Shown: positions 1 to 64,000 of the stretch, piece by piece | Layout of the letters: the number at the start of each line of letters is the position of its first letter | Position numbering within the stretch: position 1 is the stretch's first letter | NCBI GenBank assembly: GCA_964016885.1 | Contig: OZ024742.1 | Span: 127,472,001 to 127,536,000, forward strand | DNA from: Eledone cirrhosa | Lineage: Eukaryota | Reading direction: 5' to 3' | Length of the DNA stretch: 64,000 bases | Position numbers and translations under genes: made by a program | Notes under the pieces: generated by a model | Seen by the model: the letters and a program-made list of their open reading frames with translations, nothing else | Told to the model about the DNA's origin: nothing | Database searches by the model: none

Positions 1-320
1 GGCTGCGCATGTTCATCCTGTGCATAAAAATAATGAACAGGAGAAGTGACATTATGCACCCTTGGCAGAGTCTGACTCCCACATTGAATAGCTTCAATTT
101 AGCACCATTTATCTGAACTCAAGTACTTGGGCATTTGTATAGAGACATCAGGGCAGCAAGGAACTGATCATTGATCCCATACTCTTGCAGAACTTCCACA
201 CCAGGTCCTGAGGAACGCAGTCACATGCCTTTTTGAAGTCTTTAAAAGAATATACCTCTTGGCAATACTCCTATGATTTCTCAAAGACCTGCCACAGTGT
301 GAATATTTGGTCGGTTGTGG
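1..320 (-). mobile_element. RTE-clade LINE (family B) reverse transcriptase fragment, decayed
   Basis: Minus strand reads GVRLCQGCIMSLLLFIIFM (RT QG motif); DNA is homologous to 31140-31445. Confidence 0.75.
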
Positions 321-1381
321 TGCTAGAGAACGGGTTGCATGTGGTGGGTTGTGATACAGCCACCAGATATGATGGTTAGTTGCGATATAAGTGGGCAGCT
401 GCCAGACCCTGGACTAACAGCAGTAAACTACTAGGGGAGATTAAGCAATGGGTGACACCTATAGTTCCCAAGAATGACCTGGTGATGTAGTTATGATGAG
501 GTAAGTAAAGGCCACCTCTAAAAAAGCCTAGTCATTGCGGTTTTGAGAAAGTTCCAGATTGGTAACTAGTGAGAGGAACAAAAAAAGAACTATACCGCAT
601 TGTCCTTTGCATGGGCTAACAAGGGACATGTTCAGGCTTTAGGTAGAGGGGCCTGTTTAAAAAATATATTGCAGTCTCCATTTCATGTCACAAAAACTGG
701 TGATGGGCCTGCTACATTTCCTGGGAGGTGGGATGTACAAAGATTACATAACCCGAAAACCAAAAGAATGTTCAGAAGGGAGCAAACCTTCATACATAAG
801 GGTACAAAACAAAATTTGTAATCATAGCTATAATGAAAATCGGGGGATAGGAAGGTGTCCATTTTCTTGGGAAGAAAGTCATAAGGGGATATTCCACAAA
901 CATGTGTACTTAGACTTAGAAGCTCCTGCATTTTGAGACGCATGAGGCAGCCAAAGTGCTCCAATAGCAGCTATCAATACATCATTCCAACTTTTGTTGA
1001 TGGTTTCAAGTCTCTGTCAACTGTCTGTCACTAGTTCATCTTGGGATGACCTCTTCGCCTCTTTCCATGAGGGTACCAATACCCTTAATATAATTATCTA
1101 GTTGAATATTTAATGTGGTTGGACCCTATAATTACAGGTACAATCCATCTGACTGTTTTCCAAAGCGTTCAAATCTACCCAATTTCACTCAGAGGATTTA
1201 GGTCAACCTGAGGCCATAGTAATGACACTTGCTCAAGATGTCACTTTATAGGAAACCTCACAGAACCTCACAATTGTGAAGCAAACTTTTCAACGACCCA
1301 GCCATATCTCCATTCACTAATTGGCATTAACAGCAGAAGGGAAGTGAAATAGCTACAACAGTGAATCAAAACTGAGGTGAA

Positions 1382-1490
1382 GGCACATGGTTTAATGGTT
1401 AGGGTGTTTGGCTTATGATTATAAGGTTGTGGGTTCAATTCCTGGACAGGGTGGTGCACTGTGTTCTTGAGCAAGACACTTCAATTCATG
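1382..1490 (+). mobile_element. tRNA-derived SINE head
   Basis: A-box-like TGGTTTAATGG, B-box GGTTCAATTCC, then TTCTTGAGCAAGACACTT; related copy on the minus strand at 57640-57782. Confidence 0.65.
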
Positions 1491-1756
1491 TTACTTTTCA
1501 TGATATGACTGGGGCTCCTATCATTAAAACACTTGCAAAGCCTCATGTGAGATGCAGCCTTATAGAAGGCCAGCTAAACCAACATAGGTGTGAGCAGTAA
1601 CTTCTTATAAAACTAAGGAGGAGGCTCAGTCTATTGGTAGTTTATCTCATACTATCGCTATGTAAATGTAATAAGATATGAAACCATTTTTTTTTTTATT
1701 GGTTAGTCAGGAGGAAGGAGGGAGTCAACAGAGTGGACTCTACTAAAGGCACCTGA

Positions 1757-1889
1757 GAGCTATGTGGTGGTGCTAAACCCAGGAGCTAAGTGTTGGTGCT
1801 ACAGGAGCTATGTGGTGGTACTAAACCCAGGAGCTATGTGGTGGTGCTAAACCCAGGAGCTATGTGGTGGTGCTAAACCCAGGAGCTAT
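1757..1889. repeat. 26-bp minisatellite, about 5 copies
   Basis: Unit GAGCTATGTGGTGGTGCTAAACCCAG repeated head to tail with no spacers. Confidence 0.9.
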
Positions 1890-2397
1890 TAAATTTACCA
1901 CCCCAGTAGACTGAAGCAGGATTTGAACTCAGAACACAAAGAGATGGACTAAATACCGCAAAGCATCCTATCCAATGCTCTAACACTTCACCTTTTATTT
2001 ATCGACTCTGGGAGAATTAAAGGCAAAGTTGACTTCAATGAGATTTGAACTCAGAATGTAAAGAGCTAGAACAAATATTGAAAGGGATTCCATCCAATAT
2101 TCTCACACTTTTACCAATTTACCACCTATAATTGACTTGTAAAGTCTACAATTGGTTATACTATTATAACTCAGTTTTAGAACTACAATAATAATTTACT
2201 GCATAAATTATTGAAAAAATGACTTAGCATTAAGTTGTGGACTTCGAGTATAGAATAAACAGACTCAATTCTAGCTATGAGTGGGACAATTTTATTTTTT
2301 TTTTATTTTTGATAAGTTGGCACATACAACACACACTCACAAACACAAACACATGTAGACATTCTCTCTCTCATACACAGACTCACAAACAAATATA

Positions 2398-3234
2398 TCT
2401 ATATATATAAAACTGTGGTTGTCTGTCTGTCTATCGATTTTTGGCACACATCTCCTCTTAGAATCTCTCACGGAATTGCACCGAAATTGCTATACTTGTA
2501 CATTGAGCCCTAGCGAAGACATCGGAAAAAAAATATTTCAAATTGACCCACCCTATGTGACGAAATTGAATATAATGTATCGATTTTTGAGCATAAGTTA
2601 TCAGTTATTTCCCTTTGTTCTGTTTACATTGAGCGTCTTACGTAAAAAATTACGCTGGCTTTCTCAGCGTTTAAAATGACATTAACACAATACACGAACA
2701 GTTGTCGAGCCAGCAAAATATTGACCTGCAAAATTCATCAGTTCGAACACTAAGCTTCCGTTTTGCTTCATTTCCATTTAAAAGCATTTTAAAACAATAT
2801 TTTTACTTGAAAACAAGTCTATTTAAAGACTACGTAAAACAAGCAAATATTTCGTCATTAGGCGTGCAGACAGACAGTCGTGCAGACAGACAGTCGTGCA
2901 GAGAGGTGATATAGGCGTGCAGACAGACATAACTGATAATTTGGTTACGCTAATGTTTTTCTCTGCGTTGCAGTGTTTACATTTTCAATCTTTGTTAATA
3001 AATAACCAGTGCAGTTTCTATCCCCAGCATCCTCTTTTGTTATAACATTCGGGTTATCGTTATGTTTTCTTAACTTCATAAGGCATATTGTTGGTTGAGG
3101 GAATATTAATCAAAAACACCACATGCAAGTCTGCACAGTAGACACTACAGTTTTTAAGCCAAGAAAGAAACTTAACATTGTAACTTTAACACAGCTACTG
3201 AGCGACCCCGAGCAACGCCGGGCTTTACTGCTAG
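2398..3234 (+). mobile_element. Non-autonomous Helitron
   Basis: Starts A|TCTATATATATAAAA, ends with hairpin CCCGAGCAACGCCGGG then CTAG|T; inserted between A and T, no TSD. Confidence 0.85.
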
Positions 3235-3819
3235 TCTTTCAATAAATCCGGGCACTATTAGCCACAATCAAGTGCATTTTAGTCATTTTTATTTTTTCAT
3301 ATCTTTTCAAAACAATATACTCTTGTAAGCAAGTACAACTAAACTAAGACTATACTATTAGCTGGCTATGAAAAGATGCGTGTGTTTTTTTAATTTTTTT
3401 TTTTTATTTATTTGTTCCATTCACATGTCATTTCATGAAAGGGTACATTATTTATTATTTTTTATCTGAACAGTCATTTTTCCAATAACATGTAAAGTGA
3501 ATAACTGAGCTATTTTATCTTCGAAAATTGTTTGTGGAACTAGTAACTAGCAATAATATCTATTGATTCTTTCCAAACCTTTTTGTTAACTGTTATTTAA
3601 ACCCCATAAGCTAGATAGATTTATTTGCTTTTTACTACAACCATGCCACTAAACCAACCCAGTGGTCACACCCCATCAGTGGCAAGAAAGAAATCGTAAC
3701 AGGAGGTCAGTACAGGAATTTTTCAATAAATAGAAAGTCTTCAAACCACATATAACCCTTTTTTGATGCCCCTACTCATGAAAACTCCTTTTCATCTATG
3801 ATACTGTTCCTTTTGAAAA

Positions 3820-4005
3820 TAATAATTGTTTCTACTTTAGGCACAAGGCCAGCAATTACCCAGTGCATTACTGGTACTTTATTTTATCGACCCCGTAAGG
3901 ATGAAAGGCAAAGTAAACCTCGGCGGGATTTGAACTCAGACCGTAAAAGGGACGTAACTATGCTGGAAAGCATGGCGTCCGACTCTCTACCGATACTGCC
4001 AAACC
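3820..4005 (-). mobile_element. tRNA-derived SINE (core GCCTTTCATCCTTACGGGGTCGATAAAATAAAGTACC)
   Basis: Near-identical copies at about 21629-21760, 43636-43760, 43900-44033, 45385-45482, 51353-51532 and 55690-55875; B-box GTTCAAATCC. Confidence 0.85.
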
Positions 4006-4014
4006 TTTTGAAAA

Positions 4015-4153
4015 TAATAATAATAATGAAATATTGTGTACAGTGCTCAGGTGCACTACAACTCATCAAAAAGTGTATGTATAGTACGTCAGGAAAATGA
4101 ACAGTGCATGAGTCATGATATACACATGTGTGCATGTGTATGGAAGGGGTACA
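4015..4153 (-). mobile_element. CR1-like LINE 3' UTR with (ATT)n tail
   Basis: Matches the 3' UTR attached to the CR1 coding end at 60620-61075. Confidence 0.7.
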
Positions 4154-4429
4154 ACTTTAATCATCCTGTAAGAATTTAACAGAAAACATCTAAAAAAAAA
4201 AACCAGGTTTGTTAATTAAAATGTTTATAGTATCTTTATTGGTGGACAGATTGTTGTGAAAGTTTGTATTTTTTTTTATGCTTACGTATAAACAAAGTTT
4301 TATAACACACCAAAATATATGGCCAGAGAGATAAAAAAGTAAACAAAAACAAAAGCGACCATCAATTCACCACCAACCGGAAAAGGAGATCGTAAAAGAG
4401 TAAATAAAAGAAAAAGAGAGGTTATATGT

Positions 4430-5033
4430 CTTAATCCGTATGGTGAGCAAATGGGGTCCCATGTGCTGGCCTCCCCACAGCCCTGATGGACAGAATGGAG
4501 AATGCGTTCTCCCAAAGGATGGTAAGGGGGGTGTGCTGCAAGAGCCATTCCAACTCATGAGGCTCGCACTTGCGGTTGGCTAGCTCAGTGCCTATGGTGG
4601 TGAATAGCAAGGTAGCCCTAGGGCCAAGAATACCAGAAGTCTCCACTGCCAAGGGCACGGCCGCGAACTTGTCGGAGAGCGACCGGTACTTGGAGAGTTT
4701 GCCCTCCTCAGCCCAACGTGCAGCAGGACCTGGGTTAGTCGCAGACTGCACCAGGTTGCGGCTGGAGAAAATGTCACTGCAAGTGGCATCCCAGAGGAGG
4801 GGTTTGCCACCGCAGAACGGGAAGATGGTCATACCGTCTGGCTTTTTGCCGTCCCCTCGGTCAAGCCATGCTTTATGACCTCATTGAGGGCATCATAGCA
4901 TCGAAGGGGGCTGGCACTGTGGCGACAGGAAAGCAGGTAGAGGCCCAAAGAATCCACAGTGGATCCACAGCGACATTTATGTGGCTCGCAGATCCGGAGT
5001 CCAAGCTTCAAGGAAACGCTGATGCGCAGGCTA
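4430..5033 (-). mobile_element. CRE-like non-LTR retrotransposon 3' fragment (zinc knuckle plus restriction-like endonuclease)
   Basis: Peptides CRCGSTVDSLG, WDATC, EEGKLSKYR, PLAVETSG; homologous to 35700-36320. Confidence 0.85.
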
Positions 5034-5899
5034 TAGAGTAAAGACTTTAATTTTTAATGTGAGGCAGTCATAGTACAGTTTTATATTTTGCAAGCATGTC
5101 TTGTTAATGTGGTTTCATAATGTATCGGATGTTATGAGTTAATAGTATTTTATTTAAATTTAGCCCTTTCATAACCATTTTTTAAATGAAATATACTGTA
5201 TGTAATTAACGAGGAGTTTGGAAGGATTTTCTAAAATTATGAATTATTTTCATTATTAAGATGGTAGTTGTAACATAAGTTATCTTTTGAGGATGATGAA
5301 TGGGAAGTTTGAGATAATAAGGGTCAGAATCAGGTTTCCTTTCTCAACCTACTCCTGCTTATGGAAGTAAATCTATTCCACATGCCACTATCATAAATTA
5401 AACTTAAGTTAGCTAGTTGATGTTTCTAAAGAAATTCAAATCTTTTCCTCTTTATCTAACTTACCCTCCGCCTAACAAGATGGAGAAGACATTGCGGTGG
5501 TGAGGGTGATGTACTAGAATAGCCACTCCACCTGGTGGTCCCAGCCTGCAGGAAGGTGATGGGAAGGGAGACAACCACTCCACCTCATGGATCTTGCGCC
5601 TGCAGGCAGCCAACTCCCCTCCGATAGCAGTGAGTAAGGGTGTGATCCAGGGGCCAAGAATGCCGGAAATAGTTTTGGGGTGGGTTTGGCATGAAAAGGG
5701 TTACTTCTCTTGATATCAACCCACCTGAATCTGTTCTTGGTTACTTATTTTAAAGGATATACTTTAAATTTAGCTCTATAATGATTGTGTATTTAATGAA
5801 ATACATTCTATTTCCATTAATTAATGAAGAATTTTGAGGGATTTACTAAAATTATTAATTATGTCATAACTAATAATTTTAGTAAACCCCTCAAAATTC

Positions 5900-6220
5900 A
5901 TGGATGAACTGAGAGGAACAATAAGTATAAAAAGAATCAAATATAGTGAGCAAGAGAGAAGACTGCACTGGTATGGACATGTGATGTATATAGATAATGA
6001 TTGTTGGGTGAAGAAGTGTCAGGAGTTCCCAGCAGAGGAAAGCCAAGAAAGACTTGGGCAGAAGTGATGAGAGTTGATTTCAAAATGCTGAACCTGATAA
6101 AGAAGATAGTTAAGGAATGCAGTAAGTGGAGGGAAGCTGTGCTTGAAAAGATCCATCAAATCCATGCAAGCATGGAAAAGTAGACATAAAAGGATGATAA
6201 TAATGATGATTATGATGATG
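5900..6220 (+). mobile_element. RTE LINE (family A) 3' end with (GAT)n tail
   Basis: RRLHWYGHV and RGKPRKTW motifs followed by ATGATGATG tail. Confidence 0.8.
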
Positions 6221-6439
6221 ATACATACACATCTCATAGATTACTGGATTACTTTCATCTCAGGATTAAGTAGATCATTAATGCAACTCAATATGAAGAA
6301 ATTAATGTTGTTGCTTCTCTTTATTCAACTTTTTTACACAAATAACACAGGACCGAGTCCTCTGGTGCTACAGCGTATGACAAAAGACCCGTGTTGACCA
6401 CTTGACCCCGGAAGGCTCATAGGTGGACCACCCAACCTC

Positions 6440-6945
6440 ACACTGCAAACACAATCGATGGCTGTGATTTTTCTGTGAACAGGGTATGGTTTGGCCAACT
6501 GGCCTGCCCCCCCCCCCCTCATAATAGTGCCAAACACTTCTATGCGGTTATGGCTCCCAAACTGTGGTTCCATTGTGAGAAGGGTTCAGTGCAGCCAACT
6601 GGCCTGTCCCTCCTCATAGCGGTGTCATCCATTTCTACACTGCAAATGTGGTTGCGGCTCCCAAACCATGGTTCTGCTGAGAAATGTCTGGTGTGGCCAA
6701 CTAACCAGTCCCTCCTCATAGCAGTGCCATCCAATCCACACTGTAAATATGGTTGCGGGTCCCAAACTACGGTTCCGCTGTGAGAAGAGTTTGGTACAAC
6801 TAACTGGCCTGACCCTCCTCATAGTGGTGCTTTCCAATTCGACACTGTAAACACTGTCGAGGCTCCCAAACTGTGGTTCCACTGTGAGGAGGGTTCTGCT
6901 CAGCCAGTTCCACTCTGCAAATGTGCTTGTGGCACCCAAACTAAA
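6440..6945. repeat. Diverged tandem repeat, about 103-bp unit, 4-5 copies
   Basis: GGCTCCCAAAC-like anchor recurs near 6552, 6656, 6757 and 6861; CCCTCCTCATAG recurs at the same period. Confidence 0.8.
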
Positions 6946-6984
6946 GTTGCTAAGGTCATGTGTATCTAAGTAATCCTTATCCTG

Positions 6985-7996
6985 TGTAAGTCAAAGAAAG
7001 AGACCCCACTCACCGGTATCAATCCCATGGTCCTGTGTCATCACTGTTGAGAGGTGCAATTGGGCAAGGTCTGCTTTTATCACCTCATCCCAGGTCTTCC
7101 TAGGTCTCCTCACTCCATAGCTTCCATCGACTTATAGTTCTCTGCCCCTTTTTATGCAGCTGTCATCCTTCATACGCATCACATGTCCATACCAATGTAA
7201 CCTCCTCTCCTGCACACAGCATTTGATTCTTCTTATGCTCAGTCTCTCTCTCAGCTTGCTTATGCTTTGTTGTTCGCGTATATTACTATTATACATCCAT
7301 CAGAGCATGGAGGCTTCGTTTCTTTCTAATCTAAGCAAGTCTTCTACACACAGCGCCCAGGTCTCACTACTATGTAACATTGTTGTTCGTATGCACGCAT
7401 TATACAGTCTGCCTTTCATTTTGAAGGAAAAGCCTTTTGCAGCTAGCAGTGGTAGTAGCTCCTGTTCTTACCCTGGTTACTGTACTTTCAGAACACCCAC
7501 CTCCACTGCTAATTTGGTCACCCAGGTAGCAAAAGCTGTCTACTGTTTCTACAGAGCACCTCCCAGAGTTTGGTAGTGCTTGTTTCCTGTGGCTGTTTGT
7601 TGCTTACTGTCCCGGTGCAGCTGCTACATGTAAAGCCTACGTTTCTAACTAAGCTTCCTGAGTTCCAACTACATCTCTTGTGTACCCATAGTTTGCATTT
7701 GGGGCAGAGGATGGAATTCCTACCTATATTTTCCCTACATACTGACAGGTGCAATTGCGCAAGGTTACTTTCATCATCTCGTCCCCAGTCTTCCTACTCC
7801 ATTGCTTCCATCAATTTTGATCACCCTGCACCTTTTTAAACAGCTGTCATCCTTCATACACATCAAATGACCATACCAACGCAATCTCTTCTCTAGCATA
7901 CTGCATCTGATCCCTCTTATACCTAATTTCTCTCTCAGTTCATTTGCGCATTGCCGTCCATGTATATTACTATTACACATCAATCAGAGCATGCAT
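6985..7996 (-). mobile_element. RTE LINE (family A), two adjacent 3' fragments
   Basis: CRENIGRNSILCPKCKLWVHKRC and KRLRWYGH peptides; homologous to 17690-18840 and 23070-24535. Confidence 0.85.
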
Positions 7997-8071
7997 TTAT
8001 ACATATAAATATATGTATTTCTGTGTGTATATATATGTACGTATAAATATATGTATTTGTGTGTGTGTATA

Positions 8072-8390
8072 TCATCATCATCATCGTTTAACGTCTATCT
8101 TCCACACTAGCATGGGTTAGATGGGAATTGTCCCACTTGAGGCAAGATTGATCAGGTGACCATATCTCGCTCGTATAAGACTGTATCTGGCAGGTTTTCT
8201 ATGGGTGGATGTCCTTCCTAACACCAACCACATTTACAGTGTGGACTGGGAGCCTTTTTACCGTGTCTCCTACATGACCACTTTACAGCGTGGACTGGGT
8301 GCTTTTTTGTCCTGACACCTACAGAACCTCTTTAGTTTGGACTGGATGTTGTGGTACCAACATAACTTTACAGAGAAAGGGTGGTGTTGG
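8072..8390 (-). mobile_element. SINE with RTE-derived (GAT)n tail and internal ~38-bp repeats
   Basis: CATCATCGTTTAACGTC and CCTTCCTAACACCAACCAC blocks shared with copies near 12012, 13973, 17425, 22695, 55440 and 57455. Confidence 0.7.
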
Positions 8391-8574
8391 TGGGAGTAGG
8401 TGGATGGAGTAGGGGTAGTGGGTTGGGGTATATATTTGGTTAGGAGCTGCCTTATAAATATAATACACAAAAATATACAATCAAAGCAAAATAAAAAAAA
8501 CATCTATTCAACACTAAGTGCATGAAGGGTCACACACTACAAAGGGTCATCAGAACCTCCCACTAATAAATATG

Positions 8575-8950
8575 CTGTGGTAAACCCCTCATCTAAGATG
8601 CCACATGCATCAACACATTCTTCAGCAGCAACCTGGTGCAGTCTGCGACTAACCCAGGCTCTGCTGCACTTCTGGTCGAGGAGGGTAAACTCTCCAAATA
8701 TCGATCGTTCTCCAACAGGTTTGCTGTCAAGCCCATGGCAGTGGAGACTTCTGGTGTCCTTGGCCCTAGGGCCACCTCCCTGCTCACCACCATTGGCACA
8801 GAGTTGGCTACCCACAGGTGTAAGCCTCGCAAGCTGGAATGGCTCTTCCAGCGTGTCTCCCCCACCATCCTCCGAGGAATCACCTTCTCCATTCTATCTG
8901 CCGGGGTCACAGGGTGGCCATCGTGTGGGCCACCATTTGCTCATAATAGT
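8575..8950 (+). mobile_element. CRE-like retrotransposon 3' fragment
   Basis: QSATNPGSAALLVEEGKLSKYR...AVETSGVLGP; homologous to 35975-36320. Confidence 0.85.
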
Positions 8951-9179
8951 GAGTGATAGGGAGAGCAGGAGAGATGGAGGCAGTGACAGTGGAAGTTTGG
9001 TTCTTTTATGTTCGGACCTTGTGTATGTGTATATGTTTAACAAATGCTTGAGTAAACCAATATAATCCTGCTATCAGATTAACTTTCAAAATAAACTCTC
9101 AGCAGTGATGAACAAATTTTGCTAGTTTAAAAAAAAAAAAAAATTGGTTTATCATAAGTAACTAAAATCTATATATGTT

Positions 9180-11065
9180 TATAAGTAAGTTTGTTTTGAA
9201 ACAGCGAGCGAGTTTGAAATAGAAATAGAAGCTTTTGCCATATTTTTTGCCATATTTCTTAGGTAGCTAAGAAAGAAGCTAGGCAACAGGTATACACAGT
9301 TTGGAGAGATACTGAAGAAAGTAAAATTGCCAATGTCTTGAGACGTAAGGATCAGAGATGTGAAGTGTTTTGTGTTGCAAGGCAATGTGCTAGTGTAAAT
9401 CAAGATGTTCTTGGGGAAAAATGAATTAGAACTGACGCTGGTGCACTTAGTATCATTGATGCCCAAAAGAAAGAGGCCTGGAAATGCTATGAGAGATTGA
9501 TGAATGTAGAAAATGAATAGGAGCAAGAGAACTTACCCCCAACTTACCTAAAGAAAAGACCAGCTATTGAAGTTAATAGTTTTAGGGTCAAAAACACAAT
9601 CAAGGAGATGAAGAACGGCAATGCTGCAGGACCACCAGATATAGTCGCTGAAATGCTAAAAGCATCAGAAAAGGTAGGAATCATACCCAATGACTGGTGC
9701 AGCAGTACAGTCATAAATTGCTATAAGGGAAAAGGTGATGCTCTAGAAAGGAGCAACTATAGAGGAATAAAACTGATGGACCAAGTTATGAAAGTGACAG
9801 AAAGAGTTATAGCACAACTAATTAAGGAATGAATCAAAATAGATGAGATGCAGTTTGGTTTCATGCTTGGGAAAAATACTATAGATGCCCTCTTGTTAGT
9901 GAGGCAACTACAAGAGAAGTTCCTTGTCAAAAATAAGCCACTATGTTTACCTTTTGTTGATCTAGAGGAGGTGTTTGACAGAGTACCTCAATCTATTATC
10001 TGGTAGTCCTTAAAGAAATTAGGTGTAGAAAAATGGCTTGTGAGAGCAGTGCAAGCTATGTACGGAGGAGAGTGAGAGTAGGAAATGAGTTTAACGAGGA
10101 ATTCCAGGAAATGAGTTTAGTGAGGAATTCCAGAGTCCATCAAGGTTCAGTTTTTAGCCCACTGTTATTCATCATAGTTCTTGAGGCCATAAAAGAGGAG
10201 TTTAAAACAGGCTGCCCATGAGAACTTCTCTCTGCAGATGATTTGGTCCTTATAGCTGAAACCAAAAAAGAACTAGAAAATAAATTCTGATTATAGAAAC
10301 TGAATTTGGAATTGAAAGGTCTGAGAGTAAACTTAGTCAAAACTAAAGTGCTAGAGAATAAGAGAGAAGAGATGAAGTGGAATAATGAGTAGACTAACAG
10401 GAAGAGGAAGACTTTGCATGTAGAAGATGCACAGAAGAAATTGAGGGGAAGAATGCCAATGATATAAACCTTTTCCAGTAACAGAAAGGATCCATAGAAG
10501 TGGTTGATAGCTTCTGCTATCTAGGTGACCTAAGCTAGAATAAGGTTAGGATGGAAGAAATTTAGAGAACTGCCCCCATTGCTGATAATAAAATGTTTCT
10601 CCCTACGTACAAAAGGAAGGCTGTATGATGCCTGTGTGTAGTGAAACATGGGCTGTGACAGCAGAGGACATGTGTAGACTGGAGAGAAATGAAGCAACCA
10701 TATTTTGTTGGATGTGCAATATAAATGTGAGAAAAAGGCAGAGCTTGGATGAGCTGAGGGAGAAGCTGGGTTTAAGAGGAATCTGAGATGGCAAGAGAGA
10801 AGACTGTGTTGGTATGGACATGTGATATGCATGGACAATGACTGATGGGTGAAGAAATTTGAGGAAATCCCAGTAGAAGGAAGTCACAATAGAAAACAAC
10901 AAAGAAAGACCTGGGTAGAGATTGTGAGAGCTGACCTCAAATTGCCAAAACTGGCAGAGGAAATGACGAAGGACGTGACAAGTGGAGAGATGCCATGCTG
11001 AGAAGGACTAGTCCAACCCATGGAAGAATGGAAAAGTGGACATAAAAACGACGATGATGATGACG
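9180..11065 (+). mobile_element. RTE LINE (family A) RT region to 3' tail, decayed
   Basis: MKNGNAAGP, YKGKGDALERSNYRGIKL, VHQGSVFSPLLF motifs with stops and frameshifts; ends in GACGATGATGATG. Confidence 0.9.
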
Positions 11066-11213
11066 AATCTAAAAATTTACTGCATGTGACAGGTTTCAAT
11101 TGTGTCAGCAATATTTACAAATACTTCTTTATCAATCTCTCTCTCTCTCTCTATTTATATGCAGAATAGAACCCGTCCCACCCTTGCAAGCAGGTAAAAC
11201 CGGACGTAAAATG

Positions 11214-11245
<32 letters not shown>

Positions 11246-11400
11246 GATGATAATGATGATGATGATGATGATATATATATATAGTGACTGACTGTTGTAG
11301 AGTTATTTTCAGTGTCTGGTATTTCCACATTTTCAAATAAATAAATAAATAACAAATTACACAATAGAAACAGTTTTTTATATTTACTCATGCTCTAGAA

Positions 11401-11994
11401 GATGGCACCCAAACTGTGGCTTTAGGGCTACATGCGGCTCTTAAGGATGTTCAGTGTGGCCTTCAGAACAAGATAAGAATTATGCTCTTATCCAGCAGAT
11501 TGCACATAGCTAGTAACTGCATGACAGGATCTTTTGCTGCATTTCAAATATTTGCACCAATTTTTATATAAATTCAAGCTACTTTGCAAGGCAGTGGTAG
11601 TAGTAGTAACCTATATTATAAAAGGAAACCGGTTTCTCTGTCTCTTGGTCTCTTTGTCTGTCTGTGACATTTCATATGTCCATATGTGTCTATTGTGTAA
11701 AAAAATTCTACATATAGGCAATGAAACTTTTAAAAAAAGGACAAAAAACGTGTGTGTGCATTTTTTTCTCTATGTCATCAAACATATAGATAACGTGACA
11801 GACTTCAAAAGACTTTCTTGGAAAAAAAGGTATGTCCAACGAGTTTCAGTTGAAAAAGTGGCAATCTTAAGTGCAAGTTTGTCATCATAAAAACGTGAAC
11901 TGTCTTTGATAACATGGATAATTCTAATATGTAGCCCTCATTTAAATTTGGAATGTTAATGTGGACCTTTCATGCAAAAGGTTGGGGACCTCTG
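11401..11994. mobile_element. hAT (Charlie/Buster-like) MITE
   Basis: 8-bp TSD CTCTAGAA at 11393-11400 and 11995-12002; right end GGTTGGGGACCTCTG and decayed left end GATGGCACCCAAAC. Confidence 0.7.
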
Positions 11995-12337
11995 CTCTAG
12001 AACATATAACTCATCATCATCGTTTAACGTCTATCTTCCACGCTAGCATGGGTTAGATGTGAATTGTCCCACTCGAGGCAAGATTGGTCGGGTGCTCGTA
12101 TAGGACTATCTGGCAGGTTTTCTACGGCAAATCCAAATCATTTAAATATGTGTGAACTATATAATTAAGTGTAGCTAAGCAAATAATTTTTTAACAGATG
12201 TTACATGAACTGATATGGCAAATTCTTTAAAGTAGTAAACAAATGCTGTCTGAAATAAAATACAGTTAAGATTATAAGATTATTGAATTATTCTTTAAAG
12301 TCAGGATTTGTTGCAAATCAAATCAAAAGACACCTAC

Positions 12338-12693
12338 CCAAATTTATCTTCAGCAACACTTGAAATATGAATATCTTGGAAGCCTTTTGATATAGCTTCA
12401 ATGAACTGGCTCCTGTTTTCTTCCTTTTCCAATTCAGAGAAAGTTTGGTTTTCTTTCTGGTTTCTAGAGTTCAACAGTTCATGACTAAAATATAAAGTGT
12501 TTTGTTTTTTATTAGGAGAGGTCTTCTCTGGCAATGGGTCGTCCTCCGATTCACAGCTGTCATGATCCAATATTGATATTAAAGAAGCTGTAGAGCCAAT
12601 TGAATCTAGAGAATTGTTCCTTTCTCTTACAAACTGTAATTTCATCCAATCTGGCTTGGTAACAGTAGCTGTTACAGGTCGAGGTCGTGCCAT
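12338..12693 (-). CDS. Host gene coding exon, probably the first coding exon; product not recognised (low-complexity, RPVTA motif)
   Basis: Open frame of about 118 codons not seen elsewhere in the window (MARPRPVTATVTKPDW...), polypyrimidine acceptor TTTTTCTTCAATGATTTAG directly before ATG and donor GG|GTAGGT at the other end. Confidence 0.75.
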
Positions 12694-13394
12694 CTAAATC
12701 ATTGAAGAAAAACAGCAATTATAAATTCTTTGAAACACATTGGGGAAAAAAAAGGAAAGGGGCCAATCATCAGATTAGAACAAGGAAATTATTATTTTTT
12801 TTTTTAATTAATCTTTCCAATGCTGATGCTATATGCCAGTTACAATATTTGGCTGAGAGTTGAGCTCAGAATACACAGAGTCGAATCAGATGCTACACAG
12901 CATTCTATCTGAGACTGTAACAATTCTGCCAATACTTGACTGGTGCTTTATTTATCAATCTTCAAAAGAAGAAAAGCAAAGTGGACCTCAGTAGAATTTG
13001 GATTCTGAGTTGACAGATTTGGAACAAATACTGAGGCTCAGAGAACTTTGTTAGTATAACAAATTTAAATAAAAACATTAGTATACTAATTAAAACTTTG
13101 CATATTTTTAAGAAAATAAATATCTAAAAAGAAAAGCATAGTTAATGTCAGTAATTTGGAGTAATTGTAATAAATATCATTATGAAAACTTAAGGTGAGA
13201 GAATGGTATAGAGTAAGATAAATGTTTTCATATGGTCTGAATTCAAATACAGCCAATGCTTACTTTGCTTTTTATCTCTTTGGTGTTGATAGAATAAAAG
13301 AAAGCTAGTTGTGTACAGGAAGGAATTCAATCAACTAAATATTTCTCCTACAAATTGTGACATTTTGTAAATGGTAGAAATCATTATCATCATA

Positions 13395-13865
13395 GTTTCA
13401 TCATCAACCTTTTTATGTTCATGTTTCTACACTTGCATGGGTTGGAGAGGTCCTTTTCAGCACAGAATCTCTCCACTTATCGCGTTCCTTCGTCATCTTC
13501 TCTGTGAGTCTCAGCAATTTGAGATCAGCTCACACCATCTCCACCCAAGTCTTCCTTGGCTTTCCTCTACTGCAGCTTCCTTTCACTGGAATTTCCTGGG
13601 ATTTCTACACCCAGCAATCATCATTCATGCGCATCACATATCCATACCAACTCCAGATTCTCCCTCAATTCATCCAAGTTCTGCCTTTCTCTCACATTTA
13701 CATTGCACATACAACGAAACATGGTTGCTTCATTTCTCTCCAGCCTACACATGCCATCTGCAGTCACTGCCCATGTTTCACTACATGCAGCGTTGCACTT
13801 CGCATACAGGCATTATACAGCCATCCTTTTATATGTAGGGAGAAACCTTTTGTTGTCAATAGTGG
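13395..13865 (-). mobile_element. RTE LINE (family A) 3' fragment
   Basis: Reverse complement matches 10580-11060. Confidence 0.8.
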
Positions 13866-14821
13866 ATAGCAAAAGTAGCAATTACGTCTATGGTTCCTTC
13901 ATGTTGGCACACAGCTCAGTTCAAGGGATGAGTTGTAATATACAAAATTAGAACCTAATTTTGTGTGTCAACATCATCATCATCATCACCGTTTAATATT
14001 CATTTTCCACCCTAGCATGGGTTAGATGAGTTGTCCCATTTGAGGCAAGTCAGATCAGGTAACTGTGACTTGCGCATACAAAGTTGGTTTCTGTAGCCCT
14101 TCCTAATGCCAACCACATTTACAGTGTGGACTGGATGCTTTTTATCATGGCACCAAAATAACCACTTTACAGTGTAGACTGGGCGTTTTTTATCGTGACA
14201 CCTACACAACTACCTTATAGTGTGAACTGAGTGCTTTTTGTCGTGACACCAACATGATCACTTTACAGTGTTGATTGAGCACGCTTTGTCATGGCACAAG
14301 AACGATCGCTTTACAGCGTGACTTGGGAGCTGCGGCAAGGGGTTTTTAAGGTCATAAGTGAAATGTGAGTTGTTAAGGTGTGGGTGAAGTGTTAGGATGT
14401 GGGAGGTGTATGGAAGGGGGGGAGGAGGAGAGAGTGATGTATACTGGATGTATGCTTCAACCCGTGCACATGGGAAGGCAGGTCTTTTGTATATACATAC
14501 ATATATATCTATATATATATTAAACTGTAGTTGTCTGTGTGTGTGCGTGTGTCCTCATTTTTGCAAAGTCTATACAAATCCACATTTCTACTCCGATTGA
14601 CTTCAAACTTGCATTTATATATTCCTTGCTGTCTAAAGATATTAACTGCAGCTTTTATTTTTCAATTTTCTGTTGTTAAAGAGGTGTTAGGCGCCGGTTA
14701 TCGATCTCCGTCGCGCCCTTATAATATCTGTCTATATGCCTGACTGTCTGCATAACGACATTATGACCAACACGTCATTGCTGACGTATTATCTTCATCA
14801 CATTCACACACACATATATAC

Positions 14822-14903
<82 letters not shown>

Positions 14904-15293
14904 ATATATATATAAAGGTTTACATATATATATATATACATATATACATATACGTGTTTTGCAACGGGTCACTTTGTGGCTCAATGAAAAGTTAATAAAT
15001 TAAATAATCAGAGCTATATATCATAAAACATGTCTATAGAATCACCAGATAAATATATATACCATTTCCTCTCCCAATTAGCATAATTAACCATATAAAA
15101 AATCGAATAGACCAAGCTATAAGAATAAGGCTTCTATGAAGAAATCTCCAACAAATAATAACCGAAACCAGCCCTTCGCGCCGGCTGCGACGGAATATTT
15201 ATCGAATATTTCGACAGCGTAATCGCCCAGATACAGTCAATTAAACAGAATTAGGTGTAAAATAAACTAGGAGAAAAAAGAATACATTTATTT

Positions 15294-15370
15294 ACCTCAA
15301 CCATGGTTTCGTCCGCATTTTAAGATATCCGATAGCTTCGGAACCTTGAGCACTGGACTCTTCAGGAGTT
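15294..15370 (-). ncRNA. Minimal type I hammerhead ribozyme motif in a Penelope-like remnant
   Basis: Minus strand: aactc CTGAAGA GTCC...GGAC GAA ACCATGGT T gaggt; palindromic stem III; the remnant (about 14945-15495) is flanked by TA-rich microsatellite. Confidence 0.75.
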
Positions 15371-15929
15371 AGCTCAAATCTAGACAATAAATTTTCCAAA
15401 GTGATTACTGGTTCCTATTACCCACTCTACTACCCTAAGTATTGAGTACTTTGGTGCATTATGGTCCACCTGGTTCCTTACCATATTTCCTTCGTTATAT
15501 ATATATATATATATATACACATATATATATACACATATATACATATACACACACATATATACACATATACATACATACATATACAAACACATATACACAT
15601 ATATATATACACATATACTTATATATAAATATACACATAAAAATATATCTATCTATCTATCTATCTAAGCGGGTAAAATTCCCGAGATCCATGGACGAGT
15701 TCTCTCAGCGTGGGTTTTGGCTGTGTAAAAAAGATTATAACAAGAAGATAGAAATATCAAAAAATTCAAAAATTCCGCAATAGGGGAGAAACTTCCGAGG
15801 GTCACTCGTGGTGAAAACCACACAAAAGACCACAGCAACCCTGACCACCAGGGCAAGCGCCCTCTCTCAGTTTTCCACTCCTCAGTCTACAGGCGCATAA
15901 TCAGAGCGGGCCCGGTCAAACGCCGGAAA

Positions 15930-16450
15930 TGTCCAGATGCTCGGCACCACTCTCAAGGAATATGAAGCAGTGACAGGAGCAAAGTTAAACCAGGAAAAGT
16001 CGGTGGGCTTGCAGCTCGGCACCTGGAGAGGCAAGCCCATGCCGCCCGACAGCGTCGTGGGGTGCTGGACTGAAGGACCAGTTAAATTGCTTGGGGTCTG
16101 ATTCGGTCTGGACCTCCAGATGGAGAAAAACTGGAGTGAGGTGACGAACAGGGTGGTCTCTCTCACCCAGAAATGGGCCGAGAGGAAGCTGTCCCTGAAA
16201 GGTTGGGCAGAGGTGGTGAATGCGTTCATCGCATCCATCATCTGCTACCGCCTAACCGTTGTGCCTTGCCCTGGCCCAACTCTAACAAAAATGGAGCGCC
16301 TCCTCTTCCGCTTTTTATGGAAGAGATGTGCTCCCATGGTCAGACGTTCCATCTGCTGTCAACACCCGTTGCGTGGAGGGCTGGGCATGCCATGGCTGAT
16401 GATGCGCAAACACACGTTGAGGTTGTGACATCTCTGGTGCTTCCTTGACG
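15930..16450 (+). mobile_element. Tx1/L1-clade LINE RT C-terminal fragment
   Basis: YEAVTGAKLNQEKS, VKLLGV, KWAERKLSLKG, LFRFLW, GGLGMP motifs. Confidence 0.85.
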
Positions 16451-16589
16451 GTGCAAAAATGAGGGGACACACAGAGACAATTTCACTTTTATATATATGT
16501 ATAGATATACATAAATATACAAACACATATGCAAACATATATATATACACATATACATATATATAAATATACACATAAAAATATATTTA

Positions 16590-16815
16590 TCTATCTATCT
16601 AGGGCGGGTAAAATTCCCAAGATCCATGGACGAGTTCTCTCCAGCAGTCTCTGTCCCTCATTATTGCTGCTATGTCCTGCGTCTCCAACAGACCATTGTC
16701 AGTCCTTAGGGCATCAACATATGTTAACTTCGGTCTTCCTCTTCCAGTGTGTCCATGCAGGGACTTCCACAGGAGCACTGAGGGCAGTGTCAACTCTGGA
16801 TGTCGGTGAGCATGT
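16590..16815 (-). mobile_element. RTE-related LINE 3' end with (TAGA)n tail
   Basis: GRGRPKLTYVD...MRDRDCWR peptide; a second short copy of the same end at about 15650-15710. Confidence 0.7.
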
Positions 16816-17689
16816 CCAGTTTGTGAGATTTTAACAGGCACTCACAAATAAACGTTTCTCATTGGAGGTGCTATTACCAATGTTCTTACCCATGCAACGC
16901 CGAGATACACTGCTAGTATATATATATATACATATATATATCCAACCTATCTCTCCATCATGTACCCCCTTTCCATTGACCACATCCCACACACCACTAC
17001 ATCCACCCTCTTCCCTAAGTAGAGAGGGCTCTACTGTTGGGCCTATGACCATGAAACTCTCTAGTGATGGTGCCATGAAAATACATCAGGTACACTCTGA
17101 ATGGGAGGTTGGTGACAGGAAGGGCACCCCACTGTAGAAGGGCCCTTTAGATGTGTCAATGACACAACAACCTCTCTAGTGTTGGTGATTTACATGATAA
17201 ATGCACTCAGTACATGCTGTAAAGTGGTTGGTGTAAGAAAGGGCATTCAGCTGTAGAAAGCTTGTCAAACAAGGAGTTGGGAGGACCCTTCAGTTTATCT
17301 CAAAAGACACAACTTCTCCTCTGCACTCGATATGACCATATGTAAGCAGGATGCAGATCCCTCCGGCTGTCTAGGAAGTCAGTAGCCACATTTCAGTGGA
17401 CGACGATGATGATGATATATATTATATCATCATCACCGTTTTACGTCCATTCTTCCACGCTAGCATTGGTTAGATGAGTTGTCCTGTTGAGGGCAGTGCC
17501 CGGTTGGTTGACCTTGTCTTGCTCATATGGGAATTGATTTTGGCTTGATTTCTACAGCTGGATGCCCTTCCTAACACCAGCCACATTTACAGTGTGGGCT
17601 GGGTGCTTTTTTTGTCATGACGCCTCCACGACCGCTTTACAGTGGGAAGCGGTGGGGACATATTGTCTATATGCTTCAGCTTCGACTTG

Positions 17690-18840
17690 TTCCCGTGAGA
17701 AGTCGGGTCTTCTGTATTACTGCGTGACGCTCGAGGTCACGGTCCTGTGTCATCGCCTTTGAGAGGTGCAATTGGGTATGGTCGGCTTTTATCAACTCAT
17801 TCCAAGTCTTCTTGGGTCTCCCTACTCCACGGCTTCCACCGACTTCTAGTGCTTTGCACCTTCATACGCATCATATGTCCATACCAACACAACCTCCTCT
17901 CCTGCACACAGCATTTGATTCCTCTTATGCTTTGCCGTTCGCGTATATTACTATTACACATCCATCGGAGCATGCAAGCTTCATTTCTTTCTAATCTACG
18001 CAAGTCTTCTATGCACAATGTCCAGGTCTCACTACCATGTAACATTGCTGTTCATATGCATGCATCATACAGTCTGCGTTTCATTTTGAGGGAAAAGCCT
18101 TTTGTAGCTAGTAGTGGCAATAGCTCCCTGAACTTCTTTCATCCCATTCTTACCCTAGCTACTGTACTTTCCAAGCACCTACCTCCGCTGCTAATTGGGT
18201 CAACTAGGTAGCAAAAGCTGTCTACTGTTTTTACAGAGCCCTTCCAGAGTTTGGTGGTGCTTGTTTCCTGCAGCCGTTTGCTGCTTGCTGTCCCGGTGCA
18301 GCTGCTACATGTAACACCTACATTCTTAGCTAAGCTTCCTGAGATCCCACTACATCTCTTGTGTACCCATAGTTTGCATTTGGGGCAGAGGATGGAGTTC
18401 TTACCTACACCTTCCCTACATACTGAGCAAGGTCATTTCCCTGAGGTGATCTAGGTTCTGTTTTCTCGTCTACTTATGAGGACCTTAGTCTTTGTCAGGT
18501 GGACTTTGAGACCCTTTCTTTTTAGTCCCTGCTTCCATGTTTGGAATTTCTTCTCTAGTTCCACCATAGATTCCGCATACAGGAGTTCCCATCCGGTCTT
18601 AAACTCCTCTGTTATTGCCTGCAATACTATAATGAACAGGAGAGAGTTAAGACACCGACCTGTATGCTAAATTCCTCGCTATAGTCATTGTTAACCCTAA
18701 CTTTGCTGACTGCTCCCCTATACATGCCTTGTACATACAACTTTCACAAGCCATTCATCTACTCCTAGTTTTCTAAGAGCCCACCAGATTATAGCGCGAG
18801 GCACTCTGTCAAAGGCTTTTTCCAGATCGACAAATGCCAT
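17690..18840 (-). mobile_element. RTE LINE (family A) fragment
   Basis: AFVDLEKAFDRVPR and MLHGSETW...ERRLCWYGH motifs. Confidence 0.85.
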
Positions 18841-19394
18841 GGCCCCAAAAATAGAGAGAGTCTATCACATACAATCATAGCATGTCCACACAGTATCATG
18901 TCCTGACCAATGAAAGCGTGAAAGGCCCGTAAACTCTGATATCATGTCACTGATCTCTCACTTCCAGCAAGACCTCTCTTACACTTCTAGCAGCCTACCT
19001 CGACAATTGTTATTATTATTTCTTACATCAATCACTTTACAGTGTACTAGGTGCATTTTATCAATTAAGGAAAAAGATGACAAAAGACTGATAATTGTAA
19101 TGGAGTACGAGTGATACAGTTGAGAAGTAAAATATTCGTTCTGAAAAAGAAAATGTAGCTGTTATTTACTTCTGGATCTTTTAATATCCCTTTGCATTTC
19201 CTGTCTCTGTCGAGATCTCTCTCTCTCTCTCTTGCTCCCATATAGATTCATACACTAATCCTAACCCCACTCACATATATGTATATTTGAAGGCGGCTGA
19301 CCGGGCTAGAAGCTGCTAAATATTCGGCCGCCTTCCTGTCACTGCTTTTCAGCCCCATGGATTTTGTCTATTATATTCCTTTGTTAAATTTCGA

Positions 19395-19452
19395 ATACCT
19401 GATGATGTCACCGGATTTATACTGAATCCGGTCACTGAAATAATCATAGTAT
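19395..19452 (+). ncRNA. Minimal type I hammerhead ribozyme motif
   Basis: atac CTGATGA [ACCGGATT/AATCCGGT stem II] GAAA taatca TA gtat, followed by AATAAA and a (TA)n tract. Confidence 0.7.
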
Positions 19453-19488
19453 AATAAACCTTCTAAGGAATTACACTAGTCCAGCCTC

Positions 19489-19545
<57 letters not shown>

Positions 19546-19575
19546 AGATCAAAAGATGGTTAAATGAGTTCCATG

Positions 19576-19646
19576 TATTTTATTATGCGCATTTCAAAAA
19601 CAAATATCATCATGCAATAACATTTGTGTTTTCATCAGATAAAATA
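19576..19646 (-). ncRNA. Type I hammerhead ribozyme with palindromic stem III
   Basis: Minus strand: TATTTTAT CTGATGA [long stem II] GAA ATGCGCAT A ATAAAATA; perfect 8-bp stem I and intact core. Confidence 0.9.
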
Positions 19647-19999
19647 GGAGGACATGATATGAAGGTTAAAAACACTTGTGGATAGTGCAGTTTTAAATCA
19701 ACATATGAAAAGTAGTTTTAGATTGATGTGTGATATTGGGGAAAACATTTTTTTAGGGGGGGGGGGTGAAAAAGAGGAGGAGATGGGAGTAAAAAGTGGA
19801 GGGGGAGGAGTATAATGAGGAAGGATGAGATAGGAGGAGATATGGCTGATAGAGAGAGAGAGAGATAGCTTTTATAACTGAGAAAAATATATTGTTTTAC
19901 ATAGAGAGGTTGAAAAACCGTTGGAAGATAATGTATAAATTAAAAGAATTTGAAAATTAACGAAGAGAAAAATAATGTAAAGTTAAGGTTTGTATATTG

Positions 20000-20168
20000 A
20001 AGGGTTTAATAATATGTGCGATGAAAAGAAATTGTTAATATGTATTAAGAATAATATTTAAGGGTTTAATAATATGTGCGATGGAAAGAACATGTTAATA
20101 TGTATTAAGAATAATTTTAAGGGTTTAATAATATGTGCGATGGAAAGAAAATGTTGATATGTATTATT
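20000..20168. repeat. About 60-bp tandem repeat, 3 copies, inside the PLE 3' UTR
   Basis: AGGGTTTAATAATATGTGCGATG at 20001, 20061 and 20120. Confidence 0.9.
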
Positions 20169-20812
20169 AAAAAAAACAGAAGTAATGTAAGTAAGGATAT
20201 ATTGTGAGATGAGCATGAATAAGTTAGATGAAAGTGAGAAAAAAATAATGAATAGAGGAGGAATAATCTAACGTCAAAAAAAATGTTTGTTTACGAAAGA
20301 TTTTTTCAAGGTGATATAAAGTAAGAATATAGTGTATTGTGTAATAATTGTTTCTATGTTAGGCACAGTGAGAAAAGGTACAGATTAGGGGTTAGAAATT
20401 AAAAGAAAAAGAAAAGAAAAGGAAAAGGAAGAAAGGGAAGTGATGAATAGGAATGATATAGAATATGATAAATAACTTTGAAATAAGGTACAAAGATGGG
20501 TATATTTTTAAAGAAGTATATATATATGTGTGTGTGCCTTTGAGAAAAGGATTCTGAATTGATAAAGTTTAGGATATTAGCTGTATACTTTATGGAAAGT
20601 TCTGTGGAATTTATGCAAGCAGATAGAAAACAAGTCAGTGCGTCTATTTATTATAGAATCTAAATTAGATATAATGGTAAAGTCCTACAAACTGTAGAGT
20701 GCTTCTTATCCGATATCTGCATTGCTTTATTGTACTACAATAAAACTCACCTCCTACATATATATAACGAAGGACCATAACGTAACAGAGTACTCGATAC
20801 TTTGGGTAGTAG

Positions 20813-20886
20813 TCCCATGTGGTCTAGTGGTTAGGATTCCTTGCTTTCACCCAGGCGGCGCCTATGTTCGATTCCCGGCATGGGAA
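20813..20886 (+). pseudogene. tRNA-Glu(TTC) pseudogene
   Basis: Copy of 33190-33261 with an anticodon-stem mismatch and disrupted T stem (GGCGCCTATGTTCG versus GGCCCGGGTTCG); only TTT downstream. Confidence 0.85.
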
Positions 20887-21350
20887 CAGCATATTTATAT
20901 ATATATATATGTATATAGGATTGGGGCTAGGATTAGATTTGCTGTATACATAAGGGTGGAGCAACTCTTGTTAATTCTCTCCTTCACGTGTAATGAATCG
21001 GGTGAATTCTATGATATTTTCGTGTTCATATTTCGAGATGTAAAAGTAATGATATCCTCTACAAGAAAGACGAAGTGTACAGCACAATGTAGAGGAGAAC
21101 CAAGAGAGGTAAATACAGGAATAGCTTGGATAATCGAGGTAATACAATATGACATTGCTATGACAATCGAGGTAATATAATATCACATTGCACCCCATGC
21201 AACAAATCACTGCATGTCGTGGTGTGGTCCTTATTCGGGTGGAAACAGTATATATGGATAGCACCGATTCACTCAATCGATTACCTACACCTTATAAGTT
21301 TGCTTGTCCGGATCTGACAGCGGAGACACAACGTTAACACATACGTGACA

Positions 21351-21545
21351 ATACTTACCCGGAATATGTCTTTGTTTACTTGATCATGGAAGTAACTAAA
21401 CAGATATTCTTTATGGAAACATATTTGTTTCAAAAGCAATAGGGTTGTTTTATATGTAATATTTATAAATATATATTAATAAATAAATTTTGAAATTAAC
21501 GACTTTGTATTTAATATCAGCAACGAGTTGTTATTAGTAACGGTC
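21351..21545 (-). promoter_or_regulatory. Candidate promoter and non-coding first exon of the minus-strand gene
   Basis: Consensus donor CGG|GTAAGTAT (GT at 21358), forkhead motif TGTTTAC at 21373-21379, X-box-like GTTGTTATTAGTAAC at 21527-21541, in sequence not repeated in this window. Confidence 0.4.
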
Positions 21546-21784
21546 TCTTAACGGTGCAATATAAAGTCAAGTCCCTCGCTTTATATACATTTTCTATATT
21601 ATTCTGTAACGCTGAGATCGCATATATATATAATTGTTTCTACTTTTGGCACAAGGCCAACAATTAACCAGTGCATTACTGGTACTTTATTTTATCGACC
21701 CCGTAAGGATGAAAGGCAAAGTTAACCTCGGTGGGATTTGAACTCAGAATGGCAAGGGCCGTAACTTAATGGTTCAAGTTTTTC

Positions 21785-22647
21785 CAGAAAAGTTCCAGGA
21801 CTGATGTCACAAAAGATTTATTTCAAACCCAAACTTCACACTAACAGTTTTCTCCTTCATAGTAATCCCCCTAGAGTCTAATGCACTTTTCCATCCTTTT
21901 CTGCGACGCTTGCATGCACTCCTGGAAGGTTTCTTCCGGGACCCTCCGCAGTTCTGTCGTCACGGCCTTTTTGATGTCGTCCACGTCTTCAAATCGGGTC
22001 ACCCCCGGGTCGTACTCCAAGATCCATGACTCATCACCGGTGATGACTGTCCCTAGCAAGTCTGGTTCGGTTTCAAGACGCTCGCGGATGTCCTGGCACA
22101 CTTCCATGCATCGACCCTTCTGGCCACCGTTCAGCAGTTTTGGCACCATCTTCGCGCAGACTTTCCGCATGTCCAAATCTTCAGTGAGAATCTTCCAGAC
22201 GCTGTCCAGATTCATGCCCAGCTCATTTGCCATCAGTCGAACAGTCAGCCGACAATCGCTACGCACCATCTGCCTGACGCGCTCAACGTTGACCTCAGTC
22301 CTGGTTGCTGAGGGCCTTCCGCTCCTGGGGTCATCTTCCACGTCCTCGCATCCTTTTTTAAACCTCTTGCACCACTCAAAAACACGTGAGCGTGACATCG
22401 TCTCGTCTCCATACACTTGCTGCAGCAATCCCAGTGCTTCTAACGGAGTTTTCAAGTTTGTTCGTTGCTCTGTGCTCATTGCTTGACGACCTGAAACAGA
22501 AGAAAAAACTTTGATCGCTGAAGAGAGGTAAGATTACAGTTACATACTGCAAGGGGATTACTTTGAAGGAGAAAACTCTTAGTGTGAAGTTTGGGTTTGA
22601 AATAAATATTTGGTGACATCAGTCCTGGAACTTTTCTGACCCACCTC

Positions 22648-22650
<3 letters not shown>
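21785..22650 (-). mobile_element. Internally deleted mariner (Tc1/mariner) transposon
   Basis: Inverted repeats at 21785-21870 and 22553-22650; right end CCACCTCGTG|TA into (TA)n; left outer tip missing. Confidence 0.92.
21871..22479 (-). pseudogene. Mariner transposase, 202 aa, catalytic domain mostly deleted
   Basis: RSGRP, HTH, MVPKLL (WVPHEL-like) and TGDESW present; jumps directly to the C-terminal RFEDVDDIK, lacking the HDNA and YSPDL motifs. Confidence 0.88.
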
Positions 22651-22697
<47 letters not shown>

Positions 22698-23069
22698 TCA
22701 TCATCATGGTTTAACGTCCATCTTCCACTCTTGCATGGGTTTGGACGGGAATTTTCCACTTGAGGCAAGATTGGTTGTCTTGCTCGTATAGGACTGTCTG
22801 GCGGGTTTTCTACGACTGGATGCCCTTCCTAACACCAACTACGTTTACAGTGTGGACTGGGAGGTTTTTACCGTGTTACCTACACGGCCACATTACAGCG
22901 TGGGCTGTGTGTTTTTTTGTCGTGACACCTACACGACCTCATTTATTTCGGACTGGATGTTGTGGTACCAACATAACTTTACATCGAAAGGGGTGGTGTG
23001 GATGGGGTGGTGGGACGGGGGTGTATTTTTGTTAGAGGTGCCTACTGACTGTAGGTTTCGCTTTGTACT

Positions 23070-24535
23070 TAGGCAAGGCGGGTCTTCTGTATTATTGTGT
23101 AGCGCCAAAGATCTAGGTCCTGTGTCATTGTCTTGGAGAGGTGTAAGTGTGTGAGGTCGGAATTTATCAAGTCGACCCAGGTTTTTCTGGGTCTGCCTAC
23201 TCCGTGTCTACCGTCTATTTTTATTGCCCTGCACTTTTTTATACAGCTGTCGTATTTCATGCGCATCACGTGACCATACCAACGTAGTCTTCTCTCGAGT
23301 AAACAACATCTGATTCCTTTTATTCCTAATTTCTCCCTTAGTTCATTTATGCTTTGCCGTTCACGTATATTACTATTACACATCCAACGGAACATGCAAG
23401 CTTCGTTCCTCTCCAGTCTGTGTATATCCTCTGCACACAATGCCCAAGTCCCACTGCCATGTAACATTGCTGTTCATATGCAGGCATCATACAGCCTGCC
23501 TTTCATTTTTAGAGAGAACCCTTTAGCGGCCAATAGTGGTATAAGCTCTCTGATCTTTTTCCATCCCGTTCTGACTCTAGCTACTGTACTTTCAGAGCAC
23601 CCTCCACCACTGCTGATTTTGTCACCCAGGTAACGGAAGGTGTCCACTATTTCTATAAAACCATCTGTGCAATGGAATGAGCTAGTATTCTGTGGGCACT
23701 TGCTGCTACTTATTGCACCTGAGCACCAGCCACATATAAAATCTATATTCTTAGTTAGCTTACCTGTGATCCCACTACATCTTTTATGCACTCATACTTT
23801 GCATTTGGGACATAAAATGGAGTTTCTGCCTACTCCTTTCCTACACACTGAGCATGGCCATTTCCCAGATGGGACCAGTGCCCTATTTTCCTTCCTACAA
23901 ACTAGAACTTTAGTCTTAGACAGGTTAATTTTAAGGCCTTTTGATTCTAGGCCATGCTTCCGTGTTTGGAATTTCTTCTCTAGTTCAGCCATTGATTCAG
24001 CTATGAGCGTTAGATCAACTGCGTATAGGAGTTCCCATGGGCAACCGGTCTTGAACTCCTCTGTTATAGCCTGAAGGGCAATAATAAATAGGGCGCTTAG
24101 GACGGAGCCCTGATGAACACCAACTTTTATGCTAAACTCTTCACTATATTCGTTGTTAATTCTAATCTTGCTGACTGTTTCTTTATACATGGCTTGTATA
24201 GCTCTCACAAGCCATTCATCAATGCCTAGTTTTCTAAGAGCCCACAAGATAATGGAGCGGGGTACTCTGTCAAAGGCTTTCTCCAAGTCAACAAAAGCTA
24301 AGTATAGGGGTTTACTTTTAGCTAGGTACTTCTCCTGTAGTTGTCGTACAATGAAAAGAGCGTCTGTTATACTTTTACCTGACACAAACCCAAACTGCAT
24401 TTCATCTAGATCAATTCGCTCTCTGATTAGTTGCGCTATTACTTTTTCTGTGACCTTCATGACCTGGTCAATTAATTTAATGCCTATATAGTTCCCCCTA
24501 TCTAGGGCATCTCCTTTACCCTTGTAGCAGTTAAA
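23070..24535 (-). mobile_element. RTE LINE (family A), best preserved copy
   Basis: ORFs 23792-24562, 23474-23791 and 23069-23467 give QFGF, AFVDLEKAFDRVPR, GVHQGS, FRYLG and RRLRWYGHV motifs. Confidence 0.92.
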
Positions 24536-24819
24536 TATATATATCATCATCATCATCATCATTGTTTAATGTCCATCTTCCACGCTTGCATGGGTTTGGA
24601 CGGGATATGTATGTAAAGTATTTCCGAAGATAAAGCAAAGGAAAAAAGAGTGTTCTATGTATAGAACAGAGCTAATTAAATTATAATATATAATTGATAA
24701 CCCCTTTGTCTGATGAGCGACCTAGACGTATGTTAATATTGTCTAGGGTCCTAAAACCTTTGGTAATGGAGTAGTTATATATTGTGTTGTTCACTTTCTA
24801 ATTATATACATACATACAT

Positions 24820-27410
24820 AAACGCCGATACCTGAAGAAGGTAGATGAGGGAAAAGTGCTTAATAAAAGATTCAGACGAAACCAAACATCAGTCTATAGA
24901 GATATGAAGGGCAAAATAATAAGTGTCACTGAGGCCCCATCCCAGAAAGACATAGATTCTTTTTTGGAGCAAAATATGGGGTGAAAAGAAGAATTTCAAC
25001 CAAGATGCAGTGTGGTTAAGAGAAATCCGAAAGAACTATTGCTCCTACACTACAACAAAAACATACAAAATAAGTGAGGGTACCCTTGAGACTGTGATAG
25101 GAAAACTCCAAGATAAGAAAACACCAGGAAGAGACATGATTGTCGGCTACTGGTACAAAAAACTGATATTCTATCGGAGGTATCTTACTGACCTCTACCA
25201 ACAAGTTCTTAAGGGAGATACACTTATACCAGAATGGTTGACATTAGCACAAACATTACTGGTCCCCAAGAACAAAGACACCCACTTGGAAAAAAACTAC
25301 CGACCCATTGCATGCCAGAACATGATGTATAAGATGTATACAGCCTGCCTGAACCTATTCCTCCAAGATCACTGTGAAAATAATAACATCATCACAGATG
25401 AACAAGCAGCTGGAAAGAAAGGGGTTTGGGGATGTGCTGAACAACTCCTAATCAACAAAACTGCGATGTCGGAGGTGCGACAACTTAGGAGGAATATGGC
25501 TACAGTCTGGCTGGACTACAGGAAAGCTTTTTATTCTGTTCCCCACTCTTTGATGATAGAGGTCCTCCAACTTGCTAAAGTCCCAGACATTATTGTCAGA
25601 GCCATAGAGGGCTGTTTTCTTCTTGGGCTACTATCCTAAGGTTAAAGACAGAGAGGGAGGACTCTATTTTTACTGATAAAATAAAATATTGCAGGGGTAT
25701 ATTTCAGGGGGACAGTCTTTCTGTGATATTATTCATCTTGTCATTAAACCCCTTGTCCTTTCTGCTCAAGAAATGTGAGGGATACATCATTGGCTCACAG
25801 GAGGACAGAAATACGAACCTAACCCATAATTTCTTTGTGGACAATCTGAAACTCTATGCCAAGAACATGGATGGGATGAAGAAAAATCTTGACCTGGTTA
25901 CAGCGTTCTCAAAGGATATAGGAATGGAGTTTGGCCAAGATAAATGCTCATACATGACTGTAAAGTTGGGAAAAACAACAACTCAATCTAGCAACATTGT
26001 CATCAATGGCCTAACTGTTTCACCGATATCTGATGAGGACTGCTACAGATATCTGGGGATAGATGAGAACATATCCTATAATGGTATCTGTAATAAAGAA
26101 TGCGTAACCAGGGATTACTACACCCGATTAAGATAGATCTGGTCATCGGAACTCTCTGCACAAAACAAAACAGTGGCTCACAATGTGTTTGCTGTGCCTG
26201 TCCTAACACCAACGTTTGGAATACTGAATTGGAAGATCGACGAAATCCGAGCAGTTGATGTTGGAACTCGAAGAATACTGAACAACACAAGAAACTTCCA
26301 CATCAACAGTGACATAGACCGCCTTTACTTGAAACGTAAGCAGGGAGGCAGAGGCCTAACATCAGTCCAGACAACATTTGAATGTCGCATCATATCTCTC
26401 CGACAACATCTACGAACCTCGAAGCGTAGGAGCCCGTTTCTCGAGCAAGTCTATCTGCATGAAACAGATAAGATCATGAGAGTTGGGAAGGAACTTCGAG
26501 AGATATTCCCTGTGTGATAATCAAAAACTCACACCCAGGGTATAAACTCACACCCAGCAGTATCGCAGTGAATCAATGGATGAAAAACTGCATGCTTATC
26601 CGCAAAAAATCATGCATGGATATGTTGCCAGGAAGCTCCAGAGTGAGAGTAATATAGATAAGGAAAGTAGTCTATCTTGGACCAACAACCGCTATATTGG
26701 CTCCCACTTTGAAGGATACGCTTTTGCAATCCAGGAACAGGAGATTAACACGAAATACCTGATTCACAAAAGAGATAGGGATGCAGGCAAAACCCCTAGA
26801 TGTGATAACAAGTGCAGACTCTGCAGAACTAACATTGAGGATATCACCCATGTCATCAGCAGCTGTCCAAAGATCTCATCACGGTACTATCTACCTATGA
26901 GGCATGATGTAGTGGCCAAAACACTGTACAATGCAGTTCGTAAAAAAGATAGCCCCGATAATAAACACATTAAAAGCTACAGCAATGTGGAAGACATCCA
27001 TGTACATAATATGAAAGAGTACTGGTGGAATGTTCCAGTAAAAACCCCAATAAAATGCAAGCATAACAGACCAGATATTATGATATGGGACAGGGAGAAG
27101 AAAGCATGCACAGTAGTGGAAATTAGCTGCCCAGCAGATGCCAATATAATATCAAAGATTAGTGAAAAGGAGAATATTTATGCAGAACTGATGAGAAATC
27201 TGCAGATACTCCACCCTGATTACACCTTCAGATTTATGCCTGTGATTATTGGGGCACTGGGATATGTTAGTAACTGCCTCAATACAAATCTTGAGAAGCT
27301 AGGCTTCACAGGAACAGAAAGAACACAACTAGTTAGGAAATTACAAGTAAAATACATTAATGGAACAGTAAAAATATGTAAAACATTCCAAACATTTTGC
27401 ACCTAATAAC
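24820..27410 (+). mobile_element. R4/Dong-like non-LTR retrotransposon (RT, CCHC finger, restriction-like endonuclease), frameshifted and 5' truncated
   Basis: NYRPIAC, WLDYRKAF, RGIFQGDSLS, YRYLG, RLYLKRKQGGRGL, CRLC...HVISSC, RHD and NRPD motifs across four ORFs. Confidence 0.9.
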
Positions 27411-28285
27411 TGCATATACACATGTACAGATGCAAAGCATATACTCATGCACACACACAACTCAAAACATACACATCCACACATACAATAACATCCATAT
27501 CTACACATGCATGCATACATACATATCTACCTAGTTGATGTTGTGTAAATTCCAATGAGAGAGTCCTGTTGTCTATGTTAGAAACCGACTCTCTCTCTAT
27601 TGGTAAAACTTTGTGAAATTATAAAACCAGAAGAACATACATACATACATACATAAATAGATACATACATGGGGGCTGCCAACTCGTTTTCGAGTACGGT
27701 CACTACTTTATATCCATGTAGGAGAACCCCTACCGATGCGCTGAACGAGTGTGACTTTTTAGTCCAGCCAGCGACTTGAAAACTCTGGTACAAATACTAC
27801 ACTTGTGACAATTATTGACACATAGTGCTGGGCCCATGGTACCATGTGACGACAAGTACAGAGAGATCTCCAGATATAAAGCAATGCCTGTGCTGTGAAG
27901 CTTTTATAGTGAGCAAAGGCACTGCACAAAGACAGTCCCACTCTCTTAACCAAGATGATATTTACCAAAAAGAAGAACAAGTCAACATCATTGGATAGCA
28001 TCAGGGTTGCAGGTGTTATATCAGAGTTTTCCTTCTCCTAGAATTCTGCCTTGACAAAGGCTAAGGGGTCATCTCTCCCGGTAATTTTGGATGGCCATTG
28101 ACTCTTAAGAGCTCCTTTGCCCTTTGACAGGTTTTGTTTTTAGTCCTGCAGGATGTCCAAAGTTACCCTCCTCACCAAGAAACCTTGGTGGGTTGCCAGT
28201 TTAGTCGCCAACGACCCGACCATGAGACAGGTTGTACTGGGATACATGTAACCAGTAGCACCAACTGGTGACCTGACATAAATAC

Positions 28286-28320
<35 letters not shown>

Positions 28321-28589
28321 CACATAAACTGGAAACATTCTCCCAAACTTGTAGAAAACATATAATGAAACAATTGTTTGGAAAGAGAGATATACTTTAA
28401 CTTTAATTATATCTCATAAAATAATACAACTGGTTTTTCCACATTATACATATTGTTAGCACCCCAAACACTTAAATTCGGTTTATATTTTAATATAACC
28501 TAATGTTTGTTGAGTGAGATGGTTACCAGTCAGAGTTTAGCTTTAAACTATCTCTGTTATTGTATTAAATTATATATATATATATATAT

Positions 28590-28730
28590 AGTGGTAGAAC
28601 ACTGGAAGGTAATATCCGTAGAGGTAGAGCACTCAGTCCATGGGACGAGTTAGGTAGAAGTGGTTACACAACAGTTAGTTCACCATACCGAGAACAATTG
28701 TTTCACCTTAGCACATCCTCAGCTCGTAGA
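28590..28730 (-). mobile_element. Penelope-like pseudo-LTR remnant with decayed hammerhead (28688-28726)
   Basis: Minus strand cgag CTGAGGA ... GAA ACAATTGT T ctcgg; homologous to 63655-63730; (TA)n on both sides. Confidence 0.6.
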
Positions 28731-28731
28731 T

Positions 28732-28815
<84 letters not shown>

Positions 28816-29485
28816 ATTAAATAAATGGAAACTATATTTATAAAACCATATTTATTTCATTATATATATTTCAGGGATATCATATTAACAATATGTTATG
28901 CCTTCTTCAGACAAAATACAATATAAACAGTCTTATAAATAAATAGATACGACATACCTTTCAATCGACTTGCATTTGGGAAGTTGAATTGGCAGTAAAA
29001 ATATTATGGACAGTTGTATATGTGTGTGTATGGGTGTGTGTGTGTGTATGTATGAATGTATGTATGTGTATATGTGTATATATGTGTATGTGTGTGTAAG
29101 TGTACGTTTTATATATATGTGTATATGTATATATATGTATGCGTACATATATATATATGTATATATGTATGTGTGTGTAAGTATGGTTTTGTGATTTTGT
29201 GTGTGTGTTTGCATGTGTAGTTTTATTTTATTTTTCCTTTCCTTCTCCCTTCTCCAGCCTCACTTTCATATAGATTGCATTTTTGTTTTTTAAAATCAAA
29301 ATTCAATAAACAAACCAGGATTTTTTCATTCTGAGGATTGAAAGCAAAACCTTTTGCTTTTAAGAAACCACTGGTAAATGGAATAATTGCCTTATGTTGT
29401 TTATTACATAATAATAATAATTAAGCTCTGTTGCCTACATAGAGCACTCTTTTTTCCTGGACCTTTCCGATGGAATTACTTCATT

Positions 29486-29528
<43 letters not shown>

Positions 29529-30279
29529 GATAAAGATGGGGTCACTATTGATTTATAGAGACTTAACCTAATAATTTTCTAACTTCTTTTTTCCATGGCA
29601 CTCAAGAAAAATAAGGCTACTGTCAGAATCGTTTTTTTGTTTGTTTGTTTGTTTGTTTTCTACTAACAACATAACTTCAATGGAAACAAAGAAAAGGTTT
29701 AAAAGAAAACCAACAGCATTGGAATGACGAAAACAATCATAAAATTCTGACAAACTGACATTTTACTCTTTGTTACCATATATATTTGTTCTCATGACAT
29801 GCTAAATATGCAGCAATTCATCCCATATTTTAAAAGAAGGACATCTAACAATGTCAACTACCAACTATATTTACAGCTGTCTCGATGACGGAAACAATTA
29901 TAAATGATCATCCCATTTCAGCACATAATTGTGTTCAATGGGAGACAACTATGTCACTCACATAGGATTTCTTCCTTTAAAACATTGGTAAATGTTGGCA
30001 TGAGAATGATTAGCAAAGCTGCATCCCATGGGCTCCACCGAATTTTAACATCTTAGATCAGAAAATTTCTTTCAGTTGCAATATGTGTTGAGAAAAACTG
30101 AATGCAAGTCTGTTGTGTGTATGTATTTGGGGGAGTGTGAAGAAAAGAAATACATTTCAAATATTTTTTTATCAACCGGGGAATGAAAAAAATCTCTTAT
30201 TTATTCTAAAAGTCTATTGAGCAAAAAGTTCTTTCTTCAATATTCCAAAAAGAAAATAAAGAAAACTCTTTCAAAAATT

Positions 30280-32450
30280 CTTCTTCACCCACATAATCCT
30301 GAGAGGGTCCTGGGGGCAGAGTCCTCAAACACTTCTTCCAGCGGGTCCTGTTAAAAGTAACCATCTCCTTCCAGCAGGTCCTGTCAGAAGTAACCATCTC
30401 AAAATGACCTGGCTGGATTCCCAAGCAAGACCAGCCAAGCTCATGGATGTTATCCAACCATCTTACTTGGGGTCTATCCCTGGGTCTCCTACTGGTTGGT
30501 TTTGCCCATAAAATCTGTCCAGCGATTCTTACCTGAGACATTCTAACCACATGTCCATAGTATTAGAGCTGTGATCTCTCAATTTGGAGAAGTAGTGGCT
30601 CTACCTGGAGTGACTCTCTAATCTCTGAGCTACGCACTCTATTGAGTAATGTTACTCTGAAGACCCTTTGGAGGGACCTCATTTCAGCCATTTGTATTCA
30701 CAATGGTATTCTGTTGGTCATTACCCAAATGTCATTACCATAGGTGAGGGTTGGCACGAATACCGAATTGAAGATAGTGAGTTTGGCTTTTACACCTACC
30801 TCCCTTCTTCTGATTACCGAATGCTGAAGCTGGCACATTAGTGTACCAGCTCCTGCAATTCTTGCACTTAATTCAGCTGCCTGCCATCCATTACTTGTGA
30901 ACATGGCCCTGAGATACTCAAACTTCTCTACCTGCTTCAGTGGAACTTCATTCACATGTAGAGTGCACTAGGCAGCAGTTTCTGCAGCACTGATTTTCAT
31001 TCCAGCCATGCAGCACTCGGCATCAAACCTATCAAGTACAAGTTGGAGATCTGCTTCTGTTGAGTTAAGTGACATCATGTTGTTTGCAAACTCCAGCCAA
31101 CTGATTTTACACCTGCCAATCATGATACCACTTCCAGCCCGGCTGCGCATGACAATAATGAACAGGAGAGGTGACAGTACGCACCCTTGGTGAGCCCAAA
31201 TCCTACATTAAATGGGTTCGATTTAGCACCATTTATCTGAACACATATACTTGGGTATTTGTATAGAGACATCAGGGCAGTAAGAAGCTGACCATCAACC
31301 CCATACTCATGCAGAACCTTCCACAACAGGTCCTGAGGAATGCGATCATAGGCCTTTTCGAGGTAAACAAAACATGAATATACCTCTTGGTGATACTTGC
31401 ACTATTTCTTAAAGACCTGCCAGTGTGAATATTTGGTCGGTTGTGCTGCGTCCAGGGCAAAAACGGCACTGTTCATCAGCTAACTTGGACTCGACAATCT
31501 CCCTGCATCTCTTTGCCAGACACTTAGAATTTACTTTACCAGGGAAGTTTAACAAGGAGATCCCTCTGTAATTGGAACAATCTCTCTTACCTCCCTTATT
31601 GAAAATTGGGATTATCACTCTTGATTGCCATTGCTTAGGTGCCTTTCCAGAGAATAACTTCTCCATTTAAGGCTTTTAACATCTCAGGCTGGATCTCATT
31701 TTCCTCACTTGCCATGCCACATTCAAGCTCTTTAAATGCTCTTGTGACCTCAGTCTGTGCGATTAATCACTGCTCCCAGTTGCGCCTCGTGTACATCAGA
31801 AGATGATGTTGTGAGTGGGGTATAAGGGGAATCAGGGTCAGAGATCAATAATTGATTTGTTATTGTCTCTGATCTCTTGGATTCTGTGTTGAATGTTCGT
31901 GTTAATAGAAGGGCTGAGCTGTCAACTGATCACCATCAAGTTATCTGCAACTTGTCACTACCTAAAGCCAAAGAAGCCCATCAAAACTGGCAGGTCCAGG
32001 GCGATCTACAGGATAAAGTGGGACGCGTTGGTGGATAAGTAAGTCAGGATTAGATATGCCGATACTATTGCATCCAAATTCAGAGAAATTCCCGGGCAAA
32101 CTGTGACAGAGATTGTTCAGCAAAGCAGTTTCTTCTTCAGCTGATAAATACTGCGGGCAAATAAGCAGGAGGACCCCTTGGTTCGATCAAGAATTCAAAG
32201 ATGCCACCCGAGCAAAGGAGGCCTACAAAGCTTGGCTTGAAAATAATTTCTCCTCCTTGCACTTGCAGTAGAAGCAGGAACGAATAATCACAGCAGTAAT
32301 GGCGTCCAAAGTTAAGACATGAGAGGACTTTGGGGTTAAGCTGGAATCCAACTTCAGATCACCTGATAAAGTGTTCTGACAAACCGTCTTCGTAATAAGA
32401 AGTCTCCCTCCACAACTGCTATCACGAACACGTCTGGGGTTCTCCTAAAA
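30280..32450 (-). mobile_element. RTE LINE (family B) with inverted 5' segment
   Basis: RT on minus strand 30280-31820 (NYRGISLL, FEYL); APE endonuclease end RAELSTDHHQV on plus strand within 31830-32450. Confidence 0.85.
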
Positions 32451-33189
32451 TCGATCTTTCAAAAACTAGCCTTTAAAATTCTCTTTCGAATATTTTCTAT
32501 TCACTCGTGGAACAAAGAAAAAATCTTTAATTTATAATAAATAAACCTCTTTCGAATACTTTTAAATTAGCTGATTAAGAATAAATACAGAAAGCAAATA
32601 GTTTTATAATTGTCATTAATGAATTATTTTACTGGTGTCGTTCACTACTCCCACTAACACTCTTCATGTGCCAAAAGTAGAAACAATTATTATTATACGT
32701 ATTAATTCCGTATGAAGTTCACAGTACCTAGTTCTAAAGTGAATGTGTAAAAAGCGAAATTTGTTAGATGAAAAACGAAACTCTAAGAGAAGCATAGTTC
32801 TATTAGTACTGCTCTTGCCGCAAACATTACATACCGCTAACTCAGACTACTACCCAAATTGTAATTATATATATCCATGTGTTCATGCTTAAGTAGGATA
32901 GCTTATTGTAATAGAAAGTGCTTTGAATGATTGAATATACATTGTAGTAATTATTTTCTTTCACACGCTTAAATGTCATACAAAATGTGATATATATTGA
33001 CGCTGAAAAGGGAACGTTTCAAGCAATAATCTCAAAGTGGGTTTCATAACTAGTTACTGATGTAAAACTATAGTCTCCAACATGACTATATAAAAAAATT
33101 ATAAACTGAAGCATTAACAATCAAAAGAAAAAAAACTACTACAATAATTTATAGTATTTAGTTAATAATATTTCATACGATTACAGTTG

Positions 33190-33261
33190 TCCCATGTGGT
33201 CTAGTGGTTAGGATTCCTGGCTTTCACCCAGGCGGCCCGGGTTCGATTCCCGGCATGGGAA
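33190..33261 (+). tRNA. trnE-TTC: tRNA-Glu (anticodon TTC)
   Basis: 72-nt cloverleaf TCCCATG...CATGGGA-A, anticodon arm CCTGG CTTTCAC CCAGG, intact A and B boxes. Confidence 0.96.
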
Positions 33262-33268
33262 CGGCATA

Positions 33269-33274
33269 TTTTTT
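33269..33274 (+). terminator. RNA polymerase III terminator (T6)
   Basis: TTTTTT begins 8 nt after the tRNA-Glu discriminator base. Confidence 0.85.
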
Positions 33275-33439
33275 ATATACTTTTTTTTTGTGAAATTTCA
33301 ATTTATATACTATTACGCTGAAACTTCGAAATCAGTATTTTACCTGAATACGTTATTTCAATCTACACCTGCATTGATTCTTATTCATTTTCGAAATAAC
33401 TAACATTCACCTCCTTTTCGCTCTTGTCTTCTGACGCCT

Positions 33440-36326
33440 TCATATCTAATGTAGGTGAGCTATGAGGCCCTCTTATCAGCACTTTCCCTTCCACCCACAC
33501 GCGGTTGTGCCTAGCACCTAGGCTGGTGACAACCAGCCGCTCGGTGCCCCAGTCCCCGGACCCACACCCCATCCTCCATCCCCACCAGTCGACGCCTGCA
33601 GCACTTGCAGCACCACGAACAGAGAGAAGAGGGGCCGGAACTGTGTTGGCTTGACATGTCGAGCCTCCAGTGCCCTCGCAGCGTGGAGATGCAGAAACTG
33701 TCTCTTCCCCTCGTCTGCCCAGCTACGGCCGTCTGGCACACCACCAGATGAGACAGTGAGCTTGCCTGACGCCCAAGCCTTGCTGGTCAACATCGCTCGG
33801 CTCAGGCGGCTCCGAAAGATCCCACTCAGGATCCCGAGAGCGGCCTGGGTGCCGGAGCCGATGCCCTCGCTTCCTCGATTGAGAGCGCCCTGGGCTCCAA
33901 TCGAGCCAGCGACTAGGAGCGACTCTTCTATTTCGCCCCACTCGCCCTCGGCCTTCCCAGCTCTGGCACTGACCGTGGTGGCCAGACGACAGCAGCTTTT
34001 GTCAAGGTCAATGTATCGTCCTTTGGGCAAGCGCCAATTCCAAGCGTGCCTAGGGACACTACACGCCCCACCCTCGGGGACCCCCAATCCTCCACACCTG
34101 AGGCCAGCGCCAAGCGTTTGCATGACCGCGTAAATGCCAAATTAATCATAGGTGATGTCTAGGCCGCAGTCAGAGTGGTTGCCTCACAGGACACTGTCCT
34201 CCAACCCACCGAGGAGGTCCTCGCTGCCCTGCGACTCAAGCACCCTGAGCCACCCGCTGACCTCAGACCAATGCCACCACCCATTCCCCACTTGCTTCTT
34301 CTGGCTTCCCAGCTAGCAGCAGCGGAGGTGCTGATGGTCTCCGACCAAGCCACCTCAAGGAGTTGCTATCACCCCTCTCCGCTGAGGCTGGGCGCCGCCT
34401 TCTGAGTGCAATGGTGGCACTCACCAATAGGCTTATCCATAGGCTGCCAAGGTGGTTAGCAGGTCCATAACACCCGAACTGGGTGAGAAGTTCAGTCCGG
34501 TGCAACTGGGTGTCGGCGTGTCCGGTGGCTGTGAGGAGGTCGCACATGCAACCAGGCAGTTTTCAACAGCTGCTCACCGGAACCGGCATCCAGGGACTCC
34601 ATGCACCGCACTGTCAAGCTTGACATGAGGAATGCCTTTAACTACTGACGCCGGGACCATCTGCTCGATGCCTGCCTCAGCCGAGCCCCCTCTGCCTACC
34701 CGCTGGCCTACCTGTCGTATGGAGCCCCGAGCATGCTCTTTGCTACTGATACGGTCATACCTTCGACCACTGGGGTCCAACAGGGCGACCCTTTGGGCCC
34801 CCTCCTGTTTTGCCCTTGGTATAGACCACATCGCCCGGAGTATTACGGCCCCTCTCAACGTTTGGTATCTGGATGATGCTACGTTGGGCGGGCCCGTACA
34901 GACTGTCAGCCATGACCTACAATCGGTGGCTCCTGCCCTGGCGGGAATCGGCCTCCAGGTCAACTCAGAGGTGGTGAATGTCAGCCACGATGCTGAGAGC
35001 TTTGCAGCCTCCGTCACGGACATGCGGTCCATTCTCCACCAGGTACCGGTGACCCCTAAAGAGGATGTTCTCAACCTCGGGTCACCGGTACACCCGCCGG
35101 CCATCCACTCCAGGCTTCAACAACTCCAGACCCTCACGAGCCGACTGGGCTTGATCGACGGTCACCCAGCTCTCTTTCTGTTGAGGAACTGCTTCACCAT
35201 GCCGAAGCTCCTCTCTACCCTTCGCACCGCTCCGTGATACACCCACGTATCTCTCCTCGTTGACCTCAATACTCTGTATCCGAGCAGCAGCCGAGGAGAT
35301 ATGCAACGTCAGGTTTGACGACATTGGATGGCAACAGGCCACTTTACCAGTCCCCGATCTCACTGGCTTTGCCGGCGTTTCTTTCGTCGGTAACCTCGTG
35401 CTGCGTCCTCGTCAGCAGGGTTCTCCAAAACACAATAGAACCCTCTGTGTTCAGGGAACGTGAGGCCGCCTGTGAGACCGGCTGGGACTCAGCCCAGTAG
35501 ACGTCCCTCCTCATTCTCCCCCTGCTGACGTCAAGTCCCCCCCCCCAAGCATAGGGATGCCATCCAGTGCACCCTGGCTTCAGACAGGCTCACGCGCCAG
35601 CTCGACCAGCACCGCCTTGCCTGTTTTCGTGCGGCCTCCAAACCCGACAGTGATGCCTGGCTCCATGCCCTGCCCTCCTTCTCCATTGCCACGCAGCTAG
35701 ACAACAATAGCCTGCGCATCGGTATTTCCTTGAGGCTCGGCCTCCGGATCTGTGAGCCACACCAATGTCGCTGTGGATCCACTGTGGACCCTTTCGGCCT
35801 CCACCCGCTTTCCTGTCGCCACAGTGCCAGCCGCCTTCCACGCCATGCTGCCCTCAACGAGCTCATAAAGCATGGCTTGGATGCTGCAGGCTTCCCTTCC
35901 CAGCTCGAGCCGGTGGGGCTGGACCGAGGAGACGGCAAAAGGGCAGATGGCATGACCATCTTCCCATTCCGCGGTGGCAAACCCCTCGTCTAGGATGCCA
36001 CTTGCAACGACACATTCTCCAGCCGCAACCTGGTGTAGTCTGCGACTAACCCAGGTTCTGCTGCACGCCGGGCTGAGGAGGCCAAGCTCTTCAAATACCG
36101 GTCGCTCTCCGACAGGTTTGCGGTTGTACCCTTGGCAGTTGAGACTTCTGGTGTCCTCGGCCCTAGGGCTCCCTCCCCTCTCACCACCATAGGCGCTGAG
36201 CTGGCCAGCCGCAGGTGTGAACCCCGCGAGTTGGAGTGGCTTTCCCAGCGCGTTTACCTTGCCGCCCTCCGGGGAAACGCCTTCTCTATTCTCTCCGCCG
36301 GGGCTGTGGAGAAGCCACCACTATGA
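33440..36326 (+). mobile_element. Long, degenerate CRE-like non-LTR retrotransposon
   Basis: GC-rich block with IPLRIPRAA, GVQQGDPLGPLLF, WYLDD, CRCG...HPLSC, RHAALN and DGKRADG motifs; many frameshifts. Confidence 0.88.
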
Positions 36327-36438
36327 TTGACTGACTTGTCATTTTATCAGTCAACCATTCACCACAACTTGGACAGCTGAAGAATACTTATGTTTGTGTG
36401 AATCGTAAACTAGAGTATTGTCTTTCTCTCTTTGTGTC

Positions 36439-38856
36439 TGTAGCAAGCTACTTTCCTCTGGCGCATTGATACCCTTTCCATGCGTTGTTTGGCTGAGTTC
36501 AGCCAATCGCTAGCAGCGTAGGGAAATGTACCTCAACTTCCGCTTAGAGGGAGAAATTCGCGCTTCTTTTCGATAAACTCTCTCTCTTGCAGCTCGGCAC
36601 GTTAAGGTAAAAACCTCTTGAATTCGTTCCTCAAGCATAAACAATATGTAACAACAAAACATCACTACGGACCTGGCTAACGCCTCAGCCAGTTGACCGT
36701 ACCTTCTCAAACCTTAATTTTGTTTGTTCATTTCTTTTGGCACGCCATCCAACCAAGCTCTCCTCATCTTTATTAAATACAAACTTCATTGGTGACCCCG
36801 ACGCGAGCCACCGGACTGGTTTCTGTCACTGCTGCCAAAATGGCTTCAACATTAGGAGGCAGCCTAGAGAAAAAAAGTTGTTTGATCATGGCGCTGTCGG
36901 CTGGTGCGTCTTCCGCGAGCTCTCTCGTTATCCGTGGGAGCTGAGTAGGTCTGCAGTCGCCTAGATGCACGTCGTTCACGAGAGTACGAAACTTCCTACC
37001 TGCGGAGACAGAAGTGCGGTTAAAAATTCCCTTTTCTTTTTTTTTACACTATTATACGTAGCTGCCGGAGACGGGTCGATAATTCAGTTATTGACCGTTG
37101 ATGTTAAGGAAGCAGCAATGGCACTTGGCAAAGGATGGAGCTGTCTAGAGTCGGAAGATATATTACGTGCTAGGAAAAACGATTCCATCTGTGCAAGCCA
37201 GATCCGCACATCACCGCCAAACGCCGGTAGTGAATTGCTTGCCATTGCCGATGGTGATATAAGGACTGCTTCTCACGACTGAAAGAAACAGGAGATAGAC
37301 GTTCGTAAACTTCACCGCAAACAATAACTGGATTATTCCTCTTGTATAAAAATGACACATGGCAGTGACATAAAAAAAAAACTATCTAAATTGGCGACCC
37401 CGTCGCGAGAACATTTTCGAACTAAATATTCCTCTAAAAAAAAATAAGAAGTAGTATTTTAAGAAAGAAAATAACACGCAAGCTTTCTTGTATTGTATTG
37501 TATTGTATTGTATCAAAACTCCATGTAAAAATGTTCTTGATAACATGACATCACGTTGTTTGCCTTCAATGAACCTGCCTAAGAAAACATTCTTTGAGGA
37601 AAAATTAGCTGTAATTGAAAAATTTATAGCGCGAGAAAATTTTTTTTAACATGGCTTCCACTGACAGGAACAACAACAACAACAGCAGCAGCAGCGACAA
37701 CATTGGTTAACCACTAACCATAAACACGGGAAAGATGCTTTCAAAATAACAACTTCGTCACATCAGCAGTGTAATCGTCAACAATGTGACAGCTTTACAG
37801 CCTTACCGACGCAACCCACTACACTTTCGAATTACGGGATTACAGCTTCAACTGCGACCTACCAACAGATTCAACTTTTTGCTTTCTTTTCAAAGCAACT
37901 TTAGCCATTTTTTCTGGCTGCCAAGCATTTTCGGCAATTCACTGGGAGGCCGACAATTTCTCGCCTACCCATCAACTCCTTGCCAGCACCTGCGAATATT
38001 GACTCACATCTTATGGCCGCATAACAGCCATCATAGAGTCGTTGGATCTTTCTTCGCCGGAATTAGCAATCGGTAAATGCAGATACCTGCCCGTACACAG
38101 CTACTGATAAACTACCATAACAACTTCATCCACACAGCTCTGGTACAACATTTACCATAACAGCTACACAGCTCTGGTAAAACAATTACCATAACAACTA
38201 ACATTTAATGCAAGAACAGCAAATTTTCGCCCATGTTAGACTTTATCCGTTTTCTGTTAGACCCCGGGTGGTCACGTATAAATAGCAAAACAGCTAGTCA
38301 TTTGACACAGCAGCTTAACAAGTCCCTTAGCGCCTCACTTACAATTTTTTTTCTTGCATGAATTCTTTTGTTTAATTTTTTCATTGATGTGCTCTCTTTC
38401 AGCGTTTTCCTGCTAGTAATCAATGCGAATTCAATCTTATTTATCATCCTTCCGGACTAAATGGGGGGTATCGTAGCAAGCTACTTTCCTTTGGCGCATT
38501 GATACCCTTTCCGTGCGTTATTTGGTTGAGTTCAGCCAATCGCTAGCAGCGTAGAGAAATGTACCTCAACTTCCGTCCAGAGGGAGATATTTCCGCTTCT
38601 TTTCGATAAACTCTCTCTCTTGCAGCTCTTGCACCGTTAAGGTAAACACCTCTTGAATACGTTCCTCAAGCATAAACAATATGTAATAACAAAACATCAC
38701 TACGGGCCTGGCTAACGCCTCAGCCAGTTGACCGTACCTCCTCAAACCTTAATTTTGTTTGTTCATTTCTTTTGGCATGCCAGCCCAGCTAACGTAGCTC
38801 TTCTCGCAATCTTTGTTAATAAATTATATTAAAACTTATAAAGTCTTATGATGTTA
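36439..38856 (+). mobile_element. Non-autonomous Gypsy-type LTR element 1
   Basis: LTRs 36439-36788 (TG...CA) and 38472 to about 38856; tRNA-Trp PBS TGGTGACCCCGACGCGA at 36790; PPT ATGGGGGGTA at 38461. The 3' end abuts a Helitron and no TSD was confirmed. Confidence 0.85.
36807..37245 (-). pseudogene. gag: Gypsy gag N-terminal fragment (DUF7041-like), antisense to its host LTR element
   Basis: MASNSLPAFGGDVRIWLAQMESFFLARNI ... LGDCRPTQL ... IKQLFFSRLPPNVEAILA, with frameshifts. Confidence 0.8.
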
Positions 38857-39684
<828 letters not shown>

Positions 39685-40520
39685 CCTATATATCTAAAAC
39701 AGAGAATGTCTGTCTGCCTGTCCCCCTAAAACTCGAGAACCACCCAACCGGTTGTTTTCAAATTTTACACAAGTAATACTTATGGTCGTGTGAGTGTTTT
39801 GAGCAAAAAATATTTCAAATTTTCAATGCCCTAGGGACCACATTAGGTGAAAAACCGCATATTTTAGGCTTTAAAGGTTTTATGGGGGGCATAACGGAAC
39901 AATAATCTAGCGATTTCTTCAAAATTTGCATTACTTATGTCGTTTAAAGTGTTTTGAGCAAAAAGGATTTTCTCATTTTTTTCCCCCAGAGAACGCATTA
40001 GGCGAAAAACCGATTTTTAAAAGCAATTTGGTTGCGTTAGGGCCTGTAACTCGAGAAGTACCCAACCGATTTTTTAAAAACTTTGCATATGCATTACTTA
40101 TGTTTCACAAATTTTCTTGACTGAAAAAGATTTCAAATTTTTGCCCGGAGACCGTATTGTTTAGAATGTTGGTTCCGTTAGGGCCTGTAACCTTAAAAGT
40201 ATCCAACTAAATTCCTTCATGCAGTCCCACATGCTTACTGCTCTGTAACTATTGCTTTCATTGTACCATAGCACAACAAATAAATGTTCGGTTTGTCAAA
40301 TGCCTTTTTACTTAACTTTCGTGGGTTGAACATTTTACTCTCAGGCACCCAATTAAGTTAAACCCCTGGTAATCTACAACGAATTTTTTTAATAAGCACA
40401 AAATGTAGACACCATTCCCAGGCCGAGGTATTCCGTACTTTTCTGTAGTGTTTCAGAAAGGAGGGATAAACATGCCAATCTATGTTTAGAATCCCGAGCA
40501 ACGCCGAGCCATTCTGCTAG
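39685..40520 (+). mobile_element. Non-autonomous Helitron, second unit of a tandem
   Basis: Head CCTATATATCTAAAA directly after the previous CTAG; hairpin and CTAG|T at 40517-40520. Confidence 0.85.
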
Positions 40521-40539
40521 TATACTAAAATGGTGAACA

Positions 40540-42639
40540 TATAGCGAGATTACTGGCTGTATGAATGTAACAAAACGTGACATTGTTTGTGTATATAATA
40601 TTTAATTAACGGTAGATAGAATACTTGACATGTCAAAGATAGATGTTAGAATGAAACAAAGTTAGTAGTTACCGTTTTGATTGCCAGGCAAACGCGGCTG
40701 GCAGAGGGCGCCTGGCTAAGGCCAGGCGCCTGTTGGCCAAATTAATGGCAGAGCCAAATGAGAAGACTCTTGACCTGGTGCCGAAAAGGCAAAGAGAGGA
40801 AGGAAGCTTAAAGTTGTTAGTTTTATAGGGCTCTGACCGGAAGTTGCAGAAAGGGTTCCACCTCCCGTCTAGATCCTAATCAAAACAAGGGAGACAACCG
40901 CTACATAACCTCCCGCCAGAATTTTAGTGTATAAAAATCGAAATGAAAATATGTAGCAAGTTGGCGAGAATGTTGTAACAGGCATGAAAATTACGACAAA
41001 AGAATGTTTGGAAAAATCAATGATAGATATCAAGGTAGCCAACCGCTCTTGGCCAGAGAACGACTGGACATCCATCTATCCATCACCCAAAGATACAATG
41101 TAATAAAGTAAAAGTAATAGAAGAGCTCAAAGTTCAAAATATAGTTCACAGGTGTGCAATCACATGACAGCAGGAAAGAAAGTGTGTTCCAGAGAATGAA
41201 TGCAGGTGGTTTCTGTTCTGTGGTATATCGTGAAATTTCCAACCTCCGAATGGATTTTCTCACAGGAAGAGTGCTGCAAAAATAAATTCTCTGGCTTTGG
41301 TGAAGCTGTGTTGATGTATTGCTGTTGCTGTTATATTGCTGTTGCTGCTGCTGTTGTCTCGCTGAGTGAGCGTATTCGGTGTTTAAATTCACAGTAAAAA
41401 AATTTTTTTTTTTAGAAAAAAATGAGTTGCGCAAAGTGCTAGAAATAGCAGCCGAAGTTGATGGTCGATGTTGAGAATGCGTTGACCTGGAAGGGTCAAG
41501 AGGCCAGCGACCAGAGAAATAAGCATTCTTAATAAATGCGCGGTTATCAACGGTAAATTTACATTGTAAATTTATAAACCGGCAAATAGAAGAATATAGC
41601 TTAAGGCTGAAGAATCCCTGGTGATAAATGGCGTGCGGCTGTCTGTGAGTAGAGACATCTCAGTGAATCGAGAATTTATGCTGCCTACACGTGCCAATAC
41701 AAGGTTGAAAAAAAAAAATTTCTAACGCGCGAGAAAATGATAGTGCAATTTTGAAAGTGACAATGATGAAAAAGAAAGGCTTCAATCAGCATAATTATAG
41801 GTGTGAACTTTGGAAAAAAACAAAAAACTTGAACGATGAAGAAAACGAAGAACAAAAGGCAATGGTTCATCGAAAATAAATGTTCCTGTTGAAATGTTTT
41901 TTAAAGAATATCAAATTTCTTTTTTTTTTTTTGTGTTTTGAAAGAGTTCGTTGTAAGAAACGAGAAACATATATATATATCGTGAAATGTTTTTTTTGTT
42001 TTGAAAGTGTTCGTTGTAAGAAACGAGAAACATATATATATATATTGGTGAAATGCGACAGTTAATTGATGCGTGAGAGAAAAAGTATGTCTGTGCGAAT
42101 TCCACATGTGCGTGTGTGCGTGTCCTTGAGTATTTTCATAGTTTGTCGCTAAATTTGCTGTGTATTCGTAATGTTACTCACAAAACCAGATGTGCTATTT
42201 TTTTCTTTTTTTGGGGGGGTGACCACTTATAGCGATGAACGGCTGCGTGTTCGTATCACGTCAGGGTCACCAATATAGCGAGGATACTGGGTGTATGAAT
42301 GTAACAAAACGAGACAATGTTTGTGTATATAATATTTAATTAACGGTAGATAGAATACTTGACATGTCAAAGATAGATGTTAGAATGAAACAAAGTTAGT
42401 AGTTACCGTTTTGATTGCCAGGCAAACGCGGCTGGCAGAGGGCGCCTGGCTAAGGCCAGGCGCCTGTTGGCCAAATTAATGGCAGAGCCAAATGAGAAGA
42501 CTCTTGACCTGGTGCCGAAAAGGCAAAGAGAGGAAGGAAGCTTAAAGTTGTTAGTTTTATAGGGCTCTGACCGGAAGTTGCAGAAAGGGTTCCACCTCCC
42601 GTCTAGATCCTAATCAAAACAAGGGAGACAACCGCTACA
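40540..42639 (-). mobile_element. Non-autonomous Gypsy-type LTR element 2
   Basis: 366-bp LTRs at 40540-40905 and 42274-42639, 4-bp TSD AACA, PPT GGCGGGAGG, tRNA-Trp PBS at 42272 running leftward; no internal protein recognised. Confidence 0.95.
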
Positions 42640-42842
42640 AACATTACATGGTGCTATACTAATAACATAATACACCATCATCTTATGTTATAAACTGCTT
42701 CACTGGTGACTTCTTTGATACACAATACGTAAATACAAACATTAATATTCCCACATCTATATCTATTTAATAGTTCTAAATGTGTTTCTATCTGTTCTCG
42801 TTTCTTTGTCTGTCATTTTACCTCGCTTTCTCTATTTACTAT

Positions 42843-43440
42843 GGAGTTCCACTGAAGCAGGTGGAGATGTTCATGTGTCTCGGGGCCATGTTCACGAATG
42901 ATGAAAGACATGGGGCTGAATTAAGTGCAAGAATTGCAGGAGCTGGTGCACTAATGTACCAGCTTCAGCATTCGGTAATCAGAAGAAGGGTGGTAGGTGT
43001 AAAAGCCAAACTCGCTATCTTCAATTCAGTATTCGTGCCAACTCTTACCTATGATCATAATCTTGGGTAATGACCGAAAGAATATGATCGCGAATACAAG
43101 AGGCTGAAATAAGGGTTCCACCGAAGGGTGCGTAGCTTGGGGATCAACGACTCACTACACGTAGAGCCGCTACTTCTCCGAACTGAGAGATCACCGCTTC
43201 GATATTATGCGCATGTGGTTAGAATGTCTCAGGAAAGAATCACTGGGTAGATTTTATGAGCAGAAACAACTGGCAAGAGACCCAGGGGTAGAACCCGAGC
43301 AAGATAGTTGGATAACATCCATGAACTTGGCTGGTCTCGCTTGAGTATCCAGCCGGATTAGTTGGGGACCGTTGCTTCTGACAGGATCCACAGGAAGAGT
43401 GTTTGAGGACTCTTTCCCCATAACCCTCTCAGGAATAAGG
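42843..43440 (+). mobile_element. RTE LINE (family B) 3' fragment
   Basis: VPLKQVEMFMCLG...IFNSVFVPTLTY; matches the reverse complement of 30290-30950. Confidence 0.85.
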
Positions 43441-44431
43441 GAAATTGGAAGGCATAACGAAATAAGTTTCCAAATTTACGTTTAGCTTACTGCAAACACA
43501 AATCGAAGGTATTCGCTAAAGGAAAACAATAACGAACTGGACTGAACAGAAAAATGAAAGTATTAAAAAATTGGATTAATTTTTAAAAACTTGGGATTAA
43601 TTTCGTGTGTATATATTATATCTATTTATATGTAAATAATTGTTTCTACCTTTCTGGCACAAGGCCAGCAATTACCCAGTGTATTATTGGTACTTTATTT
43701 TATCGACCCCATAAGGATGAAAGGCAAAGTTAACCTCGGCGGGATTTGAACTCAGAATGTAAATAATGTCATTGAGGTTTATACCTTTTGCGTTGCCTTT
43801 TGTTATATTTTCTGATATGTTTGTATTTTTCATCTCAGATTTATTTCATTTATTTCTCTAATGGATTGGATATTTTCTTCATTATTTGACGCATAGAGTT
43901 ACGGCCCTTGCCATTCTGAGTTCAAATCCCGCCGAGGTTAACTTTGCCTTTCATCCTTACGGGGTCGATAAAATAAAGTACCAGTAATGTACTGGGATAA
44001 TTACTGGCCTTGTGCCAAATGTAGAAACAATTATTTATTGTTGCTGTTGTTGTTTTGTTTTTATGTTTTGTTGTGAGAACTAAACTTCTCGATATCTAAG
44101 GGGATAGTTTGTGGTTTAAAAGTCGAGAGAATCGCGGCCTATTACGTAATCGGGTCGTAGTGGCTGCAGATAATAGCTTTATTGGCATTATTATATAGAA
44201 ACTACGCAATGTGACAGCTGCAGTTTGATAACATGTGTCTTCCCCATTTGGTGGCTATTGCGGTCTGGTTGCGTAAACTGAGTTTGGGAGAATGGGTGAT
44301 CCGCGTTTGATTTGTCGAATTTGGAGAGTAAGTGCGGATTGTTTGGCAGGAGTCATGGGTACATGCTGGCGTTCGGTTTAGGGTATTTGTTGAGGGTTAG
44401 TAGACTGATTGGAGCAATAACGGTCTTAATT

Positions 44432-44560
<129 letters not shown>

Positions 44561-44699
44561 ATTAAAATGGTGAAAGTTTGTAAAAGTATTATAGTAAAAC
44601 ATCACATGATCCACATGACAGTTGCAATGTATCCGAACACAGAAGAGCCGAACTCCCACTGTCATCGCCTCGATCTCTCTCGCCCTCCCCATCTCTCTG

Positions 44700-45230
44700 T
44701 ATTATGAGCAAATGGTGTCCCACGTGCTGGCTGCCCCACAGCCCCCGGCGGGAAGAATACCCGGAGGATGATGAGGGATATGCGCTGGAGGAGCCATTCC
44801 ATCTCGCGAGGCTCACACCTGCGGCTGGCCAGCTCAGCGCCTATGGTGGTGAGTAGGGAGGTAGCCAAGGACACCAGAAGTCTCCACTGCCAAGGGCACG
44901 ACCGTAAACCTGTCGGAGAGCGACCGGTACTTGGAGAGTTTGTCCTCCTCAGCCCGAAGTGAAGCAGAACCTTGGTTAGTCGCAGACTGCACCAGGTTGC
45001 GGCTGGAGAAAGTGTTGCTGTAAGTGGCATCCCGGACGAGGAGTTTGCCTTTTGCCGTCCCGTCGGTCCATCCCCACCGGCTCGAGCTGGGAGAGGATGG
45101 GAGCCTGTAGCATCCAAGCCATGCTTTATGACCTCGTTGAGGGCAGCATGGCGTGGAAGGTGGTCGGCACTGTAGCGACAGGAAAGCGGGTGGAGGCCGA
45201 AAGGGTCAACAGTGGATCCACAGCGACATT
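44700..45230 (-). mobile_element. CRE-like retrotransposon 3' fragment
   Basis: Reverse complement matches 35765-36320 with small deletions. Confidence 0.85.
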
Positions 45231-45627
45231 TGCGTGGTTAAAACAGCATTTCAAAATCTATAAAAAAGGCCTTTCGAAATTCTGAAATCTGGTACATAAA
45301 TAAAAGTTCATAACATATTTTGTTGTTCTTTGTAATTATATTTTCATTTTTTTTTAATTTCCAGAGAGTGAAACGAGCACAAAAATAATTATTTCTACTT
45401 TTGGCACAAGGCCAGCAATTATCTCAGTGCATTACTGGTACTTTATTTTATCGACCCCATAATGATGAAAGGCAAAGTTACCAAAAATAATGTCAGCAGA
45501 TTACTTTCCTTATTGAATACACACTACTTTTATTAATTTGCTCGAGTATTCTGCTACAGAACCCAGTTTATTTGCTTTCTATGTTGCACTTCGCGATTTT
45601 CGATGTAAGATATTTAAAATTATGTAA

Positions 45628-45960
45628 TCTTCTTCTTCTTCTTCTTCTTCTTCTTCTTCTTCTTCTTCTTCTTCTTCTTCTTCTTCTTCTTCTCCTCCTC
45701 CTCCCCCTCCTCCTCCTCCTCCTCCTCCGCCTCCTCCTCCTCCTCCTCCTCCTCCTCCTCCTCCTCCTCCTCCTCCTCCTCCTCCTCCTCCTCCTCCTCC
45801 TCCCACTTATTCCTGGGAGTTTCGTAGGAGCAGAGTCCTCAAGCAGACCTTCCAGCGGGTCCTATCATATTGCAATCATCTCCAATTGATCCGACTGGAT
45901 CATCAAACGAGATCAGTCGAGCTCATAGAGGTTATCCAACCATCTTGCCCGGGGTCAACA
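45628..45960 (-). mobile_element. RTE family B 3' end with expanded (GAG)n(GAA)n tail
   Basis: 45805-45960 matches the family B 3' end (compare 30290-30480 and 55925-56090); the microsatellite starts at its terminus. Confidence 0.75.
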
Positions 45961-46479
45961 CCTAGGTCTGTAGCAGTAATTTGAACTCTGGTGCTGATGT
46001 CAGCAAAGTAGGTCAGTATCTCCACATATACTGACCCTTGGGCAACACGCTGTTAATTTTTTTTCTTGGTTTCGAATTATTGACGCTAGTTAGTGTGGAG
46101 AAACTGACCGAGTGGGGGTCATTTGAGATAACACTTTCTTGGGACCAAGCTTCTCCCAGTTAATCGAGACAGTTTCAGAGTTCCTACCGATCAGCTAAGA
46201 TGTAGTAGTCATCGGTCTCACACACAGATCTTCCCTCTACCTCTCTTCTTTTCTCTTGCTCTCTCTCTCCCTGTCTCTCACCCCCCTCTCTCTCTATCTC
46301 TCTCTCTCTCTCTCCTTTTCTCTGTCTCAGCCAGGTCAGCGAAATGTATCCCATCAACAGAGGTTTGGTAAATACATTTTTAATAATACCTTTGCAAGCA
46401 AACACTCGTACACATCACACCTGATACATAACTTCACACAATTCAAATGTGGTTATTTATTCTTCATGTATTGTCGTTA

Positions 46480-49439
46480 TCTATATATCTAAAACAGAGA
46501 ATGTCTGTCTATCTGTCTCCCTAAAACTCGAGAACCACCCAACCTATTTTTTTTCAAACTTTACACATATAATACTTATGGTCCTGTCAGTGTTTTGAGC
46601 AAAACATATTTCAAATTTTCAATGCCCCACAGACGGCATTAGGCGCCAGTTAGCGATCTCTCTCTCTCTCTCTTTCTTAGTCTGTCTTTTTAGATAGATA
46701 CATAGCTATAACGCCGCGTCCTTATAATATCTGTCTGTATGTCTGGCTGTCTGCATTACGACATTATGCCAAATATTGTTCTCATTGCTGACGTATTATG
46801 TTCGCTATTTCCCGTTCATTGCCAGGGAATGTCTTCACGAACCAAAGTATCGCCTTCCTGTTTTCCTTCGGTTGCAACGTTTTTCGAAATATTTACTTGT
46901 GCGTTCACAGATTGATTTTTTTAGTTTCAGAAGATCCCGTTAAGGGTGAAAGCAGCGATTATTTGCTTAAACTTTAATCTCTAGCAAGAGTTACCTCCCT
47001 TGTTATGACGATCACATCACCAGTAGCGCTCTCTAGACAGGAAGTAGCTGGAGTTACTTCCCGTTGAGGTGGCAGAACCTTCTTTGTCACTTCCGTCCAG
47101 GGACCCTATAAAGGAGAGAGCTCCAAGCTATCTCCCTCTCTTTTAACCTGCCTGGCCCTTCGGCCAGGCGCATTGTGCCAGAGGGTATACTCTCTGGCAA
47201 CCTGAACATGGTAATGTAAAGACCTCTTGGTCTAATGCGCGCTGACTACAAAACGGTAAACAAATAACTTTAATTCATTCTTTCATCTCTCTTGGTATGT
47301 CAACTATTCTGCTCTACATAGCTCAACCTTGTTAAATAAACATTGTACATACAACCGAGAGTCTTGTTATATTCATACAACCCAGTGTCCTGTTATAATT
47401 GGTGACCCCGAGAAAAAAATAATAGGATTTGGTGTTGTGTGGATATGAAAAAAAAAGAAAATTAATTAGCAGTATTTCAAAAAGAAAAAATTCCTCTATC
47501 AACATTCCACATGGATTTTTCTACAACATTTCACATGGATTTTGTCTACAACGAAAAATATAAGTAATCTTTTCCTCAGCAGCAAACAAACAAGAAAAAA
47601 TTTTGCTTTTCACCTCACGTGTTTACATCGTTTAAATGTGTTTCAATCACTGGATATATCCTTCGTCCCTCGCGCAATAGAAATATTTTTTTTCAACTTG
47701 ACTTTAACCTTGTTTCGGCACGTGTGGGAGCACACATCTCGACTCACTGAGTTAACACACGCCATAGATAATGTTTCTTGCCAAGGATTCTCCAGCCTTA
47801 AGCTATATTCTCCTATTTGCCGGTTTAAAAATTTACCACGTAAATTTGCCGTTGAAAACTGCGCATTTATTCAGAATGCTTATTTCTTTGGTCGCTGGCC
47901 TCTTGGCCCTTCCAGGTCAACGCGTTCTAAACATCGACCATCAACTTTGGCTGTTATTTCTAGCACTTTGCGCAACTCATTTTTTCTGGGAAACTTTTTA
48001 CTGTGATTTGAAACAACTTTGAAAGAGTTATCTCACTCCGCGAGACAACAACAACACAGCTTCATCTTTGCTTTATCAACAACCAAAACCAGCAGAACAA
48101 GACAGAGAATTTATTTTTGCAGCACTCTTTCTGTGAGAAAATCCCAATTTCACGTTGTACCACAGTCTAGAAACCACCTGCATATATTCTCTGGAGGACA
48201 CATTTTCTTTCCTACTGTCACCTGTGAACTTTATTTTGAACTTTGTTTATAACTATATTCGAGCACGTTTCTTTGCTCCTTTGACCTCTTCTTTTGATTA
48301 CATTGTATCTTTGTGTGATGGATAGATGTCCAGTCGTTCTCTGGCCAAGAGCGGTTGGCTACCTTGATATCTATCATTGATTTTTGCATGCTTATATTTT
48401 GCTGTTTTGCTTTTATTGCAAACATTATTTTGTTGTAATTTTCATGCCTGGACTTTGGTGTTACATGCTCGCCATCTTATTTCATACATGGTTGATTCGA
48501 TTTTTTTGTTTTACAAATCTGGTGGGAAGTAATGTAGCAAGAGTTGCCTCCCTTGTTATAACGATCACATCACCAGTAGCGCTCTCTAGACAGGAAGTAG
48601 CTGGAGTTACTTCCCGTTGAGGTGACAGAACCTTCTTTGTCACTTCCATCCAGGGACCCTATAAAGGAGAGAGCTCCAAGCTATCTCCCTCTCTTTTAAC
48701 CTGCCTGGCCCTTCGGCCAGGCGCGTTCTGCCAGAGGGTATACTCTCTGGCAACCTGAACATGGTAATGTAAAGACCTCTTGATCTAATGCGCCCTGACT
48801 TCAAAACGGTAAACAAATAACTTTAATTCATTATTTCATCTCTCTTGGCATGTCAACTATTCTGCTCTACATAGTTCAACCTTGTTAAATAAACATTGTA
48901 CATACAACCGAGTGTCTTGTTATATTCAAACAACCCAGTGTCGCTGTTATAAATCTGTTATTTTAATATATATATATATAATTATATATTCGTATACAGA
49001 TATTTTTGCATACACAAAAATAAAATATAAACAAACGGATTTATTTCACGAAAGCACAGATGGCTTATCGTCATTGTTACTGCCGATATGCCATCCAAAA
49101 AGTCCCACTACTTTTGTCACAAGGCCAGCAATTACGTAGTCAACGGTTCGCAAATCACATGCATCACTGACGAGTTTACTCCTTACTCTACCAGTTAGTC
49201 TTAGTGTACTTCATCCTGCTTTTAGGTCATGCCTCGAAGGAAGAGATACTCCATTGGCCGAAATACTGCGAAAGCGGCAAGAAAAAGAACAAGGCGGGCA
49301 AACGAATCGTCAGTGGATTCTGCTATTCGACGGTCGCAAGGCCGAGGTATTCCGTACTTCTCTGTATTGTTTCAGAAAGGAGGAATAAACATGCCAATCT
49401 ATGTTTAGAATCCAGAGCAACCCCGGGTCATTCTGATAG
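46480..49439 (+). mobile_element. Non-autonomous Helitron split by LTR element 3
   Basis: A|TCTATATATCTAAAA head; the halves rejoin as in 39351-39400; decayed hairpin and ATAG|T end. Confidence 0.85.
46980..48951 (+). mobile_element. Non-autonomous Gypsy-type LTR element 3
   Basis: LTRs 46980-47397 and 48533-48951, 4-bp TSD AATC, PBS TGGTGACCCCGA at 47400, PPT GGTGGGAAG; interior homologous to element 2. Confidence 0.95.
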
Positions 49440-49749
49440 TATTTAATAAATTATTGACATAGCGGCTTTATGTTATGTGGTTTATATAATTAATTTCCTT
49501 TGTGATCAAGGTAGATCACTTATTCAAGGAACCATCACATCATCATCATCATCACAATGAACACTTACTTGCACACCCGCATCTGACCACACTGTATCAG
49601 GCACACTAATTTTCCTTCGCCTACATTCTACACAACAGTTACCCTACAACTGAACAAACAATGAGTACACACACCACAACCGAATGAACGCCACAATACA
49701 TCACCATCTCATATTAGCATCATCCTCACTATAATAATAGCCGCTGTAG

Positions 49750-50058
49750 GTCTCCTACAAGTTGGTTTAGATTTAGACCATAAAATCTGTCCAGCGATTC
49801 TTTCCTGAGATATTCTGACCACATATCCGAAATATCGGAGCTGTGATCTTTCAATTCGGAGCGACTCACTGATCTCCGAGCTATGCACTTATCGATTAAC
49901 ATTACTCCGAAGGCCCTTCGGAGGATCCCCATTTCGGCCGCTTGTATTCGCGATCGTATTCTTTCGGTCATTAGCTAGGATTCATGACAATAGGTAAGGG
50001 TAGGCAATAAGAGCGAATTGATAGTGTATTTGGTTTTTACAACTACCCCCTTCTTCTG
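49750..50058 (-). mobile_element. RTE LINE (family B) fragment
   Basis: MTERIRSRIQAAEMGILRR peptide. Confidence 0.8.
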
Positions 50059-50084
50059 ATGAAAGAATCCCGAAGTTGGCGCAT

Positions 50085-50300
50085 TACAATGCGGCCACAC
50101 TTAGAATTTGCATCACCAGTCTGGAACCCCTATCTTGCTCAGAACATTGACCGCCTGGAAACTGTTCAGAGACGTGCAATCAAACGATACCCTCCATCAG
50201 GCATCTACCATACTCTGAACGCCTTGCTTCCCTGGGCATGGATACTTTGAAGCTCCGACGTCTGGCAACTGACTTGGTAAACACCCACAAAATTATTTTG
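50085..50300 (+). mobile_element. CR1-clade LINE RT C-terminal fragment
   Basis: RPHLEFASPVWNPY...LETVQRRA and LPYSERLASLGMDTLKLRR motifs. Confidence 0.85.
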
Positions 50301-50984
50301 GAGGGGCTGGCTAGCTTGAGTTTAAATGAGATTAGTTTTTTTCTTTGGGTCATTTCACTCTGGTTCCTCAGAAGAGAAGCATCACTTCGATCTGCTCAAG
50401 CAATTAGCGAGATGTAGCTCTTAGCAAAACGCTACGGCCCTGTCGACAAGCCCCCGACAGCAATTCTTATATCAACACTTCAACCACACAGAATCATTTT
50501 CCTATTCATTATAGATAAACAAGAAGCCTTTTTTCAAACACTGTATTCATTTGTGAGTGTTACCATCAAACTTTATATTTTTATGATTCGAAGTAAGCAT
50601 GTTCTTTTTCCTTTTTACTGAAGTGAAGTAAAGTTATATATAAAAAACACAATTATTGTGTCTGTCATGTTTATTATTTTCTTCCACAACAACCATTAAC
50701 TTCACTTCATATATATATACATGTGTTGAGGTGTGTTTGAGTTAATTATTGTAAGGCCTATAAATTAAATGGCTGGTCACATGTGTGTTTATATAAATGT
50801 ATGTGTGTGTTTGTGTGAATGTATGTCTGTAAGTGTGTATTTTTGTAAGTGTGTCTGTGTTTGCACATTTATATTTATATACTCATACATATAAATGTAT
50901 GCATATACACATACGCGTCAGCGTGTTGAAAAAATCCTAGTAACATAAATTGCTAGCAATTCTTTCTGAAGAACATTACAAATA

Positions 50985-51624
50985 CTAGCAGAAAAAAACC
51001 ACCTTTCGTGTAGTGTGTATATTGATATTATACGCAAGTATATATGCATGTAGATATGATACATCAATGCATGTAGATATGATACATCAAATAAAATCGG
51101 AATTGACAATATACACAGACTGTGTTACACTGTCTTATGTAATCAGTAACGTAATCCATGATACATTTAAAAAAGACGATATTATATATAAACTGCATTA
51201 GGAGAAAATTAGTGACAGAAATATATGAACATTTATTTAAGCGACTGCTAACCGGAAGTGTTGAACATTTTAAAGAAGTGAATCTTTAAATAAGTAATAA
51301 AATATATTTAATGAACAGCCATGAAATTTAGTAGATAAATTATGTAATATTTTGGCAGTATCGGTAGAGGGTCGGACGCCATGCTTTCCAGCATAGTTAC
51401 GTCCATTTACGATCTGGGTTCAAATCCCGCCGAGGTTGACTTTGCCTTTCATCCTTACGGGGTCGATAAAATAAAGTACCAGTAATGCACTGAGTAATTG
51501 CTGGCCTTGTGCCTAACGTAGAAACAATTATTTATTCAAAGTAATCCAACTTATTTTACTAATGGGATAAAAAAAATTATAAACCGTACGCAGTCCCGCG
51601 TTCCTTACTTTATTATAGTTTAGA
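50985..51624 (-). mobile_element. Non-autonomous Helitron-like element (family B) carrying a SINE at 51353-51532
   Basis: Minus strand A|TCTAAACTATAATAAA head and CTGCTAG|T end; related copies at 58337-58883 (+) and 59001-62535 (-). Confidence 0.6.
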
Positions 51625-51756
51625 TTGCATAAGAGAGAAAGAGAAGACCGCACATAATAAGAGTCAATGGAACACTTTGAGGCAAGCAACACGTTCGCAA
51701 CAATACTACGTATTTAACTGGTACTGTATTTTATCGTCATCGGAAGGAAGGCAAAG

Positions 51757-52538
51757 GGCGATATCCAATTTTAGCTGTCTAAATGCCGCTTACTTGCTGC
51801 AGTTGCTTCTTACTTCAATGTATGAGGCTATTCCAACAAATTTGCATTCCCCTTTTTTTTAGCCGTGAAAAGAAATATAGATTTATTTATTTTTTTTTTT
51901 TGCGATTTATTTGCCACTGGGGCATAGATTTCTTTATTTGCACCTTTTTTGTTTGTTAGTTTTTTTGCGATTTATTAGCCTTTTGGGGTCACACACACCC
52001 CCGTAGAAAGTGTGCGACCTTTCTGCCAGGGAGTACAGAGAGAGGGGGGTGCTCCCTTCTCTTACCTGTACAAGCCGATATAGAGAGATGGCCCACTTAC
52101 ACGGGCCATTATTGCTACTTTCACCCGAAAAAGGCACTCAGTCCCAGCCAATTCCATGAAAGATGGGTGAAAGTAGCAATAATGGCCCGTGTAAGTGGGC
52201 CATCTCTCTATATCGGCTTGTACAGGTAAGAGAAGAAGGGAGCACCCCCCTCTCTCTGTGCTCCCTGGCAGAAAGGTCGCACACTTTCTACGGGGGCGTG
52301 TGTGACCCCAAAAGGCTAATAAATCGCAAAAAAACAAACAAACAAAAAAGGGGCAAATAAAGAAATCTATGCCCCAGTGGCAAATAAATCGCAAAAAAAT
52401 AAAAATAAATAAATCTATATTTCTTTTAACGGCTAAAAAAAGGAGGAATGTAAATTTGTTGGAATAGCCTCATACATTGAAGTAAGCAACAACTGCAGCA
52501 AGTAAGCGGCATTTAGACAGCTAAAATTGGATATCGCC
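51757..52538. mobile_element. Foldback MITE, Merlin-like termini
   Basis: Inverted arms 51757-52126 and 52165-52538, 38-bp spacer, termini GGCGA...TCGCC, 8-bp TSD AGGCAAAG. Confidence 0.88.
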
Positions 52539-52557
52539 AGGCAAAGTTACCCGTTAA

Positions 52558-52754
52558 CCCTTTAATGTTCAAACCGGCCAGAATTCTCTACCTCTTTCTG
52601 TTGAAACTGGCTATAACTGGTCGCTCAAATTGATGTTAAGGTATTGTTCTCAAAATAAATACTTTCAAAATCCCATAGATTCGATATTATGTGAGGTAAA
52701 TACTTTACCATGAAAATATAATAGTAAATATAGAGTAATGTGAATGCTAAAGGG
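52558..52754. mobile_element. piggyBac-like MITE
   Basis: TTAA|CCCTTTA...TAAAGGG ends; the right TTAA is decayed. Confidence 0.45.
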
Positions 52755-52952
52755 TCATATTTGCTTTTAATATATTTTTCTTTCATAAAAAAAACATGCT
52801 GCTTGTTTTATGGCAAAATTAAATTTAGCGCGACGGATGTATCGTAAAAAAAAAAAAAGAAAATAACAGTAGGTGTGTCTTTGCTATATTTGGACAGGAA
52901 ATAGTTAAGTTTCGAAAGCTGGCGCTGAAATACTAAAGGTCGCCGTCACACG

Positions 52953-53277
52953 ATGATACATGCTGTTACTGTCTTCCTTGTACTTCGCAACACCTTATCA
53001 CGTTCTCATAGGTGCTACTCAGCTCTTTGTGTGCCGTTGTGGAGACCCAGTTGTTTGATCGAAATTGGTGTTAACAGTAAAAATATATGTTTGAATACAA
53101 TAAATAGTTCAAGAAAATTGTCCTCGAATAACCTTTATCTTTATCAAATTATCCCATTCCATTACGACTTGCCGATTAACAATTCTTACATCAACAGATC
53201 CCGAATCCCAACAGACAAATCGAGTAAACTTTTCCACACTTACACCGCGCAAAGAAACATGCTTTCGGATAAAAATG
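52953..53277 (+). CDS. Candidate first coding exon with a mitochondrial-presequence-like N-terminus
   Basis: 108 open codons from ATG in non-repeat, CpG-retaining sequence; Arg/Ser/Leu-rich and acid-poor start; donor AATG|GTAGGT at 53278. No downstream exon found in the window. Confidence 0.45.
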
Positions 53278-55924
53278 GTAGGTGGAAATAAAATTTGATT
53301 TTTTTTTACCAAATATGTGTGTGTGAGCGTACATGTCCATTAATCTACGTAGTAAAAATTTGTGTTCTATCGAACATGTAAACATAACGTAATCAACCAC
53401 ATGATCCGCTACACGTTGCCTTTAATAACACAAAGCAACGGGATATTAGTGTGTTGCATTTGCTGCAACACTGCCTACAAACCAAAACTTCGTTGTGCAT
53501 AGGGAGGAGCTTCGACTTGCTAGAAATAGCAGTCAAGTTCACTCCAAGCACACCCTATTAGCTTAGAAAAGGAAACGGTTCTGTACATAAGAAAAAGATG
53601 GCATTGCCACAGCTGAAATATATTTGACTATAAGTCTACTTTATTAGGACTGACCAGTGCCTAAACAACAGCAACCAAAACATCAACATCTTATTACTGC
53701 GTTTTAGTTTCTGTAGAATCTTGTCTTTTTTTTATGCACGACAAATAAATAATGTTTTTTGTTTTTTTTTTACAATAGATCCATCCTCCCGTGGCTAAAA
53801 GATTGTTATAGTTTATGTCACCTATATGTAACTACGCAGTTTTCATATCCCCTCAAATCTGGAACAAGCCGAAGTGTTCATGGTTGATAGAAAAATGCGC
53901 AATGGTCTTTAGTTAGATTCTCATATGTGACGCCACTATCAGCGACTCATTCGTTCCTTCTCGTCATATTTTGGATGCTGCGGCATATGTGATGGTTGCT
54001 ACATCTGTAGCCCAACAGACTACATTTTTGAAATACCATGAATTATCGTTCAACTCTTTTGCTGCCTGTTTAGGAAATAGATGCAACTCTTACTACACCT
54101 GTGACATTCATGGGAGCTGGGCAGCTGACAAGGTTTTCGTTATTTTTGGCAGCTTGCCGAAAGTATCAGGTGATACTAGCGAGAGTGCTTGGCTATTCCA
54201 ATGCTTTAACACCCGCGGTTACGTCGCTGTGTCCCCTGTTGTAGTGCGTCATGAATCGAGTGTGCTTGTCCTCTTTCTCTCTTTTCTGCTGAATCGTTAC
54301 ATATTTAGTCATGATACAAAACCGGTCGTGATGAAATTTTCTTTTCATCCTTCCAGTGCTCGATAAAATAAAGTACCAGTGAAATACTGAAGCCAGCTAT
54401 CACCAACTCCTCCCCACCTCAGTGTGTCTGTGACCTTGTACTAGTGATGTGAAATTGGTGACACACTTTCTTAAATCCTTGACATGTTATATTACAATTT
54501 ACATAAGTTCAAAACGATCTGCTGTTGTTTAGCCCCATGTAATATGCTTTCCTGCGTGACCATCTATTTGGTCTTTCTGGAGTTAATTAAGCTACATTAT
54601 TTAATGTGTCCTGTATTTATATAAACGGTAGGGTGTGGTTTGAAAGGAATCTGGCTGCTTTTTCTAGTCGTTTCGTACCTCACTGTTACTGTCTGCGACT
54701 CAAATATTGTTTCTTTTTAACATTATATTTGAGTCTTCACTGGGACACGGACTAAAACACCGCAGGACAATCCACAACTCCTACCAGATAAAAACCCCAA
54801 CAGTAAAAAAAAAAGATAAACTCATACACATGCAGTGTACTTAATTCCATCACCCCAGGACGTCAGTAAGCAAAAAAGCATGAAGATATACCACAATGCA
54901 TCTCATCTAATGTTCTATCAATTTTGTTAATTGAACTACTCTGGACTAGTACTTTATCGACTCTGAAAGGATGGACAGCAAAGTTGACCATGACAGAATT
55001 TAAAATCAGAACACAGACAACTAGAACAAACATCGCAAGACATGTTATCCCAATGTTCTAACAACTCTGTTAATTCGCTGCCATACATTTCATAAATAAA
55101 CATTCATGAGCTCAACTGGTCTCACTAGAGGATCCAGCTAGATCAATTGTTTCTGACAGGACCCACTGGAAGACGTGCTTCAGGACGCTGTTCCCATTAC
55201 CCTCCCAGAGATATGTCGGCAAAGAAGAAAAAGAACATCCATGCTCAGTTGTCATTAGGTAAGGTATCCAGCTATAGAAAAAATACCAAAACTAAATATT
55301 TGAGCTAGATGTGGTCATCTGATCAGTCTACTCTCAGAACATAACAACCTTTCTTAAGCATGGGAAAATAGATGTTAATGATGATGTGCTTTCTCCTTAC
55401 CCCTGCCACGCACCTTGGTATCATGATAGAATAAACCTAAGTCCACTCTATGAGGTGATAGTGCTGGTAACATGATAAACAGCACTCAATTCACTCTGTA
55501 AAGTAATAGTGCTGGTGCCACAAAAAATGCTCCTGGTCCATGCTGTAAAGTGTTTGGCATTAGGGAGAGTGGAAGGGCGTCCAGCTGTAAAAAACACGCC
55601 AAAAGTGGAACCATGATCACCTGACCTGACCTGTCTGGTCTCAAAATACCAAACTGTCCAACCTATGCAGGCTTGGAAAATAGATGTTAAATAATTGTTT
55701 CTACTTTTGGCACAAGGCCAGCAATTACCCAGTGCATTACTGGTACTTTATTTTATCGACCCCGTAAGGATGAAAGGCAAAGTTAACCTCGGCGGGATTT
55801 GAACTCAGTCCGTAAAGGGACGTAACTGTGCTGCAAAGCATGGCGTCCGACCCTCTACCAATACTGCCAATCCACCGCCCTATAGATGTTAAATAATGAT
55901 ACCATATATATAGATATCGTCTTT

Positions 55925-56300
55925 TTCACCCACTTATTCCTGAGAGGAGTAGAGTCCTCAAACACTCTTTTCAGTGGGTCCTGTCAGAAGCAACCGTTTC
56001 CAACTGATCTGGCTGGATCCCTAAACGAGACCAGCCAATCTCATGGATGTAATCCAATTATCTTGCTCAGGGGTCTACTCCTGGGTCTCCTGCCGGTTGG
56101 TTTTACCCGTAAGATCTGTCCAGCGATTCTTTCCTGAGACAGTCTAACCACATGCCCATAGTAGTGGAGCTGTGAGTTCTCAATTCGGAGTAGTAGTGGC
56201 TCTACCTGGAGTGACTCTCTGATCTCCGAGCTATGCACTCTATCAAGTAACATTACTCCAAACATCCTTCGGAGGAACCCCATTTTGGCCGTTTGTATTT
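55925..56300 (-). mobile_element. RTE LINE (family B) 3' fragment
   Basis: MGFLRRMFGV...SQLHYYGHVVR peptide. Confidence 0.85.
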
Positions 56301-57639
56301 GTGAGGTGGGGAGAATACTTTGCTGATCTAAACTCGATCACAACAGCATCTGATGTACACAAATTGGCTAGCTTCAAATTGTCCTCTTTCTAATTCCTTT
56401 ATTATCTAGGTGCACACATTTGTGTGTTTGACACCCACTAAGATTGACTTTATCTTTATTAAGCAATCATATATGAAAATTGAAATAACTACATTTTAAG
56501 TATTAAATTGAATGCAGTCTGGATTGAATCACAGTTACCTTTTCATTCCTTTTTTTTCATTTCATTTATATTATGAAATTATTTAATGCAGCCCCTGAGT
56601 GTAGTGTGTTTTAGTTAAATATTTTATCCTCTGTGCATATAACTTATCACACCTTACTTGCAATTCTATTGAATTTTGTCATAACTAATGCTAGTATTGA
56701 AAAAATAGACGTTAAATGGTGATGATGATGATTTATATGGCAGGAGTAAGTGAAAATGTTTGATATTGTATATGACATCCACACAATTCTAATATCATTT
56801 CTTTGTTAGTGATTTACCTCTTAAAACTCAAGTCTCTACTCATTTTAAAAAGTTCTTTAAGTATTAAAATATTTCAAGAAAAACAATAATCTATAATGTT
56901 CAATCAGTTTCAAATTCGTTAATTTAAATTTGTATTTTCACTTTAAATGCATGAATTAGCTATATGGTATTTACACAATTAAATTATTATGTATAATGTT
57001 CATATAGAATGTGTTATTTATCTGTAGCACAGCGCATTAGACACCTGAATGCTATAAACAGTTTAGAAAACATGAATTTTAAAAGGTTCTTTAAGAATTA
57101 AAATATTTCAAGAAAAACAATCTCTCTATCTCTCTATATTCTACTAAAACTCGATGATTACTTGCTTGTCTGTAATGTAATACAGCCAGAAGGGTGCATA
57201 ATGGGAAAATACTTTGAAAAGAAGTTGTCCCTGAAATGGGAATACAAATGGAATAAAACAAGTTCCTGAGATATGGGTTTTTTCCGGGTACCTTCATAAA
57301 CAGAGAAAGAGAGACATAGAGAGAGGGAGGGGAGACAGAGAAGGAGAATGGAAGAGAGAGAGCTGTTGGTGTTGGGTACATGTGTGTGTGTGTCTAACCA
57401 GTGTATATAGATCAGACATCCACATAGATATATACACACACACATACACATTTCATTTTCATTTTTACGTCCGCTTTTCCCTGCTTGCAAGGGTGGGACG
57501 GGAACTGATTCTGGCTTGATTTCTACAGCTGGATGCCCTTCCTAACACCAACCTCATTTACAGTGAGTGCTGTGTGCTTTTTTGCCGTGGCACCTCCACG
57601 ACCACTTTGCAGTGGAATGATAGGAAACCCAGTCCCTAT

Positions 57640-57780
57640 CACCTCATTTCTACAGCTGAGTAAACTGGAGCAATGTGAAATAAAGTGTCTTGCTCAAGGA
57701 AACAACACATCACCCGGTCTGAGAATTGAACTCACAACCTTTCGATTGCAAGGCCAATGATCTAACCACTAAGCCAAGTG

Positions 57781-57782
<2 letters not shown>
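57640..57782 (-). mobile_element. tRNA-derived SINE followed by (CT)n
   Basis: Minus strand TGGCTTAGTGG A box, GAGTTCAATTC B box and CTTGAGCAAGACACTT. Confidence 0.75.
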
Positions 57783-57850
<68 letters not shown>

Positions 57851-57859
57851 AAAAAAAAG

Positions 57860-58175
57860 AACAAAAGATGGTTAAAAGAGTTCCATGTATTTTATTATGC
57901 GCATTTCAAAAACAAATATCATCATGCAATAATATTTGTGTTTTCATCAGATAAAATAGGAAGACATGATATGAAGGTTAAAAAACACTTGTGGGTAGTG
58001 CAGTTTTAAATCAACATATTTGTTTTTGAAATGCGCATAATAAAATACATGGGTCTCTTTTAACCATCTTTTGTTCTTATATATTATGTATACTCAAGTC
58101 CTACAAACTGTAGAGTGCTTCTTATCCGATATCTGCATTGCTTTATTGTACTACAATAAAACTCACCTCCTACAT
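57860..58175. mobile_element. Penelope-like inverted pseudo-LTR pair
   Basis: 57860-58018 matches 19547-19706; 58016-58077 is the reverse complement of 57860-57919 and continues into the tail also seen at 20681-20760. Confidence 0.8.
57888..57958 (-). ncRNA. Type I hammerhead ribozyme, second copy of 19576-19646
   Basis: Same core CTGATGA...GAAATGCGCATA and 8-bp stem I. Confidence 0.9.
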
Positions 58176-59089
58176 ATATATATATATACGTATACACACA
58201 CACACACGTATATATATGGGCCTTCCACTTTCATTTCACATTATATACATGTCTGTGTATATTTTAATTATTTTTAAGAGAACATGATTTAAAAAAGATA
58301 TTTTGAAGTGAATGTGACCCAACGGGTCACAGGTGGTCTAGCAATATAATAAAGGGAGTGCGGGACAGCATCCCTTTTATAATTTTTTATCCCGTTAGTA
58401 AAATAAATTGGATTACTTTGAATAAGTAATGAATGAATATTAAGTAATTTATCTACTAAATTTTGTAGCTCTTGATTAAACATAAATATTCTTATATATA
58501 AAGTATTGCTTATTTTAAGATTCACTTCTTTAAAATTTTCAAATGTCAATATTTCCGGTTAGCGTCCGTTATATTATAACACTTATTACATCACTTATAT
58601 AAACGTTCATATATTTCCATCGTTATATAAGATTTATATTTAGGTCACTAATTTTCTACTTTTCCGTTTCCATAAAATTTTAGTTTATTATATATGGAGT
58701 TTATACATAATATTGTCTTTTTTTTAATGTATCATGGATTACTTTACTGATTACAGAAGAGAGTGTAACACAGTCTCTCTTCAATTTCTGTGCATATTAC
58801 ATGCATATATAGTTGCATATAATATTAATATACACACTACACATGGTAGCAGAAAACCACCCTTTGTGTGTTTTTTTTGCTAGTAAACCATAATTTTCAA
58901 TCAGTTTCAAATTAGTTAATTTAAATTTTCATTTTCACTTTAAATGCATGAATTAGCTATATGGTATTTACACAATTAAATTATTTTGGGCGGTTTTCTG
59001 CTAGCAATTGTAGTGTACATATTGGTTTTATATGCAAATATATATGCTTATAGATATAATATGTAAATTGAAAAGTAAATTGACAATAT

Positions 59090-59722
59090 CTTCTTCGCCC
59101 ACTTATTTCCGAGAAGGTCGTGGGGGCAGAGTCCTTCTCAAACATTCCTTCCAGCGAGTCTGTCAGAAGCAAACATCTCTAACTGATGCAGCTGGATCCC
59201 AAAGTGTGACCAGTCAAGCTCATGGATGTTATCCAACTATCTTGCTCAGGGTCTACCTCTGGGTCTCTTGACAGTTGGTTTTGCCTGTAAGATGTGTCCA
59301 GCGATTCTTTACTGAGACATTCTAACCACATGCTCATAATATCGGATTTGTGATCTCTCAATTCGGAGAAGTAGCGGCTCTACCAGGAGTGACTCTCTGG
59401 TCTCTGAGCTATGCACTTTATCAAGTAACGTTACTCCAAAGACCCTTCGGAGGAATCCTATTTCTGCCATTTGTATTTGCAATTGTATTCTTTTGGTCAT
59501 TACTCAAGATTCATGATCCTCAGTAAGAATTGGCAGGAATACCAGGAAGACAGCGAGTTTGGCTTTTACTCCTTTCTTCTGATTGCTGAATGCTGAGGCT
59601 GGCACATTACTGCATCAGCTTTTGCAATTCTGGCACTTAATTCAGCCTCCTGCATTCCATCACTCATGAACAGGGCTCCAAGATACTTGAACTTCTCTAA
59701 CTGCTTCAGTAGGACTCATTTC
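59090..59722 (-). mobile_element. RTE LINE (family B) 3' fragment
   Basis: MTKRIQLQIQMAEIGFLRR...SQIRYYEHVVR peptide. Confidence 0.85.
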
Positions 59723-59936
59723 ACATATATATAAATTTGAGGGACTTCTGTCCACTTGTCCATCACACAATGTATATGTGTGTTTGTGTGAATGTATGTG
59801 TGTAAAAGGAAGGAAAGGAATACACACATATATATGTCAAACTTAAAAACAGTGACACACACACACACATGTCTCTAATTTAAGAACACCGACAAACTCA
59901 TGCGTGCACATACACACGCTGTTCTATTACCACTCA

Positions 59937-60400
59937 ATAGCTTTGGCCCGGGCAAACATCCCCTCAATTTTGGAACCGTCTGGGTTGTCCAGAATTGATG
60001 GGAAAAGACTTGACGGTCTTACTCTGGGCTCCTGGTCAAGAGGCAGATGCTTTGTCTGGGACATCACAGTTAGTGGCTCTTTTGCTTCTTCCCACATCCT
60101 CGATGCAGCAGTATGTGCGAGAGCCACAGCATCCACAGCTGAACAGAACAAAATCCTAAAATACCATGTTCTGTCAGCTAACTACATTATCCAGCCTGTG
60201 ACGTTTGAGATGTTTGGGGGAGTCAGGCTACTGACAGCGAGGTTCTTATCTTCACTGGCGGCTCACCAAACAGAGGTAACTGGTGATGCTCGTGAGGGCA
60301 CTTGGTTGTTCCAGCACCTCAGCCTCACCATTACCCCAGGTAACGCTGCGACCGTGCTGGCTTGCCTCAAAAATTATTAGAGAGGTTTCCCAGTGCTCCT
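59937..60400 (+). mobile_element. CRE-like retrotransposon (second family) 3' fragment
   Basis: ILEPSGLSRIDGKRLDGLT...WDITV peptide; homologous to 61440-61900. Confidence 0.85.
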
Positions 60401-60619
60401 CGCTACATTGCTATCATTGGCTCTGGTAGCATCTTGTTTTTTCCATTCTTTCACCTGCGTATTGTTCTATGGGGTCTAAGATGTGGGTATTATGTGCTTG
60501 TTTATTTTTTCTCCTTTTCCTTTCCTTTGTATATATTATATTTGTTAGTGTTTTCGTTCTGTAATCATATTAAATTTTCATACAAATGAGTTTTTAAAAA
60601 AAGAGTTAAACTGTGTTGT

Positions 60620-61075
60620 TAATAATAATAATAATGAAATTATTGTGTACAGTGCTCAGGTGCACTACAACTCATCAAAGGTGCATGTATAGTACATAGA
60701 ATAATGTACAAATGTCAGGAAAATGAACAGTGTATGAGTCATGATATAATAACAATAACAATAATGAAATAGTGTGTACAGTGCCCAGGTGCACCACAAC
60801 TCATCAAAAAAGTGCATGTACAGTACATAGGGCAATGCACAAACATCAGTAAAATGAACAGTGCACGAGTCATGATACACACATGTGTGCATGTGTATGG
60901 AAGGGGTACATCAGGTGTAGTTTTGGCGTATTTCGGGAAGCATGAGTGTCTTAAAGGATGCAGTGTCTCGGCAGCTAACAATTGACGCAGGCAGTTTGTT
61001 CCATGCTTCAGCAACTCTGAGCGTGAAAAGATGTCTGCAAAAAGTTGTACTTTTACCCTCCTATTTCCAATTCAC
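60620..61075 (-). mobile_element. CR1-clade LINE 3' end with duplicated 3' UTR
   Basis: FTLRVAEAWNKLP...FK peptide, then two tandem copies of the UTR with (ATT)n tails. Confidence 0.8.
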
Positions 61076-61254
61076 CGAATACTATCATGACTGTATGTGT
61101 GTGTTTGTGTAAATGTATGTGTGAATGTGTGTTTGTGTGAATGATTTTGTGTGAAAGTATGTGTATTTATCTGAATGTATGTCCATGAGTGTGTATTTTT
61201 ATAAGTTTGTGTTTGCGTGATTATAGTTATATACTCATAATAGTTATATAACGT

Positions 61255-61905
61255 TGGTGGCCTACTCAGCCTGGACGAACTTCGAGTCTCCATCACCCTC
61301 AGAGTGGGAGCTGATGTCTGCATGGGTTTAAGGTGCCGATGCGGCAAACTCCTCAACTCCACAGCCCCCCACGGTCTTTCTTGCCGCCTGAATGCTGGCT
61401 GCTTCGCACGTCACACGGAGTTAAACCTCATCCTCAAGAGAGCTTTGGCCCGGGCGAACATACCCTCAGTCTTGGAACCATCTGGGTTGTCCAGAAGTGA
61501 CGGCAAAAGACCTGACGGCCTTACCCTGTGCCCCTGGTCGAGAGGCAGGAGCCTTGTCTGGGACGTCACTGTTAGTGACTCTTTTGCTCTCTCCCACATC
61601 CTGGATGCTGCGGTTAGGATGAGAGCCACAGCTTCCACAACTGAGCGGAGTAAGACCCTCAAATACTCTGATCTGTCGGCCGGCTACCTTTTTCAGCCTG
61701 TGGCTTTTGAGACGTTTGGGGAAGTCGGGCCGCTGACTGTGAGGTTCCTCTCTTCACTGGCGGCTCGCCTAATAGAGGTAACTGGCGAATCTCGCAAGGG
61801 CGCTTGGCTGTTTCAGCGCATCAGCCTCGCCATCACACGAGGCAATGCTGCGAGTGTGCTGGCTTGCCTCAAAAATCATTAGAGAGGTTGCCCAGTACCC
61901 CTCGC
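61255..61905 (+). mobile_element. CRE-like retrotransposon (second family) 3' region, open frame
   Basis: CRCG...HGLSC, RHTELN, DGKRPDG, WDVTV and QRISLAITRGNAASV motifs. Confidence 0.9.
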
Positions 61906-63079
61906 TGCTGTCTTTTGCTCTGGTGGTGGCTCCGTTGTTCACCCCTTCCTTTACATTTTCTTTACTGTTTTAAACAAGGATTTGTTTGTTTGTTTTTTTT
62001 TAGTACTGTTTGGTATTCCTTCTTAAGTTTCCATAGTTTTTCCCCTCTCTTCTTTTATTTAAACATTGCCTTTCTCCCTTCCCTTCCTCATAAACCTTTT
62101 CCTTACTTTCGTTATTTAATTTTTTTCCCCTCTTTCTTTTTCTTTTTGTTATTGCAAACATTATATAACCGAATTGAAATTTGTCGAATAAATAAAAGTT
62201 ATATACTCATACATATAGATGTATGTATGTGCACAATCATACGCGTCAGTGTGTAGAAAGTCATAATCACTCTATCTCTCTCATCACAAACTCTCTCTTT
62301 CTATGTATATATGGTAGTTGAAGTGGTGGTGGTGGCGACGATATATCGGAAGTGTAGAAATTTGTAAATTTGAAAAGAAGTCAATTTCAAATTATTTATA
62401 AATAGGAAATTTAGTACATAAATTATGTAATATTCATTCATTATTTATTCAAAGTAATCCAACTTATTTTACAAACAGGATAAAAAATCTTATTCTGGAT
62501 GCAGTCTCACACTCCTTTCTTTATTATAGTTTAGATGTTCATATAGAATGTGTTATTTATCTGTAGCACAGTGCATTAGACACCTGAATGCTATAAACAG
62601 TTTAGAAAACATGAATTTCTTACATGAGTGCTCACTTTTCAAGAGAATTACAATAGTTTTCTATTAAACCAAATATGCTTTCATTAAGAACAATTCTGGT
62701 ACATTTACAGCTACATTCCAATCTAAGCAACACCAAGTATTCTGCTAGTTGTTTTCCTTAGGGAATAAAAACAAAGAAAAAATGTAGTTAATGTAGAAGA
62801 TGTTAAATGAACAACTTGATCATAAATCCATATCTATTAAAGGTAGAAAATATATCATAATAGAAGACAGTTAAGTGATCCTAAGTGATAACATACTGAA
62901 AGCCATTGATTGATTTTGTTAACAGGTTTGCAGATGACATAGTGGCAGTAGTGTAGTGGATGGTGATCAGTTCACAGCTCAGCCCATCTCTTAGCACAAA
63001 CATCCAGCACAGAATCAAAGAGATCAGAGATAATAACAAAATCAATTATTGTGTGATATTTGACGGGTTATTAAAGAAA

Positions 63080-63640
63080 TTGGGGAGAGGAGTTGAGTCC
63101 ATGAGGGAAACAGGACCCAAGGCGGTAAATCAGACTGTTCAGTCCTGGTGCACGAGGCCTGTGACCCGTGATGTAAAAGGGCACCCAAGACTGAGTGACC
63201 AGGAGAATGGAAATGACGGGTGACAGGAGTATACAAACCAAGTCGTATGTCCCTCCTCAAATGTTCAGCAAAATAGTCCGCCATACAGCGTCCCGTTTGT
63301 CCGATGTATAAAGACTCGCAAAGGGAACACCGGAGGGCATAGGCAACATGGGAGGATGTGCTGGTGAAGGAGTGGTGGATACGGAATGACCCGTTAGGGC
63401 CTGTGAGATTGGTGAGGGTGGAAATGAAGGGACAAGTGTTGCAGCGGGGACGAGAACAAGGATGAGAGCCGGGTGGAGTCGTAGGAGAGGACGAGAAGGA
63501 ACTGCGTACCAGGAGGTTGCAGAGGCTATGGGCGTGCTTAAATGCGGTAATGGGTAGGTTAGGAAAAAAGCGAGAAGTGACGGGGTCAGAAGAGAGGGTG
63601 CGGAAGGATTAAAGGATATGTCACCGGAGTGGTAGGGTGA
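63080..63640 (-). mobile_element. Penelope-like element C-terminus: Cys linker and GIY-YIG endonuclease
   Basis: Minus strand CSRPRCNTCPF...VAYALRCSLCESLYIGQTGR...EH...HF...LIYRLGSCFPHGLN. Confidence 0.88.
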
Positions 63641-63686
63641 TATATATATATATAGAAGAGGTTCCACAACAGTTAATACACCATTT

Positions 63687-63728
63687 CCGAGAACAATTTG
63701 TTTCACCTGAAACGGATCATCAGCTCGG
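63687..63728 (-). ncRNA. Minimal type I hammerhead ribozyme motif
   Basis: ccgag CTGATGA tccgtttcaggt GAA ACAAATTGT T ctcgg; stem II is weak. Confidence 0.7.
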
Positions 63729-64000
63729 TTATATAAATATAAAATTAAAGTTGTGTTTATATATATATAAATATAGCTTCAATTTTAATTCAAACACAAT
63801 TTTTTTCTTTTTATTTCTATCTGCATAATGACTTTCTTATACACATATTCATACATATAGGGGAAAATGTCACCATTAAATTATCTGGCAATTATCCAAT
63901 TAATTGGGCCTTTATCAATATATGGTAATGTATAATGTGTTAGAAATCAATTTAAGCCTATGTAAATACATGTTTGTGAAACCTTTCTTACATAATCAAC

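Follow-up and report, generated by a model that had tools for sequence, protein, structure and literature searches.

A purified Penelope protein has been reported to cleave and extend both strands, with reverse transcription beginning at two internal positions, one at each limit of the tail (PMC11167929). An inverted arm followed by a tail is the layout described for endonuclease-bearing Penelope-like elements of the Hydra clade (PMC8557442), and fold-back self-priming on an antisense template has been proposed as the origin of inverted Penelope ends (PMC3846280). Law and Burns take opposite orientation of the two parts as the mark of twin priming in chimeras of antisense tRNA and LINE-1 (bioRxiv 10.1101/2025.02.02.635956).

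We analyzed a window of 64,000 nt from Eledone cirrhosa (contig OZ024742.1) in which a Penelope-like end and a tRNA-Glu copy are fused at 20767–20896. We consider it fairly probable that this fused unit is a single insertion, made by twin priming on element RNA and pre-tRNA-Glu between two TA runs. As in the antisense tRNA/LINE-1 and 5S/LINE-1 chimeras (bioRxiv 10.1101/2025.02.02.635956), a small RNA lies inverted at the element's truncated 5′ side, and the explanation is two reverse transcriptions that start from the two ends of one break. Unlike the tRNA/LINE-1 chimeras, the partner here is Penelope-like rather than L1, the target is (TA)n without a readable duplication, and the tRNA precursor was copied whole and unprocessed, leader and trailer included, whereas the L1 cases described are mostly 5′ halves.

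Read along the plus strand, the left (TA)n target arm (20758–20766) is followed by the terminal piece, or tail, of an element family that we call family A (20767–20812, sense strand minus, identified from genome matches and ORF-bearing copies). The last five letters of this piece (20808–20812) form a junction overlap that also matches, on the plus strand, the leader of the tRNA source gene. Next come a tRNA-Glu(TTC) pseudogene on the plus strand (20813–20886), part of the source gene's 3′ trailer, also plus, which stops after three of six T (20887–20896), and the right (TA)n target arm (20897–20917). Both target arms are read directly from the letters, and the (TA)n bounds of the unit are as the sequence-only reading had given them.

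ARAGORN and Rfam identified two tRNA-Glu(TTC) in the window, one at 20813–20886 with 34.1 bits and the other at 33190–33261 with 66.5 bits. The latter belongs to the likely source gene, 12.4 kb away on the plus strand (33185–33274), with its leader at 33185–33189 and its trailer and T6 terminator running to 33274. By BLAST, 20808–20905 aligns with 33185–33279 at 89.8% identity over 98 nt (E 2e-31) and similarity ends there, in agreement with the earlier claim that it runs from 5 nt before the tRNA through the trailer and then stops. The 3′ limit is blurred, as five source letters past the T6 also suit a (TA)n target. There is no CCA at the 3′ end of the copy. These limits show the tRNA part to span the predicted Pol III primary transcript, from −5 to the source T run, as had been proposed.

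The anticodon stem of the copy has a G-to-T substitution at 20842, and its T stem is broken by a complex change near 20860–20865. It is followed by just three T, where a functional gene needs T4 or longer. Nothing at the locus points to a function, the fused unit being a dead pseudogene, and the product of the insertion is predicted to be inert. The complex change spans six letters directly 5′ of the T loop, and it could be a trace of stalling or re-priming at the T hairpin.

A public short-read contig covers 20784–21648 with 0 differences, although its run is possibly the assembled sample itself; since the contig spans the junction between element and tRNA without difference, that junction is not an assembly artefact. 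The unit is single-copy: an exact pattern of tail plus D arm has one genome match, this locus, and a DNA search found no second full-length fused unit among the 40 scored of 603 candidates. It is therefore neither the multicopy unit of a SINE nor a SINE precursor, as a transcript from its tRNA promoter would also run away from the element piece. Segmental duplication is ruled out, because the flanks of copy and source differ beyond −5 and the T run. Four sequencing runs were compared and none was informative on an empty allele: contigs from the three runs of other organisms leave the unique right flank uncovered, and such gaps in cover carry no weight as evidence for one. Target duplications are unreadable inside the (TA)n.

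With up to 3 mismatches allowed, the 41-mer at 20772–20812 matches the genome 2500 times (control, 0), so that a normal tRNA flank, once a possible refutation of the earlier reading, is ruled out: the piece is the end of a repeat. The match to the minus strand of a remnant at 15.4 kb was reproduced (41 nt before the tRNA-Glu copy against 15467–15427, 35/41, E 5e-8). The remnant is nevertheless ruled out as donor, as 22 other copies match at 40/41. The piece at 20767–20812 is an end of an abundant, (TA)n-targeting, Hydra-like Penelope family. The earlier description of about 45 bp of Penelope-type sequence thus holds as to its nature, but the piece begins at 20767, directly on the left TA run, and an internal deletion has removed 23 nt from between two GGA triplets. 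The AGTAG before the tRNA, previously taken as its leader, does match the source leader at four of five letters, but in the 29 other family A copies read the family sequence carries on through the same letters; 20808–20812 is therefore best read as a junction overlap. We estimate the chance of such a 4/5 match in register at about 0.016.

Longer copies of family A establish its polarity. They bear RT and GIY-YIG fragments on one strand (L124/L348 and others), and 5 of 13 coding loci (L116, L117, L119, L127 and L128) have a complete tail on the ORF sense strand, downstream of the query region; at L348 the tail runs on into the ORF. From the position of the tail in these ORF-bearing copies, the sense strand of the element at our locus is minus, opposite to the tRNA on plus. 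The family A end and the tRNA-Glu copy are joined head-to-head, with the 5′ end of the small RNA at the junction, as twin priming predicts. A switch of template between the element's own RNA and the pre-tRNA, the mechanism favored by the sequence-only reading, would instead give both parts the same orientation.

Family A encodes a single ORF with an RT and, C-terminally, a GIY-YIG endonuclease. Among 132 longer homologues of its protein (homologues are about 700 aa), P0071 has a Pfam GIY-YIG domain (E 1e-5) and aligns with the family A C-terminus (E 2e-25); a direct Pfam scan of three family A fragments gave a weak RVT_1 hit and nothing else. The translations of L348, L127 and L116 contain DKT, the CxCX5C linker, and CxxC and CxH around a conserved E and N, while the RWK position holds a stop in the single copy read and RWR in relatives. 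Together with TA targeting, the motifs DKT, CxCX5C, CxxC and CxH fit the Hydra clade as described in PMC8557442, an assignment suggested by these translations. The pLTR of family A has a three-stem fold on the sense strand (z −1.87) whose core is not a canonical hammerhead. At E up to 5, Rfam found no hammerhead in family A, in a second family at 15.4 kb (family B) or in the non-coding family F described below, and its search missed the family B motif too.

The family inserts into (TA)n, and its ends have a regular architecture. In 51 of 59 sampled ends the fixed end lies at TA; of the 59, 29 came from the 41-mer search and 30 from a census pattern with 497 hits, swamped by self-matches of the element. 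A self-inverted arm was flagged in 47 of the 59 (two pairs among the 47 being duplicates of one insertion), and it stops about 70 nt before the tail end, again at TA. At L348 the element sequence goes on with TAT at both start sites, which suits a (TA)n primer. By eye, the 12 ends without a flagged arm comprise four that are longer element, four that stop in simple repeats, two with arms overlooked by the script and two that run into unrelated sequence. Family A thus has a pLTR, an inverted truncated arm and a one-sided tail. It shares this layout, the TA targeting and most motifs with the Hydra-clade elements (PMC8557442, PMC11167929), but its tail is about 70 nt against the 30–40 given for them. 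At our locus, the tRNA-Glu copy occupies the place of the usual inverted arm. Unlike in the Hydra-clade elements described, the inverted arm is a foreign host RNA and not the element's own sequence.

At 14953–15495, a family A tail of a different subfamily (15405–15495, plus strand, from sequence comparison) lies head-to-head with a 5′-truncated family B copy (14953–15405, minus strand, from genome hits), the same plan as the tRNA unit with family B as the foreign arm. The best genome hits of the family B query end at query position 256 or earlier, which is window position 15405, and upstream family B continues differently from the remnant. The hammerhead-like motif, formerly tied to the piece matched by our locus, belongs to family B, which is joined to the family A tail only at 15405. 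The end of another TA-terminated repeat, family C (20680–20760), is context outside the insert, and the left TA run is its terminus. It has 38 genome matches, the best of them 100% identical, and all 20 that were read go on into TA runs; an identical copy lies at 58096–58182 in the window, and that 87-nt identity reflects a dispersed repeat. Because the 81-nt end is identical across many dispersed copies, family C is young. Its copies at 57848–58182 and 19530–20760 have long inverted arms.

The source gene has been copied elsewhere. A trailer pattern gave six genome hits (control, 1): the focal copy, the gene at 33190, which alone has gene-like unique flanks, and four dispersed 5′-truncated copies joined to other repeats. 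All four truncated copies reach the T run or stop just short of it; two of them carry target duplications of 14 and 12 nt. Since dispersed copies end in or near its T run, the precursor of this gene is a substrate for retroposition. A fifth copy, L029, begins at −5 as the focal copy does, and −5 is likely the start site, judged from these shared limits. Same-orientation chimeras of the gene also occur, with partners that are SINE-like or other repeats; we assigned the SINE and LINE labels without a library, from A- and B-box-like motifs and simple-repeat tails. More widely, pre-tRNA 3′ ends (Glu, Lys and Asp) are fused in the same orientation to SINE-like 5′ ends at L063, L064, L065, L066, L291, L316, L025 and L026. 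L063 and L066 bear target duplications, and this U6/L1-like class is frequent in the genome. Like the U6/LINE-1-type sense chimeras, our locus joins, within a single insert, the copy of a Pol III transcript to the end of a retroelement. Those chimeras, explained by template switching or RNA ligation, are co-directional, whereas the focal unit is head-to-head; L063–L066 fit the co-directional type.

Further tRNA copies at an element junction, of the kind for which the sequence-only reading had proposed a search, do exist: Arg behind family A, and Asp, Lys, Ala and an Arg fragment behind family F. Searching for a T arm behind the family A tail gave 10 hits, one of them a tRNA, Arg(ACG) at L131; this pattern is no full census, as it cannot detect the focal locus, whose T arm is altered. 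L131 consists of an A tail and a second element piece in the same direction, a leader of 4–7 nt, the tRNA-Arg, its trailer and TA; the trailer passes the first T4 by 10 nt, and the source array is 2.4–2.6 Mb away. A reverse-orientation search behind family A found 8 hits and no tRNA, a weak result with two tRNA cases at family A in all, and another census pattern gave two hits and no tRNA. A relaxed ARAGORN run returned mostly TA-repeat noise. L131 and L121 (1430–1650) contain co-directional joints of two Penelope-like families, A to E and E to A respectively, which suggests switches between element RNAs.

A pattern of T arm, T run and TA matched 31 times (control, 3); from 30 of these, 10 were picked by eye and read, and five are tRNA 3′ ends. 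The T-run endings of these Asp, Lys, His and Arg-fragment copies were preset by the search pattern, but their 5′ limits and their partners were not. Three of the five directly adjoin family F: an Asp copy with its leader starting at −7 and its source array on another contig, a Lys copy starting at −6, with its intron kept and identical to a gene 1.37 Mb away, and the Arg fragment, whose source array is on another contig. The other two, the His copy L252 and the tRNA fragment L245, are flanked by TA at either end, and neither is joined directly to a partner. The His copy starts at about −25 and its source is on another contig; a fold-back arm as the identity of these 25 nt is ruled out, as they are the source gene's own upstream sequence. 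That upstream sequence (L325:1500–1620) is complementary to the trailer over about 9 nt, which lengthens the acceptor stem, and the copy, on C6, includes about 25 nt. The intron of tRNA-Lys(TTT) genes, about 19 nt, varies by locus, and the copy at L240:1431–1522 has that of its source, L290, unchanged. Large tandem tRNA arrays lie at G000:C3:277.24–277.42 Mb and G000:C4:297.73–297.92 Mb. One repeat unit, about 1.34 kb long, has Glu and Asp on opposite strands; the other, about 2.08 kb long, carries Arg(ACG), and many of its copies are degenerate.

Family F (L283:1495–2780 and L270–L288, found by similarity search) is a second TA-targeting repeat, a non-coding tandem monomer of 1.0 kb with 1716 candidates. 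Its copies are 97–99% identical and young, and they contain no ORF and no Rfam hammerhead. They start at a fixed TA junction and have a variable end with partial tandems, often followed by foreign sequence; a self-inverted arm was not seen in the copies read. The fixed end and the partial tandems, from which its polarity is deduced, suggest that family F lies antisense beside the tRNA copies, as family A does. A similarity sample of 19 family F copies includes one whose arm is Ala plus trailer (its gene on another contig) and one with a tRNA-like arm. Behind family F position 572, L280 has a 78-nt arm with A-box and B-box-like motifs in which ARAGORN calls no plain tRNA, and behind position 976, L270 has a 153-nt foreign arm that finishes at (TA)n.

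Four of the five leader-bearing copies begin at −4 to −7 and the fifth, His, at about −25. Of the seven sources traced, three are no more than 2.6 Mb from their copy in a 3.0-Gb genome, and four are on other contigs. The nearness of sources fits the capture of nascent RNA close to its gene, and it fits local DNA copying as well.

The twin-priming reading would proceed as follows. A TA repeat would be cut on both strands by the GIY-YIG nuclease. The first of the two 3′ ends would prime on the element RNA at the usual internal start, and the first cDNA would halt after about 70 template nt, having skipped 23 nt. The other 3′ end would prime on an unprocessed tRNA at its 3′ tail, which ends in U; this RNA, caught in the nucleus close to its gene, would be copied to its 5′ end. 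The two cDNA ends would anneal through the 4/5-nt overlap, and the gaps would be filled in. We regard this as the best reading because it covers the orientation and the overlap, the TA junctions on both sides, and a tRNA part as long as the transcript. No target duplication is readable in the (TA)n and no empty allele was found, so a single event is likely rather than certain.

An origin in two steps is improbable, though it is the best placed of the alternatives. A pre-tRNA retrocopy would have entered a TA repeat and family A would later have entered the left TA arm, with the intervening TA lost, or the order would have been reversed. The His copy and the fragment L245, pre-tRNA copies lying between TA runs without a joined partner, are what the first step would leave, and TA runs in this genome are repeatedly struck by nested elements. 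But the deletion must then end exactly at the leader, with similar accidents in the five other chimeras, none of which retains a TA run at the junction of element and tRNA. The similar divergence of the element piece (1/41) and the tRNA part (in about 84 nt, two point changes plus the complex one) also speaks against two steps, at low power.

Slightly less probable again is a patch copied from DNA, in which a host polymerase would have copied about 90 nt of the tRNA gene during repair of an abortive family A insertion, through short end matches. The source is just 12.4 kb off and the letters after its T run suit TA, as such a patch would need, and both observations count against twin priming. 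So does L131, which runs 10 nt past its first T4 and hence passes its terminator. Short matches at both junctions, the 23-nt deletion and the complex change within one insert, and the three sources within 2.6 Mb also fit DNA copying. However, the 5′ limit of −5 recurs in the distant copy L029, limits of −4 to −7 recur in three other chimeras, and four sources are on other contigs; the four further copies of the 33190 gene that end in or near its T run, two with target duplications, indicate that the precursor RNA itself retroposes. Intron retention in the Lys copy does not separate RNA from DNA copying.

A template switch, in which a cDNA begun on the pre-tRNA jumps to the element RNA, is very unlikely: Penelope elements have been suggested to use antisense templates (PMC3846280) and co-directional joints of two families occur (L121, L131), but the geometry demands that the element be transcribed antisense from a fixed 5′ end, and the end at the left TA is the fixed end of 51/59 copies, downstream of the ORF on the sense strand, as a priming site on sense RNA predicts.

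The kind of chimera is known from L1. In the literature searched, with most subscription papers and supplements outside it, a Penelope/tRNA chimera, whole unspliced precursors and the replacement of an inverted pLTR arm were unreported. As in the trans-mobilization between pLTRs in Adineta vaga (PMC3846280), unrelated, unspliced host sequence would have been moved by Penelope machinery. The Adineta vaga cargo lies between direct pLTRs acting in cis, whereas the tRNA cargo here has no element sequence on its priming side.

Extending the twin-priming reading beyond this locus, we tentatively propose, at a little under even chances, that TA-targeting Penelope-like machinery routinely primes its second arm on a nearby U-ended RNA, including unspliced nascent pre-tRNAs near their genes. 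The inverted pLTR would then be an independent second reverse transcription and not a fold-back, and in these genomes a telomerase-related RT would have left a fossil record of where Pol III starts and terminates and of nuclear neighborhoods. Fold-back cannot supply a foreign RNA in the position of the arm, and such chimeras therefore discriminate between models of inverted Penelope ends. If the proposal is true, host Pol III precursors would be trans-mobilized by the Penelope class of RT without any element in cis.

Follow-up and report, generated by a model that had tools for sequence, protein, structure and literature searches.

Structure of the element and its neighbours

The window analysed here is a single 64-kb stretch of DNA from Eledone cirrhosa. 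Near its middle lies a non-coding long terminal repeat (LTR) element with two copies of its primer-binding site (PBS), and between these copies stands an inverted piece of a gag gene. Two other non-coding LTR elements, referred to below as elements B and C, lie within the same window. The features are as follows.

36435..36438, plus strand: left flank, TGTC
36439-38840, plus strand: non-coding LTR element of 2.4 kb with LTR pair, PBS and polypurine tract
36439..36788, plus strand: 5' LTR, 350 nt, TGT at the start and TCA at the end (BLAST and alignment)
36790..36807, plus strand: PBS1, tRNA-Trp type by motif, one letter past the 5' LTR
36808-37391, inverted: insert between the PBS copies, 584 nt
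36808..37245, minus strand: 5' part of gag, DUF7041 or CsRn1-type, about 143 codons, ATG at 37245
37246..37391, minus strand: 146 nt, non-coding, ahead of the gag ATG, likely a donor leader
37392..37409, plus strand: PBS2, likely the original site, differing at letters 4 and 12
37410..38458, plus strand: non-coding internal region, its 5' part low-copy, 37780-38380 common to a high-copy family
38459..38468, plus strand: polypurine tract, from sequence
38472..38840, plus strand: 3' LTR, about 369 nt, CGT at the start and ATA at the end
40539-42639, minus strand: element B, non-coding LTR element, tRNA-Trp-type PBS, perfect 4-bp duplication TGTT
46982-48952, plus strand: element C, non-coding LTR element, tRNA-Trp-type PBS, perfect 4-bp duplication AATC

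The element at 36439-38840 carries the marks of a non-autonomous LTR retrotransposon, namely two LTRs, a PBS, a polypurine tract and no intact coding frame, and no stop-free frame of 120 codons is found inside it. Its LTRs are 90.5% alike by BLAST. In the LTR core, 19 of 309 aligned letters differ between the two copies (6.1%), whereas the last 41 nt of the 5' LTR show 7 mismatches in 40 aligned letters together with 17 gap columns. This excess of mismatches at the tip (Fisher P 0.019) agrees with the first-pass annotation, which had described the 5' LTR as departing from the 3' LTR at its PBS-proximal end. Compared with the 3' LTR tip, which resembles the LTR of element C, the 5' tip is a shorter version that has diverged further. 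Measured against the TGT...ATA/AAA type, each LTR has one intact end, the 5' copy reading TGT...TCA and the 3' copy CGT...ATA. At the position where elements B and C have TATAAA, both LTRs of this element lack it.

Comparison of the flanks, including a shift of one letter, revealed no perfect 4-bp target-site duplication around the element. The right flank is AAGT directly past the LTR end, or AGTC one letter further, the latter matching the left flank at three of four letters. By comparison, elements B and C have LTR pairs that are 98.6% (5 of 367 letters differ) and 96.4% alike (14 of 418 differ), respectively. The internal regions of B and C are 73% alike over 932 nt, while their LTRs have no BLAST match with each other. 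From PBS2 to the 3' LTR the element measures 1080 nt, and the comparable lengths are 1136 nt in C and 1367 nt in B.

Just upstream of the 5' LTR, at about 33500-36321, lies a GC-rich broken coding element with relatives at 4463-5034, 8574-8906 and 44724-45237. By its motifs it looks like a non-LTR retrotransposon; the three frames tested gave no Pfam match. The window also contains two tRNA-Glu(TTC) genes (20813-20887 and 33190-33262) and a fold-back element of about 780 nt (51757-52538), the arms of which are 95-97% complementary and enclose a spacer of 173 nt.

Two primer-binding sites and an inverted gag piece

The first-pass annotation had reported an 18-nt direct repeat of the PBS at 36790 and 37392 with two mismatches, and both the positions and the mismatches were confirmed. 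PBS1 and PBS2 agree at 16 of 18 letters, and none of 100 dinucleotide-shuffled versions of the window contained two such matches. The likeness ends exactly past letter 18, with 2 of the following 20 letters in agreement, and extends weakly upstream over an A-rich stretch (10 of 15 letters, shuffle P about 0.03). A search of viral contigs with the PBS pattern returned two matches, both in GC-rich sequence without tRNA genes, and these were taken as chance.

The first 14 letters of PBS1 are identical to those of the PBS of L001, a gag-bearing relative. Over the full site, agreement with L001 is 17 of 18 letters for element B, 16 of 18 for PBS1 and 14 of 18 for PBS2. Letters 13-18 of PBS1, in contrast, match PBS2 and differ from the tail common to element B and L001. 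Since PBS tails vary by family among the related loci compared, the common tail of PBS1 and PBS2 suggests that PBS1 may have been copied from an element rather than from a tRNA. For PBS1 to be newly copied from tRNA, the host would need a tRNA-Trp variant that matches it.

Both changes in PBS2 fall in the priming part of the site, where PBS1 is intact. In addition, the first 100 nt 3' of PBS2 match those 3' of the PBS of element C (1 of 500 shuffles as good), whereas the 100 nt after PBS1, used as a control, do not stand out against element C (125 of 500). The same 100 nt after PBS2 gave no signal against element B (51 of 500). The match to element C consists of a 36-nt A-rich stretch, and the internal region as a whole is not significant (z 1.8). 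The more decayed state of PBS2, together with this weak match of the downstream sequence, lends weak to moderate support to its being the older site, which it probably is. The first-pass annotation had allowed that PBS2 might lie away from the ancestral PBS position of the family; in these comparisons it behaves like the old site.

The changes at letters 4 and 12 of PBS2 both complete a 5-bp hairpin, a feature noticed after the fact. Its predicted energy is -6.7 kcal/mol (z -2.3, 4 of 200 shuffles), against -0.7 for PBS1. Folding gave no clear difference in accessibility between the two sites (unpaired 0.38 versus 0.34). Fold-back self-priming from the PBS2 hairpin was considered as a source of the insert and rejected, since the insert shows no likeness to the element's own leader.

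Between the two sites, the first-pass annotation had placed about 580 bp containing the 5' part of a Gypsy gag in reverse orientation. The spacer is indeed of that size (584 nt) and the gag piece is on the minus strand; however, 146 nt of the spacer are a non-coding stretch, probably a leader, and the gag piece is broken. It contains one stop (37084-37086) and one frameshift in a T run near 37036, and it ends before the zinc knuckle. The Pfam family DUF7041 was matched on the minus strand from 37245 to 36809 with an E-value of 3.3e-6 and 27.9 bits, just under the cut-off of 28. Word-index protein searches with the gag piece returned no match, whereas a full HMMER search with the second frame piece matched 323 library proteins at E<=0.001. 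In a tblastn comparison with the best gag-sized match (P0002), residues 1-70 were 47% and residues 74-143 were 64% identical, and the ATG at 37245 aligned with the first residue of both P0002 and P0008.

Domain scans of 13 gag relatives found DUF7041 in nine and reverse transcriptase, RNase H or integrase domains in six; another of them, P0006, is an ankyrin protein with neither DUF7041 nor polymerase or integrase domains. Named sources were available for 2 of 10 close gag matches, Octopus bimaculoides and Sepia pharaonis, which by themselves point to a probable cephalopod host. The knuckle CX2HX9CX3C is present in 50 of 150 relatives, and the CCHC form in none of the 150. This knuckle, a tRNA-Trp PBS, TGT...ATA/AAA ends and 4-bp target duplications have been given as marks of the CsRn1 clade (PMC2582038), and PBS1 fits the tRNA-Trp PBS motif printed in the same paper. 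The PBS type, LTR ends and gag relatives thus point to membership of both the element and the gag donor in the CsRn1 (tRNA-Trp) group of Ty3/Gypsy. With host element and donor in one group, the insert would be kin rather than foreign. CsRn1, PwRn1 and AgCR share with the element the type of PBS, the LTR size and, as far as the one intact end of each LTR goes, the TGT...ATA type of LTR ends, and the clade shares its knuckle with the relatives of the gag piece. Unlike the clade as described in PMC2582038, the present element has no pol, no sense gag, two PBS copies, an inverted gag piece and an imperfect target duplication.

The 146-nt stretch at 37246-37391 was interpreted by comparison with gag-family loci from metagenomes. 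Fifteen such loci were collected, 12 of them with upstream DNA, and in 9 of these 12 a same-strand PBS of tRNA-Trp type stands 65-114 nt before the place equivalent to Met1; near-copies are included, the nine PBS-bearing loci amounting to about six independent elements. By analogy with these loci, the stretch probably represents the leader of the donor, truncated close to the donor PBS. The minus strand of the insert itself contains no PBS, and the insert has no internal direct repeat of at least 8 nt and no repeat pair of its own. Its comparison with four LTRs of the window revealed no likeness (best z 2.2 of 8 comparisons), and an interpretation of the 146-nt stretch as an LTR remnant was set aside as unsupported on the same comparisons.

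A further feature of the related loci is an 11-mer in gag that is complementary to the PBS with one or two mismatches. It occurs at residues 154-156 in P0002 numbering, where the codons are those for E-V-T, in 9 of the 15 loci (L001-L003, L005, L007-L010 and L013), which are related to one another and not independent. Its position is 11-13 codons past the break in the inverted gag, that is, near the break but not at it. The 11-mer may reflect chance in the codons or a long-range pairing of the RNA. For the proposed strand transfer discussed below it is no more than a lead.

Matches in public sequence data

Four public data sets were compared with positions 36300-38900 at 80% likeness. In one set of contigs (X1), depth adds up to 600-6600 across most of 37780-38380 and reaches thousands across much of the LTR, but is 34-285 from 36735 to 37778; these depths are not copy numbers. 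The same contrast, again one of depth and not of copy number, is found in contigs and reads alike, with the insert and the part after PBS2 shallow and the LTR and the 3' internal part deep. The stretch at 37780-38380, where read depth is far above that of the rest of the internal region, is non-coding, contains repeats of 34-40 nt and occurs in reads in many internal deletion forms. It probably forms the core common to a large non-autonomous family.

One contig spans the first joint from the LTR through PBS1 and enters gag for 70 letters; over 235 nt it has 6 differing letters and 13 gap letters. It may represent an allele or a sister copy. Another contig matches 328 nt of gag exactly, stop and frameshift included, which indicates that both of these defects are real. 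Five other gag pieces among the 12 listed of 1441 differ from the gag of the insert by 9-17%, and in other copies gag and the leader stretch are connected by three of the joints listed. None of the 12 pieces listed of 1441 spans the second joint (37391/37392). A joint skipping the insert does not appear among the 15 of 22 joints listed, a result that is uninformative. The 23-mer of the first joint was found in 0 of 17 related loci examined.

In reduced-representation reads from two individuals, 194 and 178 molecules, respectively, start at one site in LTR copies and read toward the LTR end. The places at which these reads start and end fit a digest with SphI and MluCI. A copy with both the digest site and the insert would yield a fragment of 287 nt, and the depth of plus-direction first mates at 36822-36908 is zero in both sets. 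This is a weak result, as the window's own 5' LTR lacks the digest site and the zero depth therefore limits only copies that keep it. A 151-nt record of a second organism (run X4) matches 37426-37576 exactly, at a depth of 3. The small share in organism B (four records) and a low-depth signal just past PBS2 in run X5, which had no assignable source, were left out of account.

Origin of the arrangement and its parallels

The minus strand of the reverse-transcription intermediate ends at PBS letter 1. The joints of the insert fall at PBS letter 18 and PBS letter 1, that is, at the ends of such intermediates, and this speaks for an error of plus-strand transfer in reverse transcription. In HIV-1, plus-strand synthesis on the primer tRNA stops at a PBS length of 18 (PMC12657518). 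The element may thus be the scar of such a transfer onto a co-packaged gag RNA, an origin that we put forward tentatively, at a little under even odds. RNA of the non-coding element would have been packaged together with RNA of a gag-encoding relative. Plus-strand strong-stop DNA, consisting of the LTR and the 18-nt PBS, would then have jumped to an undegraded 5' part of the gag RNA at about codon 143; sense RNA copied as plus strand accounts for the antisense orientation of gag. Copying would have run back over the ATG and the leader and halted at the tRNA-occupied PBS of the donor, and it is this tRNA-bound border that we infer to be the third end. A further jump to the 3' end of the minus strand of the non-coding element, which ends at PBS letter 1, would have retained the old PBS. 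The product, with two LTRs from different parent molecules, would have integrated and later decayed.

Normal replication leaves both LTRs identical (PMC1950507), and the distinct 5' tip therefore fits an origin of the two LTRs in two parent molecules. Chimeras formed by template switching are documented in LTR elements (PMC5131818; PMC13317346). On the other hand, such a transfer needs three jumps within one cycle, there is no perfect 4-bp duplication, and the LTR core divergence of 6.1% stands against 1.4% and 3.4% in elements B and C. The first-pass annotation had proposed that faulty strand transfer added foreign cDNA next to the LTR. The joint positions fit this proposal; the insert, however, belongs to the same group, PBS1 is not evidently a tRNA copy, and the unequal LTRs and imperfect target duplication fit a rearrangement after insertion as well.

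Such a rearrangement in the chromosome is a close rival that we consider a realistic possibility, if a somewhat less probable one. Either a template switch during repair or replication copied 584 nt from an ectopic gag with duplication of the PBS, or neighbouring or nested elements of the same group were fused by deletions using PBS homology. Outer LTRs 6% apart, the differing tip and the missing perfect target duplication all fit this explanation, and dissimilar outer LTRs that lack a target duplication have been described as marks of recombination between insertions of separate origin (PMC1950507). Three elements of this type lie within 13 kb, so that neighbours were at hand, and the family-specific tail common to PBS1 and PBS2 is what DNA-derived copies would have. 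A precedent exists in cqgypsy_1, with an insertion at the LTR-PBS border and a 26-nt duplication (PMC3286476). Rearrangement nevertheless requires that breaks hit PBS letter 18, PBS letter 1 and a place close to the PBS border of the donor, whether by chance or through homology, the insert is without an LTR remnant, and the flanks do match at three of four letters one letter on. Other LINE copies in the window were compared as a possible empty site, and their flanks gave no alignment.

Nesting is common in repeat-rich genomes, and the age of the locus allows for deletions. Yet an ordinary nested insertion of a reversed gag-bearing element, later trimmed, is very improbable here, as neither an LTR nor a PBS nor a short target duplication belongs to the insert and the flanking repeat is 18 nt long, compared with the 4 bp of the group. 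A nested gag with its own LTR and target duplication had been named as an alternative by the first-pass annotation, and no LTR, PBS or repeat pair of this kind was found. An assembly chimera might be suspected in a repeat-rich window in which none of the 12 pieces listed of 1441 spans the second joint. It is the least credible of these explanations, however, since a short-read contig crosses the first joint with 70 letters in gag and the 328-nt exact match reproduces the stop and the frameshift.

The first-pass annotation had also suggested that LTR-driven transcription gives antisense gag RNA able to silence, or pair with, a helper element. From the anatomy, a transcript driven by the LTR would contain leader and gag as antisense. 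Extended to a subfamily, a non-autonomous lineage would have taken up its helper's leader and 5' gag in reverse through a plus-strand jump and gone on replicating with the new PBS as the old one decayed, and it would now make antisense RNA against the helper that it needs. We regard this as unlikely, and regard as equally unlikely the spread of a small insert-bearing subfamily whose LTR-driven RNA would pair with the helper leader and gag or supply piRNAs against them. Such a subfamily would agree with either origin of the insert. In favour of propagation are the variant contig over LTR, PBS1 and gag beside the exact 328-nt gag contig, the possible existence of a second version of the first joint, and the confinement of the PBS2 changes to the priming part while PBS1 is intact there. 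Molluscs have piRNAs against transposons (10.1101/250761), and an antisense piece, once captured, can silence the donor from which it came (PMC9674220). The variant contig may be an allele, however, and the gag relatives among those listed differ by 9-17%. The two individuals with 178-194 LTR-copy starts yielded no plus-direction first mate over 36822-36908, a weak point against propagation. In Ty1, antisense RNAs over the same region caused no trans inhibition and did not anneal to genomic RNA (PMC13709905). Further, unequal LTR tips are unexpected after another round of retrotransposition; given that normal replication yields identical LTRs, they suggest a first-generation product or a change in place rather than the offspring of a master, and argue that this copy was not re-copied as a unit. 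The element is most likely a decayed one-off without selected function, any antisense RNA being a by-product, and the proposal that the inverted gag is a silencing device against its relative is not supported on present evidence. If a propagating subfamily did exist, it would amount to a mobile and self-limiting piRNA source born of one reverse-transcription error, with the PBS duplication as a searchable footprint.

Chimeric non-autonomous LTR elements and capture by template switching are known, and so are non-coding LTR families (PMC3286476); the arrangement described here is unusual in its details. Veju-L and BARE-2 (PMC13317346), insertions in Triticeae (PMC1950507) and LTR-mediated retrocopies (PMC5131818) similarly hold a piece of foreign RNA within an LTR element, attributed to jumps between co-packaged RNAs. 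The models described in these sources involve first-strand switching, matching outer LTRs and a target duplication, whereas in the present element the piece is inverted, a PBS duplication forms the boundary and the LTRs are unequal. In the way it would have formed the element resembles a template-switch chimera. The Sabot-Schulman type of such chimeras has near-identical outer LTRs and a target duplication; with 6.1% core divergence, a different tip and an imperfect duplication, the element is not of this type, though a plus-strand jump between parents would itself predict unequal LTRs. The element cqgypsy_1 of Culex likewise has an insertion where the 5' LTR meets the PBS, flanked by a short direct duplication, but there a tRNA dimer was inserted, 26 nt of LTR were duplicated and no gag is involved (PMC3286476). 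Defective HIV-1 proviruses that arise by aberrant second-strand transfer are also joined at the PBS or immediately beside it, with additional sequence following. In that case the addition comes from read-through into the tRNA and the remainder is lost, and the text consulted describes neither an inverted gag nor a second PBS (PMC12657518). Searches of open-access text yielded no account of an inverted gag leader from the same group with an exact PBS duplication at its borders, and PMC12471100 and PMC10294476 contribute nothing on this point.

A single decayed copy matters little, and its value lies in a footprint, an inverted insert with an exact PBS duplication, that can be searched for genome-wide. 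Should the pattern recur, it would show how LTR elements can acquire antisense sequence in a single step, and the seeding of antisense small RNAs against an element's own helper would become testable. The nearest parallels on the antisense side are the Pxyfem retrocopies, in which an antisense copy is also joined to LTR-element sequence and silences a host gene in a moth (PMC9674220). They differ in having a host-gene target and small-RNA evidence. Ty1 likewise has antisense RNA over the 5' region of gag, made in that case from Ty1 itself and described as without trans action (PMC13709905). The antisense frames reported in plant LTR elements are intact genes near the 3' LTR (PMC11963269).

Follow-up and report, generated by a model that had tools for sequence, protein, structure and literature searches.

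A probable read-through of the tRNA-Trp primer past position 58, inherited by an LTR retrotransposon family of about 500 copies

The element and its primer-binding region

The window (the whole stretch of 64,000 nucleotides analysed here, from a 3.0 Gb genome) contains an LTR retrotransposon oriented on the minus strand (Table 1). Such elements have a total length of 2.1 kb. Two direct LTRs with a 4-bp target-site duplication, a primer-binding site (PBS) and a polypurine tract adjoining the LTRs, and an interior that lacks gag and pol in copies dispersed on many contigs identify it as a non-autonomous LTR retrotransposon. We take the 4-bp duplication to fit Ty3/Gypsy (Metaviridae). The termini are TG...TA in the window and in most copies and TG...CA in some, for example L125 and L267. 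The longest internal frame (209 aa) had no Pfam match at E<=1, and a scan of 40000-43500 gave no Rfam match at E<=1, as expected because the tRNA fragment is so short.

Table 1. Positions of the element, of its parts and of a sister element in the window
Feature	Position	Strand	Remark
Target-site duplication AACA, left copy	40536..40539	.	From sequence
3′ LTR, 366 bp	40540..40905	-	TG...TA ends on element strand
Polypurine-tract-like stretch adjoining 3′ LTR	40906..40919	-	From sequence; kept in copies compared; presumed role
Internal region, non-coding, ~1.3 kb	40920..42215	-	73% like sister interior over 932 nt
Inner PBS, presumed ancestral, decayed in window copy	42216..42225	-	Perfect 12-nt tRNA-Trp 65-76 match in older copies, e.g. 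L168
2-nt spacer and 13 nt of duplicated LTR (U5) tip, presumed landing site	42226..42240	-	Tip itself 42228-42240
tRNA-Trp positions 45-57, copied (over-extension)	42241..42253	+
T at tRNA position 58	42254..42254	+	A in 90/92 gene-like copies
Outer 18-nt PBS, tRNA 59-76 with CCA	42255..42272	-	A67 and C72 in window copy
5′ LTR, 366 bp	42274..42639	-	TATAAA 79 from 5′ end, ATTAAA 67 from 3′ end
Target-site duplication AACA, right copy	42640..42643	.
Sister LTR element, similar U5	46980..48952	+	One 12-nt tRNA-Trp PBS (47400-47411), without extension; duplication AATC

Separated from the 5′ LTR by the single base 42273, the stretch 42241-42272 matches positions 45-73 of the host tRNA-Trp plus CCA, with T replacing A at position 58 (host gene L032 compared). 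This agrees with the original prediction of a tRNA-Trp copy (45-76) with CCA and T58 lying 1 nt from the LTR. A second LTR tip and a PBS-like site had also been predicted just inside, and both are present; the tip is 13 nt long and not 8 nt. The sense strand of the element carries the complement of the tRNA. This polarity is expected when plus-strand synthesis copies a primer and is not produced by minus-strand synthesis.

Raw Illumina reads of another sample cover 42254 at a depth of ~75, with no other letter at 3% or more among the rows listed, and therefore T58 is not an assembly error; positions 67 and 72 are variable in the same reads. One contig from another organism spans the junction and has no difference listed at 42254, at a depth of 2.2 that is too weak for dating the event.

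The two LTRs differ at exactly five sites, the number originally counted, at tip positions 10, 11, 18, 39 and 44 (42274-42317 of the 5′ LTR, at most 44 nt from one end) and at 0/316 positions elsewhere. Their overall divergence is 1.4%.

The sister element is non-coding, has LTRs that are 96% identical and likely displays the ancestral layout. Its tip resembles the inner tip of older family copies, in which the perfect 12-nt tRNA-Trp PBS is followed by an A-run (for example L168). Because these older copies share the 12-nt layout with the sister, where this PBS is used alone, the template on which the over-extended strand landed most likely had a normal short PBS, a reading that draws on one sister copy. 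The inner site had been described as a defective PBS; judged by the sister, it would have been intact at the time, with the decay arising later, in younger copies. We also considered the inner motif as the 5′ acceptor strand of a tRNA (a mini-tRNA) and rejected this, since host genes mostly start with GGCC, not GACC, and the motif is a plain PBS in older copies. Three of the ~15 LTR differences of the sister lie within the last 45 nt.

Certain older tips have GCGTGT in common with tRNA positions 49-54, and this likeness is a possible guide for landing. In avian retroviruses, a pairing of U5 with the T arm of tRNA-Trp has been proposed (PMC13191261).

Several further features were observed in the window. 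In the inner site, position 72 has changed from C to G, which creates a 7-bp inverted repeat with the outer PBS (42219-42225 with 42265-42271) that could hide the inner site in the RNA. Two more tRNA-Trp PBS-like sites of ~14 nt lie on the plus strand at 36790 and 37392, 602 nt apart. ARAGORN calls tRNA-Glu(TTC) at 20813-20887 and 33190-33262, each upstream of similar open frames, and these calls are possibly the heads of a repeat. A long inverted repeat with arms of 145-171 nt (95-97%) spans 51757-52538.

Position 58 in the family, in host genes and in other over-copies

A 28-nt pattern had 541 matches in the genome against 0 for a reversed control, so the matches are not due to chance. T58 is present in 93 of the first 100 matches listed, from which we estimate a family of ~500 copies. 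Both T58 and the layout are common to the best 30 matches (30/30). Among 30 copies chosen via the interior of a divergent copy, 28 keep the tRNA-Trp unit and all 28 unit-bearing copies have T58, which is found even in the most divergent subfamilies sampled. Genome-wide, seven family copies have another base at 58, in every case C, and none has A58. T58 is therefore inherited family-wide, so that the event is ancestral and T58 counts as one data point. The original prediction had placed the event at the insertion in the window, and this part of it has to be given up.

Within the 14-nt extension, identical in 76/81 copies, T58 is the sole fixed difference from the gene. The tRNA-Trp unit has since been duplicated in L069 and L185 and is lost in L267-L269, three copies at separate sites. 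We read these three as secondary losses: they look like a collapse of the inner and outer sites, and an unrooted tree places them among unit-bearing copies within a starred group. A search for an exact pre-event family copy returned one match, which was an outer PBS. At G000:C14:21370000-21465000 lies an array of at least 13 near-identical family copies, ~4-6 kb apart and all with the tRNA-type PBS described below.

For comparison with the host genes, a core tRNA-Trp pattern gave 101 matches, part of them retro-copies, and 92 gene-like copies were read. Position 58 is A in 90 of the 92, T in one and G in one, and CCA is next to none of them (0/92). Most of the gene-like copies, many of them degenerate, lie in two clusters (G000:C4:353.39-353.49 Mb and C4:277.40-277.44 Mb).

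The sole gene-like copy with T58 (G000:C4:353469756) makes it conceivable that the element captured, at the DNA level, a tRNA-Trp gene or pseudogene already carrying this base. However, this copy has A57 and the element has G57, and the G57/T58 combination is found in none of the 92. The duplicated U5 tip and the clustered ends of the other events described below would also be left unexplained, and we regard such a capture as very improbable indeed. The expectation that no host gene encodes T58 is touched by one gene-like copy, which because of its A57 does not refute over-copying from the primer.

Probable over-copies of the primer also lie outside the family. A pattern that leaves positions 57-59 free matched 38 longer tRNA-Trp fragments with CCA in sequences other than the family, and all of them were read. 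Position 58 is A in 25 of the 38 and another base in 13 (T in 7, C in 3 and G in 3); position 59 is non-A in 0/38. Collapsing a hairpin pair and two shared-junction groups leaves 32 junctions. Ten of the 32 are non-A at 58, compared with 2/92 gene-like copies (Fisher p=1.8e-5) and with 0/32 non-A at position 59 (p=8.5e-4). When one mixed group is left out, 9/31 junctions are non-A at 58 (p=5.7e-5). The enrichment of mismatches at 58 that the original prediction called for is thus present, and the 32 other junctions support its core, namely a reverse transcriptase (RT) that over-copied the primer past 58, left a mismatch and landed on a tip-bearing template.

The 5′ ends of the junctions fall at positions 35-44 or 27-29, with 18/32 at 36-40, 6 at 26-29 and 0 at 30-34. 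The gap and the second cluster have a simulated p=1.4e-4 under geometric decay, with windows picked after the data were seen. The ends thus cluster near G37 and G26, and G37 is altered in 2/8 fragments scored there versus 1/92 genes. We presume that tRNA-Trp bears modified G37 and G26. In other tRNAs, m1G and m2,2G at 37 and 26 stop or mislead RT (PMC5066629). The extension of the family ends at 45, outside both clusters; another group with an end at 45 (L064-L066) has A58.

Directly upstream of the fragment, a duplicate of the element's own LTR tip is found in 9/38 cases, against a mean of 2.1 and a maximum of 7 in 300 shuffles. The flanks of independent cases give Pfam hits to protease, RT, RNase H and integrase, with a Gypsy order (RT-RNase H-integrase) in L095, another Trp-primed element; the landings of L095 and L076 lie in pol. 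A second LTR was found for 4/20 other events within 9.5 kb and for 0/31 within 1.5 kb, and since it is so rarely found, the LTR adjacency of most of these events rests on shared flanks, tip shape and Pfam hits.

Individual cases show further variety. Non-A58 is commoner with A57 (8/14, the hairpin pair counted once) than with G57 (4/23), possibly because the two tRNA forms differ in methylation. Two pairs, L080/L105 (G000:C10:53056915-53056997) and L067/L091, are inverted LTR-tRNA copies that we interpret as fold-back products, in which the over-extended strand would have turned at the anticodon arm and then copied itself. In L076 (G000:C14:18749196) the tRNA-Trp copy is nearly full-length (to ~position 6), has C58 and is joined to integrase sequence. 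Copies that share a junction can differ at 58 (and 47), with T,A,T,A,A in L096/101/103/112/262 and G,T in L120/L261; such differences within one junction suggest that strands landed there more than once or that the extension was copied again.

The re-copying suggested by these two groups bears on whether the extension has been kept for a function, as an over-extended plus-strand acceptor (comparable to the lentiviral primer over-extension sequence) or for extra primer pairing, which would be compatible with an origin by over-copying. Its retention in 28 of the 30 copies chosen by interior is in line with this. Nonetheless, re-copying should mostly restore A58, which no family copy has; with 0 A58 and 7 C58, the family tally gives no sign of acceptor use, an outcome that a low rate of read-through would equally produce. 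Three copies at separate sites do without the unit, and by our estimate from branch lengths, 14 unchanged bases need no selection at the depth of this family. A function therefore appears doubtful to us, though worth keeping in mind.

The over-copies outside the family also bear on the age of T58. Read-through on an unmethylated tRNA would have given A58, and the founder lineage would then have gained T58 afterwards by point mutation. The founder T58 is a single event, the 25 of 38 other read-throughs that retain A58 and the single T58 among 92 gene-like copies are what this reading would lead one to expect, and PMC12657518 prefers to explain read-through, in most cases, by under-modification. 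Against this, T58 is the only fixed difference in an extension otherwise unchanged from the gene, it is already present in the most divergent subfamilies, and T occurs at 58 in 3-5/32 independent junctions versus ~1% of genes, a roughly tenfold change in the odds by our estimate. A later mutation is thus quite unlikely, and mis-copying of the base at the time of read-through is preferred. A strong A-to-T bias has been published for m1A followed by U (PMC4787781); in tRNA-Trp base 59 is A, so this T bias is not directly applicable here.

PBS type and LTR-tip differences

The outer 18 nt occur in three main forms: the family type (A67, T72), which is the majority, the common-tRNA type (G67, C72), and A67/C72 as in the window. 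The family-type 3′ end is carried by no A58 sequence, and no host tRNA with such an end was found in the assembly, which is possibly incomplete. The common-tRNA type had 78 matches, of which 2 do not belong to the family and 13 form part of one array.

Differences between the LTR tips of a copy depend on the type of PBS. Of 101 loci examined, 81 were parsed into LTR pairs and 72 of these had a (4-bp) target duplication; the 20 unparsed loci and 9 pairs without duplication were excluded, and contig C1 was the sole source of family-type copies. At least two differences within the last 50 bp are found in 18/33 family-type and 5/6 A67/C72 copies compared to only 1/33 tRNA-type copies (p=4e-6). In the replication set by itself, 8/17 family-type pairs are discordant versus 1/27 of the tRNA type (p=1e-3), and the contrast persists with the dropped pairs included and any tip difference counted (25/36 versus 9/36, p=3e-4). 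Per kb, tRNA-type copies have 4.8 differences in the tip and 5.7 in the rest of the LTR, whereas family-type copies have 46 and 8.2, respectively. In the rest of the LTR the PBS classes differ little (p=0.08). The original prediction had counted the five LTR differences in the window as part of the over-extension event; because tip differences are tied to PBS type, they belong to this PBS-linked effect and are separate from over-extension.

The tip differences stop near 50 nt, just past a sequence that lies 67 nt from the end and is likely the poly(A) signal. Of 24 discordant pairs, 18 have tips that both lie nearer to the tip of another copy than to each other. Whole tip haplotypes recur: for example, the 5′ tip of the window copy and the 3′ tip of L255 have the same sequence. 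These patterns fit a PBS and U5 that would be inherited as a heteroduplex, with strong-stop DNA derived from a second co-packaged RNA. Error-prone initiation or mutation after insertion could instead have produced the differences within each copy, given that LTR variability among 45 young copies is highest at the tip (0.139 over the first 25 nt) and that 6 of the 24 discordant pairs are not nearer to another copy. However, post-insertion mutation would be independent of PBS type and would not account for the recurrence of whole haplotypes. We consider these local sources of change unlikely and favour the second RNA.

On a tree of 72 copies, the tRNA-type PBS requires 16 changes, at least 5 of them forced by starred branches, and it has therefore arisen repeatedly. 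The tRNA-type copies are also more clustered on the tree than in shuffles (16 versus 23.9 changes, 0/500), so some of them became sources themselves. Here the heteroduplex model falls short, since tRNA-type copies seldom show discordant tips, a point that it does not fully explain.

Proposed origin and relation to known systems

The anatomy, the inherited T58, the 12-nt PBS of the sister, the enrichment at 58, the clustered ends and the PBS-tip link are direct observations. We consider it very probable that the family of ~500 copies was founded in a single ancestral round of reverse transcription that passed a presumed m1A58, mis-copied it and re-landed. Plus-strand synthesis would have run 14 bases beyond this base of the attached primer, with the RT mis-copying base 58 and leaving T. 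The over-extended strand would then have re-landed 13 nt inside the U5 tip, on a template with the short 12-nt PBS of the clade, perhaps guided by the short stretch in which U5 resembles the T arm of the tRNA. We further infer that this species has m1A at A58 and that G37 and G26 are modified.

In later cycles, copying would stop at 58, so that only positions 59-76 would be rewritten, and each new DNA would be heteroduplex across PBS and U5. Retention of the primer-derived strand would give a PBS that matches the common tRNA and two LTR tips that agree. Retention of the template-derived strand would preserve the family PBS, and the 5′ tip could then differ from the 3′ tip, which would come from the second co-packaged RNA.

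We lean, by a modest measure, towards a broader view. Animal genomes would contain an in vivo record of tRNA modification that can be mined: LTR-adjacent over-copies would show where the RT left mismatches (58 and 37) and where it stopped (37 and 26), and could be read and dated from assemblies. One accident would have turned a 12-nt PBS into an 18-nt retrovirus-like one in a family of ~500 copies. A PBS/U5 heteroduplex from two RNAs would make LTR pairs differ at birth, and ages based on LTR divergence would therefore be inflated; the window copy, whose divergence is confined to the tip, illustrates how LTR dating can be biased. Such a record would provide germ-line in vivo evidence of a non-retroviral RT that overruns the stop at position 58 and copies it wrongly, and would allow tRNA modification sites to be inferred from assemblies of species without tRNA sequencing.

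Isolated instances of primer-derived sequence within proviral DNA exist in older virology. Our search of the literature, in which older virology was thinly covered, found no inherited and amplified over-extended PBS and no modification signature in genomic copies. In tRNA sequencing, RT mismatches at 58 as well as stops and mismatches at 37 and 26 are well described (PMC4787781, PMC5066629); as reported in the consulted parts of these studies, the signatures come from laboratory enzymes in vitro and tRNA-Trp is outside the described set, whereas here the signature is in genomic DNA.

Lentiviruses and spumaviruses have a primer over-extension sequence (Muthuswami et al. 2002, as summarised in PMC13191261 and PMC6088434). 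Likewise, the complement of the primer beyond 58 (positions 57-45) follows right after the PBS in the element. The lentiviral sequence, according to these summaries, serves copying to ~55, whereas here the extension reaches 45, is mismatched at 58 and has no sign of re-copying (0 A58).

Mouse ETn, MusD and IAP elements have a common PBS with two mismatches and perfect PBSs scattered over the tree (Cullen and Schorn 2020, PMC7472051), a pattern similar to the mismatched family type and its revertants. Inheritance of the primer copy is offered by the authors as a speculation; the consulted portions of their paper report no match between PBS change and tRNA modification and state that Ty1 and Ty3 keep their own PBS. 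Unlike in the mouse study, as far as those portions go, reversion here co-segregates with U5 identity, and this link between PBS type and U5 tests their speculation. In Arabidopsis, co-packaged RNAs of Onsen recombine, giving new copies from two parents with recombinant LTRs (PMC5668417); inter-LTR differences that are confined to U5 and linked to the PBS, as found here, are not described in the available text of that study.

The closest known system is HIV-1. Among defective proviruses, 44 have tRNA-Lys3 inserts of 7-54 nt, 5 of them changed at 58 (Hardy et al. 2025, PMC12657518), and arise by delayed (aberrant) second-strand transfer, in which RT passes primer position 58 and transfers elsewhere. 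The element has the same primer sequence continuous with the PBS beyond 58 and the CCA end at the LTR. In place of a downstream landing with deletion, 13 nt of U5 are duplicated and the product has spread. The HIV-1 products, as described in the parts of that study consulted, are somatic, deleted and defective and involve tRNA-Lys3, whereas here a non-retroviral element primed by tRNA-Trp passed the product on, and it has multiplied to ~500 copies. The element is thus a variant of the HIV-1-type class of delayed second-strand transfer: the read-through at its core was already known, and it is found here in a new, germ-line setting and with population-level evidence.
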